Shown here one piece after another: positions 1 through 45,171 of a stretch of DNA of 45,171 bases. The stretch covers positions 1-45,171 of the forward strand of contig DAOUMB010000068.1 of the NCBI GenBank assembly GCA_034414335.1, written 5' to 3'. The position numbers and the translations under genes were made by a program. A model generated the notes under the pieces. The model made no database searches. It worked only from the letters and a program-made list of their open reading frames with translations, and was not told the DNA's origin. How positions within the stretch are numbered: position 1 is the first letter of the stretch; each line of letters begins with the position of its first letter. The DNA comes from Dehalococcoidia bacterium. GTDB taxonomy: Bacteria; Chloroflexota; Dehalococcoidia; GIF9; AB-539-J10.

Positions 1-2
1 GT

Positions 3-695
3 CAAAAGACGTGGACCAGCTGCGCCTACCTAGCCCACTACTTTTACATGGTAGCCAGAACGGACCCCGAGGCAGCAAAGCACAGGGGGATCAGCGAGTT
101 TATAGTAGATGCCAAGGCCCCCGGGCTCAGTCGCATCCCCATGATTGATATTACCGGCACCGAGGCCTGGAGCGACCTCTTTTTTGACAATGTGCGCGTG
201 CACAAGAAGTATTTAATAGGAGAGAAAAACCGCGGCTTCTATCAAATTCTCCATCAGCTTGATTACGAGAGATGTGGCATGGAACGCATCATGGGCAATT
301 ATGCCCTCTTCGAAGCCATTGTGAAGTTCAGCAAGGAAAACAAATTGTCCCAGGACCCTATAATTCGCAATAAGCTGGCACAGCTTCAGATTGAATTTGA
401 GATCGGGCGTCTCCTTGGTTACAGGGTAGCGTCGGTCATGGAAGAAGGGCGGGCCCCTAACTGGGAATCCGCCATGTCCAAGGCCTATTCCACGGAATTT
501 GAGAAACGCCTGGCCAGCGCGGCTATGGAGATACTGGGTCCCTATGGGCAGTTGATGCCCGGCTCCAAGCTGGTCCCTATTCGTGGCCTGGCCTCACATT
601 CATACCTGGGCTCCAAGGGTTACAGTCTCCAGGGGGGGACAACCGAAATCTTGAAGAACATCCTGGCTACACGAGGACTGGGACTACCAAGCTAA
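3..695 (+). CDS. acyl-CoA dehydrogenase family protein, C-terminal part (5' end outside the window)
   Basis: The frame is open from nt 3 (QKTWTSCAYLAHYFYMVARTDPEAAKHRGISEFIVD...), upstream of the Met at 48 in the ORF track, so the gene is cut by the window edge. ACAD-like middle and C-terminal motifs are present (ARTD, GISEFIVD, LIGEKNRGF, C-terminal QGGTTEILKNILA). Confidence 0.85.
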   Translation, partial: QKTWTSCAYLAHYFYMVARTDPEAAKHRGISEFIVDAKAPGLSRIPMIDITGTEAWSDLFFDNVRVHKKYLIGEKNRGFYQILHQLDYERCGMERIMGNYALFEAIVKFSKENKLSQDPIIRNKLAQLQIEFEIGRLLGYRVASVMEEGRAPNWESAMSKAYSTEFEKRLASAAMEILGPYGQLMPGSKLVPIRGLASHSYLGSKGYSLQGGTTEILKNILATRGLGLPS

Positions 696-764
696 TCCCC
701 CTCCCTCTAGCTCCCTCCCACGAGGGGAGAGAGAACAGAATGAATTTTATGTGAGAGGTGTAAT

Positions 765-1886
765 ATGAGGTTAACTCTTACTGAAGAACAAGAAATGCTG
801 AAGAAGACAGCCCGCGACTTCTTGGCCGATAAGTGCCCTAAAAAATTCGTTAAACAGATGGAAGAGAGTGAGACAGGTTATTCAGCAGAATTATGGCAGG
901 AAATGGCCGAGCTGGGCTGGATGGGCCTGGTATTCCCGGACAAATATGGCGGCGGCGACATGAGTTTTCTCGACCTGGCGGTGCTATTAGAGGAGATGGG
1001 ACGCGCCTGTTTACCCGACCCTTTCTTCTCTACGGTGGTCCTTGGGGGTCTATCTATTCTGGATTTCGGCAGCGAGGAGCAAAAACAAGAATACCTGCCC
1101 GGGCTAATCCGCGGGGAGAAAATCCTTACCCTGGCCCTGAGCGAGCCCGGCTATCACAATTACGATGCCTCTGCAGTCAAGGTCGAAGCTACCCCTGACG
1201 ATGGCAGCTATATTATCAAGGGGACAAAACTGTTTGTCCCCGATGCTCATATTGCTGACCACCTGCTATGTGTGGCCAGGACCAGGCCTGACGGCGTTAC
1301 CATTTTCCTGGCGGACGCCAAGAGTCCGAAGATAAAATGCACCGTTCTAAATACCATCGCCGGCGATAAACTATGCGAGGTGGTTTTTAACCAGATGCCA
1401 GTACCTAAAGCTAACATTCTGGGACAGCCGGGCCAGGCAGGGAGCGCGGTGCAGAAGATAATCGAGCGGGCAGCAGTAGGAAAATGCTGCGAGATGGTCG
1501 GCAATATTCAGCAAGTACTGGAGATGACCATAGATTACGCTAAAGAAAGGAAGCAATTTGACCGTCCCATTGGCAGCTTCCAAGCCATACAGCACTATTG
1601 CGCGGACATGGCAACCGATGTTGACGGCGTCAGGTTCAGCACCTACCAGGCAGCGTGGATGCTAAGCGAAGGACTCCCCTGCAGCAAAGAAGTAGCCATA
1701 GCCAAGGCCTGGGCGGGCGAAGCCTCTCAGCGGGTCCTTTCTCTGGCACATCAGATACATGGGGCAATTGGCGTTACCATGGAACATGATTTGCATTTCT
1801 ACACCAGGCGAGCCAAAGCTGGAGAGCTTGCCTTTGGTGATGCCAATTTCTATCGAGAAATAGTGGCCAAAGAGATGGGATTGTGA
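765..1886 (+). CDS. acyl-CoA dehydrogenase family protein
   Basis: 373-aa ORF with a GAGAGGTG RBS about 6 nt upstream of the ATG. It has an ACAD-type N-terminus (LTEEQEMLKKTARDFL), GWMGLVFPDKYGG and RPIGSFQAIQH. The C-terminal motif reads FGDANFYREIV rather than GGTxEI. Confidence 0.85.
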   Translation: MRLTLTEEQEMLKKTARDFLADKCPKKFVKQMEESETGYSAELWQEMAELGWMGLVFPDKYGGGDMSFLDLAVLLEEMGRACLPDPFFSTVVLGGLSILDFGSEEQKQEYLPGLIRGEKILTLALSEPGYHNYDASAVKVEATPDDGSYIIKGTKLFVPDAHIADHLLCVARTRPDGVTIFLADAKSPKIKCTVLNTIAGDKLCEVVFNQMPVPKANILGQPGQAGSAVQKIIERAAVGKCCEMVGNIQQVLEMTIDYAKERKQFDRPIGSFQAIQHYCADMATDVDGVRFSTYQAAWMLSEGLPCSKEVAIAKAWAGEASQRVLSLAHQIHGAIGVTMEHDLHFYTRRAKAGELAFGDANFYREIVAKEMGL

Positions 1887-1926
1887 CCTTTCATTGGTAA
1901 CATATGGTGCCAGCACTTGAAGAGAG

Positions 1927-2556
1927 CTAGCCAAGGTCATTAAGCTTCGTTTCTAAGTTTTTCTGCCTCAAAGCTACTGTTAAATCTCCGCGGGTTCTTT
2001 CTATAATGCCCCTCATAGCATCTGTAGTTCGCCTTAAGCCATGAGCGAGCAATTCCGGGAAGTCCATAGTTATCAAGATTCCGTAGATTTCATCCATTAT
2101 GCCCAGCAGCTCTTCGCAACGGGAGAAGTCCCCCCGCCTTAGGCTATCCAGTATATGCCTCCTCAATTCACCCACGGATTCGCCCAATCCGTCAAGGTAG
2201 GCAGCATTGCTTACGCCCAGAGCGTCCGGCTTCAGCAAGTCTTCTCCAGCAATCAAAGCCAGGGTTATACATCCCTCGGCGAACTCCTTTTGAGCGTCAT
2301 GAACGAAACCCGAATGAAGCAACCTTCCATGCCTGGCTAGGTCATGGTCCAGTTCCTGAAGCAATTCACGAGCTGAATCAAGGCGTTGCTTTGCCTTATC
2401 CCATTCCTGACGATGCACTGCACGTACGGCCTCAGCGCTGTAGCGGATTACCTGACGGCAACTACGCAAGGCTTTCTCCCGCGCCCCATCCTCAGCAGCA
2501 AAATAGGGGCGCAGCTCCGCAGCAATAGCCTCCAAATCTTCTAATGGTTTTGACAT
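1927..2556 (-). CDS. translin/TRAX-family protein (predicted nucleic-acid binding or nuclease)
   Basis: 209 aa. It aligns by eye along its length with translin/TRAX, for example AAYLDGLGESVGELRRHILDSLRRGDFSRCEELL against eukaryotic EDYLSGVLILASELSRLSVNSVTAGDYSRP. An acidic E-x2-E motif (QKEFAEG) and an E-x3-E motif (GESVGE) are present. The gene overlaps thiE by 16 nt. Confidence 0.7.
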   Translation of the reverse strand: MSKPLEDLEAIAAELRPYFAAEDGAREKALRSCRQVIRYSAEAVRAVHRQEWDKAKQRLDSARELLQELDHDLARHGRLLHSGFVHDAQKEFAEGCITLALIAGEDLLKPDALGVSNAAYLDGLGESVGELRRHILDSLRRGDFSRCEELLGIMDEIYGILITMDFPELLAHGLRRTTDAMRGIIERTRGDLTVALRQKNLETKLNDLG

Positions 2557-3647
2557 TCTTCCCTCGCCAGATCCATCTTTGAAATCAGCCCCCGCACAGC
2601 TTCCTCAACATCCTCTTCACTCAGGACGGCGCTGATCACAGCGATAGCATCGGTGCCAGCAGCCACTACTTTGCCGATATTATTTCCGGTTATGCCGCCA
2701 ATAGCTACCACAGGGACGGAAACTGTTCGCTTAAGTTCTTTGAGCGTATCCAGTCCGACTACAGTGGCTCCCTCTTTCGTTGTCGTAGGAAACATGGACC
2801 CCACGGCAATATAATCTGCTCCTTCAGCCTGGGCTTTTGTGGCTTGAGATAATGTGGTGACGGAGCAGCCAACTATTTTATCTATGGGCAACTCCCTGCG
2901 GATTACGGGCAGGGGCAGGTCTTCCTGCCCAATGTGAAGGCCATCGGCATCAACAGCCATAGCCAGGTCCAGGTAATCATTTATTATAAATAGAACATCC
3001 AATTTACTACAGAGCTCCTTGAGCTTTTGCGCCACAAGCAGTAGTTCCCCCTTTTTGCTTCGCTTATCGCGAAGCTGGATTATCCGGGCACCTCCACGAA
3101 TGATTCGGCGGGCAATATCCAACTCATCCCAGCCAGCCAGAAATTGCCTGTCCAGAATAACGTAAAGCCCAAACATTCTTTCCATTTTGTCACGTCGTGA
3201 TATTTTGGAAACTAAATCCTGCTCCAGGGTATAAAGGGCAAATCTCGCCTGCTCGAATCTGGCTGAATTCAGCATTGAACTTATCTCCGGCAATTTAGCC
3301 AGCTCCTCCATCACGCGAAGAGATTCTTCCACCCTCCTGGCATTGGCTGTAACCAGGTCAGCCAAGCCCTGCAGCGAGGTTGCTTCCATAGTCAGGTCTC
3401 GCTTCCTTGAAGAGGAAGGGATAGAGTGAGGGCGACCGATGTCGTGTTCGGAATCCCGTTGAGACAAGAGCCCTCTGCGCAGTGATTTAGTCTCCTGTGC
3501 CAAATCATGGCGTAGAGCCTTTAACTGCTGGCTCAGCTCATCATCATTGAGAAGAAAGCGAGCGACATCCTCCAAAACCCGCAAGCCTTCGCTGGAGCGG
3601 TTCAGATTGGCATCAATCATACGCAGCGGTCGGCGAGGCACTGTCAA
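2541..3647 (-). CDS. thiE: thiamine-phosphate synthase with an N-terminal extension of about 150 aa
   Basis: The C-terminal ~210 aa carry ThiE/TMP-synthase motifs (LYVILD, IIQLRDK, LFIINDYLDLAMAVDADGLHIGQEDLP, GADYIAVGSMFPTTTK, VVAIGGI). The N-terminal domain (IDANLNRSSEGLRVLEDVARF) is an extra module. An alternative start ATG at 3620 (MIDANLNR) overlaps the upstream stop as ATGATTGA. Confidence 0.85.
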   Translation of the reverse strand: MTVPRRPLRMIDANLNRSSEGLRVLEDVARFLLNDDELSQQLKALRHDLAQETKSLRRGLLSQRDSEHDIGRPHSIPSSSRKRDLTMEATSLQGLADLVTANARRVEESLRVMEELAKLPEISSMLNSARFEQARFALYTLEQDLVSKISRRDKMERMFGLYVILDRQFLAGWDELDIARRIIRGGARIIQLRDKRSKKGELLLVAQKLKELCSKLDVLFIINDYLDLAMAVDADGLHIGQEDLPLPVIRRELPIDKIVGCSVTTLSQATKAQAEGADYIAVGSMFPTTTKEGATVVGLDTLKELKRTVSVPVVAIGGITGNNIGKVVAAGTDAIAVISAVLSEEDVEEAVRGLISKMDLAREECQNH

Positions 3648-3987
3648 GGTCCCTCAATGGCTCGGGCAACACACCTTCCCTGGCGGCTTGTATCTGTTCC
3701 TGGACCTGGGACGGCATCTCTTGCCCCATGTCCTTGAATCTCTTTTCCACCCAGCGGCCGATATTCCGGGGGTCTTTATAATAGTCAGGGGCGGGATTCG
3801 CTGTCGGCTCACCACTTTCTTCCCAAACGGTCTGCAATGATTTATGGTAAGCGAAGCTCGATACAGCGCGGTATAAATCGGTGCCGCCGCAAAACGAACA
3901 TTTATGGACAACGGAAGCAGAAGCATCCCGTATGAGAAAGCTCGATTTTCTACGGCAATTCTGACAGATAAATTCATAGATAGGCAT
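3613..3987 (-). CDS. FmdB-family zinc-ribbon protein (CxxC...CxxC)
   Basis: MPIYEFICQNC...CSFCGG is the typical FmdB/CxxC_CxxC_SSSS N-terminus. I trimmed the start to the ATG at 3987, which has a GAGGTG RBS and lies 9 nt after the upstream stop. The ORF-track start at 3999 would overlap the upstream gene. Confidence 0.75.
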   Translation of the reverse strand: MPIYEFICQNCRRKSSFLIRDASASVVHKCSFCGGTDLYRAVSSFAYHKSLQTVWEESGEPTANPAPDYYKDPRNIGRWVEKRFKDMGQEMPSQVQEQIQAAREGVLPEPLRDLDSASPTAAYD

Positions 3988-3995
3988 GGCCCACC

Positions 3996-4379
3996 TCAAT
4001 CATTCGTTTCGGGTTTGCTTGGCTCTTTGCCGAAGAACTCCTCCTTTTTCTCCTGCAGCTGTTTTAGAGGCCATTCCCCCCTCTCCATCCTATCAGTTAT
4101 CTCTTCATATTCAGGGGGAGATTTTTCCCCACCAGTCATTCGTTTATTCCACTCAGCCATTGCCCTGGGATCATTTTTCAGCATACCCTGAGTCAGCTCT
4201 CGGTCAGAAAGTATGTCTTCATACACATCTTTGGTAGTTTTGTGCATGGCAAAGGTGGAAAATACTCGCTTTAGATTGCTATTTCCACAGCGAGGACAGC
4301 GGGCTGGAGAGGAAAAGTCCTGTTTGTACACGCTAATCTTTCGCTGGCAAGAGCCACACCAATATTCATAAATAGGCAT
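3996..4379 (-). CDS. FmdB-family zinc-ribbon protein, paralog of the downstream gene
   Basis: MPIYEYWCGSC...CPRCGNSNLKRVFSTF shows the same N-terminal zinc-ribbon architecture as the 3613-3987 gene. Confidence 0.75.
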   Translation of the reverse strand: MPIYEYWCGSCQRKISVYKQDFSSPARCPRCGNSNLKRVFSTFAMHKTTKDVYEDILSDRELTQGMLKNDPRAMAEWNKRMTGGEKSPPEYEEITDRMERGEWPLKQLQEKKEEFFGKEPSKPETND

Positions 4380-4711
4380 CTTTGCTTCTTCAGGTGCTAT
4401 TTTGCCTCAATTACACACCCCGATTTTAGCACACTAATTCGTATTAATAAAAACTAACTTCCCCGGCGCCCACTCCTATATCAAAGCTCTTCACCATCGG
4501 GCATCTCTGCCATTTAGGGTCAAAAGCTCTGACTATGATGGGTTTCCTTTCTTATACTACGACATTTATGACAATAATCCCTGCCATATGACTTCCTCTC
4601 AAGTTTATTGGGATTTCTTGGCCTGACATAGTGTCCAGCTGTTCCGCCGTCGAGGATGATATACTATGGACTAGCATTGCGGAAGAACTAAGCTATTATA
4701 AGAAGGTTACT

Positions 4712-6781
4712 ATGGAAGATCCCACAGAGCTGCATATCGAGCAACGGTGGGTTACAATCCCATGTGGCATGTGTCATAACGGATGTGGAATCAGAGTGCA
4801 TGTCAAAAAAGGTAAAATCGTTGGTGTTGAGGGATGGCCTGAGCATCCGTATAGCCGGGGAAGGATTTGTGTTAAAGCCCGTCAAATTCCCGAGCATGTA
4901 CACCACGATGCCAGGCTTAAGTATCCTCTCAGGAAAGAAAAAGGAGAGTGGCACAGAATATCTTGGGACGAAGCCTTAGATACCATAGCAAGTAAATTGA
5001 CTGAGGGCAAGGAAAAGTATGGCGCTGCCTCGTTTGGTGTTTTTTGTGGCGACCCAGTAGAGCTGGGTGCTGCCTTAGGCGGTGGCTTAGCATGGCGATT
5101 CTGCGACGTTTATGGCACTCCCTACAACTTTCATGCAGCTGATATGTGTTTTCTCCCGGTGGCGATGGCACAGGTAGCGACATTAGGTAGTCCCTATGAG
5201 CCTGATGTGGAAAACTCCAGTTGCATAATAGTGTGGGCTGATGACCCACAAGAGACTTACCATGTAGTTGATGCTCGGATTCGCAATGCCAAAAAAAGAG
5301 GGGCCAAGCTCATCATTATTGACCCCAGACGAATACCCCTAACCAGACATGCTGATATACATATCAGGCCAAGGCTGGCTACAGACGGCATTATTCTCCT
5401 GGCAATGATAAATACCATAATCTCGGAACACCTGTATGATAGGGAGTTTGTGGAGAACTGGACTGTAGGCTTTGACAAACTTGCCGACCATGTCAAGCAG
5501 TATACGCCGGAAGAGGCTGAGCGAATCTCTGGCGTGGCAGCGGAAGACATTAAGAAAATCAGCCGGATGTATGCTGGCACCAAACCTGCCTCCATACAAC
5601 CTGGTTTCAAGCTCCACCAATGCCAGTGCGGTTTTCAAAACTGTCGTTCCCTGGCAATACTATCCGCCATAACCGGTAATCTCCAGGTGCCTGGCGGAGA
5701 TTTAAAGTGGTTTAGTCTTCCTATAAGAAACATCAGGCTCCCAGAACTAATGCGAGGAGTAAAGAAGCAAGTGATTGGTAACTACCCGCTATATACTGTC
5801 CTGCCACATTTTCAGCCTGGTTGCACGGTTAATTGGGGAGACCTGGTATTAAATGAACCCCAGCAACTCAGAAATGTAATCATAGCGGGGGCGAATCCTG
5901 CTGTTACCTGGCCCAATGCGACAAAGGTTAGAAAGGCTCTGGACAAGCTCGATTTTTTAGTAGTTATGGATATCAAGATGACAGCCACAGCTCAGATGGC
6001 TGATATTGTGCTTCCAGCTTGCACGTTTTTGGAAAAGCTAGCGCCTGTCACATGGCGTGGCTGGTTCCTGCGCAGACCGGTAATCGAGCCACAGTGGGAA
6101 TCCTGGCCTGATTCCAAATTCTGGCTCAGTCTGGCCAGAAGGGTGGGCTACGAGCAGTACTTTCCCTGGAAGAGTGACGAGGAGATTGTAGATTACTGTT
6201 ATGAGCCGGCCGGATTGACTGTCAAGAAAATCTTGGAGTTGTATCCTGAAGGTTACATACATCCTCAGGCCATCTCTGGTGAACGTCAGTACAAGCAAGA
6301 GGGGTTCCGGACACGGTCAGGAAAAGTGGAGCTTTACTCTGATCGACTGGCAAAGGTTGGGATTGATCCGTTACCCACTTATCTTGAGCCCAGGGAGAGT
6401 CCGCTCAACACCCCGGAGCTTTTCGAAGAATTTCCCTTAGTCTTGACTACCGGCAGGAGGGAAATAGAATATTACCACTCGGAGCAGCGCCACCTGAACA
6501 GGCTACGCCGCCGAAATCCAGAGCCCCTAGCCCATATTCACCCCGATACGGCAGCCAAATATAGAATCACTGATGGTGAGCCTATGATCATCGAGACTAA
6601 GATAGGTAATCTGCAGATCAAGGCTAAAGTCACCAATGAAATCATGCGGGACATGATTTCTGTCCCTCACGGTTGGGAGGATGCCTCCGAAAATATGCTG
6701 ACTGATGACACACCTGCTGATCCTGTATCAGGGTATGTGGCACTTACCGGATTGCTGTGCCGGGTCAGGATGAAGACCTAG
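4712..6781 (+). CDS. molybdopterin (bis-MGD) oxidoreductase, DMSO-reductase superfamily, apparently cytoplasmic
   Basis: It has an N-terminal 4Fe-4S motif C-x2-C-x3-C-x27-C (CGMCHNGCGIRVH...GRICVKA). Length and layout are typical of catalytic subunits of this superfamily. The ORF-track GTG at 4631 has no RBS, whereas the ATG at 4712 is preceded by AAGAAGG. There is no twin-arginine signal and no in-frame TGA. Confidence 0.8.
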   Translation: MEDPTELHIEQRWVTIPCGMCHNGCGIRVHVKKGKIVGVEGWPEHPYSRGRICVKARQIPEHVHHDARLKYPLRKEKGEWHRISWDEALDTIASKLTEGKEKYGAASFGVFCGDPVELGAALGGGLAWRFCDVYGTPYNFHAADMCFLPVAMAQVATLGSPYEPDVENSSCIIVWADDPQETYHVVDARIRNAKKRGAKLIIIDPRRIPLTRHADIHIRPRLATDGIILLAMINTIISEHLYDREFVENWTVGFDKLADHVKQYTPEEAERISGVAAEDIKKISRMYAGTKPASIQPGFKLHQCQCGFQNCRSLAILSAITGNLQVPGGDLKWFSLPIRNIRLPELMRGVKKQVIGNYPLYTVLPHFQPGCTVNWGDLVLNEPQQLRNVIIAGANPAVTWPNATKVRKALDKLDFLVVMDIKMTATAQMADIVLPACTFLEKLAPVTWRGWFLRRPVIEPQWESWPDSKFWLSLARRVGYEQYFPWKSDEEIVDYCYEPAGLTVKKILELYPEGYIHPQAISGERQYKQEGFRTRSGKVELYSDRLAKVGIDPLPTYLEPRESPLNTPELFEEFPLVLTTGRREIEYYHSEQRHLNRLRRRNPEPLAHIHPDTAAKYRITDGEPMIIETKIGNLQIKAKVTNEIMRDMISVPHGWEDASENMLTDDTPADPVSGYVALTGLLCRVRMKT

Positions 6782-6900
6782 ATGTAACAGAGCATCGAGA
6801 GCCACTCAACGCGCCAAATGCGGAGCAAAACGACCTAAGACATAATTGTGGGACCGAATTAGATTGTTTACACACAAGGCTTCATCCCTCTTGGGAGCTT

Positions 6901-7286
6901 CTATTCTCCGACCTTGAATTCCCATATGCAGGCGACTTCCTCTTGGCTCCGCCGAGGAGGTAATTTGAGAGCTTTTATCTGGATACTCGGATTGAAATAA
7001 TCGGCGTAGTCTCCGAACACCTTAGGTTCTACAACTTTGCAAATCGTTTCCTCATGCCCCCTTCCCTCCCTTTCAAAAGAAACCAACACAGACAATCAAC
7101 GAAGGTTAGTATGACATGATTCCGGTTTTTCACTTCTACTCTGTGTTTGGCATTCCATATCCACGGCTCTAGCTGAAATGCTTTTATTAAGCTAACCACG
7201 TCTTTACCCTGGACTTTCATTGCCTTAGTGATTTTATCAAGTTCATGTAACAGTGCTAGCCGACACCATTGAGAAGACGGTCGCAT
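6901..7286 (-). pseudogene. possible frameshift-disrupted gene of unknown function (two overlapping ORFs in different frames)
   Basis: ORFs 7029-7286 and 6901-7095 overlap by 67 nt on the same strand. Read across one frame change they would give about 128 aa of non-repetitive sequence (..HVILTFVDC / SVLVSFEREGRGHEETICKV...ACIWEFKVGE). I could not assign a family. Confidence 0.3.
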
Positions 7287-7398
7287 TATTGACTCTGTTT
7301 TTCGACTGTTTATCAGATGCTCCTGAGGGCTCGGAGAGCCTTGATAAGGTCACACATCGACGTTACATGCATAACCTACAACATGGGGAGTAATGCAA

Positions 7399-8274
7399 CT
7401 AGAGAAATGGTAATAAACACTTGGATATCAGTTTCCGGTGCGAATCCAATTTTCCACAAAAAGCTAAGTCTTGTCGTTCAAAATTGGCATCTAACTGTAT
7501 TATTATTCTCAGCCCGAGTACTCTCCATAGAAACGCCCAAGGGAGGACGGGAAAATCCCTTTGAAGCTTATACCCAAGATCGAACTTTTGCCCATATCTG
7601 GCCTGGACTTCTCTTTTTTTCGCTTTCATTTGTTCCTTTGCAATCTTACTTTTCCTGGCAGGGTGAACCATATTAGCAGATAAAACCCTGCTTACCGACT
7701 TGAATCTTGCACCAACCTTAGCTATTCTCAACCAGTATTCGTAGTCCATTACAAAATCTGAGTTGACATCCAACTGATTGCTCTGGATTATTCTTCTTCT
7801 GAAGAAGGTCGCTGATTGGATAACGCAATCATGACAAAGGAGCCGCTTGTAACTGACCCAAGGAAAGGAAGGCCGAATCTTGAAAATCAAGTTGTCTTCA
7901 GTCATCGAGACATTACTCCCGTGTATTACATCAACATCGCGGCAGGATTCGAATTGCTCTACGATATAAGAAATCACTTGCTTATCAAAATAAACATCGT
8001 CAGAATTAAGCCACCCAACTATTTCTCCTGCCGACCTCCTGAATCCTTTATTAATGGCGTCTGATTGTCCGTTATCCGGTTCAGAAATCCATGTTAAACT
8101 GTATTCATTTGCATGCTTTCCTAAGATTTCCAGTGTATTGTCAGTTGATCCTCCGTCTACAACTATATGTTCGATATTTGGATAGTCCTGATTCTTCACG
8201 CTCAACAGAGTATCCTCGATGAACCTGCCCTGGTAAGGGGTTACGGCGGAAACTAAAGGCCTGTTGCTGCTCAT
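7399..8274 (-). CDS. family 2 glycosyltransferase
   Basis: The N-terminus is GT2-type: SAVTPYQGRFIEDTLLSVKNQDYPNIEHIVVDGGSTDNT, followed by a DD motif (WLNSDDVY). Confidence 0.85.
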   Translation of the reverse strand: MSSNRPLVSAVTPYQGRFIEDTLLSVKNQDYPNIEHIVVDGGSTDNTLEILGKHANEYSLTWISEPDNGQSDAINKGFRRSAGEIVGWLNSDDVYFDKQVISYIVEQFESCRDVDVIHGSNVSMTEDNLIFKIRPSFPWVSYKRLLCHDCVIQSATFFRRRIIQSNQLDVNSDFVMDYEYWLRIAKVGARFKSVSRVLSANMVHPARKSKIAKEQMKAKKREVQARYGQKFDLGYKLQRDFPVLPWAFLWRVLGLRIIIQLDANFERQDLAFCGKLDSHRKLISKCLLPFL

Positions 8275-8511
8275 CTTACAGGCCTTTTCTCGAAGAGTTG
8301 AAGCTTTCTGACTTGATATTTCCTCTTTTCATCCTAAGATTTGCTTTTGGTATTTTTTCTCAATTCCTTTTCGAGTTCTGGCAATCCGCTAAAGTCGTTC
8401 TCTTGTCCGCGCGGGTCCTTCCTGAGGTTACGGAGTTCTTATTTCTCGATTATCCTGTAGAGCTGCAACGGTTTGCCCTTAAGCTTTTTATGATTGTTGA
8501 AAGAATAGTGT

Positions 8512-9456
8512 TCATCTGTCCACCCTCGTTTTCTTATACCACTCAATCGTTCTTCTCAGACCCTCTATGAAATCGGTCTTCGCCTCAAAACCAAACTCCC
8601 TTTTAGCTCTCGAAGTATTCAAACATCTTCTTGGCTGCCCGTCCGGCTTACTGGTATTCCATCTTATCGCTCCCTTAAACCCCGTAAGTTCTGCTATCAA
8701 TTTGACCAAATCTTTAATCTTTATCTCAAGACCAGTTCCAATGTTTACAGGTTCAGGCTTATTGTATATTTCCGTAGCCAAAACAATGCCTTCAGCCGCA
8801 TCTTCCACATATAAGAATTCTCTCGACGCTTCCCCGGTTCCCCAAACCTCAACACTAGTTTCCTTATTCTGCACCGCCTCTGTAAATTTTCTTATCAACG
8901 CCGCAATAACGTGGGAAGACTCCAGGTCGAAATTATCGCCCGGCCCGTAGAGGTTGACGGGCAAAAGATAAATGGCATTGAAGCCATACTGTTGCCTGTA
9001 TGCCTGCGACTGTACCAGTAACATCTTCTTCGCTAAGCCATAGGGGCCATTCGTCTCCTCCGGGTATCCATTCCACAAGTCTTCTTCCTTAAATTGCACT
9101 CGTGCGAACTTTGGATAGGCACAAACAGTTCCTACTGCTACGAATTTCCCTACGGCTTCTTGTCTGGCTGCCTCCACCATTTGAATGCCCATGATAGCGT
9201 TGTTGTAAAAAAGTGAGGCGGGATAGGCTTGATTATATCCGATACCCCCAACCCTGGCAGCCAAATGGATGACGATATCAATATCTTTGACTGCTTTAAC
9301 ACAATTCTCCCAGCGCCTCAAATCCAGGTCCTTGCTCCGAGGTATACTCAGATTGTGTTCACTCACCCCTCTTCCTCTTAACTTCTCCACCAAAAAGGAA
9401 CCTAAAAATCCCGCGCCACCTGTAACCAGAATTTTTTTATTTTCCCAATATCCCAT
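8512..9456 (-). CDS. fcl: GDP-L-fucose synthase (GDP-4-keto-6-deoxymannose epimerase/reductase)
   Basis: [10 protein letters not shown] Rossmann motif, [24 protein letters not shown] and [17 protein letters not shown] are characteristic of Fcl/WcaG. The gene abuts gmd with no spacer. Confidence 0.9.
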
Positions 9457-10503
9457 CTAATCTACACCCCACCACTTATCCGGGAACTTCTGTTCAATGA
9501 TCTTATTCCCTTCACCTATAGGCTCTAATCCCGCCGCCCTCATATCCGCATCCACCATAATTTTCACCAAGTCCTTAAACTTAACCTTCGGAGCCCAATT
9601 CAACCTTGCCCTGGCCTTAGCAGTGTCAGGGAGTAATGTTTCAGGCTCCGTTGGTCTAAAATATCTTGAATCAATTCTGACATAGTCCTCTATGTCCAAA
9701 TTGACGTAGGAGAAGGCTTCTTCCAGGAATTCCCTGACTGAATGAGACTCGCCCACTCCGACGACAAAATCATCTGGACGCTCATTCTGAAGCATGCGCC
9801 AGATACATTCTACGTATTCCGGGGCATATCCCCAGTCTCTTTTCGCGTCTAAATTCCCCAGGTAGAGATATTTCTCCTTTCCGGCAAGAATTCTCGCCAT
9901 AGCCATGGTGATTTTTCTGGTTACAAAGGTCTCGCCTCTTCTGGGAGATTCGTGGTTAAAAAGGATGCCGCTACAGGCAAATACACCGTATCCATCACGA
10001 TAATTTTTCGTCATCCAGTAGGCGTAAACCTTGGCACAGGCATAAGGGCTTCTTGGCCTGAAAGGTGTTTCTTCATTTTGGGGTGGTGGGGATGCCCCAA
10101 ACATCTCACTGCTGGAAGCTTCATAAAACTTGGCCCTATTCCTACTTCTTCTTATCGCCTCTAACATCCTAGTCGTGCCCAGGGCGGTAACATTTCCTGA
10201 GTATTCAGGAGTATCGAAACTAACCCGCACATGACTTTGCGCCGCTAGATGGTATACCTCGTCAGGACTTATGTTATAGATAATATTTGAAATCTGTTCA
10301 GAATCAGAAAGGTCACCGTAATGCAGAGTCAATCTGGCATTAGGGTCATGGGGGTCAACATAAATGTGGTCTATTCTATCTGTATTAAAGGTAGATGCTC
10401 TTCTAATGATACCATGGACTTCATAACCTTTATTCAACAAGAACTCGGCTAAGTAAGAGCCATCTTGCCCCGTTATGCCCGTAATCAATGCCTTTTTCAT
10501 CAA
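9457..10503 (-). CDS. gmd: GDP-mannose 4,6-dehydratase
   Basis: [46 protein letters not shown] and [20 protein letters not shown] are canonical Gmd motifs. Confidence 0.92.
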
Positions 10504-11221
10504 TGCAAGCCTTTAGGCTGTAATTCGTGAGATGAAACCCACCTTTAGACAGCTAACTTGTTGGTCAGCCAGCTGTGAAGTAGTTTAATGTCAATTCCCA
10601 TGACTGTCAATGGCCTGAAATGTTGAGAGATGGACGATTTTGGGATGAATACAAACCACATGGAGAAATGCCTACTGGTAGTTGTATCGCCACAACAAAT
10701 AATTCTCAGAAATCTACCAGGGAGATTCTAAATATGACATCCGATTGAAGTTGGTCAGTGCTACATGCTCATAATAGGCAGGACTAGTTATGAGGGCATA
10801 AGGAAATACTCCAAGCAACCTCCCCTTCTGTGGTTTCCTCCCCTCCTCCTTTCGACTTCCGCCTACCCTTCGGCTTTCACCTATTAATCGACTTCTGCCT
10901 ACTCAGTCTCGGTTCTTCGTCCACCAAATTCCCGTTTGGCCACTTGGAGCAATTTTAATAGTAGCACATCCATCAACAGTTTGTCAAACTTTCATTCTTA
11001 AATCTGAAATAGTGCTAAAAAAGATAAGAGCAGTAGAAAAATATATTGCCATAGACGTAACTTAAAGTTTAGCTTAGGTCTAGTTTGTCACCAAATTGAC
11101 TGACAACCTAAGATGATTTCTCTCCTAAGTAGCGTTTTATTGCAGTGAACCCGCAGAATTTACAGCTAGTTTGCCTTTGCATCCTTGGCAAATCCTGTTT
11201 GGGGGTGTAAAATCGGCACAA

Positions 11222-11329
11222 ATGGCGCAACTAGTATGTCCCAACTGCAACTCAAAGACTATTCTTTATACATTCAAAACACACACCTACATCTGTACAA
11301 GATGTGGGCACGTCTGGGAAAAGAAATAG
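11222..11329 (+). CDS. hypothetical 35-aa zinc-ribbon peptide (CxxC-x15-CxxC)
   Basis: ATG..TAG ORF below the track cutoff: MAQLVCPNCNSKTILYTFKTHTYICTRCGHVWEKK. The two CxxC pairs are spaced like a zinc ribbon. There is no convincing RBS at normal spacing and it sits in an ORF-poor region. Confidence 0.3.
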   Translation: MAQLVCPNCNSKTILYTFKTHTYICTRCGHVWEKK

Positions 11330-11639
11330 TAATCTCACCTTGTTTCTAATTGCATTCTAAAGGGCAGAATGGGTGGCCTTGCTTGTATAGCTCCAAATTT
11401 TAGAGAATCCAAAGCCATTAGCTTTAACTAAACTGTGTTATTAGCTGTCTCTAATGACGAATAAACTCCATTTAATGCCCTCTTTTCGTCCTAAAACACA
11501 ATGAAAGAGTTCAGAGAGAGATGATTTTAGAATGGATGCTATGTACTTGATAAACAAGCCCTTACAAGCTTTTCACTGATAAAGGGTGAAATAAGTTCAA
11601 AGGGATAAGGGTATCAAATCCTTACAGGTTATGACTTGG

Positions 11640-11888
11640 AGACCGAAGCGGGCAAGTCACACGCAACATTTCGCAAATTGAGGGGATAAGGGATGCTTAG
11701 GGCCTCTCTAAATGTTACTTGGCGCCAAGCCAAAGGCTATCTCTGAAGCTCTAGGCCACTCTAGCGTAGCGTTTACTTTAGATGTCTATTTTCATATAAT
11801 TGAGGAAACTCAGAGCGAGGCTATGTCACTTCTGGATGATGTCTTACCACCCGCAGCAAACAGCGCTAGAAAAATAAGGACAATTTAA
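11640..11888 (+). pseudogene. tyrosine recombinase (phage-type integrase) 3' remnant
   Basis: Nt 11712-11888 translate to MLLGAKPKAISEALGHSSVAFTLDVYFHIIEETQSEAMSLLDDVL...stop. This is the conserved integrase C-terminus (LLL.G...K.v...LGHSS...TLD.YsH, including the catalytic Tyr position). Upstream there is only a frame-broken ..SHATF.. trace and no N-terminal or core domain. Confidence 0.65.
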
Positions 11889-11935
11889 CGGCAAAAGTAG
11901 ACGTATCATCGAGTAAGAACTGAAATTTAGCTTCA

Positions 11936-12026
11936 GGAGGGGTGACCGAGCGGCTTATGGTGGCGGTCTTGAAAACCGCTTTCGCCTTTTTGGCGAACGT
12001 GGGTTCGAATCCCACCCCCTCCGCCA
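11936..12026 (+). tRNA. tRNA-Ser (anticodon UGA), CCA encoded
   Basis: Folded by hand: acceptor GGAGGGG/CCCCTCC, 3-bp D stem ACC/GGT, anticodon stem GCGGT/ACCGC with loop CTTGAAA (UGA). The long variable arm is TCGCC-TTTTT-GGCGA, the T arm is GTGGG-TTCGAAT-CCCAC, the discriminator is G, and CCA follows. Confidence 0.95.
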
Positions 12027-12113
12027 GTCGAAAGATGGTTCGCTTACGGCGATTTCATGTTAGTCCTCTCCACCAAGGGAGGGCGAAACAAGAATGAGAA
12101 GAAAGGAAATGAT

Positions 12114-13283
12114 ATGAAGGTCCATGAGTTTCAAGCCAAGGCACTTCTAGCTCAATACGGCGTTCCCGTTCCCAGGGGCAAGGTGGCTTCCAGTCCAGCC
12201 GAATCTAGAGAGATAGCCGCTGAGATTGGCGGTAAGACGGTAATTAAAGCCCAGGTCTATGCTGGAGGAAGGGGCAAGGCCGGTGGCATAAAGACGGTTA
12301 ATAACCCAGAAGAAGCAGAGAAGGCTGCGAGCCAATTGATTGGAACCCGACTGGTGACCCATCAAACTGGACCGGAAGGAGCGCCGGTGAATAAAGTCCT
12401 GGTGGAGGAAGCAAGCGCAGTGGCACGAGAGCTCTACCTCAGCATCCTTGTCGATGGGAATAGTCGCTTACCTGTGATGATGGCAAGCGAGGCCGGGGGC
12501 ATGGAAATCGAAGAGGTGGCCCAATCGACTCCAGAGAAAATATTTCGGAGTAACATTGACCCTGCTATTGGCTTTCAGCCATTCCATGGTCGCAGGCTGG
12601 CTTACGGGATGAATCTGAATGGAGGGCAAATAGGCGCAGCCACGCAGTTGATGACAAAGCTCTACAAGCTATTCATGGACAAGGATTGTTCTCTGGCTGA
12701 GATCAATCCTCTGGTTATCACCGCTGAGGGAAAGTTGCTAGCTCTAGACGCTAAACTTAATTTCGACGACAATGCTCTTTTCCGTCACAAAGATATCCAA
12801 GAACTCCAGGATAAGGAGCAGGAGGAGCCTCTGGAAGTCCAGGCTCGTGACTGGGGAATCAATAATTATGTCAAGATGGATGGTGATATTGGCTGTATGG
12901 TCAATGGCGCAGGGTTAGCCATGGCAGTCAATGACCTTATCCAATACTGCGGTGGCAGAGCAGCAAATTTCCTGGACATCGGCACGCTCAATAACCCTGA
13001 GAGAGTGGTAAACTCGTTCAAGATGTTTATTGCCGACCCCGGGGTAAAGGCCGTCCTGGTAAACATATTTGGGGGCATGGCTAGGGTAGATGTCATCGCC
13101 CAAGGGATAGTTGAAGCCTATCAGCAAATGGACATCCGCTTCCCCGTAGTCGTCAGGCTGGCAGGGACCAACCTTGAAGAAGGCCAACGCATCCTGGCTG
13201 AGTCAGGGATAAGTTTCATCCGGGCTAAAGATTTCTATGATGGCGCTTATAAGGTAGTCCAAGCAGCTAAGAATTCAGGCTAA
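12114..13283 (+). CDS. sucC: succinyl-CoA synthetase (ADP-forming) beta subunit
   Basis: MKVHEFQAKALLAQYGVPVP is the canonical SucC N-terminus and an ATP-grasp region follows. The ATG at 12114 has a GAAAGGAAA RBS. The ORF-track start at 12057 adds 19 non-homologous residues. Confidence 0.92.
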   Translation: MKVHEFQAKALLAQYGVPVPRGKVASSPAESREIAAEIGGKTVIKAQVYAGGRGKAGGIKTVNNPEEAEKAASQLIGTRLVTHQTGPEGAPVNKVLVEEASAVARELYLSILVDGNSRLPVMMASEAGGMEIEEVAQSTPEKIFRSNIDPAIGFQPFHGRRLAYGMNLNGGQIGAATQLMTKLYKLFMDKDCSLAEINPLVITAEGKLLALDAKLNFDDNALFRHKDIQELQDKEQEEPLEVQARDWGINNYVKMDGDIGCMVNGAGLAMAVNDLIQYCGGRAANFLDIGTLNNPERVVNSFKMFIADPGVKAVLVNIFGGMARVDVIAQGIVEAYQQMDIRFPVVVRLAGTNLEEGQRILAESGISFIRAKDFYDGAYKVVQAAKNSG

Positions 13284-13297
13284 AAAGGAGTAATTAA

Positions 13298-14173
13298 GTG
13301 AGCATTCTCGTTGACGAAAACACCAGGCTTTTAATTCAAGGAATCACCGGCAGCGAAGGTAGCTTTCATACCCAACGCTGTATAGAATATGGTACCAAAG
13401 TAGTGGCTGGGGTTACACCTGGCAAAGGGGGCAGCCAACATTTGGGAGTGCCCGTTTTCAACTCCGTAGAGAAAGCTATCGCTGAGACCGGAGCTAATGC
13501 TAGTCTCATTTTTGTGCCCCCCGCCTCTGCCACAGATGCTATCCTGGAGACGATTGACGCTGGCATACCATTGATTGTGTGCATAACTGAAGGCATACCA
13601 GTTTTAGACATGGTGAAGGTACACAGCTACCTTAGAGGTAAATCATCGAGGCTCATCGGCCCTAATTGCCCGGGAGTCATGTCCCCAGGGAAATGCAAGG
13701 CTGGAATTATGGTGGGGGAAATTCATCTTCCCGGCCACGTAGGGGTAGTCTCTCGCAGCGGCACCCTGACTTACGACATCGTATCTCAGCTCACCAGTCT
13801 GGGAATTGGGCAATCCACGTGCGTTGGCATTGGCGGTGATGCCCTACCTGGCAGCACCTTTGTTGATATCTTAGAACTATTTCAAGCAGACCAAGATACC
13901 AACGCTGTGGTTCTTATTGGTGAGATTGGTGGCACCATGGAGCAAGAGGCTGCTGAATTTATCAGCCATAAAATGACTAAACCCGTGGTTGCCTTTGTCG
14001 CGGGAAGCACTGCTCCGCCCGGGAAAAGAATGGGACATGCCGGAGCCATTATTACGGGCAGCGCTGGCAAGGCTTCAGAGAAGATAAAAGCTTTGTCACA
14101 AGCTGGGATTACCATTGCACCCAACCCAGCTGAAGTCGGCCTCACGACTAAAGAAGTGTTAGAAAAGATTTGA
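13298..14173 (+). CDS. sucD: succinyl-CoA synthetase alpha subunit
   Basis: GTG start with an AAGGAG RBS. Motifs are [24 protein letters not shown] and GHAGAII (phosphohistidine loop). Confidence 0.92.
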
Positions 14174-14211
14174 AGAAGCAGTCAGTATTGGATTGATGGC
14201 TGAAAGCTAAG

Positions 14212-15684
14212 ATGAATCGCTATCCTCTGGTCGAAGAAGTCTTTACCTCCCTAACCGCTCCGGAGCTTTTTGAGCTAATCAAGGACAATCCTTATAGCTT
14301 CTTTCTGGACAGCGGCATGGACCCTCAAAGACTGGGGCGATACTCCTTTTTGGGCAGCAATCCCTTTCTCGTAATGACTAGCCGGGGTACAGAAATTACC
14401 TTAGTTCGCGAAGATGAACGTGAAGTTCAGTCTGGAAATCCCTTTGACGTTCTGGGCAGCTTGCTGGAGCCGTATAAACTAGACCATTGCCCATCGCCTG
14501 TACCCTTTCTCGGTGGAGCAATTGGCTATTTCGGCTATGACCTGTCCCACTTCGTTGAACGCCTGCCATCCACAGCCATAGACGACCTGAGACTTCCTGA
14601 GAGTTACTTTGCCTTCTATGATGCTGTCCTCGCCTTTGATCACCTGGAAGAGAAGGCTTATCTTATTACCACAGGCTTTCCTGAGCTGGAGGAAGGGCAA
14701 AGGCTAAGACGAGCCAGAATGAGACTTGAGGAGCTGAAAAACTGGCTTTACGCCGCCTCTCCTACTCAAGAAGCCCCTCTCCCTCCAAGTGAAAACTTAG
14801 GTGAAGGTGAATCTCGATCCATCCCGGAGAATAGGAAAATTTTGCTCAAGTCTAATTTTACCCACGATGAATATATAAAAGCTGTGGATAGAGTGCGGGA
14901 GTATATCGCCGCTGGCGATGTCTTTCAAGTCAATCTTTCCCAGAGATTTGAGTCTAATTTGCCCTATCCGCCCTACGAGCTCTATAAGCGGCTAAGAATG
15001 GTTAATCCCGCTCCCTTCGCCAGCTACCTCAATTTCCAGGATGTCGCCATTGTCAGCGCCTCTCCCGAAAGGTTCCTTAAAGTCCAAGGGGACTTGGTAG
15101 AAACGCGACCTGTAAAGGGGACGAGGCCACGAGGCAGAGACCCTGTTGAAGACCGGAACCTGGCTCAGGAGTTGACCAAAAGCACCAAAGACCGAGCGGA
15201 AAAAGTGATGATTGTCGATTTGGAGAGGAATGATTTGGGGCGTGTTTGCCACTACGGCACAGTAAAGGTTACTGAGTTAGCTATCCTGGAGACTTTCCCT
15301 ACCGTATTTCATCTCACCTCCACCATCATGGGTAAACTACGTCGGGGCAAGAGCAACATTGACCTGCTTAAGGCCACATTCCCCGGTGGCTCTATTACCG
15401 GCGCTCCTAAGGTGCGAGCTATGGAAATTATCGATGAACTGGAGCCAACTAAGAGAAGCGTCTATACCGGCTCCATAGGCTACCTGAGCTTCAATGAGGA
15501 CCTGGATATCAACATCGTTATCCGCACCTTTTTGATCAAAGAAGGCAAAGCTTACTTTCAGGTAGGCGGTGGCATTATTTATGATTCTGATTCGGAAGCC
15601 GAATATATGGAAACCCTGGACAAAGCCAGGGCTCTAATTCAAGCTTTGCAGTTAGCACCAGAAGTGGTTGTAGCTTCAAGATAG
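14212..15684 (+). CDS. pabB: aminodeoxychorismate synthase component I (chorismate-binding enzyme; anthranilate synthase I not excluded)
   Basis: It has chorismate-binding family motifs (FQVNLSQRF, SASPERFL, GSITGAPK, YTGSIGY). The context with an amidotransferase and a class IV aminotransferase favours PabB. Confidence 0.75.
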   Translation: MNRYPLVEEVFTSLTAPELFELIKDNPYSFFLDSGMDPQRLGRYSFLGSNPFLVMTSRGTEITLVREDEREVQSGNPFDVLGSLLEPYKLDHCPSPVPFLGGAIGYFGYDLSHFVERLPSTAIDDLRLPESYFAFYDAVLAFDHLEEKAYLITTGFPELEEGQRLRRARMRLEELKNWLYAASPTQEAPLPPSENLGEGESRSIPENRKILLKSNFTHDEYIKAVDRVREYIAAGDVFQVNLSQRFESNLPYPPYELYKRLRMVNPAPFASYLNFQDVAIVSASPERFLKVQGDLVETRPVKGTRPRGRDPVEDRNLAQELTKSTKDRAEKVMIVDLERNDLGRVCHYGTVKVTELAILETFPTVFHLTSTIMGKLRRGKSNIDLLKATFPGGSITGAPKVRAMEIIDELEPTKRSVYTGSIGYLSFNEDLDINIVIRTFLIKEGKAYFQVGGGIIYDSDSEAEYMETLDKARALIQALQLAPEVVVASR

Positions 15685-15721
15685 GGAGCCTGAAGAAGTC
15701 TACGATTTTTTGGAGTAAAAA

Positions 15722-16327
15722 ATGATACTAATAATAGACAACTATGATTCCTTCGTTTACAACCTGGCCCAATACCTGGGGGAACTGGGCTGGCAACCAG
15801 TGGTCTACCGCAATGACCAGATAATTTTGGCTCAAATCGAAGAGCTGGCCCCTACTCATATTGTCATCTCCCCTGGACCTTGCACTCCCCTGGAAGCAGG
15901 CATCTCTAATGAGGTAGTGCGGCACTTTGGTGGGAAAATCCCCATACTGGGGGTGTGTTTAGGGCACCAATGCATTGGCTATGTCTATGGAGGCAGGATT
16001 GGTCGAGCCGCGCCAGTCCATGGCAAGACCTCCCTCATCCATCATGATGGTAAAACTATCTATCAAGGTTTGGCTAATCCCTTTCCAGCGACACGCTACC
16101 ATTCCTTGATTATCGAAGCTGAGGGCCTGCCATCCTGTCTCCAAGTCACTGCAAAAACTCCTGAGGACATAATAATGGGGATAAGACACCAGTATTATGT
16201 CGTCGAAGGGGTTCAATTTCACCCTGAGTCTATCCTCACCGAACCAGGACACGATATTTTGACTAACTTCCTCCGTTTTACCAGGCCAGTTTGGAACAAG
16301 AATCAAATACTAAATCCGAAATGCTAA
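15722..16327 (+). CDS. pabA: glutamine amidotransferase component II (PabA/TrpG type)
   Basis: ILIIDNYDSFVYNLAQYL, the GVCLGHQ catalytic Cys motif and GVQFHPES. Confidence 0.85.
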   Translation: MILIIDNYDSFVYNLAQYLGELGWQPVVYRNDQIILAQIEELAPTHIVISPGPCTPLEAGISNEVVRHFGGKIPILGVCLGHQCIGYVYGGRIGRAAPVHGKTSLIHHDGKTIYQGLANPFPATRYHSLIIEAEGLPSCLQVTAKTPEDIIMGIRHQYYVVEGVQFHPESILTEPGHDILTNFLRFTRPVWNKNQILNPKC

Positions 16328-16443
16328 AAGAGCAAAAGGCAAAAAAGGCGGAGAAAAATTCAAAAATGGAGTATTTTCCCTCTTTCAATTGTAATTTTGG
16401 CCTTTGATTTTTGATATTGTTTAGAATTTAGGATTTTTCTAGC

Positions 16444-17337
16444 ATGGCAGAAATTATTTATCTCAACGGCCAACTTGTCCCCCGCTCCAAAGCCAAGCTA
16501 TCGCTATTTGACCACGGCTTCCTCTACGGACACGGGCTATTTGAGACCATGCGGGCCTATAATGGGCATATCTTTCGCCTCGACCGTCACCTGGCTCGCC
16601 TTCAATGTTCCGCCCAGAGCCTTGGTCTCGCAAGCAGGTTTGCCGCTTCTGACCTAGAAACCGCCTGCATACAAACTCTAAATGCTAATAAGCTCAAGGA
16701 CGCTCGCCTGAGGCTTACTGTTTCAGCCGGAGAAGGCGACATGACGCCTGACCCCGACACCCGCTCCAACCCCACTGTTCTGGTCACCGCCCAAAATCTT
16801 GTCCCCTTACCCCCCGAAAAATATGAATCAGGTTTTAAAGCAGCGCTGTCCTCCCTGCGCCGCAATAGCCAGTCGCCTCTATCCCGGCTAAAATCTACCT
16901 GCTACCTGAGTAACATCTTAGCCCGAATGGAAGCCAGGGCTGCTGGATGCGATGAAGCCATCCTACTCAATGAACGTGGTTACCTGGCCGAAGGCAGCAC
17001 CACCAATATTTTCTTGGTGAGTAAAGGCAAGCTCGTTACTCCCTCTTTAGAAAGTGGCGTCTTGCCCGGCATCACCAGAGAGGCAGTTCTGGAAATAGCT
17101 CAGGCTTCAAACATAAAAACTGTGGAAAGACAGGTGGAGTTAAAGGAGCTAATCGAGGCTGAGGAAGCATTTGTTACCAATTCCATACTGGAGCTTATGC
17201 CCCTGACCTGCTTTGATGGCAAGCCCATCGGCTCAGGCAAAGCCGGCCAGCTAAGCAAAAAGTTAATGGCTGCTTATAGAAAACTCATAAACGAGGCCGT
17301 AGTAAGCAGGACGATAACATCCACAGGCGTTGACTAA
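16444..17337 (+). CDS. pabC: class IV aminotransferase-fold protein, probably aminodeoxychorismate lyase
   Basis: It has class IV PLP-fold motifs (LFDHGFLYGHGLFETMRAYNG, LNERGYLAEGSTTNIF, GVLPGITR). The PabC assignment rests on the pabB-pabA context. IlvE or D-amino-acid aminotransferase remain possible. Confidence 0.6.
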   Translation: MAEIIYLNGQLVPRSKAKLSLFDHGFLYGHGLFETMRAYNGHIFRLDRHLARLQCSAQSLGLASRFAASDLETACIQTLNANKLKDARLRLTVSAGEGDMTPDPDTRSNPTVLVTAQNLVPLPPEKYESGFKAALSSLRRNSQSPLSRLKSTCYLSNILARMEARAAGCDEAILLNERGYLAEGSTTNIFLVSKGKLVTPSLESGVLPGITREAVLEIAQASNIKTVERQVELKELIEAEEAFVTNSILELMPLTCFDGKPIGSGKAGQLSKKLMAAYRKLINEAVVSRTITSTGVD

Positions 17338-17456
17338 AGGCACATCGAGGGATAGTATATGACTAGCCAAGGAGTTTTGACTGATATTCTTGGGCATGGT
17401 GGATTGATCTAAACAAATTTATACCACCATCTAAATACCCTTGGGAGGTTGATATT

Positions 17457-18197
17457 ATGCTTGAATATGTTCCCACAGGTATCCCTGGCGCCGACAAGAT
17501 TCTTGGGGAGAAAGGAATACCGAGGGGCCACAGCATCTTGGTTGCTGGAGGACCTGGAAGCGGTAAAACCACCTTTGCCATCCAGTTTCTGTATATAGGA
17601 GCTACAGAACACAACGAGCCTGGAATCTATATATCACTTGATGAAGACCCTGAGGATGTGAAAAAGAACATGTCGAAATTCGGGTGGGACCTTGGCAAGC
17701 TTGAGCAGGATAAGAAACTCGCCTTCATCAATGTTTCTCCGGTTCGGGTGACATCATCAGAAAAAGCTGGTCTCATTCAGCTGGGAATGAAGGAATTCAA
17801 GCTTATTAAGCTGCTAGAGGCAATCAGAGAAGGTATAGATGATGTTAAAGCCAAGAGGGTGGTTATTGACCCCATTACTATCTTCACCCTGCAATACCCT
17901 GACGAAGTGGAGCGCATATACGCTATGAGAGACCTGATAGCTGATTTTAGGAAAACTGGCTGCACCAACCTGTTAATCTCCGAACTAAGAGGCACAGGCC
18001 TGGAAAGGGAGCATCAATTCGAGGAGTATCTGGCACAAGGGGTTATCCTGCTTCGCACGGTGATGAAGGATGACAAGTTGACCCGGATGTTTCAGGTGGA
18101 GAAAATGCGCGGCCTGGCGGTTGACAATCAGCCGCGCCCGTATAACATAACCAGTAGCGGAATAGAGGTATATCCTACCCTGACTGTCTTCAAGTAG
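17457..18197 (+). CDS. stand-alone single-domain KaiC-like (RecA-superfamily) ATPase
   Basis: 246 aa with a GGGAGG RBS. It has Walker A GGPGSGKTT, acidic SLDEDPED and Walker B RVVIDPIT. The N-terminus GIPGADKILGEKGIPRGHSILVAG is typical of KaiC/COG0467-type ATPases. Confidence 0.85.
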   Translation: MLEYVPTGIPGADKILGEKGIPRGHSILVAGGPGSGKTTFAIQFLYIGATEHNEPGIYISLDEDPEDVKKNMSKFGWDLGKLEQDKKLAFINVSPVRVTSSEKAGLIQLGMKEFKLIKLLEAIREGIDDVKAKRVVIDPITIFTLQYPDEVERIYAMRDLIADFRKTGCTNLLISELRGTGLEREHQFEEYLAQGVILLRTVMKDDKLTRMFQVEKMRGLAVDNQPRPYNITSSGIEVYPTLTVFK

Positions 18198-18208
18198 GGA
18201 GGAGAGGG

Positions 18209-19951
18209 ATGTCGTTAGCCGAAATACAGGAACCGCCAGATAAAGGTATGACCCTGCTGGCTGGTGCTCCTGGAGCTGGGAAATCCACCTTCTGCCACCA
18301 GGTAGTCCTGAAGAGCATAGCTCTAGACAAGCCGGTCATCTTCGTCACCACTGAGCGACGCCCCGCTGAGATCATAGAGCTATTGCGTGAAAGGGGTATA
18401 GGCGAGATGGTCGGGTTGAACTTTGTTGATGCCTTCACTGAGACAGTGGGGCTGACATGCACCCAGCGCTTAGACACGGTGTGTGCTAACTGTGCCGACT
18501 TGAACAGCCTCAGCATCGCCGTTACCAGATTACAGGAGAGGACGGGGCCAAAGGGTGTCCTTCTTGTCTTTGATTCCCTCACCTCTCCATATCTCTTTAA
18601 TGGTATGGAGTTAATCAAGTTCATGAGGCTGTTTCTATCTAAGTTTGCCTCTGAAGGGAACTCGGTGTTGGCCTTGATGGATGAGGGCTGCGGCAAGGAA
18701 GAAGACCTGGGAGCCATGATGAGCGTCGCTGATGGCATCATCAGGATGGAGACGAAAGAGGGCTCAAGAATCATAAACGTGGTCAAACACTCCAAAGTGA
18801 CACCAACAGAAATTAAGCTGCCAGTAACAGGAAGCACTGCAGTCCCATTTCGTGTTCTGGATACTTTTTGGGAGTCGCACGCTAAATCTGGTTTTGGCAC
18901 AGGGGCTAAACCACCAATTCGCACTGAGATGGGGGATTTCGTGAACGTCTTCTGGCTAAGTTTCGTCACCTGGGCTGGGATGCTTTGGGACCCCAAAAGA
19001 TTCCCTTCCCTGCTTTACGACCTGACAAAGGATACTATTGGCCAGGCGATAAAACTGGTTATGGGTAAAAAAGCCCCATGGTATTTTAGGCTACCGTTTA
19101 GATTCCTCCGCCCAAAAAGTTGCAGCAATATCGGGGCGGTAAAAAGAGTCTTCCCGCGTTTCGAAAAAGGGCGACGTGAACATGACAGAGACAGAATGTT
19201 GGAATATGTTAGTGAAATCTCGAAAACAGATGAGCACTACTTTAGAGCCTACGAAGGTGCCTCATGCTGGGGACTGGAAAACATTGGAGCGCCATTATGC
19301 TTCAGTGACGCCGCCGACCTGGCCGGGACGTTGAAAAGTATGGAAAAACAAGAGCGGGACTGGAATGTGGTTGAAACGGCATGCGTCGGGGAAGGAGCCC
19401 CCTGCTGCGAGTTCAAGGCAGTCCCCGGCGAATTGGATGAACTCGAATCCCGCCTCACCGCATTAGACAGCTCAATAGTACAGAGAATAGTGGAGCGGCT
19501 GATAGAATATGTCGCCGCATTCATGCTCCAGGGAAAGCCCTTGGGTGAGAGACCAACGTTGGGAAGTGGGGTTTATACACATGGATTCGTAGCTGGCTTG
19601 GCGCTTCCGGCGTTAGCCAGTGAAAGATACCGAATGGCCATTAGGATGGGTGGTGCTATGACTGGAAAAAGGCTTGGCGAACGCCTGATGAATGCCGGAA
19701 TAGGGGAAGATGAAGTAGTTAAGCGTGTGACTGGTTTCATGGAATACTGCAAAGTGGGCAAGATAAGCATAGGTGAGACCATAAGGATGAAGGAGAACTG
19801 CGAGACCTTCGGATTAGAAATTGGGGAGCCTTGCTGCTTCTTCACCACCGGTTTCCTGAACGGTCTTTTCTCAGCAGTCAAAAACCAACATGTCAGGGAA
19901 GTAAAGTGTATTGCCGCTGGAGACGCTTACTGCGAGTGGGAAATCGTATAG
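18209..19951 (+). CDS. KaiC-like ATPase fused to two V4R-like modules, paralog 1
   Basis: It starts 11 nt after the previous stop and has a GGGAGGAGAGGG RBS. The N-terminal ~225 aa carry Walker A GAPGAGKST, FVTTE and Walker B LLVFDSLTS. The C-terminal ~350 aa contain two modules ending ETACVGEGAPCCEFKAVPGE and PCCFFTTGFLNGLFSAVKNQHVREVKCIAAGDAYCEWEIV-stop, which is the classic V4R C-terminal signature. Confidence 0.8.
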   Translation: MSLAEIQEPPDKGMTLLAGAPGAGKSTFCHQVVLKSIALDKPVIFVTTERRPAEIIELLRERGIGEMVGLNFVDAFTETVGLTCTQRLDTVCANCADLNSLSIAVTRLQERTGPKGVLLVFDSLTSPYLFNGMELIKFMRLFLSKFASEGNSVLALMDEGCGKEEDLGAMMSVADGIIRMETKEGSRIINVVKHSKVTPTEIKLPVTGSTAVPFRVLDTFWESHAKSGFGTGAKPPIRTEMGDFVNVFWLSFVTWAGMLWDPKRFPSLLYDLTKDTIGQAIKLVMGKKAPWYFRLPFRFLRPKSCSNIGAVKRVFPRFEKGRREHDRDRMLEYVSEISKTDEHYFRAYEGASCWGLENIGAPLCFSDAADLAGTLKSMEKQERDWNVVETACVGEGAPCCEFKAVPGELDELESRLTALDSSIVQRIVERLIEYVAAFMLQGKPLGERPTLGSGVYTHGFVAGLALPALASERYRMAIRMGGAMTGKRLGERLMNAGIGEDEVVKRVTGFMEYCKVGKISIGETIRMKENCETFGLEIGEPCCFFTTGFLNGLFSAVKNQHVREVKCIAAGDAYCEWEIV

Positions 19952-19974
19952 TCAACAACAATATGGGGGATAGC

Positions 19975-21765
19975 ATGGAGAAAAGGAGACTGTCATTAGC
20001 CGAGATACAGGAAGTGCCGAAGGAGAGCTTGATTCTGCTGACAGGGACCCCGGGAGCTGGAAAGTCCACCTTCTGCCACCAGGTGGTGCTCAATGGGCTG
20101 GCCATGGAAAAACCAGTCGTATTCGTGACCACGGAGCACGGCCCTACCGAGGTCATAGGTCTTCTAAGAGAAAGAGGCATGGGTGAACCCCCACCTGGCG
20201 CGCTCAGTTTCATTGATGCCTTCGGGGAAACTGTTGGAGTGACAACCCCGGAGCGGCCAGATACCGTGAATGCCAACTGTGAAGACCTGAACAGTATAAG
20301 TATGGCTATTGCCAAAGTGCAGGAAAAAATTGGCAGGAAAGATATTCTCCTCGCTTTTGATTCCTTGACATCCCCATACCTTTTCAACGAAAAGGAGGTG
20401 TTTAGATTTATGAGGCTATGCCTGGCGAGGTTCGCTTCTGAAGGGAATTCAGTATTAGCCTTGATGGATGAGGGCTGCGGCAAAGAGGAGGACCTTACAG
20501 CCATGATGAGCACGGCGGACGGCATCGTCAAGATAGAAACAAAGGAGGATAAGCGGCTCTTCAACGTCGTGAAGCACCCGAAAGTGAGACCGACAAGAAT
20601 TGAGATTCCCATTGAACCCGAAAGGATTGGACTCGAAGAGCGCGTCATCAATCCTGATATGTTGGCACGGTTCCTTCGAGGAGATGAAGCAGTGATGAGA
20701 AGAGAGGTCGGGGACTTCGTGAGCCTGTTCTGGCCGAACTTCGCCCACTGGAGCGGGATGCTATGGGATCCTAAACGGTTCCCAATAATTGTGTACGAGA
20801 TGAACAAGGAGGACAATCCCTCCATGTTCAAGCTGATGATGGAGAATGAAGCGATCAAACGCGCCGTGATTCCTTGGCACAAGAGCCTTCTCCTCAGATT
20901 CATGCTGAAGAGCTTCAGTAAGGTAAAAGACATGAAGAACCTGGCGAAATATACATCGCTTGGCCTCCCGAAACATGAGCGCAGCGGCATCGGTGAATAC
21001 CTTGAAGATGCATCTAAGACCGACGAACATTATGTCAGAATATACGAATCCTCCGAATGCTGGGGATTCGAAAATGTAGGCGCAACGATGGCTTTCTATC
21101 TTCCCCCTTTGATAGCAGGCTTTCTAAAGGGATTTGGGAGCTTGCAAGGACTCGAGAGGGACTGGAATTGTGTTGAGACAAAGTGCATAGGTTTAGGGGA
21201 CCCCTACTGTGAGTTCAAGTTGGTGCCTGGGGAAATCGAGGAGTTGAAGGCTTCTTTAGAGAAGGACATCTCGGTGATCCAAAGGATACATCAACGATTG
21301 ATGCACCACCTCATGGAGTTTCTGCTCCATGGAAAGCCGCTCTTGGAGAGACCTACGCTGGGAAGCCAAGTGAACGTCCATAGGGTCTGTCACGCGATGG
21401 TTTTTCCTGCCCTGGCTGGCGAGAGGTATCGAATGGTGTTGGGGATGGGGGGAGCCAGGTCGGGGAAGCTGGTCGGTGAACGCCTGTTGGAAGCTGGGTT
21501 AAAGGAGGATGAGGCCGTGAAACGTGTTCTAAATTTCCTAAACCGATGCAAGGTTGGAAAAGTTTCAGTGGCTGAAACGATAAGAATAGTGGAGAACTGT
21601 GAGAGTGCCCAGACGAAACTGTTCACGACGAAGGAGAAGACCCCCTCGTGCTTCTTCACCACTGGCTTCCTGAACGGACTCTTCTCGGCAGTTAAGAACC
21701 AGCACGTCAGGGAGAGCAAGTGCATAGTTGCCGGTGACCCCTACTGCGAATGGGAAATCGTATAG
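19975..21765 (+). CDS. KaiC-like ATPase fused to two V4R-like modules, paralog 2
   Basis: Same architecture as paralog 1 (GTPGAGKST, LLAFDSLTS, ETKCIGLGDPYCEFKLVPGE, ESKCIVAGDPYCEWEIV-stop). I prefer the start ATG at 19975 (MEKRRLSLAEIQEV, GGGGGA upstream), with 19963 as the alternative. The ORF-track start at 19831 lies inside paralog 1 and is rejected. Confidence 0.8.
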   Translation: MEKRRLSLAEIQEVPKESLILLTGTPGAGKSTFCHQVVLNGLAMEKPVVFVTTEHGPTEVIGLLRERGMGEPPPGALSFIDAFGETVGVTTPERPDTVNANCEDLNSISMAIAKVQEKIGRKDILLAFDSLTSPYLFNEKEVFRFMRLCLARFASEGNSVLALMDEGCGKEEDLTAMMSTADGIVKIETKEDKRLFNVVKHPKVRPTRIEIPIEPERIGLEERVINPDMLARFLRGDEAVMRREVGDFVSLFWPNFAHWSGMLWDPKRFPIIVYEMNKEDNPSMFKLMMENEAIKRAVIPWHKSLLLRFMLKSFSKVKDMKNLAKYTSLGLPKHERSGIGEYLEDASKTDEHYVRIYESSECWGFENVGATMAFYLPPLIAGFLKGFGSLQGLERDWNCVETKCIGLGDPYCEFKLVPGEIEELKASLEKDISVIQRIHQRLMHHLMEFLLHGKPLLERPTLGSQVNVHRVCHAMVFPALAGERYRMVLGMGGARSGKLVGERLLEAGLKEDEAVKRVLNFLNRCKVGKVSVAETIRIVENCESAQTKLFTTKEKTPSCFFTTGFLNGLFSAVKNQHVRESKCIVAGDPYCEWEIV

Positions 21766-21788
21766 TCAACAACAATATGGGGGATAGC

Positions 21789-23590
21789 ATGGAGAAAAGA
21801 GGATTATCATTAACCAAAATACAGGAAGTTCCGAAGGAGAGCTTGATTCTGCTGTCAGGACCCCCGGGAGCAGGAAAATCCACCTTCTGTCATCAAGCGG
21901 TGCTCAACGGCCTGGCCATAGACAGACCAGTCGTATTCGTGACCACGGAGCACGAGCCTACCGAGGTCATACGCCTTTTAAGGGAAAAGGGCATGGGCAA
22001 GCTTCCGCCTAATGCGCTCAGTTTCATTGATGCTTTTGGGGAAACTGTGGGAGTGACAACCCCGGAGCGGCCAGACACCGTGAGTGCCAACTGCGAAGAC
22101 TTGAACAGTATAAGTATGGCTATCGCCAAAGTGCAGGAGAAAATTAGCAGAAGAGATATTTTCCTCGTTTTTGATTCCTTGACATCGCCCTATCTTTTTA
22201 ACAAGGAGGAAGTGTTCCGATTTATGAGGCTATGCCTGGCGAAGTTCGCTTCTGAGGGGAACTCGGTGCTGGCTTTAATGGATGAAGGCTGTGGCAAGGA
22301 AGAAGACTTGGGAGCTATGATGAGTGTCGCCGACGGCATCATCAAGATGGAGATAAGTGAGAGCTCAAGGACTTTAAATGTATTGAAGCACCCAAAGGTA
22401 AGGCCGACAAGGATTGAAGTCCCAATAGAAGCCAAACCGACAATCAAATCGACACTGCAGTTCGAGCCGAGTGTGATGAGGCAATTTGAGAAAAGTTGTC
22501 TCGGACAAGAAGAAGCCGCAGTGAGAAGGGAGGTTGGGGATTTCGTCAACGCGTTCTGGCCAAACCTTGCCCACTGGAGTGGCATGCTCTGGGACCCCAA
22601 AGGGTTCCCGACGATGATATACGACTTAAACAAGGAAGACTTCTCTATGGCACGGATGTGGATGTCATTTGCTCCGTGGCGCATGAGGTTTCTAGGAAAC
22701 CTCCTTTTTTTCTTCAAGCCCTTGGGTTCTTACCCAAGAACTTCAGCCGGGTAAAAGACATGAAAAAACTTTCCAAAGTGTTGGGGGGCAGTCCGTTTGG
22801 AAGCGCAGCGCGGATGGAGCGAAGCGGCATCTCGGAATACCTTGAGGGTGTCTCTAAGACCGATGAACACTACGTAAGAGTGTACGAGAGCTCTGATTGC
22901 TGTGGATTCGAAAACATCGGTGCCACCATAGCTTCCCATCTCCCTCCGGCTATAGCAGGCCAGATTATGGGGCTTGAGAAGGGCGATAGAAACTGGAACG
23001 CCGTGGAGACGAAGTGCATAGGACTGGGAGACCCCTACTGTGAATTCAAGCTGGTGCCCGGGGAAATTGATGAGCTAAAGGTTTCCCTGGAGAAAAACAG
23101 CGAAGTTGTTGAAAGGATACATGAACGGTTGATGGAGCGCCTCATGGGATTTCTGCTCGATAACACTCCCCTTGTGGAAAGACCTCGGTTGGGAAGCGAT
23201 GTGAACCTTGTTGTAGCCTCTTGCGCTATGGGTTTTCCCCATCTAGGTGAGAGATATTCAATGGCACAAAGGATGGGTGGTGCCAGATCAGGGAGGGAAA
23301 TTGGTAAACGCCTTATCGAAGCTGGATTAAAAGAGGACGAAGCAATAAAGCAGGTCATCGACTTCATGAACTACTGCAAGGTGGGCAAGGTCACTTTGAG
23401 TGAGACGATTAGAATAAGAGAGAACTGCGAATCCATTGACGCTGCCCTCTTTACCACTATCAGGGAGCCTTGCTGCTACTTCACCACCGGCTTCCTGAAT
23501 GGACTCTTCTCGGCAGTTAAAAAACAGCATGTCAGGGAAGTGAGGTGCATTGCTGCCGGTGACCCCTACTGCGAGTGGGAGATTATATAG
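21789..23590 (+). pseudogene. KaiC-like::V4R::V4R paralog 3, reading frame broken once (-1) near 22705-22712
   Basis: ORF 21750-22754 aligns with paralog 2 from MEKRGLSL to ..APWRMRFLGN. ORF 22496-23590, in the -1 frame, aligns from ..FLPKNFSRVKDMKKL to CIAAGDPYCEWEII-stop. One frame change restores a protein of about 600 aa and there are no other stops. It may be a genuine pseudogene, a homopolymer sequencing error or recoding. Confidence 0.7.
22706..22738 (+). other. candidate -1 frameshift cassette: T TTT TTC heptamer, 8-nt spacer, 7-bp stem-loop
   Basis: In the upstream frame the codons read ct[t ttt ttc] (22706-22712), which matches X XXY YYZ. CTTGGGT (22721-22727), loop TCTT and ACCCAAG (22732-22738) form a perfect hairpin. 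A -1 shift here joins exactly the two homologous frames. Confidence 0.35.
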
Positions 23591-23602
23591 TTATCAACTC
23601 AA

Positions 23603-24724
23603 CTAAGCAGGGATCGCCAGCCCTATGACGTAAGTTGCCGCCGCAGCTAATGTACCAATAGCCATCATCTCCAGCCCGCTTCGAATCCAGCTCTTCCTGG
23701 TGAAGATGGCCTTGCTAGCTCCAACCCCGAAAAGGCAAACTATACTGGCGATTACTGCGGTTATCACTGCCGAAGTTACCTCCATAAAGGCGAAGGGAAA
23801 TATGGGAATAACAGAGACGATAGCAAATGACAGCCCGGTGAGAAAAGCTGCTTTGACCGGAGGCCATGATTCTTCTGAGGTCAGCCCAAGTTCCTCTCCG
23901 ATAGTGAATGCTGCACTTGACTCCATCTCAGAGGCTACTCTGCCGGCGATAGCTTCAGCTTCCTGCCTCTTGAACCCTCTTGCTTGATAGAACCTTACCA
24001 GTTCCGCCCTTTGCTCTTCAGGACTCCGCTTCTTCCTGATTCCTTTCCTCTCACTTTCTTTCTCCGTTACCTCTTTCTCTGACTTTGACGACAGGTAGGA
24101 TCCCGCACCCATGGATATAGCCCCGGCGATTGCCCCCGCTACACCAGCTATAAGAATAAGGTGGCTTTCTGTGACCGCTCCATAGACCCCAGCTACCAGC
24201 GCCAGTATTGATACCAGCCCATCATTAGCTCCAAAGATGACATCTCTTACTCCGCCACCCCCTCCCATCTCCCAGCCCTCCATACCCAAAACCTCCTTTT
24301 TCACCCTCTCGATATGTAACCGCTCATCAGAAGCTATTCTAGTCCACATTTCCGAAGTAGCTATATCACTCATATTTCCGGCCTGAATTGCTAAGCTTTC
24401 GATGCTCTCATCCTCAGCTATTATGGCCCATTCAAAAAATGCCCTGGTGCCCAAAATGCGCATCATGAGGCTGACCCTTTGGTCTACGAAAAAGGTCCTC
24501 GTGATCCTCTGTTGTTCGCTTCCCAATTCCCTAATTCTCTCTGCCCAGTATTCTGAGTCCTTAACTTCGTCGGCATTGATTTCCACTAAGAGACGCTTTG
24601 TTCTTTCATCCGTAGCTTTCTTGGCAAGCCTTTCGTATCCCTTGGCTTGCATATTCTTATAAGCATAGATTTTCCTGGCGGTCTCGTAAAGTGCCTTTGT
24701 TTCCATATCCGTCAGCTCAGCCAT
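23603..24724 (-). CDS. ferritin/erythrin-like domain fused to a VIT1/CCC1-family iron transporter (MbfA-like architecture)
   Basis: The C-terminal part has the VIT1 signature FGANDGLVS and several hydrophobic helices. The N-terminal four-helix region has an E-x2-H motif (DERLHIE). I prefer the start ATG at 24724 (MAELTD). The ORF-track start at 24838 adds 38 residues with no family resemblance. Confidence 0.75.
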   Translation of the reverse strand: MAELTDMETKALYETARKIYAYKNMQAKGYERLAKKATDERTKRLLVEINADEVKDSEYWAERIRELGSEQQRITRTFFVDQRVSLMMRILGTRAFFEWAIIAEDESIESLAIQAGNMSDIATSEMWTRIASDERLHIERVKKEVLGMEGWEMGGGGGVRDVIFGANDGLVSILALVAGVYGAVTESHLILIAGVAGAIAGAISMGAGSYLSSKSEKEVTEKESERKGIRKKRSPEEQRAELVRFYQARGFKRQEAEAIAGRVASEMESSAAFTIGEELGLTSEESWPPVKAAFLTGLSFAIVSVIPIFPFAFMEVTSAVITAVIASIVCLFGVGASKAIFTRKSWIRSGLEMMAIGTLAAAATYVIGLAIPA

Positions 24725-24967
24725 TGTTGTTTTCTTTCTAGGAATTGTAGCATAAGCTTGCCCCTTTGTATTCGGTATCACCCTATGGACCCAAGCTGGC
24801 GTAGACGAGGCGTACACCTCGGAAAGTAAGTGTCTCAAACCTGCTTTGATGGTAAGCCTATCGGCACAGAAACAGTAAGGTAGCTAATCGGAAAGCTAAT
24901 TAGCGCCTGCGAAGAACTTGTAGAACAAAGGGGCTCTTAATAAGTGTTACCTTGCAAGACCTAGCCC

Positions 24968-25531
24968 CTATTGTCTTTTGACCTGGTATTTAGCTTTGCC
25001 TTCTTCGTAAAGGTCGCCGCCGTAAATGTCGTTTACCACAGTAACAGGGAAGTCTTCTACTTCCAGGCGGCGAAGGGCTTCAGCGCCAAGCTCTTCGTAG
25101 GCTATCACCTCTGCCCTCTTGATGCTCTTGGAAATTATGGCTCCGGCACCCCCTATTGCCCCCAGGTAGACCGCCTTGTGCTTTGCCATAGCATCTTTCA
25201 CTGCTTTGGACCGTGAGCCTTTGCCAATCATTCCCTTCAACCCTTCAGCTATTAAGCGTGGAGCATAAGCATCCATCCTCCCACTGGTAGTTGGGCCAGC
25301 AGAGCCAATTACTCTTCCGGGCCTAGCTGGGGTAGGCCCCATGTAGTATATCGTTGTCCCCTTGATATCAAAGGGTAGAGGCTTCCCTTGATCCAGCGCT
25401 TCGATCATCCTCTTATGAGCAGCATCCCGGGCCACGTAGATGACGCCGGTAAGCGAAAGATTGTCCCCTGCTTTGAGATCTTTCAAGATTTCATCAGTTA
25501 AAGGAAGTGTAACCTTTTTATCTTGGGCCAT
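24968..25531 (-). CDS. class I (Fe-S) fumarate hydratase / tartrate dehydratase beta-type subunit
   Basis: 187 aa with GVIYVARDAAHKRM, GPTTSGRMD and AIGGAGA, typical of the C-terminal/beta domain of Fe-S hydro-lyases. Confidence 0.85.
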   Translation of the reverse strand: MAQDKKVTLPLTDEILKDLKAGDNLSLTGVIYVARDAAHKRMIEALDQGKPLPFDIKGTTIYYMGPTPARPGRVIGSAGPTTSGRMDAYAPRLIAEGLKGMIGKGSRSKAVKDAMAKHKAVYLGAIGGAGAIISKSIKRAEVIAYEELGAEALRRLEVEDFPVTVVNDIYGGDLYEEGKAKYQVKRQ

Positions 25532-25603
25532 GATTAACCTCCCTGTGGCGCGGAATAAGCCCTGTACTACATATGCCCACCATCATCTTGAAATCTCTCA
25601 CCC

Positions 25604-26410
25604 CTACTTCCCCTTAAATACTGGCTCTCTCTTTTCCAGAAAAGCTTTCACTGCTTCTTTAAAGTCTTCCGTATGCGTGCACATCCTATTAAGTGCAATT
25701 TCGTAATCCAGATGCGAGGCCAAATCCACTTCAACGAGTCCTTTATATATGGCTCGCTTGGCATATTTGAGGGCAATGGGTGGACGTTTAAGCAATTTAT
25801 TTGCCAATTCCTCAGTTGCTTCCATTAATTTTTCATGAGGAACGACTTTGTTAACTAAGCCTATCCGCTCTGCCTCATTGGCATCAATCGTATCTCCAGT
25901 GAAAATTAATTCACAGGCCTTAGCACTACCAACAAGCTTAGGAAGGAAGAAGGTGCCCCCCGTATCAGGCATAAGCCCCCTCAGGATGAATGCCATAGAA
26001 AACTGCGCCTTTTCTGAAGCTATCCTTAAATCGCAAGCTGAGGCAATCGCAAAGCCAGCCCCAGCGGCTATCCCGTTTATAGCACCAATAACCGGCTTAT
26101 CCATTCTTCGGAGTTGAAGCCCAATAGTTACAACACTGGGTTTGCCCTGCATTATGCGCTCAAAAATTGTCTCTTCAGCTCCCTCAACTATTGCTGTTAG
26201 CTCCTTCCTTACATCAACACCGGAGGAGAAGCCTCTCCCCGCGCCGGTGACAATGAGTATCCTCATGTTTTCGTCTCTGTCTACTTCATTAATAGCATCC
26301 GTTGCCTCCCCAGCCATCTCATTATTCCAAGCATTTAATGTTTCCGGCCGGTTAAAGATTAAGGTAGCAATTCCGTTCTTTTTTTCCAGGATGATAGTTT
26401 TATACTTCAT
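25604..26410 (-). CDS. enoyl-CoA hydratase/isomerase (crotonase) family protein
   Basis: It has crotonase-fold motifs: NGIATLIFNRPETLNA, VTGAGRGFSSGVD and INGIAAGAGF. Substrate cannot be read from the sequence; a methylmalonyl-CoA decarboxylase-like role is possible given the context. Confidence 0.85.
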   Translation of the reverse strand: MKYKTIILEKKNGIATLIFNRPETLNAWNNEMAGEATDAINEVDRDENMRILIVTGAGRGFSSGVDVRKELTAIVEGAEETIFERIMQGKPSVVTIGLQLRRMDKPVIGAINGIAAGAGFAIASACDLRIASEKAQFSMAFILRGLMPDTGGTFFLPKLVGSAKACELIFTGDTIDANEAERIGLVNKVVPHEKLMEATEELANKLLKRPPIALKYAKRAIYKGLVEVDLASHLDYEIALNRMCTHTEDFKEAVKAFLEKREPVFKGK

Positions 26411-26470
26411 TCCTTGGCCTCCTAATCATATTCTCAGCCACCTTGCTACACCTCAGGCAATGACATTATC

Positions 26471-28144
26471 TTATCTCAAAGTCCCCAAATAGCTTACAGT
26501 AAGCTGTTTTTCCTTTACTTCAGACCTTGTATAATCTGGAAGGAGCATCGGGGACACTCTATCAGTTACAATGCCTGCTGCTTCAAGCTCTTTATGATAT
26601 TTCTTCACATGGTCTAAGGTCAGTTTTCCATTCTTAGCTTTCTCGCTGGCAAACTTAGCAGCATTCCTTCCCGCAATCCTGCCAAAGACCACGAGGTCCA
26701 TAAGGGAATTGCCCATTAGTCTGTTTTCTCCGTGAAGCCCTCCGGTTACCTCTCCTGCAACGTAAAGCCCAGGCATGGCGGTCTCACATTCGGCATTATC
26801 CTTAAGGCCTCCATTTTGATAATGGAGTGTGGGATAGACCAGCATGGGTGCCTTGGAAATATCAATTCCCAAGCGATCGTATACCTTCCATTTTCCCACA
26901 AAGGCTGTTCGCACTCTTCCTTCACCACGCAGGATATCGATCACAGGAGAGTCAAGCCAGACTCCTACTTTCCCAGTGGGAGTGGGAACACCTTTGCCAT
27001 CCAGGCATTCCTTGATGAACCTAGCCGATTCCACATCTCTGGGCTCACGCTCATTAACAAATTTCTCACCATGTACATTCAGAATATCCGCCCCTTCTGA
27101 CCTAAACCTCTCGGTAATAAGCCATCCCTCTATTTGCTCGGGGAAAACGACGCCTGTGGGGTGATACTGAACAGTATGCATGAAGGCCAGAGGCACACCT
27201 GCCCTATAGCCTATAACTACGCCGTCGGCAGTGGCACCATAATGATTAGTGGTCATAAAACCCTGAACGTGGAGCCTCCCAGCACCACCCGTAGCTAAAA
27301 TTACCGCCTTGGCTTTGGCTATAAAGTACTCCTCGGTTTCCATATTATAAAGCAATGCCCCGGCGCACTGCCCATGTTCGTTGAGGATAAGCTCTACCGC
27401 CGGGGAGAATTCCAGAACTCTGATATTCTGCCTGTTACGAGCTTCATCGCGCACAGTGCGCATGATTTCCATTCCGCTAAGGTCGGCACAATAGTGCATC
27501 CTTTTTCTGCAAGTACCCCCACCATGCATAGACTCCAGCCTTCCATCGGGGAGTTTGGAGAACATAACTCCCAGGTTTTCCAGCCACTGCAGTGCATCGG
27601 GAGCCTTCTTAACAAAAGTAGCTACAATCTCAGGGTCATTTTTAAAATGTCCCCCTCCCATCACATCCAGGTAGTGATAATAAGGAGAATCCTTCTCCCC
27701 TTTTGTCGCAGCCTGAATCCCCCCTTCAGCCATCATAGTGTTAGCATCGCCATGCCGAAGCTTTGTGGCCATAAGAACCTGGGCGCCATTTTCCTCGGCA
27801 ATAAGTGCAGCTATAGTGGCAGCTCCCCCACCACCAATAATTAAAACGTCAGTTTCATAGTCAGCCCTCGTGAGGTCCACTTTATCGGGATCAACCCTGC
27901 TCCTCGCCTCCAACAGGTCTACAAACTCATGAGCTATTTTATAACCCTTATTTGGGCCAACTTTTATCTCCCTTTTCCCTTCCTGTTTATAGTCAGGGTG
28001 ATATCTTAAAATCTCCTGCCTTTCTTCCAGAGACATGAAGGGAAATTCCTCCCCCCTCCTCCTTTTCTCTACCCGGGCAGGCCTTGTCTCTTCCACCTTC
28101 TTAATATAAGGCTTGAAGAAGTCTGGATATCCTAAGTAACTCAT
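26471..28144 (-). CDS. fumarate reductase/succinate dehydrogenase-type flavoprotein subunit, non-covalent-FAD type
   Basis: It has the FAD motif DVLIIGGGGAA, DANTMMAEGG (aligning with RSHTVAAEGG of FrdA, with Asn at the His position), YHPTG and ERFRSEGADILN (aligning with EGCRGEGGILVN). An N-terminal extension of about 95 aa precedes the dinucleotide fold. Confidence 0.8.
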   Translation of the reverse strand: MSYLGYPDFFKPYIKKVEETRPARVEKRRRGEEFPFMSLEERQEILRYHPDYKQEGKREIKVGPNKGYKIAHEFVDLLEARSRVDPDKVDLTRADYETDVLIIGGGGAATIAALIAEENGAQVLMATKLRHGDANTMMAEGGIQAATKGEKDSPYYHYLDVMGGGHFKNDPEIVATFVKKAPDALQWLENLGVMFSKLPDGRLESMHGGGTCRKRMHYCADLSGMEIMRTVRDEARNRQNIRVLEFSPAVELILNEHGQCAGALLYNMETEEYFIAKAKAVILATGGAGRLHVQGFMTTNHYGATADGVVIGYRAGVPLAFMHTVQYHPTGVVFPEQIEGWLITERFRSEGADILNVHGEKFVNEREPRDVESARFIKECLDGKGVPTPTGKVGVWLDSPVIDILRGEGRVRTAFVGKWKVYDRLGIDISKAPMLVYPTLHYQNGGLKDNAECETAMPGLYVAGEVTGGLHGENRLMGNSLMDLVVFGRIAGRNAAKFASEKAKNGKLTLDHVKKYHKELEAAGIVTDRVSPMLLPDYTRSEVKEKQLTVSYLGTLR

Positions 28145-28156
28145 TTAGCCTCCTAC

Positions 28157-28942
28157 CTACAAATATCTTTTATCCTCTGGCCTCCAATCCTCCCCAGTTG
28201 TCACTGGCTCTGTCTCCCTTTCCTGGTACATCTTTTTCAACTCCTCTTCACTCGCACTCTTCAATTTCTCTAAAATCTCCTCATACTTTCCCTCGTTAAT
28301 CGCTTTTATCATTTCGGCCAAATGTCTCGCCCCGGGTATAATTCTAGCTCCGTAAATTCTTCGTGCGAGTTGAAACATATGATATTGAGCCAATTCCCCA
28401 AAACAGCGGCTCGTGCATAAACCACATTGAATACAATCGAAGCTAAGTTGAGCAGCCTCAGCGACGTTTCCTTGTTTCAAAGCTGATATAGCATCCATGA
28501 CTTCTATACCTTGGGGACAAGCTTTTGTGCAAGCGTTGCAGGCCACGCAGCGGAATAGCTCAGGATACAGTTTGAAAACCTCTTCGGGGGCGGAAGTTAA
28601 ATCTAAGAACTCATATTCGGCTCGGTTGGCAGGGAAAAAGGGTATTTGGGCTATGTACATGTCAGGCTCGACTGTCTTCTGGCAGGCAAGTGCTACCTGT
28701 AATTTGTAATCACCAGGCCGGCGATAAACCGTACCGCAAGCACCACAAGTCCCCCCCCGACACCCACAACCCCGAATGAACTTGTAGCCAGCATACTCCA
28801 TGGCTTTCATAATAGTAAGCCCCTCAGGTACCTCGTAGCGCTTTCCCATGATGTATACAGGAATCAGCTTAACTTTTGACACTTCTCTTTCTTCCTTAAC
28901 AATTGTTTCTGCTGCATTTTTGTTTTGCTCTTTGGCACTCAT
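28157..28942 (-). CDS. SdhB/FrdB-like iron-sulfur subunit (2Fe-2S plus two Cys-x2-Cys-x2-Cys-x3-Cys motifs)
   Basis: CRGGTCGAC...LAC is a C-x4-C-x2-C-x18-C 2Fe-2S pattern. CVACNACTKACP and CIQCGLCTSRC are also present. I trimmed the start to the ATG at 28942 (MSAKEQ, GGAGGT RBS). The ORF-track start at 29020 overlaps the upstream gene. Confidence 0.8.
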   Translation of the reverse strand: MSAKEQNKNAAETIVKEEREVSKVKLIPVYIMGKRYEVPEGLTIMKAMEYAGYKFIRGCGCRGGTCGACGTVYRRPGDYKLQVALACQKTVEPDMYIAQIPFFPANRAEYEFLDLTSAPEEVFKLYPELFRCVACNACTKACPQGIEVMDAISALKQGNVAEAAQLSFDCIQCGLCTSRCFGELAQYHMFQLARRIYGARIIPGARHLAEMIKAINEGKYEEILEKLKSASEEELKKMYQERETEPVTTGEDWRPEDKRYL

Positions 28943-28973
28943 CCTTAACCTCCGGTCGGTTAAAAGCTTCTCC

Positions 28974-29855
28974 TCAAGTAAGCAATTTCTTTTCCCGCAA
29001 AAGTGATTCGGGATCCCCATAATTTAGCTCAAAGCGACACAGTGCAGGATCAAGCCCTAACGCAAGAGCCAGAAGTTGAGTAAAATAAAATAACGGCATC
29101 CCTTTAAATCCGCTATGTTTCTTCATCAATTCCTTTTGCCCCTGACCCAGATTATAATCACATAATGGACAGGTAAGAACCAATGCTTCCGCCCCGTGAC
29201 TCAAAGCCGAGCTTAAGATATCCCAAGCATACGCAGAAATATCGCCTGCGTTGCTTACTATTTGGTAAGACCCACAACACCTAGCAGCAGAGGGAAAATC
29301 TACGGGGGTAGCTCCTAGGGCTTTAAGGAACTCACGCAATATGGTGGGATTCTCCACGCTATCTATAGCCACTTCTCTGGGGCGAAGCAGCGTACATCCA
29401 TAATAAGGGGCTACCTTTAATTCCCGAAGAGGGACTTTCACCTTCTGCGCAAGGGCCTCCCATCCTATTTCATCTCTCAATACTTCTAAAAGATGTGCTA
29501 CTTTTACCTCCCCACTATAATCTATCCCCTCATCCATAAAGCTATTGAGAGTATTTCTTTTTTCAGTATCCTGCTTCATTAGAAGGTTAGCCCTCTTCAG
29601 TGTATTAAGGCAGAAAGAACATAAGGTAACCACCTCATTTTTCCCCTGTTCCTTCACTCGAATAAGATTGCGAACTGGTGCTACCTGATGGATTAAATCA
29701 TCGTCAGATAAAGAATAGACCGCACCACAACAGTTCCATCGGGAAATTTCCTCTAACTTAACCCCCAAGACTTCCATGGAAGCGATGGCAGGTTCCTCTA
29801 GATTCCTTGCCTTAGTCTTCAGGGTACATCCAGGATAATAAGCTAAGCTCATCAT
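28974..29855 (-). CDS. HdrB/SdhE/GlpC-like protein with two CCG domains
   Basis: It has YYPGCTLK, NCCGAVY, APYYGCTLLRP and ARCCGSY, which gives two cysteine-rich CCG repeats as in heterodisulfide reductase subunit B and type E succinate dehydrogenase SdhE. Confidence 0.8.
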   Translation of the reverse strand: MMSLAYYPGCTLKTKARNLEEPAIASMEVLGVKLEEISRWNCCGAVYSLSDDDLIHQVAPVRNLIRVKEQGKNEVVTLCSFCLNTLKRANLLMKQDTEKRNTLNSFMDEGIDYSGEVKVAHLLEVLRDEIGWEALAQKVKVPLRELKVAPYYGCTLLRPREVAIDSVENPTILREFLKALGATPVDFPSAARCCGSYQIVSNAGDISAYAWDILSSALSHGAEALVLTCPLCDYNLGQGQKELMKKHSGFKGMPLFYFTQLLALALGLDPALCRFELNYGDPESLLREKKLLT

Positions 29856-29864
29856 TTATTTCCC

Positions 29865-30296
29865 TCAGCCGCTAAATTTCCTCAAGGCACTCACCATAGC
29901 TATCTGAGGAAGTTCGCAGCGCTCTTCCGGCGAGATCTCCTCAGGGCTTATATGGTCAACATTTTTCCTCAGGGTGAGAAGCCTTATTGCCTCCATTATC
30001 TTAGAGAGGTCGAATCCTCTAGGGCAATTGACGGTACAGGTAAGGCAAGAAGCACAAATCCAAACAGTTTTTGAATTGGCAATCTCCTCTTCTAACCCTA
30101 ATCGTGCCAGCTCAATAATCTGGCGAGGGGAAAGGTCCATATTGGAAACCATGGGACAATTTCCGGAGCACATACCACATTGGTAACACAACTGAAGGTT
30201 TTGCCCGCTAATCTCTTTGATCTTCCTTACAAACTCACTTCCCAGCCTCTTGGGCGAAATAGTCACAGACATTTTCTTATCACTCTCTTGCTTCAT
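29865..30296 (-). CDS. HdrC-like 2x[4Fe-4S] ferredoxin-type subunit
   Basis: CYQCGMCSGNCP and CASCLTCTVNCP are separated by the helical spacer typical of HdrC. The start codon directly abuts the stop of the upstream fumarase alpha gene. Confidence 0.75.
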   Translation of the reverse strand: MKQESDKKMSVTISPKRLGSEFVRKIKEISGQNLQLCYQCGMCSGNCPMVSNMDLSPRQIIELARLGLEEEIANSKTVWICASCLTCTVNCPRGFDLSKIMEAIRLLTLRKNVDHISPEEISPEERCELPQIAMVSALRKFSG

Positions 30297-31154
30297 TCAC
30301 AGAGTTGTTTCTTCACGGCGAGCGCACCAACATTGCATGTTGACTGCCACAGGCATGCTGGCAATATGGCAAGGGAAGGTTTCCACATGAACTGCTAAGG
30401 CGGTAACTGTACCACCATATCCCATAGCCCCAATGCCCAGATCATTAACTTTTTCTAGAATTTCCCTTTCTAAATCGGCAACTTCAGGGTCAGGGCTTGG
30501 TTCGCCAACTTTGCGCAACAACGCTTCCTTGGCCATAAACATGGTCTTGTCCGTTGTCCCACCTATACCAACGCCAATAATAACTGGTGGGCAGGGATTA
30601 CCACCAACCTCATCAACAAGGTTAACGACAAAATCTACCACCCCCTGGCGTCCTCTAGCTGGAGTCAGGACAGTTAGGCGAGAACAATTTTCTGAGCCGC
30701 CTCCCTTAGGCAAGACACTGATTTTCAGCCTGTCTCCAGGTACTATATCGGTATGAATCATAGCTGGTGTATTATCTTTGGTATTTACCCTGGCAAAACA
30801 AGGCTGGCTCACTATGGATCTGCGCAAATAACCCTTATCATAGCCCTGGCGTACTCCTTCGTTAATCGCTGTATAAAGGTCACCATGGGTTATGTGAACT
30901 TCCTGGCCTAACTCCAGCATGACTACAGCAGCACCAGTGTCCTGGCAAAGAGGAATTTGCTCCTTGCCAGCAATTTCAGCATTTTCTAGGATTCTATCCA
31001 GTACGTCACGGCAAACAGGGGATTTTTCTTTCTCCCTTGCTTGCTTGAGGGCAGTCACTACATCCTCAGGCAGATAATGGCAGGAATGCTCAAACAAACG
31101 AGCCACGCTGTTCGTTATGTCACCAGCCTTAATCTCTCTCATTGCACCTACCAT
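30297..31154 (-). CDS. class I (Fe-S) fumarate hydratase / tartrate dehydratase alpha-type subunit
   Basis: 285 aa with LCQDTG and PKGGGSEN, typical of the N-terminal/alpha domain of Fe-S hydro-lyases. Confidence 0.85.
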   Translation of the reverse strand: MVGAMREIKAGDITNSVARLFEHSCHYLPEDVVTALKQAREKEKSPVCRDVLDRILENAEIAGKEQIPLCQDTGAAVVMLELGQEVHITHGDLYTAINEGVRQGYDKGYLRRSIVSQPCFARVNTKDNTPAMIHTDIVPGDRLKISVLPKGGGSENCSRLTVLTPARGRQGVVDFVVNLVDEVGGNPCPPVIIGVGIGGTTDKTMFMAKEALLRKVGEPSPDPEVADLEREILEKVNDLGIGAMGYGGTVTALAVHVETFPCHIASMPVAVNMQCWCARREETTL

Positions 31155-31157
31155 TCA

Positions 31158-32084
31158 TCATAAGTTCATGATTTTGACTAGCTCTCGTACTGCATGGGCG
31201 GATTTCTTCAATGCCGTATCTTCCTCAGGGGTCAACCTGAGCTCTATTATTTGCTCAATGCCGTTTTTGCCCAATTTGACCGGAACCCCTACTACTACTC
31301 CCTCAATGCCATATTCCCCCTCCAGATAGGCAGCACAAGGCAATATCTCTTTTTTATCTAATATTATGGCATCAACAATTTGAGCTGTGGCTGCCCCCGG
31401 GGCATAAAAGGCACTGCCCGTTTTAAGCAGGCTCACTATTTCACCTCCACCCTTAACTGTGCGCTCCACCAAGTTATCAATCTTCTCTTTGGGCAAAAGT
31501 TCGGTAAGGGGAACACCACCGACGGTGCAAAGTCTGGTAACTGGCACCATCGTATCGCCATGCCCACCTAAAACGCAGGTGGACACATCCTTCACTGAGA
31601 CATCGAGTTCTTGAGCTATGAAAGTTCGAAACCTAGCGCTGTCGAGGATTCCAGATTGCCCAAATACTCTATTCCGAGGAAATTTACTTATATGAAGAGC
31701 CAACTGGGTCATGGCATCCAAAGGATTAGCCACCATGATAATCACGCAGTTAGGTGAATAGTGGACAACTTCCTTGGTAACTTCCTGGACTATTTTCATG
31801 TTGGTGAGCACTAAGTCATCCCGGCTCATCCCCGGTTTACGTGGTACCCCCGAAGTAATGACGACAATATCTGAATTTGCAGTTTCTTCATAGTCATTAG
31901 CTCCAAGAATTTTAGCGTCCGAATCGATTATGGGGGTAGCCTCCAGCATATCCAGCCCCTTTCCTTGAGGAAGCCCTTCAATTATGTCTACCAACACAAC
32001 ATCCACATACCCCCTTTCAGCAATCCTGAAAGCGCAAGTTGCGCCCACATTTCCTGCACCAATTATGGAAACTTTGCTGCGCAT
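31158..32084 (-). CDS. mdh: malate dehydrogenase (LDH-like family)
   Basis: [12 protein letters not shown] Rossmann motif, [16 protein letters not shown] and [12 protein letters not shown] 308-aa length is typical of LDH-like MDH. Confidence 0.88.
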
Positions 32085-32150
32085 TACACTTACCTCCTTG
32101 TTATTCCTTTATATTGACCCTTCAAATACCTGGCGCGTATAAGGAGAAAT

Positions 32151-34133
32151 TCAAGCAATAATAGCTAAGATATCATCTTTGTTTACCGAATCCCCAGGAC
32201 CGAAGTTGATTGCCTTGACTACTCCACCACTGGGGGCGGAAATGGTATTCTGCATCTTCATTGCTTCCAATATAAGCAGTGGATCCCCAGCCTTTACTTT
32301 ATTTTCAACATTAACCAAATAACGGATGATCATACCTGGCATAGGAGCAAGCACCTTCGTTCCTTCAGCAACTGCGGTAGGCGGTGCTTTCTTTTCCTCC
32401 GCCTTTGGGGGTGCTTTTATAGCCGGAGACGGAGGAGTGTTAACAGCACTTACACGTGGGGAAGCAGTGATAGTTGGAGAACCACCCACAGCCTCCACAT
32501 CCACTTTATAATACTCATCTTCGACGAAAACATTGAATGTCCTTATGCCAGGACCTTTTTCGGGAACCACTTTCTCTGGTTTTTCCACCAGCTTGCCAGC
32601 TTTGGCTTTGGCAATAAATTCATCCTCTTTCTTCACATCCTCAAGGGTCTTAGGAGCGCGGGGAGGCTTCCAATCGTCTGGAATAGTTTTATCTATGCCA
32701 TATTTATATTTCAAAAAGCGAGAGCCAGTAGTAGGATAAAGAGCATAAGTAAGCACATCCTGAGTATTTTTAGCAAACTCCTTGGACTCTTTCTTAGCTT
32801 TTTCCAGTTCCGGTACCAGCATATCGGCAGCCCGGCACTCAATTGGCTTTTCACCCCTTTCGTAGCCTTTGAGAACCATCCTCTGGATTTTTTTATCAAT
32901 CGGCGACGGCGGCCTGCCATAGAGACCCCAGCAATAATCCTTCGTTTCCTTGGGAATCATTTTATAGCGTCCTACCAAGACATTTTGCACCGCCTGGACA
33001 CCCACAATCTGACTCGTAGGTGTAACTAAAGGTGGATAACCAAGCTCTGCTCTGGTTTTAGCAGTTTCCGCTCGCACCTCATCCAGCCTATCCAGGGCAT
33101 CGGCCTGCTTTAGCTGCGACACCAGGTTCGAAGTCATGCCACCGGGGATTTGGTGAATGAGCACACCTGTATCAATAACCGACATCCTCGAGGTATCAAG
33201 AAAGTCCCTATATTTAGGGGCCATTTGCTCAAGCATCTGTCCGCACTTAAATAGTTGTTCAATGTCCAGTCCCGTATCCCTATCTGTCCCATATAGAGCA
33301 ACTACTAAGGGCTCAATAGGTGGCTCTGATGTACGCAATGCAAAGGGAGACAAAGCGGTATCAACAATGTCAACTCCAGCCTCAATGGCCTTCAGCACAG
33401 ACATGGAAGCCTGCCCACTGGTGTAGTGAGTGTGGAGCTCAACAGGGACTCTTAAGTTTTCCTTGAGGGCCTTAATTAGTTCATAGGCATCATAAGGGGA
33501 AATAAGCCCAGCTTGATCCTTAACACAAATAGAATCTGCGCCCATGTCTCGAAGAATGAGAGCTTTTTTAATATAGTATTCCAGATTATAGACCGGCCCA
33601 CCCATTCTTGGCTGTGTGAGCGAGAAACATATAGCTCCTTGATAATGTCTGCCGGATTTTTTAATAGCTTTAGCAGCACGTTCGTGATTGCGCTCATCAT
33701 TCACAGCATCGAAAACGCGAAAAATGTCAATGCCAACCTCGGCAGCTTGTTCCACAAAGGCATCGACCAAATCATCAGGATGATTTCGATAAGCAACTAA
33801 ATTCTGTCCCCTCAAAAGCATCTGCAGCGGGGTGTTGGGCATGAGTTTCTTTAATTTGCGAGGTCTGTCCCAGGGATCTTCGCCCAAAAAACGGTGGGGA
33901 ACATCAAATGTTGCCCCACCCCAAACCTCCATGGAATAGAAGCCGCATTTATCCATATCAGCAGCCATCCATTCCATATCTTCAGTTCGCATCCTCGTAG
34001 CCACTGTGGATTGATGTGCATCACGAAAGGTAGTGTCACAAATTTTGACCGGGTTCTTAGCCTTCGGCCTCGTCTTCACCTTATCAGTGGTTAAATCTTT
34101 GGCCAAAATTGGGCCTTCTCCTATTTTACTCAT
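32151..34133 (-). CDS. carboxyltransferase 5S-type subunit (oxaloacetate decarboxylase alpha / pyruvate carboxylase B-like) fused to a biotin carboxyl carrier domain
   Basis: It has an N-terminal HMGL-like TIM barrel (ICDTTFRDAHQS) and a Pro/Ala-rich linker. The C-terminal biotinyl domain carries EAMKMQN. Confidence 0.88.
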   Translation of the reverse strand: MSKIGEGPILAKDLTTDKVKTRPKAKNPVKICDTTFRDAHQSTVATRMRTEDMEWMAADMDKCGFYSMEVWGGATFDVPHRFLGEDPWDRPRKLKKLMPNTPLQMLLRGQNLVAYRNHPDDLVDAFVEQAAEVGIDIFRVFDAVNDERNHERAAKAIKKSGRHYQGAICFSLTQPRMGGPVYNLEYYIKKALILRDMGADSICVKDQAGLISPYDAYELIKALKENLRVPVELHTHYTSGQASMSVLKAIEAGVDIVDTALSPFALRTSEPPIEPLVVALYGTDRDTGLDIEQLFKCGQMLEQMAPKYRDFLDTSRMSVIDTGVLIHQIPGGMTSNLVSQLKQADALDRLDEVRAETAKTRAELGYPPLVTPTSQIVGVQAVQNVLVGRYKMIPKETKDYCWGLYGRPPSPIDKKIQRMVLKGYERGEKPIECRAADMLVPELEKAKKESKEFAKNTQDVLTYALYPTTGSRFLKYKYGIDKTIPDDWKPPRAPKTLEDVKKEDEFIAKAKAGKLVEKPEKVVPEKGPGIRTFNVFVEDEYYKVDVEAVGGSPTITASPRVSAVNTPPSPAIKAPPKAEEKKAPPTAVAEGTKVLAPMPGMIIRYLVNVENKVKAGDPLLILEAMKMQNTISAPSGGVVKAINFGPGDSVNKDDILAIIA

Positions 34134-34218
34134 AAATTACTCCCTTTCTCGCTATTCTGAGTAAAGCGAAGAATCCTCAAGACCCTTCGCTACCGCTCAG
34201 GGTGACAGCTAAACGCTG

Positions 34219-34410
34219 TCATTTAGGAACAATTCTTCGTTGCCAAAGCATTCGCATCAGCATTATCTCCTCGCGCCCAGCGATGTGCCATAAACTTGAA
34301 ACGGCTACCGGCTTTTGCTTAGGTATCGCTAGTCTCTGAGCCTCTTCTGCCTCTTCCATATAAGCAGCTACAGCGGCAATGGCAGCTATCGTTCCCTTTT
34401 TACTTTTCAA
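34219..34410 (-). CDS. hypothetical small protein between the carboxyltransferase genes (possible accessory subunit)
   Basis: 63-aa ORF with a TTG start, sitting between the 12S and 5S genes in the same orientation. The pattern AAIAAVAAY...W...GR...W..RR is loosely reminiscent of acyl-CoA carboxylase epsilon-type peptides. Start codon and coding status are uncertain. Confidence 0.4.
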   Translation of the reverse strand: MKSKKGTIAAIAAVAAYMEEAEEAQRLAIPKQKPVAVSSLWHIAGREEIMLMRMLWQRRIVPK

Positions 34411-34432
34411 TTACTCTTTTGCTTAAACCTCT

Positions 34433-35986
34433 TCACACAGGAATATTTCCATGCTTCTTGGGTGGTCTCGTCTCCCGCTTGGTGGAGAGAAGCTCTAAGG
34501 CACTGCATATTTTGAGACGACTCTCCCGTGGTAGAATAACTTCGTCGACATATCCCCGCGAGGCGGCAATATAAGGATTGTATAGTAAATCACGATATTC
34601 CTGAATCTTTTCCTGCTCCTTTGCCTTAGGATCCGGCGCAGCCTCTATTTCCTTGCGAAATATGACGGGCGTAGCTCCTTCAGCACCCATTACTGCAATC
34701 TCCGCCGTAGGCCAAGCGAAAACATAATCAGCACCCAAATCTTTGCCACACATAGCAAGATATGAGCCTCCATAGTCCTTACGAATGACTAGAGTGATCT
34801 TAGGAACCGTAGCCTCGGAGTAAGCCCATAAAAGCTTAGCACCATGCCTTATTATGCCTGCCCATTCTTGATCTGTTCCTGGCAAGTAACCAGGGACATC
34901 GGCAATGGTGAGTAGGGGGATGTTGAAGGCATCGCAGAACCTGATAAATCTGGTGATTTTATCCGAAGCGTTGACATCAAGACACCCGGCGAGATGCATA
35001 GGTTGATTAGCGATAATACCCACTGTTCTACCATTAAGTCTGGCAAAACAGATAATTGCGTTTCGAGCATAATGGTAATGGGGCTCCAGCATCTCACTGT
35101 TATCCACAATAGATTGGATAACATCTCTCATATCATAGACCTTACTGGCCTCGTCTGGTATTATACTGTCGAGAGCAGGGTCAACTCGGTCTGGCTCATC
35201 ACTAGGCTCAATTAAAGGGGGGTCCTCCATATTATTTGAAGGAAGGTAACTCAGAAGCTTTTTCATGAGTTCAATAGCCTCGGCATCACTATCGCAGGCA
35301 AAATGGCACACACCACTTTTGGTAGCATGGGTCGTGGCACCACCCAGCTCTTCAGAAGTGATTTCCTCCCCGGTAACCTGTTTGATAACTACAGGGCCGG
35401 TAATGTGCATATAGCTTGTCCCCCTTGTCATGAACACCCAATCCGTCATAGCAGGTGAATAGACTGCCCCACCAGCAGTAGGCCCCATAATTGCCGAAAG
35501 CTGGGGAATAACCCCTGAAGCTGCTGAATTTCGGAAAAATATCCGCCCATAGCCCGAAAGGGCATCAACCCCTTCCTGAATCCGAGCTCCCCCAGAGTCA
35601 TTAAAGCCTACCATTGGGACACCACACTTCATGGCTAAATCCATCACCTTGCATATTTTCTTGGCGTGCATCTCACCTAGTGTCCCCCCCATGGAGGTAA
35701 AGTCTTGGGAAAAAGCACACAATGGACGCCCATTTACTGTCCCATAGCCGGTAATAACTCCTTCCGCAGGGACATGAATCTTATCCATGCCAAACAGAGT
35801 AGCTCGATGCTGAACAAACAAATCAAGCTCATGGAAGCTACCAGAGTCAAAAAATAAATCGAGCCTCTCACGAGCAGTTAGTTTCCCCAATTTGTGCTGC
35901 TTTTCTACCCGCTCTGCACCTCCCAAGGCTCTTTCCTTTCTTTCCTTATCTTGTAATTCTTTTAACCGCTCATCAACCTTGCCCAT
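34433..35986 (-). CDS. methylmalonyl-CoA carboxyltransferase 12S subunit / propionyl-CoA carboxylase beta-type
   Basis: 517 aa. It resembles the carboxyl_trans family along its full length (GKLTARERLDLFFD, FTSMGGTLGEMHAKKI, NDSGGARIQEG, GPTAGGAVYSPA, AYGGSY-like DYGGSYLAM). Confidence 0.9.
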   Translation of the reverse strand: MGKVDERLKELQDKERKERALGGAERVEKQHKLGKLTARERLDLFFDSGSFHELDLFVQHRATLFGMDKIHVPAEGVITGYGTVNGRPLCAFSQDFTSMGGTLGEMHAKKICKVMDLAMKCGVPMVGFNDSGGARIQEGVDALSGYGRIFFRNSAASGVIPQLSAIMGPTAGGAVYSPAMTDWVFMTRGTSYMHITGPVVIKQVTGEEITSEELGGATTHATKSGVCHFACDSDAEAIELMKKLLSYLPSNNMEDPPLIEPSDEPDRVDPALDSIIPDEASKVYDMRDVIQSIVDNSEMLEPHYHYARNAIICFARLNGRTVGIIANQPMHLAGCLDVNASDKITRFIRFCDAFNIPLLTIADVPGYLPGTDQEWAGIIRHGAKLLWAYSEATVPKITLVIRKDYGGSYLAMCGKDLGADYVFAWPTAEIAVMGAEGATPVIFRKEIEAAPDPKAKEQEKIQEYRDLLYNPYIAASRGYVDEVILPRESRLKICSALELLSTKRETRPPKKHGNIPV

Positions 35987-36321
35987 CTAAATTCCTCCTT
36001 ACAAATTAACTTCACAAAGGGAATCTATTTTAAACCGAATTCGCAACTAAGGCAACTTCTTGACCCTGCAGAGCGACTGCCAAGATTTTTTGGGTTATAA
36101 CACCACAATTTGTTGCAGTGTCACCCCGCTGGTAGGCCTGACCTTTATCCTTTGCAGGTTACCGCCAGCAAGTACCGAAGTGGGTATTAGCAGTTGCGCT
36201 ACTATATTCCGTGCTTGTAGTTTAAGCTTGATTTTAGGCATAATAGTTGTCGCTGCCTTGAGTGGAAAGTAGAACTGAGCTTAGAATCAAAGAGCTTGAC
36301 AGCCCAGCTTAGAATGATAAT

Positions 36322-37002
36322 ATGGAGGGAATCTTGAAACCACGACTAATTGCTATAGATGGCCCTGTGGCAGTGGGCAAGACTAGTGTTGGCTCACTAT
36401 TAGCAAGAAGATTAGGCTATGTTTTCTTCGACACAGGCATGCTGTATCGAGCATTTACCTGGAAAGTTCTTAAATCGGGTATCTCCCCAAGTGACGAAAA
36501 CAAGCTTTGCCACCTAGCCAGTTCAAGCAAATTTGATTTTGTTCCCTCCCAAGAAGGGTATCTTTCACCTCTCGTTGATGGTGAAAATATCTCCCGCGAA
36601 CTGCTTCGCCCTGAAATAGAGAAACAGGTTTCTCTGATATCAAAGGTAGCAGGAGTTCGCCGAGCACTAGTGTCGGAACAACGTAAGTTAGCCCAGCGAG
36701 GAAATGTAGTAATGGCAGGCAGGGACATTAGCACAGTAGTTTTGCCCTGGGCAGAACTAAAGATTTTCCTCACTGCCTCTACTGAAGAGAGAGCCAAGCG
36801 CCGCTACAATGAATTACTAGAACGGGGAGAAAATTCAAGCTTCGAAAGCGTCCTCGTTGAGCTAAAAAGGCGAGACGAGATGGATATCCAAAGGATTGTC
36901 TCGCCACTTAAACCCGCTGAGGATGCCATAATTATCAATACGGAAAATCTTAGTCTGGAGAAAGTTGTAAAAAAAATATATGCTTTGGCGGTAAATCAAT
37001 GA
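36322..37002 (+). CDS. cmk: cytidylate kinase
   Basis: IAIDGPVAVGKTSVGSLLARRLGYVFFDTGMLYRA and VMAGRDISTVVLP are canonical Cmk motifs. Confidence 0.9.
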   Translation: MEGILKPRLIAIDGPVAVGKTSVGSLLARRLGYVFFDTGMLYRAFTWKVLKSGISPSDENKLCHLASSSKFDFVPSQEGYLSPLVDGENISRELLRPEIEKQVSLISKVAGVRRALVSEQRKLAQRGNVVMAGRDISTVVLPWAELKIFLTASTEERAKRRYNELLERGENSSFESVLVELKRRDEMDIQRIVSPLKPAEDAIIINTENLSLEKVVKKIYALAVNQ

Positions 37003-37649
37003 CCCTCTCCCAACGAATTGTCCTGGCCATATGTAGGCCTTTGCTCAATATTCTTTTCCCTTGGAAAGTTAAAGGAAGAGAAAATATACCCTTAACTGGT
37101 CCACTCATTGTAATAGCCAACCATATTCATTTTCTTGATCCATTCTTTCTACTGTGGAGCTTTCCGCGGTGGATTAATTTCATGGCAAAAGAGGAACTTT
37201 TCCGTCCTCTTCTTTTGAGACCGGTTCTCCGCTGGTCCCGGTCTTTCTCCATACGCCGTCGAGGGAAGTTTGAAGAGAAGAAAAAAGCAATCAGGAGCGC
37301 CAAAGAAATATTGGACGGGGGATTAATCCTAGGAATGTTCCCAGAGGGCAGCAGAAGTCGCGATGGCAAACTCAGAAAGGGCAAAGCAGGCTCCGCAGTT
37401 ATAGCCGCAAAAACAAATGTCTCCCTTCTTCCTATCGGCATCATCGGCACAGATAAGATCAAAGGCATAAGCTGGCCATGGAATCGCCCTAGCATAGTTA
37501 TCAACATTGGCAAGCCTTTTAAGCTTCCTCCAACCGATGGCAAGTTGAGCAAATCGCAAATGCAATTATTAACCGCACAACTAATGGGTGAAATCGCCGC
37601 TCTTTTGCCACCTGAATATCAAGGCACCTCTAAAGAACATGAAGATTGA
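36999..37649 (+). CDS. plsC: 1-acyl-sn-glycerol-3-phosphate acyltransferase
   Basis: It has the HX4D motif (NHIHFLDP) and the FPEGSRS motif. There is a 4-nt overlap with cmk. Confidence 0.85.
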   Translation: MTLSQRIVLAICRPLLNILFPWKVKGRENIPLTGPLIVIANHIHFLDPFFLLWSFPRWINFMAKEELFRPLLLRPVLRWSRSFSIRRRGKFEEKKKAIRSAKEILDGGLILGMFPEGSRSRDGKLRKGKAGSAVIAAKTNVSLLPIGIIGTDKIKGISWPWNRPSIVINIGKPFKLPPTDGKLSKSQMQLLTAQLMGEIAALLPPEYQGTSKEHED

Positions 37650-38481
37650 AAGGGCTAAAGAGCTGGGCCTATGCTTTGGCGTTAGGCGTGCCATCAAGTT
37701 GCTGAAGGAGGCGGTGAACAAATACGGAGAGCTAGAAACACTGGGACCTCTAGCACACAATCGCCTGCTAGTGGAAGCATTGACCGATCTGGGAATAAAG
37801 CCGATCAATCATCTTGACCAAGTTCAAGGCAGAATCTTGGCTGTCACTACTCATGGTGTAAGCCCGGCGGTGCTATTTGAGATCAAAGCTCGCCACATTC
37901 ATATGATTGATACCACTTGTCCCATAGTTCGCAAGGCCCAAAACATGGCAAAGGAATTAGCCGAGACTGGTTTTGACGTCATCGTCTTTGGGGAAGCAGA
38001 GCACTCTGAAGTCCAAGGGCTGCTAGGTTGGACAGGAGACAAAGGCCTAGCTGCGCTAAACATAAGGCAATTAGATAGGTCAGGAAAATCACTATCACGC
38101 CTGGGCATTATTTCCCAGACAACCCAAACGCGGTCTGCCTTTATCGAATTTGCCAGGCAGCTTATGACTATGGTTAATCCTAAGATCGAGGAAATGCGCC
38201 TGGTAAATACTTTATGTCAGGTAACACAAAGACAGCAAGAAGCTGCTATGAGATTAGCTCGCAGGAGCCAACTCATGGTCGTGATAGGCGGAGGTAATAG
38301 CGCCAATACCAGGCGCCTTCTTGAAATCTGTTCTCCTCTAGTGGAAACTCATTTGGTGGAAACAGCAGACGAGGTCGACAATTCTTGGCTCTTGAGTAAG
38401 CACCATGTTGGTATTACTGCTGGAGCATCCACCCCAGATGAAGCTGTAGAAGAACTAGTAGCCAAGTTGAAATCTCCATAA
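37639..38481 (+). CDS. ispH: 4-hydroxy-3-methylbut-2-enyl diphosphate reductase
   Basis: MKIERAKELGLCFGVRRAI is the IspH/LytB N-terminus and DTTCPIV and ITAGASTP are present. The start is at ATG 37639. The ORF-track start at 37588 lies inside plsC. Confidence 0.9.
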   Translation: MKIERAKELGLCFGVRRAIKLLKEAVNKYGELETLGPLAHNRLLVEALTDLGIKPINHLDQVQGRILAVTTHGVSPAVLFEIKARHIHMIDTTCPIVRKAQNMAKELAETGFDVIVFGEAEHSEVQGLLGWTGDKGLAALNIRQLDRSGKSLSRLGIISQTTQTRSAFIEFARQLMTMVNPKIEEMRLVNTLCQVTQRQQEAAMRLARRSQLMVVIGGGNSANTRRLLEICSPLVETHLVETADEVDNSWLLSKHHVGITAGASTPDEAVEELVAKLKSP

Positions 38482-38484
38482 TTT

Positions 38485-38832
38485 TTAGCCAAACTTGCCG
38501 CTCAGCCTCCTGCCACCAATAAGGTGAAGATGGAGGTGCGGCACTAGCTGTCCTCCGTCAAAGCCACAATTTATGACTAAACGATAACCACTCTTGGCTA
38601 TCCCTTCCTTTTCAGCGAGATTCTTGGCTAAGATTATAAGACGTCCGGCGATATCTTGTTGTTCCTCAGTAAGCTCAGCTAAATATGTAATATGAGTCTT
38701 AGGTATAATAAGCACGTGTGTAGGTGCTTGGGGCGAGATGTCCCAAAACGCCAGAAAATCTTCATCCTGATAGATTATCTCACTAGGCACTTCACCAGCA
38801 ACAATTCGGCAAAAAATACATTCCTCTGCCAT
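38485..38832 (-). CDS. HIT (histidine triad) family protein
   Basis: CIFCRIVAGEVPS and the histidine-triad motif HLHLHLIGG. Confidence 0.9.
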   Translation of the reverse strand: MAEECIFCRIVAGEVPSEIIYQDEDFLAFWDISPQAPTHVLIIPKTHITYLAELTEEQQDIAGRLIILAKNLAEKEGIAKSGYRLVINCGFDGGQLVPHLHLHLIGGRRLSGKFG

Positions 38833-38844
38833 AATCTAACTCCC

Positions 38845-40056
38845 CTAACCTATTATACCTTCTACTCGCAAATTCTCAATCTCGTTCTGGTTATACCCTA
38901 ATTCCTGCAATATTTCATTAGTGTGTTCACCAAGAAGTGGAGATAAAGTTCTCACCTTGCCTGGCATATCTGAAAGCTTAGGAGCGATGCCAACCTGTTT
39001 GATTTTGCCCAAAGCAGGGTGTTCCACCTCTATCACCATTTGGCGATGGAGCACCTGTGGGTCACTGAAGACCTCGTCCGGTGTATAAACTTTGCCTGCC
39101 GGGATATCACTGTGAGTCAACAATTCGAACCATTCATCTCTTGTCTTAGTTAGGAAAGTCTGCTTCAAAAAAGAGCGGATTTCATCCCATCTCTTATCTT
39201 CCGGTTTATGCATGGTGTGCTCCGAAGCAAAGTGATAAGGGATGTAATCCTCCCTTCCCAAAAGTCGACACAGGTTCTCCCAAAAATGTGGTTCGATGCA
39301 GCCAATAGTAATATATTTACCATCCTTGGTTTCATATACTCCATAATAGGGATATGCACCGTGAAGCCATGATTGACCCCTCTTCAACACCGACCCGTCA
39401 AAAAAGTAGTCATAAGTAAACCACGTCATAAGTGATACTGCTCCATCTATATAAGCTGCATCGACATATTGCCCTTTGCCTGTCTTACTTCTAGCCACCA
39501 AAGCTACTGAAATACCCAAAGCTCCATATAAAGCTGCACCAGCGAAGTCAGCAACCAGATTTAAGGGGATAACTGGAGGGCCTTCGCGGGAACCGATTAA
39601 GCCTAGAACACCAGCCATAGCTATATAGTTGATATCATGCCCAGGGAAAGCCTGATAGGGGCCCTCTTGACCATAGCCACTAAGCGAGCAGTACACGATC
39701 CTAGGATTTAACTTACTTATGGTTGCATAATCTATCCCCAAGCGTTTGGCTACTCCTGGTCTAAAACCCTCAATAATAACGTCTGCTTGCTTGGAAAGGC
39801 GGTAAAATATTTCCCGTCCTGCTTCTGACTTTAGGTTAACCGTTATGCTTTTTTTGTTACGATTAGGGGCATAGTAAGCTGCTTTTTTTCGGTTTTCCTC
39901 CCCTTGAAGCGACCTAGATGAACCCACAAATTCAGTTAGTCCCGGCGTCTCAACCTTAACTACCTCAGCCCCCAAATCTCCCAGGAGCATAGTGCAAAAT
40001 GTACCTGGAATCACCCTTGACAAATCCAAAATTTTCACGCCTTCCAAAGCTAGCAT
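38845..40056 (-). CDS. family III CoA-transferase (CaiB/BaiF/Frc type)
   Basis: The N-terminus LEGVKILDLSRVIPGTFCTMLLGDLGAEVVKVE and the motifs GFRPGV and GHDINY are family signatures. Substrates are not inferable from the sequence. Confidence 0.88.
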   Translation of the reverse strand: MLALEGVKILDLSRVIPGTFCTMLLGDLGAEVVKVETPGLTEFVGSSRSLQGEENRKKAAYYAPNRNKKSITVNLKSEAGREIFYRLSKQADVIIEGFRPGVAKRLGIDYATISKLNPRIVYCSLSGYGQEGPYQAFPGHDINYIAMAGVLGLIGSREGPPVIPLNLVADFAGAALYGALGISVALVARSKTGKGQYVDAAYIDGAVSLMTWFTYDYFFDGSVLKRGQSWLHGAYPYYGVYETKDGKYITIGCIEPHFWENLCRLLGREDYIPYHFASEHTMHKPEDKRWDEIRSFLKQTFLTKTRDEWFELLTHSDIPAGKVYTPDEVFSDPQVLHRQMVIEVEHPALGKIKQVGIAPKLSDMPGKVRTLSPLLGEHTNEILQELGYNQNEIENLRVEGIIG

Positions 40057-40210
40057 ATCTCCTCCTCAAATTGATTAATTGACCATTATAAGCCATTTAT
40101 GCAAGCTTTTGCATTTTTCACCCTAATATGCTAAATTAAAACAAAAGAAGTGAAACTAAAGGTGGGGTTCACCCACTTTTTTGTTAAATAGAAAAATTAA
40201 AAAGGGGAAA

Positions 40211-41560
40211 ATGAAAACAGAGCTTATGGCTGCGGTCACTCAGCTTTCGGCTGAGAGGAACTTGCCTAAAGAGGTGGTCTTGGCCGCCTTGGAATCCGCA
40301 CTGGCCTCGGCATATAAAAAAGATACATCAGCTCTAGATCAAGATGTTTTGGTAAAAGTTGACCCTAACGCTGGTAAAATCGATTTCTATATTCAGAAGG
40401 TTGTGGTCGAGGCAGTTGCCAACCCAAATCGCGAAATCCCCATTGATGAAGCTCAAAAGCTGCAGGCTACAGCACAAGTTGGTGACGTAATAAACATAGA
40501 ATGCACACCCCGAAATATTGGTCGTATCGCTGCTCAAACAGCAAGACAGGTCGTTCTGCAGCGATTGCGCGAAGCAGAGCACCACGCTATCTATGAAGAG
40601 TTCACTGATAGGGAAGGGGAGGTTGTTACTGGAGCAATTCAATTCACCGAACCTAAACGAATTTATGTCAGACTGAATAGGACAGAGGCGATACTCCCTC
40701 CGAATGAACAGGTTCCTACTGAACATTACTATAAAGGGCAGCGACTCAAATTTTATCTTCTCGAGATAGTCCAGGGGGACAAAGGGCCTCAAATAATACT
40801 TTCGCGCTCGCACCCTAACCTGATACGTCGTCTCTTTGAGCTGGAAATTCCTGAAGTTCACAATGGGATTGTGGAGTTAAAAGCCATAGCTCGTGAGGCT
40901 GGACATCGAACTAAAGTAGCAGTGGCAACTACTCAACAAAGTGTTGACCCCGTAGGTTGCTGTCTTGGTCCCCGGGGCATAAGGCTCCAGAGTATCATCC
41001 ATGAACTAAACGGCGAAAAAATAGATATAATCCAGTGGGATGCCGACCCAGGGGTGTTTATCTCTAATGCCCTCAGCCCAGCTCAGGTAGCAAGCATCAA
41101 AATCGGTGAAGAGGAAAAGGTAGCTACAGTAATTGTCCCTGATAAACAACTCTCCTTAGCTATAGGCAAAGAGGGACAGAACGCCAGGTTAGCAGCAAAG
41201 CTCACAGGCTGGCGAATTGATATCAAGAGCGTCTCCGCTATTGAGATGGAAAGGGCTGTCCCGCAAGAGATAGAAGAGGAAGCCATTTCCCCTGAAGTTG
41301 TGGAAGAGGAGCCGGTTGAAGCAGAGCTGGCTGAGGGTATTGGGGTGGAAGAGCCGGTTGAATTTCCAGCCATTTCAGAAGCTCCACCTGAGAAGATTGA
41401 GGAAAAACAAATTCGTTTTGCTGAAGATATCTTACTAGGTGCGTTAAAAGCAGGAACACCGGACAAGGAGAAAAGCGTAATTAAAGGTAAAAGGAAGGGA
41501 AAGGTAATAAAGTATAAAAAGCAAGAGGACCATTTTGTAGACGATGAGATCGAAGAATAA
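40211..41560 (+). CDS. nusA: transcription termination/antitermination factor NusA
   Basis: [31 protein letters not shown] is the NusA N-terminus, followed by S1 and KH regions ([33 protein letters not shown]). The ATG at 40211 has an AAAGGGG RBS. Confidence 0.92.
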
Positions 41561-41828
41561 GCATCTACCTCAGCGTACTTGCATCGCTTGTCGGCAGATT
41601 AATGAGAAGAAATCATTGATTCGCTTAGTGCGTACTGGGAACGGAATTGCTGAATTAGATATATCTGGTAAGAAGCCGGGTAGGGGTGCTTACTTATGCC
41701 CTAAGAAAGTTTGTTGGGAAATGGCGCTAAGAAAGAATCGCTTGGAACATGCTTTGCGAACGAAACTTAGCGATGACAATCGCCAAATCTTAATTGCATA
41801 TAGCCATAACTTGTCAGAGGTAAATTAA
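41544..41828 (+). CDS. ylxR: YlxR/DUF448 family RNA-binding protein
   Basis: QRTCIACRQ...LIRLVR...GRGAYLC matches the family, and the position between nusA and infB is conserved. Confidence 0.85.
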
Positions 41829-41830
41829 AG

Positions 41831-43576
41831 TTGGGTGATAACAAGTTAAAGGAAGACCTACCACAAGTTGAGCTTCCTGCTTCCACAACTGTGCGGCAAT
41901 TGGCCGACGCACTAAAAGTAGAGCCCGTAAAGATAATCAAACAGCTCATGCGCAAAGGAATCATGGCCAATATTAACCAAGTAATAGACTTTGATACCGC
42001 AACCACAATAGCCAGAGACTTGGGTTATAATGTTAAAGCGGCAGCAGAGCGTAGAGCTTTGCCTTCACGCAAGGCAGGAACAAAAGGGCGATTGTCAGTT
42101 CGTCCCCCAGTGGTTACTGTCATGGGACATGTTGACCATGGCAAGACCACCCTCCTTGATGCTATCAGAAAGACTAACGTGACTGCTCATGAGGTAGGAG
42201 CGATTACCCAACACATTGGTGCCTACCAGGTCTTCACGGATGGGCGCAAAATCACCTTTTTGGATACACCAGGGCACGAGGCTTTCACTGCCATGAGAGC
42301 CCGCGGAGCACAGGCAACTGATATTGTAGTTTTGGTGGTTGCCGCTGATGACGGTGTTATGCCTCAGACTTTAGAAGCTATAGACCACGCCAAGGCTGCC
42401 GAAGTGCCCATAGTAGTTGCCATCAATAAGATTGACAAACCTGATGCTAATCCCGAACATGTAAAACAGCAGCTTGCCGACCTGGGTTTGCTTATTGAGG
42501 AGTGGGGTGGTGATACCGTTTGTGTACCCGTATCAGCCAAGCAAAATCAGGGAATACCAGATTTATTGGAAAACCTATTCTTAGTTGCTGACATATTGGA
42601 CCTAAAAGCTGATCTCGATTGTGTGGCTGAGGGAGTGGTCATCGAAGCCAAACTAGACAAAACCAAAGGTCCTTTAGCCACTCTTCTTGTCCGGGAAGGC
42701 ATTCTTAAACCAGGGGACGTTGTAATAGCTGGAGATACTTGGGGCAAAATTAAAGCTATGTTCGATGATAAAGGAAAGCAGGTCCGCAAAGCTGAGCCTT
42801 CATCTGCGGTAGAAGTTCTCGGTATAAACGATGTGCCAAGATCAGGAGATCCCTTTAGCGTGCTTGCCGACGAACATCAAGCACGAAGCATTGTAGACAA
42901 ACAAAAATATGCAAGGGCTCGCCCCACCCTAAGTTTAAGCGCAATTTCCAGCCAAATAAGTGATGGGCAAATAAAGGAACTCAATATAGTCTTGAAGACG
43001 GATGTCGAAGGCAGCATTGAACCCATAAAAACTTCCATAGAAAGGTTGGGCCCTGATGGAGCAAGGGCTAGGGTTATCCATGCTGCTAGTGGGAGCATTA
43101 CAGAGAGTGATGTGCTTTTGGCCTCGGCTTCAAAAGGCATTATCATTGGTTTTAATACTCGTGCGTCGCCTGGAGCAACACAGCTAGCTGACACAGAAGG
43201 GGTAAGCATTCAGCACTATGAGGTAATTTACAAGCTAATAGAAGACATGGACAAGACATTGAAGGGGATGCTTGAGCCAACTTATGCTGAAGTATCCAGC
43301 GGGCGCGCCGAGGTAAGAGCTGTCTTCCCTAGCAGCAAGATTGACAAAGTAGCCGGAGTTTATGTTATGGAAGGGAAAATAGGACGGGATGCCCAAGCTA
43401 AAATATTGCGCCAAAATAAAGTTATTTTTGACTCTCGGGTCTCCAGCTTACGACGTTTTAAAGAGGATATCGCCGAAGTCTCAGCTGGTCTCGAATGTGG
43501 CCTGGGTATAGAGGGATTTGTCGATTTTCAGATTGGCGATATCATTGAATTTTACCGAAAAGAAAGAATAAACTAA
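41831..43576 (+). CDS. infB: translation initiation factor IF-2 (short form)
   Basis: It has an IF2_N helix ([16 protein letters not shown]) and a GTPase domain ([26 protein letters not shown]). The TTG start at 41831 is taken from the ORF track and the exact start is uncertain. Confidence 0.9.
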
Positions 43577-43603
43577 CTATAACTTCCCAGCTAGGAGGCT
43601 CAA

Positions 43604-43951
43604 ATGAGCAGACGAAGTGAACGAACAAGTAAACTTATCCGGCGAGAAATCAGCGGACTGCTTGAGCGTGAGGTTAATGACCCTAGGCTGAGCATGCTTA
43701 TCTCAGTAACAGAAGTCTCGCTCTCACCCGACCTTAGACATGCCAAGGTATTTGTTAGCACCTTGGGCAACGAAATAAACAAGGAGGATATGCTGGCAGG
43801 CTTTAACAACGCTTCGGGATTCCTGCGCAGGGAACTTGCATCACACTTAAAATTGAAATATACACCGCAACTTAGCTTTCACTATGATGATTCTATTGAG
43901 CGGGGGGCGAGGTTACTCAAGTTGATCGGGCAAGTAACCACTAGTGAATAG
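43604..43951 (+). CDS. rbfA: ribosome-binding factor A
   Basis: RRSERTSKLIRREISGLLEREVNDPRL and the position after infB. An AGGAGG RBS is present. Confidence 0.9.
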   Translation: MSRRSERTSKLIRREISGLLEREVNDPRLSMLISVTEVSLSPDLRHAKVFVSTLGNEINKEDMLAGFNNASGFLRRELASHLKLKYTPQLSFHYDDSIERGARLLKLIGQVTTSE

Positions 43952-44053
43952 CTCTATCCCGCTTTTGTTGGGCCCGCTTTGGGGTATTGACATTTGTGTA
44001 TACAAAAAGATACTCTAAACTGGGTTTTAGCCTTAAAAACCGGGTGGTCTTCA

Positions 44054-44194
44054 ATGCAAGCATACTGTTTTAAGTGCCGAGCAAAAAGAGAGATAAAAAA
44101 TGCCCAAAATATAACTCTTAAGAACGGGAAACCAGCAATTCAGGGAATATGTTCTGTATGTGGAACCAAGGTATTTAGAATGGGCAGGGCTTGA
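44054..44194 (+). CDS. small zinc-ribbon protein (DUF5679-like)
   Basis: MQAYCFKCRAKREIKNAQNITLKNGKPAIQGICSVCGTKVFRMG has a CxxC...CxxC pattern I recognise as the DUF5679 type. The start is trimmed to the ATG at 44054. Confidence 0.6.
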   Translation: MQAYCFKCRAKREIKNAQNITLKNGKPAIQGICSVCGTKVFRMGRA

Positions 44195-44236
44195 TTCCCA
44201 TAGTAGGTTCTCCGCACTTATGAAATGGGGGTAAGA

Positions 44237-45171
44237 ATGGAAACAATAAACGTAGCTATTATAGGTGTTGGTAATTGTGCCTCTTCCTTGATTCAAGGAG
44301 TTCACTACTACAAGGATGCTAAGGAAGATGAATTTGTCCCCGGTTTAATGCATGTTAACTTGGGGGGCTATCATATAACTGATATCAACTTCGTGGCTGC
44401 ATTCGATATCGATAAAAACAAAGTGGGCAAGGATTTAGCTGATGCTATTTTCACCAAACCAAACAACACATTTAAATTTTGTGATGTGCCTAAGACAGGC
44501 ATCCGTGTTGAGCGGGGTATGACCCATGACGGACTGGGCAAGTATCTGTCTCAAATTATCACCAAGGCATCAGGTCCCACTGCTAACATTGTAGATATAC
44601 TCAGGAGAACCGAAACTGACGTGGTTATCAATTATCTGCCTGTAGGGAGCGAGGAGGCAACTAAATGGTATGTAGAGCAAGTGCTAACCGCTGGCTGTGG
44701 CTTAATCAATTGTATACCCGTTTTTATTGCCCGTGAGCCTTATTGGCAAAATCGATTTGCTCAACGTGGACTACCCGTTATTGGTGATGATATTAAGTCC
44801 CAAGTTGGCGCTACCATCACCCATCGAGTGCTAACCAGGCTTTTCCGTGAGCGCGGCGTTAAATTGGAACGAACCTACCAACTGAACTTTGGTGGCAATA
44901 CCGATTTCTACAATATGCTAGAACGAGAACGTCTGGAATCTAAGAAGATTTCCAAAACCGATGCTGTTACCTCCCAGTTAGACTATGTTCTCGATCCTGA
45001 TGACATCTACATCGGTCCCAGCGATTATGTACCTTGGCTAGCTGACCGTAAATTTTGCTACCTAAAGATGGAGGGCCGCACCTTCGGCGATGTCCCTCTA
45101 AATCTGGAGCTAAAGATGGAGGTATGGGATAGCCCTAATTCAGCCGGGGTAGTTATTGATGCCATAAGATG
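44237..45171 (+). CDS. ino1: myo-inositol-1-phosphate synthase, N-terminal ~311 codons (3' end outside the window)
   Basis: It is absent from the ORF track because no stop lies in the window. Hand translation gives [62 protein letters not shown]...SKKISKT...[18 protein letters not shown] with no stops. This is the prokaryotic MIPS signature. Confidence 0.85.

Follow-up and report, generated by a model that had tools for sequence, protein, structure and literature searches.

A conserved cassette of a KaiC-like ATPase, KaiC-V4R fusion proteins, and a ferritin-like VIT1 exporter in anaerobic bacteria and archaea

Several single-domain KaiC-like ATPases from archaea (PH0284, PH0186, Sso2452, and ArlH/FlaH) have been proposed to be signaling hubs (Makarova, Galperin and Koonin 2017, as cited in PMC5847659), and archaeal KaiC-like domains are also found fused to REC, HalOD1, and other sensor or output domains (PMC5847659). 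V4R domains are known from other regulators. A zinc site of the XylR type was demonstrated experimentally in PoxR, MopR, and DmpR (bioRxiv 10.1101/2021.01.17.427014), and MaMsvR, a methanogen-specific redox regulator, binds DNA in a redox-dependent manner under the control of the same three V4R cysteines (PMC3729527). Membrane-bound ferritins of the MbfA type export iron and have a role in the oxidative-stress response (PMC7762939). The characterized MbfA is alphaproteobacterial and is controlled by Irr.

We analyzed a 45,171-nucleotide stretch of DNA from a Dehalococcoidia bacterium, which we call the window. It contains a copy of a conserved cassette that has spread horizontally and that joins a KaiC-like ATPase (K), an array of fusion genes (F), and a VIT1 exporter. 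The cassette is uncharacterized and is carried by anaerobic sediment bacteria and archaea. In the window, its genes are as follows.

17457 to 18197, plus strand: K (gene 1), a stand-alone, single-domain KaiC-CI-like ATPase of 246 amino acids, the proposed hub.
18209 to 19951, plus strand: F1 (gene 2), 580 amino acids (Pfam, AF2, Foldseek, and NCBIfam), with a KaiC-like part at about 1 to 225, a linker, and V4R-type modules at about 240 to 410 and 420 to 580.
19975 to 21765, plus strand: F2 (gene 3), 596 amino acids, a paralog of F1 (55% identity) with KaiC and two V4R domains according to Pfam.
21789 to 23590, plus strand: F3 (gene 4), with the KaiC part in the frame of 21789 and two V4R domains in the frame of 22496.
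23603 to 24724, minus strand: the VIT1 exporter, of the membrane-bound-ferritin type, with an N-terminal rubrerythrin/ferritin-like part and a C-terminal VIT1 domain.

An earlier sequence-only reading had described four closely spaced, co-directional units on the plus strand, and we see the same arrangement: the spacer is 11 nt between genes 1 and 2, and 11 or 23 nt between genes 2 and 3 and between genes 3 and 4, depending on the start chosen (gene 3 has an alternative ATG at 19963). That reading also took gene 1, with GGPGSGKT as its Walker A and VVIDPIT as its Walker B, to be a single-domain KaiC-like ATPase, which is borne out by its matches to Pfam's KaiC (PF06745; E = 4.9e-65) and to KaiC in the PDB (E = 2.4e-56; the alignment covers the CI domain). 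Alignment A5 shows no variation in the Walker A, Walker B, LDED, or KMRG motifs and, judging by its sequence, K keeps all of the catalytic motifs, including K-x-R-G. K is 87-96% identical within the Dehalococcoidia and 70-76% identical to archaeal copies. Compared to another cassette (L134), the window's K is 98% identical (69 synonymous and 6 nonsynonymous codon differences), which is far above the housekeeping genes and the exporter (FumC 84%, VIT 80%, and pabC 79%) or the F proteins (52-69%). Such extreme conservation fits a hub that is obliged to match many partners.

The fusion proteins could be assigned with confidence as KaiC-like plus tandem V4R, as the sequence-only reading had proposed. 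F1 and F2 score 46-51 bits against KaiC (PF06745; cutoff 26.6), and each has two stretches that score 55-65 bits against V4R (PF02830; cutoff 31). AF2 models of F1 had pLDDT of 80.6 and 84.5. With Foldseek, the N-terminal part of F1 matched PH0284, Sso2452, KaiC-CI, and FlaH, and the C-terminal part matched DmpR, PoxR, MopR, the V4R domain of MJ1460, Bet3, and H-NOX. The motifs GxPGAGKST, FVTTE, FDSLTS, and E-x2-C-x7-C-E-[FW] are invariant or nearly so in 71 homologs. The ATP-site motifs are intact. The KaiC-like domain of F is nevertheless divergent: it retains Walker A, Walker B, and one catalytic glutamate, and K-H-P ends the strand where K carries K-x-R-G. That F may have lost the arginine finger is suggested by this positional correspondence, which we took from the coordinates of the Pfam model and from the strand in the AF2 model; the profile-profile alignment between the two proteins ends at K172/F154.

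GvpD is a KaiC-like P-loop regulator of the gas-vesicle activator GvpE that acts by protein-protein contact. The GvpD_P-loop and DUF7504 models match the F-type domain weakly, with scores near or under the cutoff, but GvpD lacks V4R and occurs in another context and in other taxa. The archaeal single-domain ATPases share the RecA/KaiC fold and the P-loop with K and with the N-terminal domain of F. What differs here is the set combination of a single canonical K and 1-5 divergent double-V4R paralogs, the constant VIT1 partner, and the abundance in Bacteria (Dehalococcoidia). We found no characterized member with the KaiC-like plus tandem-V4R architecture in the searchable literature, in agreement with the sequence-only reading; the 2017 paper by Makarova and colleagues may list such a fusion. 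A sensor-coupled ATPase switch, which had been suggested earlier, is the natural reading of these domains; its output and its neighbors are considered separately below.

The V4R pattern of F, C543-x20-E564-x2-C567-x7-C575, matches the zinc site of XylR (C149/E172/C175/C183), and each F is predicted from its sequence to carry a Cys3-Glu metal site in its two V4R sensor modules, both of which are complete. Each module is like the A domains of XylR, DmpR, MopR, and PoxR, with a helical N-terminal part, V4R hairpins, and the Cys-Glu-Cys-Cys zinc site; the likeness is in fold and zinc site (12-17% sequence identity), and F lacks their sigma54 AAA+ and DNA-binding domains. The V4R region of F1 also matches the NCBIfam model for MsvR (E = 2e-15, 57 bits; the family cutoff is 220). 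MsvR shares the same three conserved cysteines and is from strict anaerobes, but it combines a single V4R with an HTH at the N terminus, whereas F has a KaiC-like ATPase domain and two V4R domains and lacks the HTH. By analogy to MsvR, we infer that the cue for F is most likely the thiol redox state or the Fe/Zn occupancy of the Cys3-Glu sites; a hydrophobic ligand, as for XylR and DmpR, seems less likely. Because the Cys3-Glu site of the XylR type is a structural zinc site, the site in F need not be a sensor. Outside of the zinc tetrad, F has four invariant cysteines (C95, C161, C514, and C531).

Genes 2 to 4 had been described as paralogs of about 580-600 amino acids. This holds for F1 and F2, but not for gene 4 as a single open reading frame: it is split into two overlapping frames, 21789 to 22754 (the KaiC part) and 22496 to 23590 (the two V4R domains).

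22685 to 22711, plus strand: frameshift site, an 8-bp hairpin (GAGGTTTC-TAG-GAAACCTC) with a T7 run immediately after it.

With one more T in the T7 run (22705 to 22711), F3 becomes a protein of 600 amino acids that is 67% identical to F2. The T/C tract in the window is one base shorter than in the ortholog of gene 4, which is intact and is the third F of another locus (L008); the second F of L008 is the ortholog of F2. The frame change has three candidate explanations: an error introduced during sequencing or assembly, a genuine mutation that makes gene 4 a pseudogene, or slippage.

The exporter gene lies tail-to-tail with F3, with 12 nt between them. Its VIT1 domain, and hence the convergent iron exporter that had been noticed downstream, was confirmed (E = 1.8e-63 against Pfam's VIT1; E = 1.8e-28 against EgVIT1, PDB 6iu3). 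Its N terminus matches rubrerythrin (PF02915) with E = 0.014 in the window and E = 1.8e-7, above the cutoff, in an ortholog (L023). The E-x2-H motif (DERLH) is invariant, and the first di-iron half-site is degenerate in the window's protein, with E-x2-D in place of E-x2-H. MbfA (or Er-VIT1) has the same arrangement of domains, but this exporter subfamily adjoins K and F in Chloroflexota and archaea.

The sequence-only reading had treated the exporter as an unrelated housekeeping flank, but it is the most conserved neighbor of the module in Chloroflexota, Bathyarchaeia, and Asgard archaea. We collected 52 loci on genome contigs using F as the seed (from Dehalococcoidia, Anaerolineae, Bathyarchaeia, Asgard, and Methanolliviera) and 80 metagenome loci using K as the seed, whose K proteins are 88-98% identical and are hence close relatives rather than independent samples. 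Across both sets, K is followed by F wherever the sequence runs on, in arrays of 1-5 F genes. VIT was present in 21 of the 52 F-seeded loci, and in 11 of the 12 in which K is present and both flanks extend for at least 1.5 kb. Among the K-seeded loci, a convergent VIT closes the array in about 32 of the 35 in which the contig goes on; the upstream neighbors of K vary freely, while VIT is constant. In the reverse test, seeded with VIT, K/F were on all three of the long contigs picked without reference to F. In Chloroflexota, VIT converges on the last F at a distance of 13-16 nt; in Bathyarchaeia, it is divergent from K. Because adjacency is kept while relative orientation differs between domains of life, the linkage seems to be functional rather than accidental. 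The coupling of K/F to VIT1 is well supported, and the exporter is the likeliest target or partner of K/F. The F complement turns over while K stays nearly constant, and many F genes also occur by themselves, well away from both K and VIT (L010, L011, L036, L038, and L051), so F may serve beyond the exporter.

None of the window's four genes has an output domain, as had been claimed, but this does not extend to related cassettes. These carry an F paralog with cNMP-binding and Crp-type HTH domains in place of the two V4R domains, often in the same array (L047-49, L054, L065, L078, L083, L117, L119, L123, L130, and L134). L134 has the same gene order as the window (pabA-pabC-K-F-F-F-F'-VIT-...-FumC), and the domain swap was also found in a representative library (P0134). 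So, the family does have a DNA-binding output, but the Crp-type, DNA-binding paralog is absent from the window.

We favor, with moderate confidence, a model in which a hub ATPase (K) and plug-in V4R sensors (F) control iron efflux through VIT1. The F proteins would bind the K ring or form a joint assembly with it; their V4R modules would report an intracellular cue; and the nucleotide state of the assembly would set iron efflux, with the exporter as the probable regulated target. The output would probably be transcriptional in many related cassettes, via the Crp-type paralog. In the window, it might run through an unlinked Crp-type copy elsewhere in the genome, or K/F might act on the exporter by binding directly to its cytosolic ferritin-like domain, but as the window lacks a DNA-binding paralog, this route is a guess.

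Two other readings were considered. K and F might instead be an ATP-driven chaperone or loader for iron or for an iron- or tetrapyrrole-containing cofactor, which delivers this cargo to, or remodels, the exporter's ferritin-like domain. The V4R domains would then bind cargo, as in the proposed pigment carrier V4R/BchJ or the lipid channel of Bet3. This would fit the linkage to VIT and the lack of a DNA-binding domain in the window; haem and lipid are ligands of the V4R relatives H-NOX and Bet3, and the four additional invariant cysteines could form further metal sites. We consider it unlikely: the Crp-type paralog in the same arrays points to regulation, the variable copy number and rapid turnover of F suit sensors better than stoichiometric parts of a machine, and VIT1 and MbfA function without such partners in other organisms (PMC7762939). 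Alternatively, the module might be self-contained, gated by a hydrophobic or aromatic effector, with an output unrelated to its neighbors and the exporter as a coincidental flank. The phenol-sensor fold of the V4R modules (DmpR, PoxR, and MopR), the absence of an output domain from the window's four genes, the solitary F genes, and the origin of the carriers in hydrocarbon- or organohalide-rich anoxic sediments (sample names include tar biofilm, asphalt seep, and SMTZ) are all consistent with this. However, coincidence would hardly account for adjacency that was recovered from three independent seeds and in two domains of life, with changed orientation, or for a VIT that stays while K's upstream neighbors vary, and the best sequence match of the V4R part is a redox regulator (MsvR), not an aromatic sensor. 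We therefore judge a self-contained module to be quite improbable.

We give very little weight to the idea of a KaiC-type timer or oscillator with F as input or output adaptors. Although K came out of the PDB search as the closest stand-alone relative of KaiC CI, K is a single domain without CII and hence without the S/T phosphosites; it scores 126-166 bits against the NCBIfam KaiC equivalog models, far under their cutoffs of 408 and 546; no KaiA- or KaiB-like open reading frame was noticed beside the cassettes when we inspected the neighborhoods (without a dedicated search); and the carriers are anaerobes from dark sediments. An anti-phage defense or other conflict system, with an invariant ATPase and fast-changing "sensor" paralogs, would explain the turnover of F against an invariant K and the horizontal spread across domains of life, but it is just as hard to credit. 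PADLOC gave only weak P-loop matches, in line with the earlier view that this is not a defense island; genes for nucleases, toxins, or other effectors are absent; the neighbors are metabolic and the constant partner is a metal transporter; and the F paralogs are at least 50% identical overall, which indicates conservation and not diversification.

Upstream of K are pabB/A/C-like genes, as had been reported. Candidate control elements of the cassette are as follows.

17330 to 17358, plus strand: promoter-like site, TTGACT-17-TAGTAT, where the K-F operon may begin; it overlaps the pabC-like gene's end.
17396 to 17430, plus strand: inverted repeat, ATGGTGG-N21-CCACCAT, between the promoter-like site and the start codon of K.
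17443 to 17448, plus strand: ribosome-binding site of K, GGGAGG.
24744 to 24774, minus strand: promoter-like block 5' of the exporter gene, CGAATACAAAG-N11-TGCTACAAT, from reading the sequence.

The site at 17330 to 17358 is a consensus match only, from a consensus scan, and such matches are no commoner than in shuffled sequences. No operator motif common to the K and VIT promoters was found. The block TTGACTAAAGG...GGATAGGATATGA is also 5' of K in the pabC-linked relatives, and AAATACAAAC...TGCTATAAT is also 5' of VIT in 10 loci (L002, L003, L015, L047, L058, L075, L082, L092, L120, and L123). A search of Rfam with the inverted repeat in the K leader gave zero family matches. The repeat is missing from more distant cassettes but is kept in the closest relatives, one of which (L055) has a double change from T-A to C-G.

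The ORF listing and Pfam bore out the four co-directional units on the + strand that had been described from the sequence alone, and g1 to g4 all had KaiC or V4R profile matches above the gathering scores. The first gene encodes a stand-alone KaiC-like ATPase (K, or g1). The others are paralogs in which a KaiC-like domain is fused to two V4R domains (F; g2, g3, and g4), and beyond them, on the other strand, lies an iron exporter by domain type (VIT). One part of the sequence-only reading did not hold: it had g4 as one intact gene of about 600 amino acids and was silent on a break at a run of seven Ts, where g4 passes from one frame to another.

17457-18197, + strand: K (g1), 246 amino acids, a canonical single-domain KaiC-type ATPase (Pfam PF06745, E = 4.9e-65)
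18209-19951, + strand: g2, 580 amino acids, a KaiC domain and two V4R stretches (Pfam)
19975-21765, + strand: g3, 596 amino acids, a KaiC domain and two V4R stretches (Pfam)
21789-22754, + strand: KaiC part of g4
22496-23590, + strand: V4R pair of g4, in another frame
23603-24724, - strand: VIT, ferritin-like and VIT1 domains

The spacer between g1 and g2 measures 11 nt; at the two later junctions it is either 11 or 23 nt, depending on the start codon. An RBS-like GGGGGA run precedes the ATG of g3.

K matches PF06745 with 219.6 bits (the cutoff is 26.6), and its best matches in the PDB are KaiC proteins, over the CI domain (E = 2.4e-56). Its motifs are Walker A (GGPGSGKT), Walker B (VVIDPIT), and the catalytic carboxylates LDED, which align with the catalytic FEE(S/T) of KaiC in the PDB search. 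K also has an invariant KMRG that aligns with LKFRG or LKLRG of KaiC; the K-x-R-G motif holds the trans-acting lysine and arginine of KaiC-type rings. Bacterial and archaeal carriers have K proteins that are 70-76% identical. We also compared the window with L134, a related locus that has the gene order of the window (pabA-pabC-K-F-F-F-F'-VIT...FumC; F' is a paralog of F that is described below). K is 98% identical between them, with 69 synonymous and 6 nonsynonymous codon differences, as compared to 79% identity for pabC, 84% for FumC, 80% for VIT, and 52-69% for the F proteins. That K is conserved beyond enzymes of central metabolism, and is common to both domains of life, suggests that it has an important function. 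The leader of K contains an inverted repeat (ATGGTGG-N21-CCACCAT, 17396-17430, + strand) that is kept in close relatives, with one compensatory change (T-A to C-G) in the locus L055. The repeat has no match in Rfam, and the Rfam search found no riboswitch in the K leader; the sole Rfam match within the window is a tRNA gene (11936-12023, + strand).

The F proteins are more divergent members of the same ATPase family. They match PF06745 with 46.3 bits (g2), 51.1 bits (g3), or 56.8 bits (the 5' part of g4), and each matches the V4R family (PF02830, cutoff 31) in two stretches, with 64.6 bits (g2), 55.1 bits (g3), or 56.1 bits (the 3' part of g4). Within their KaiC domain, Walker A (GxPGAGKS), Walker B (FDSLTS), and a single catalytic glutamate (E49, in FVTTE) are invariant. 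Where K has KMRG, F has VVKHPK, and the strand ends in K-H-P; the two are matched by position only, since the profile alignment between K and F does not extend that far. In a search of PDB sequences, only the KaiC part of F found a match (PH0284, E = 8e-6); the V4R part had none. The AlphaFold2 model of g2, which was built on an alignment of 71 sequences, had a pLDDT of 80.6 and a pTM of 0.81, and its first 205 residues can be superposed on PH0284, Sso2452, KaiC-CI, and FlaH. With full-length F as the query, KaiC matches dominate the Foldseek results. We therefore modelled residues 240-580 separately (pLDDT 84.5): the top matches were DmpR, PoxR, the V4R protein MJ1460, and MopR, followed by Bet3/TRAPPC3 and H-NOX (probability about 1, E of 1e-3 to 1e-1). 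On the basis of these modelled structures, each module is a complete V4R-type sensor domain of about 170 amino acids, with helices and a hairpin sheet.

Both V4R modules also fit the pattern Cys-(x20-22)-Glu-x2-Cys-x7-Cys, which predicts a metal site. Module 2 has C543, E564, C567, and C575, and module 1 has E389, C392, and C400, with C353 as the likely first ligand; these residues are invariant or nearly so. The signature E-x2-C-x3-G-x3-C-E that had been noticed by eye is indeed the Cys-Glu-Cys-Cys zinc site of PoxR, MopR, and DmpR, and the reference pattern also includes XylR (bioRxiv 10.1101/2021.01.17.427014). Further invariant cysteines in the F family are C95, C161, C514, and C531. Among named sequence families, the C-terminal V4R comes nearest to MsvR (NCBIfam NF053755, E = 2e-15), in which the same three V4R cysteines govern redox-dependent DNA binding (PMC3729527). 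However, the cutoff is 220 bits and F scores far below it, at 57.1; its match is confined to the V4R portion of the model (positions 133-236), and F lacks the N-terminal HTH of MsvR.

We searched GTDB-representative genomes with the F alignment as the query, called ORFs in the resulting 52 loci, and clustered the neighboring proteins by BLAST. These loci are from Dehalococcoidia, other Chloroflexota, bins of Clostridia and Pirellulales, many Bathyarchaeia, Asgard archaea (Jordarchaeum, Hermod, and Promethearchaeota), and Methanolliviera. Besides K, the only recurrent neighbor was a VIT homologue (21 of 52 loci). Among the 12 loci with K and no less than 1.5 kb of sequence on both flanks, 11 contain it. 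VIT is tail-to-tail with the last F, at a distance of 13-16 nt, in Chloroflexota and head-to-head with K in Bathyarchaeia. A scan of metagenomes that was seeded with K (80 of the 343 relatives that it found were retained) gave a similar picture: K is followed by F wherever the sequence continues, arrays have one to five F genes, and a convergent VIT comes next after the array in about 32 of 35 cases, while the genes upstream of K vary freely. In the reverse test, which was seeded with VIT, K and F were found on all three of the long contigs that were picked without regard to F. Together, these three scans identify the unit as K-F(n)-VIT. Thus, the exporter should not be viewed as an unrelated housekeeping flank, as it had been at first.

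The gap between the last F and VIT is 12-16 nt in the window (23591-23602) and in L001, L002, L003, L013, L014, L015, L021, and L037. Because a terminator would not fit into this gap, the two convergent transcripts must run into each other, and antisense interference between them is possible. The 12-16-nt spacing occurs in divergent Chloroflexota and in one Jordarchaeum bin. We also considered whether K and VIT might share an operator or a Crp-like palindrome, but we found no common dyad: each has its own conserved promoter-like block. (The block of the exporter gene is AAATACAAAC...TGCTATAAT.) The palindrome ACACAAAA-N5-TTTTGTGT is upstream only in L082, L104, and L107.

VIT itself matches PF01988 with 214.7 bits (cutoff 28.1, E = 1.8e-63) and the solved structure of EgVIT1 (6iu3) with E = 1.8e-28. 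Its N-terminal part has a weak match to Rubrerythrin (E = 0.014, 16.2 bits, below the cutoff of 22.8), and the same part of an archaeal ortholog (L023) scores above that cutoff, at 32.1 bits. Of the two E-x2-H motifs of VIT, the second never varies; at the first, archaeal copies have E-x2-H and the window has E-x2-D. As judged from sequence, VIT appears to have the architecture of membrane-bound ferritin (MbfA), with N-terminal rubrerythrin/ferritin-like and VIT1 domains, which belongs to iron exporters (PMC7762939).

The absence of an output domain, which had been remarked on from the sequence alone, is true of the window, where we found no F' gene, but not of the family. In L047 to L049, an F-type KaiC domain (about 60% identical to those of g2 to g4) carries cNMP_binding (E = 6e-23) and HTH_Crp_2 (E = 2e-14) domains where F has its two V4R domains, and the context is still K...VIT. 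The swap between F and F' occurs directly after the common linker. Mixed arrays of the form K-F(V4R)-F'(Crp)-VIT are present in L065, L083, L117, L119, and L123, and in L134 as given above. The same KaiC subtype is also fused to bPH_2 and, more distantly, to REC.

KaiC-like ATPases have been proposed as signaling hubs beyond the cyanobacterial clock. To our knowledge, few of these hubs have a defined input and output, and the carriers here (Dehalococcoidia, Bathyarchaeia, and Asgard archaea) are abundant subsurface anaerobes that are little understood, also in their control of iron and redox state. Our data support a view of K as a hub to which sensor or output subunits (F and F') can be fitted interchangeably, with functional coupling to an iron exporter. 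We favor the regulation of iron efflux by redox or metal status because of the MsvR-like cysteine sites and the rubrerythrin-like domain of the exporter, and because the hosts are strict anaerobes and a Crp-type paralog exists. Contact between K and F, the signal, and the route to an output in the window are what we infer. A bolder proposal, which we consider unlikely but worth stating, is that this is a new kinase-free prokaryotic signaling device, in which an array of sensors on a near-invariant hub gates an exporter. A ring resembling KaiC-CI would be the common chassis into which paralogous subunits plug, each bringing either two V4R sensors of its own or a DNA-binding head of the Crp type; the exporter and its transcription would be gated directly by the nucleotide state of this mixed assembly; and the device would have passed horizontally between Dehalococcoidia, Bathyarchaeia, and Asgard archaea.

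Other roles can be considered. By analogy to XylR, the V4R domains could possibly sense hydrophobic ligands. Unlike XylR/DmpR-type activators, g2 to g4 have no sigma54-interaction AAA+ domain or C-terminal HTH (Pfam). It is also possible that the cassette is an iron-handling machine with no regulatory role. A KaiC-type clock is poorly supported: K has a single domain, whereas circadian KaiC has both CI and CII, and K scores far below the cutoffs for the circadian equivalogs (NCBIfam NF006799 and TIGR02655; 165.8 versus 408 bits and 126.2 versus 546 bits). Anti-phage defense is poorly supported as well, in agreement with the initial impression that this is not a defense island: the best matches in PADLOC-DB 2.0 (mads_8, GajB, and PDC-M54A, E of 6e-7 to 7e-4) involve the P-loop region alone, which is generic similarity.

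The coupled hub is of interest for its conservation, its spread across domains, and its testable input-output pair. One locus combines identifiable V4R sensors (with Cys3-Glu sites), a DNA-binding variant, and a single plausible target, whose phenotype (iron export and tolerance) is easily assayed. If the coupling is true, then the hub hypothesis could be tested in vitro and in a heterologous host. Databases automatically annotate the architecture, with names such as [quoted passage not shown] We found no paper on it or on its link to VIT1 in the literature that we could search, which did not include the 2017 paper on KaiC hubs by Makarova et al.

The full-length F family is compact, with about ten representatives at 50% identity in a library of 1.84 billion, yet it is abundant in sediment metagenomes, with at least 1,844 members at 90% clustering. 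Its paralog subfamilies are ancient, and bacterial and archaeal sequences are intermingled in them. The F genes of L017, L018, and L024 (bins of Bathyarchaeia, Methanolliviera, and Dehalococcoidaceae) cluster tightly in the tree, which reflects either very recent transfer between domains or mis-binned contigs.

The frame switch in g4 is at the T7 run (22705-22711, + strand). Adding one T yields a protein of 600 amino acids that is 67% identical to g3, and the window is one base shorter in this tract than the intact ortholog in L008. A sequencing error in the homopolymer, a mutation that made g4 a pseudogene, or slippage could each account for the break. The codons at T7 fit the slippery pattern U UUU UUC. 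Directly 5' of T7 is a hairpin of 8 bp (GAGGTTTC-TAG-GAAACCTC), and the two form a terminator-like element (22685-22711), which was the top match of the terminator scan; the promoter and terminator scan of the window showed no enrichment over shuffles. We do not claim programmed slippage, as the hairpin is largely explained by the conserved coding motif MRFLxNL and is also present in the intact L008. We found a second contig that encodes g2, but it is 4 kb long and ends inside g3. Of the 80 metagenome loci retained from the K scan, about 6 likewise have split or frame-broken F genes (L061, L111, L116, L119, L122, and L131), and L122 and L131, which are from separate samples, carry the identical split. 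Such recurrent breaks could reflect paralogs that decay within arrays, or similar repeats that were misassembled. About 45 nt (GGGAAATCGTATAGTCAACAACAATATGGGGGATAGCATGGAGAAAAG) are the same at the g2/g3 and g3/g4 junctions (19945-19990 and 21760-21805, + strand), whereas the genes on either side are only 52-67% identical; gene conversion, or selection on an intergenic element, is suggested.

A few related loci contain other genes. Genes for PEMT/ICMT-like membrane methyltransferases (clusters c2 and c8) adjoin F in L002, L004, L012, L017, L020, L031, and L034. Two clusters of proteins from archaeal arrays have no match in Pfam and no significant hhalign alignment to F: c3 (214 amino acids; L022, L023, L028, L030, and L046), which has a VKHPS motif and no P-loop, and c22 (418 amino acids; L023 and L026), which has a hydrophobic-looking N-terminus. 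The VKHPS motif of c3 recalls the KaiC domain of F, but is no more than suggestive. The database protein P0159 (349 amino acids) joins a fragment of an E1-E2 (P-type) ATPase to a C-terminal V4R that matches F residues 427-580. This protein probably reflects a chimeric gene call, and would be of interest if a metal pump is really adjacent. Finally, L136 (GCA_975901545.1) contains two VIT1 genes, two K-like genes, one F gene, and a gene for a 1,318-amino-acid protein with KaiC domains.
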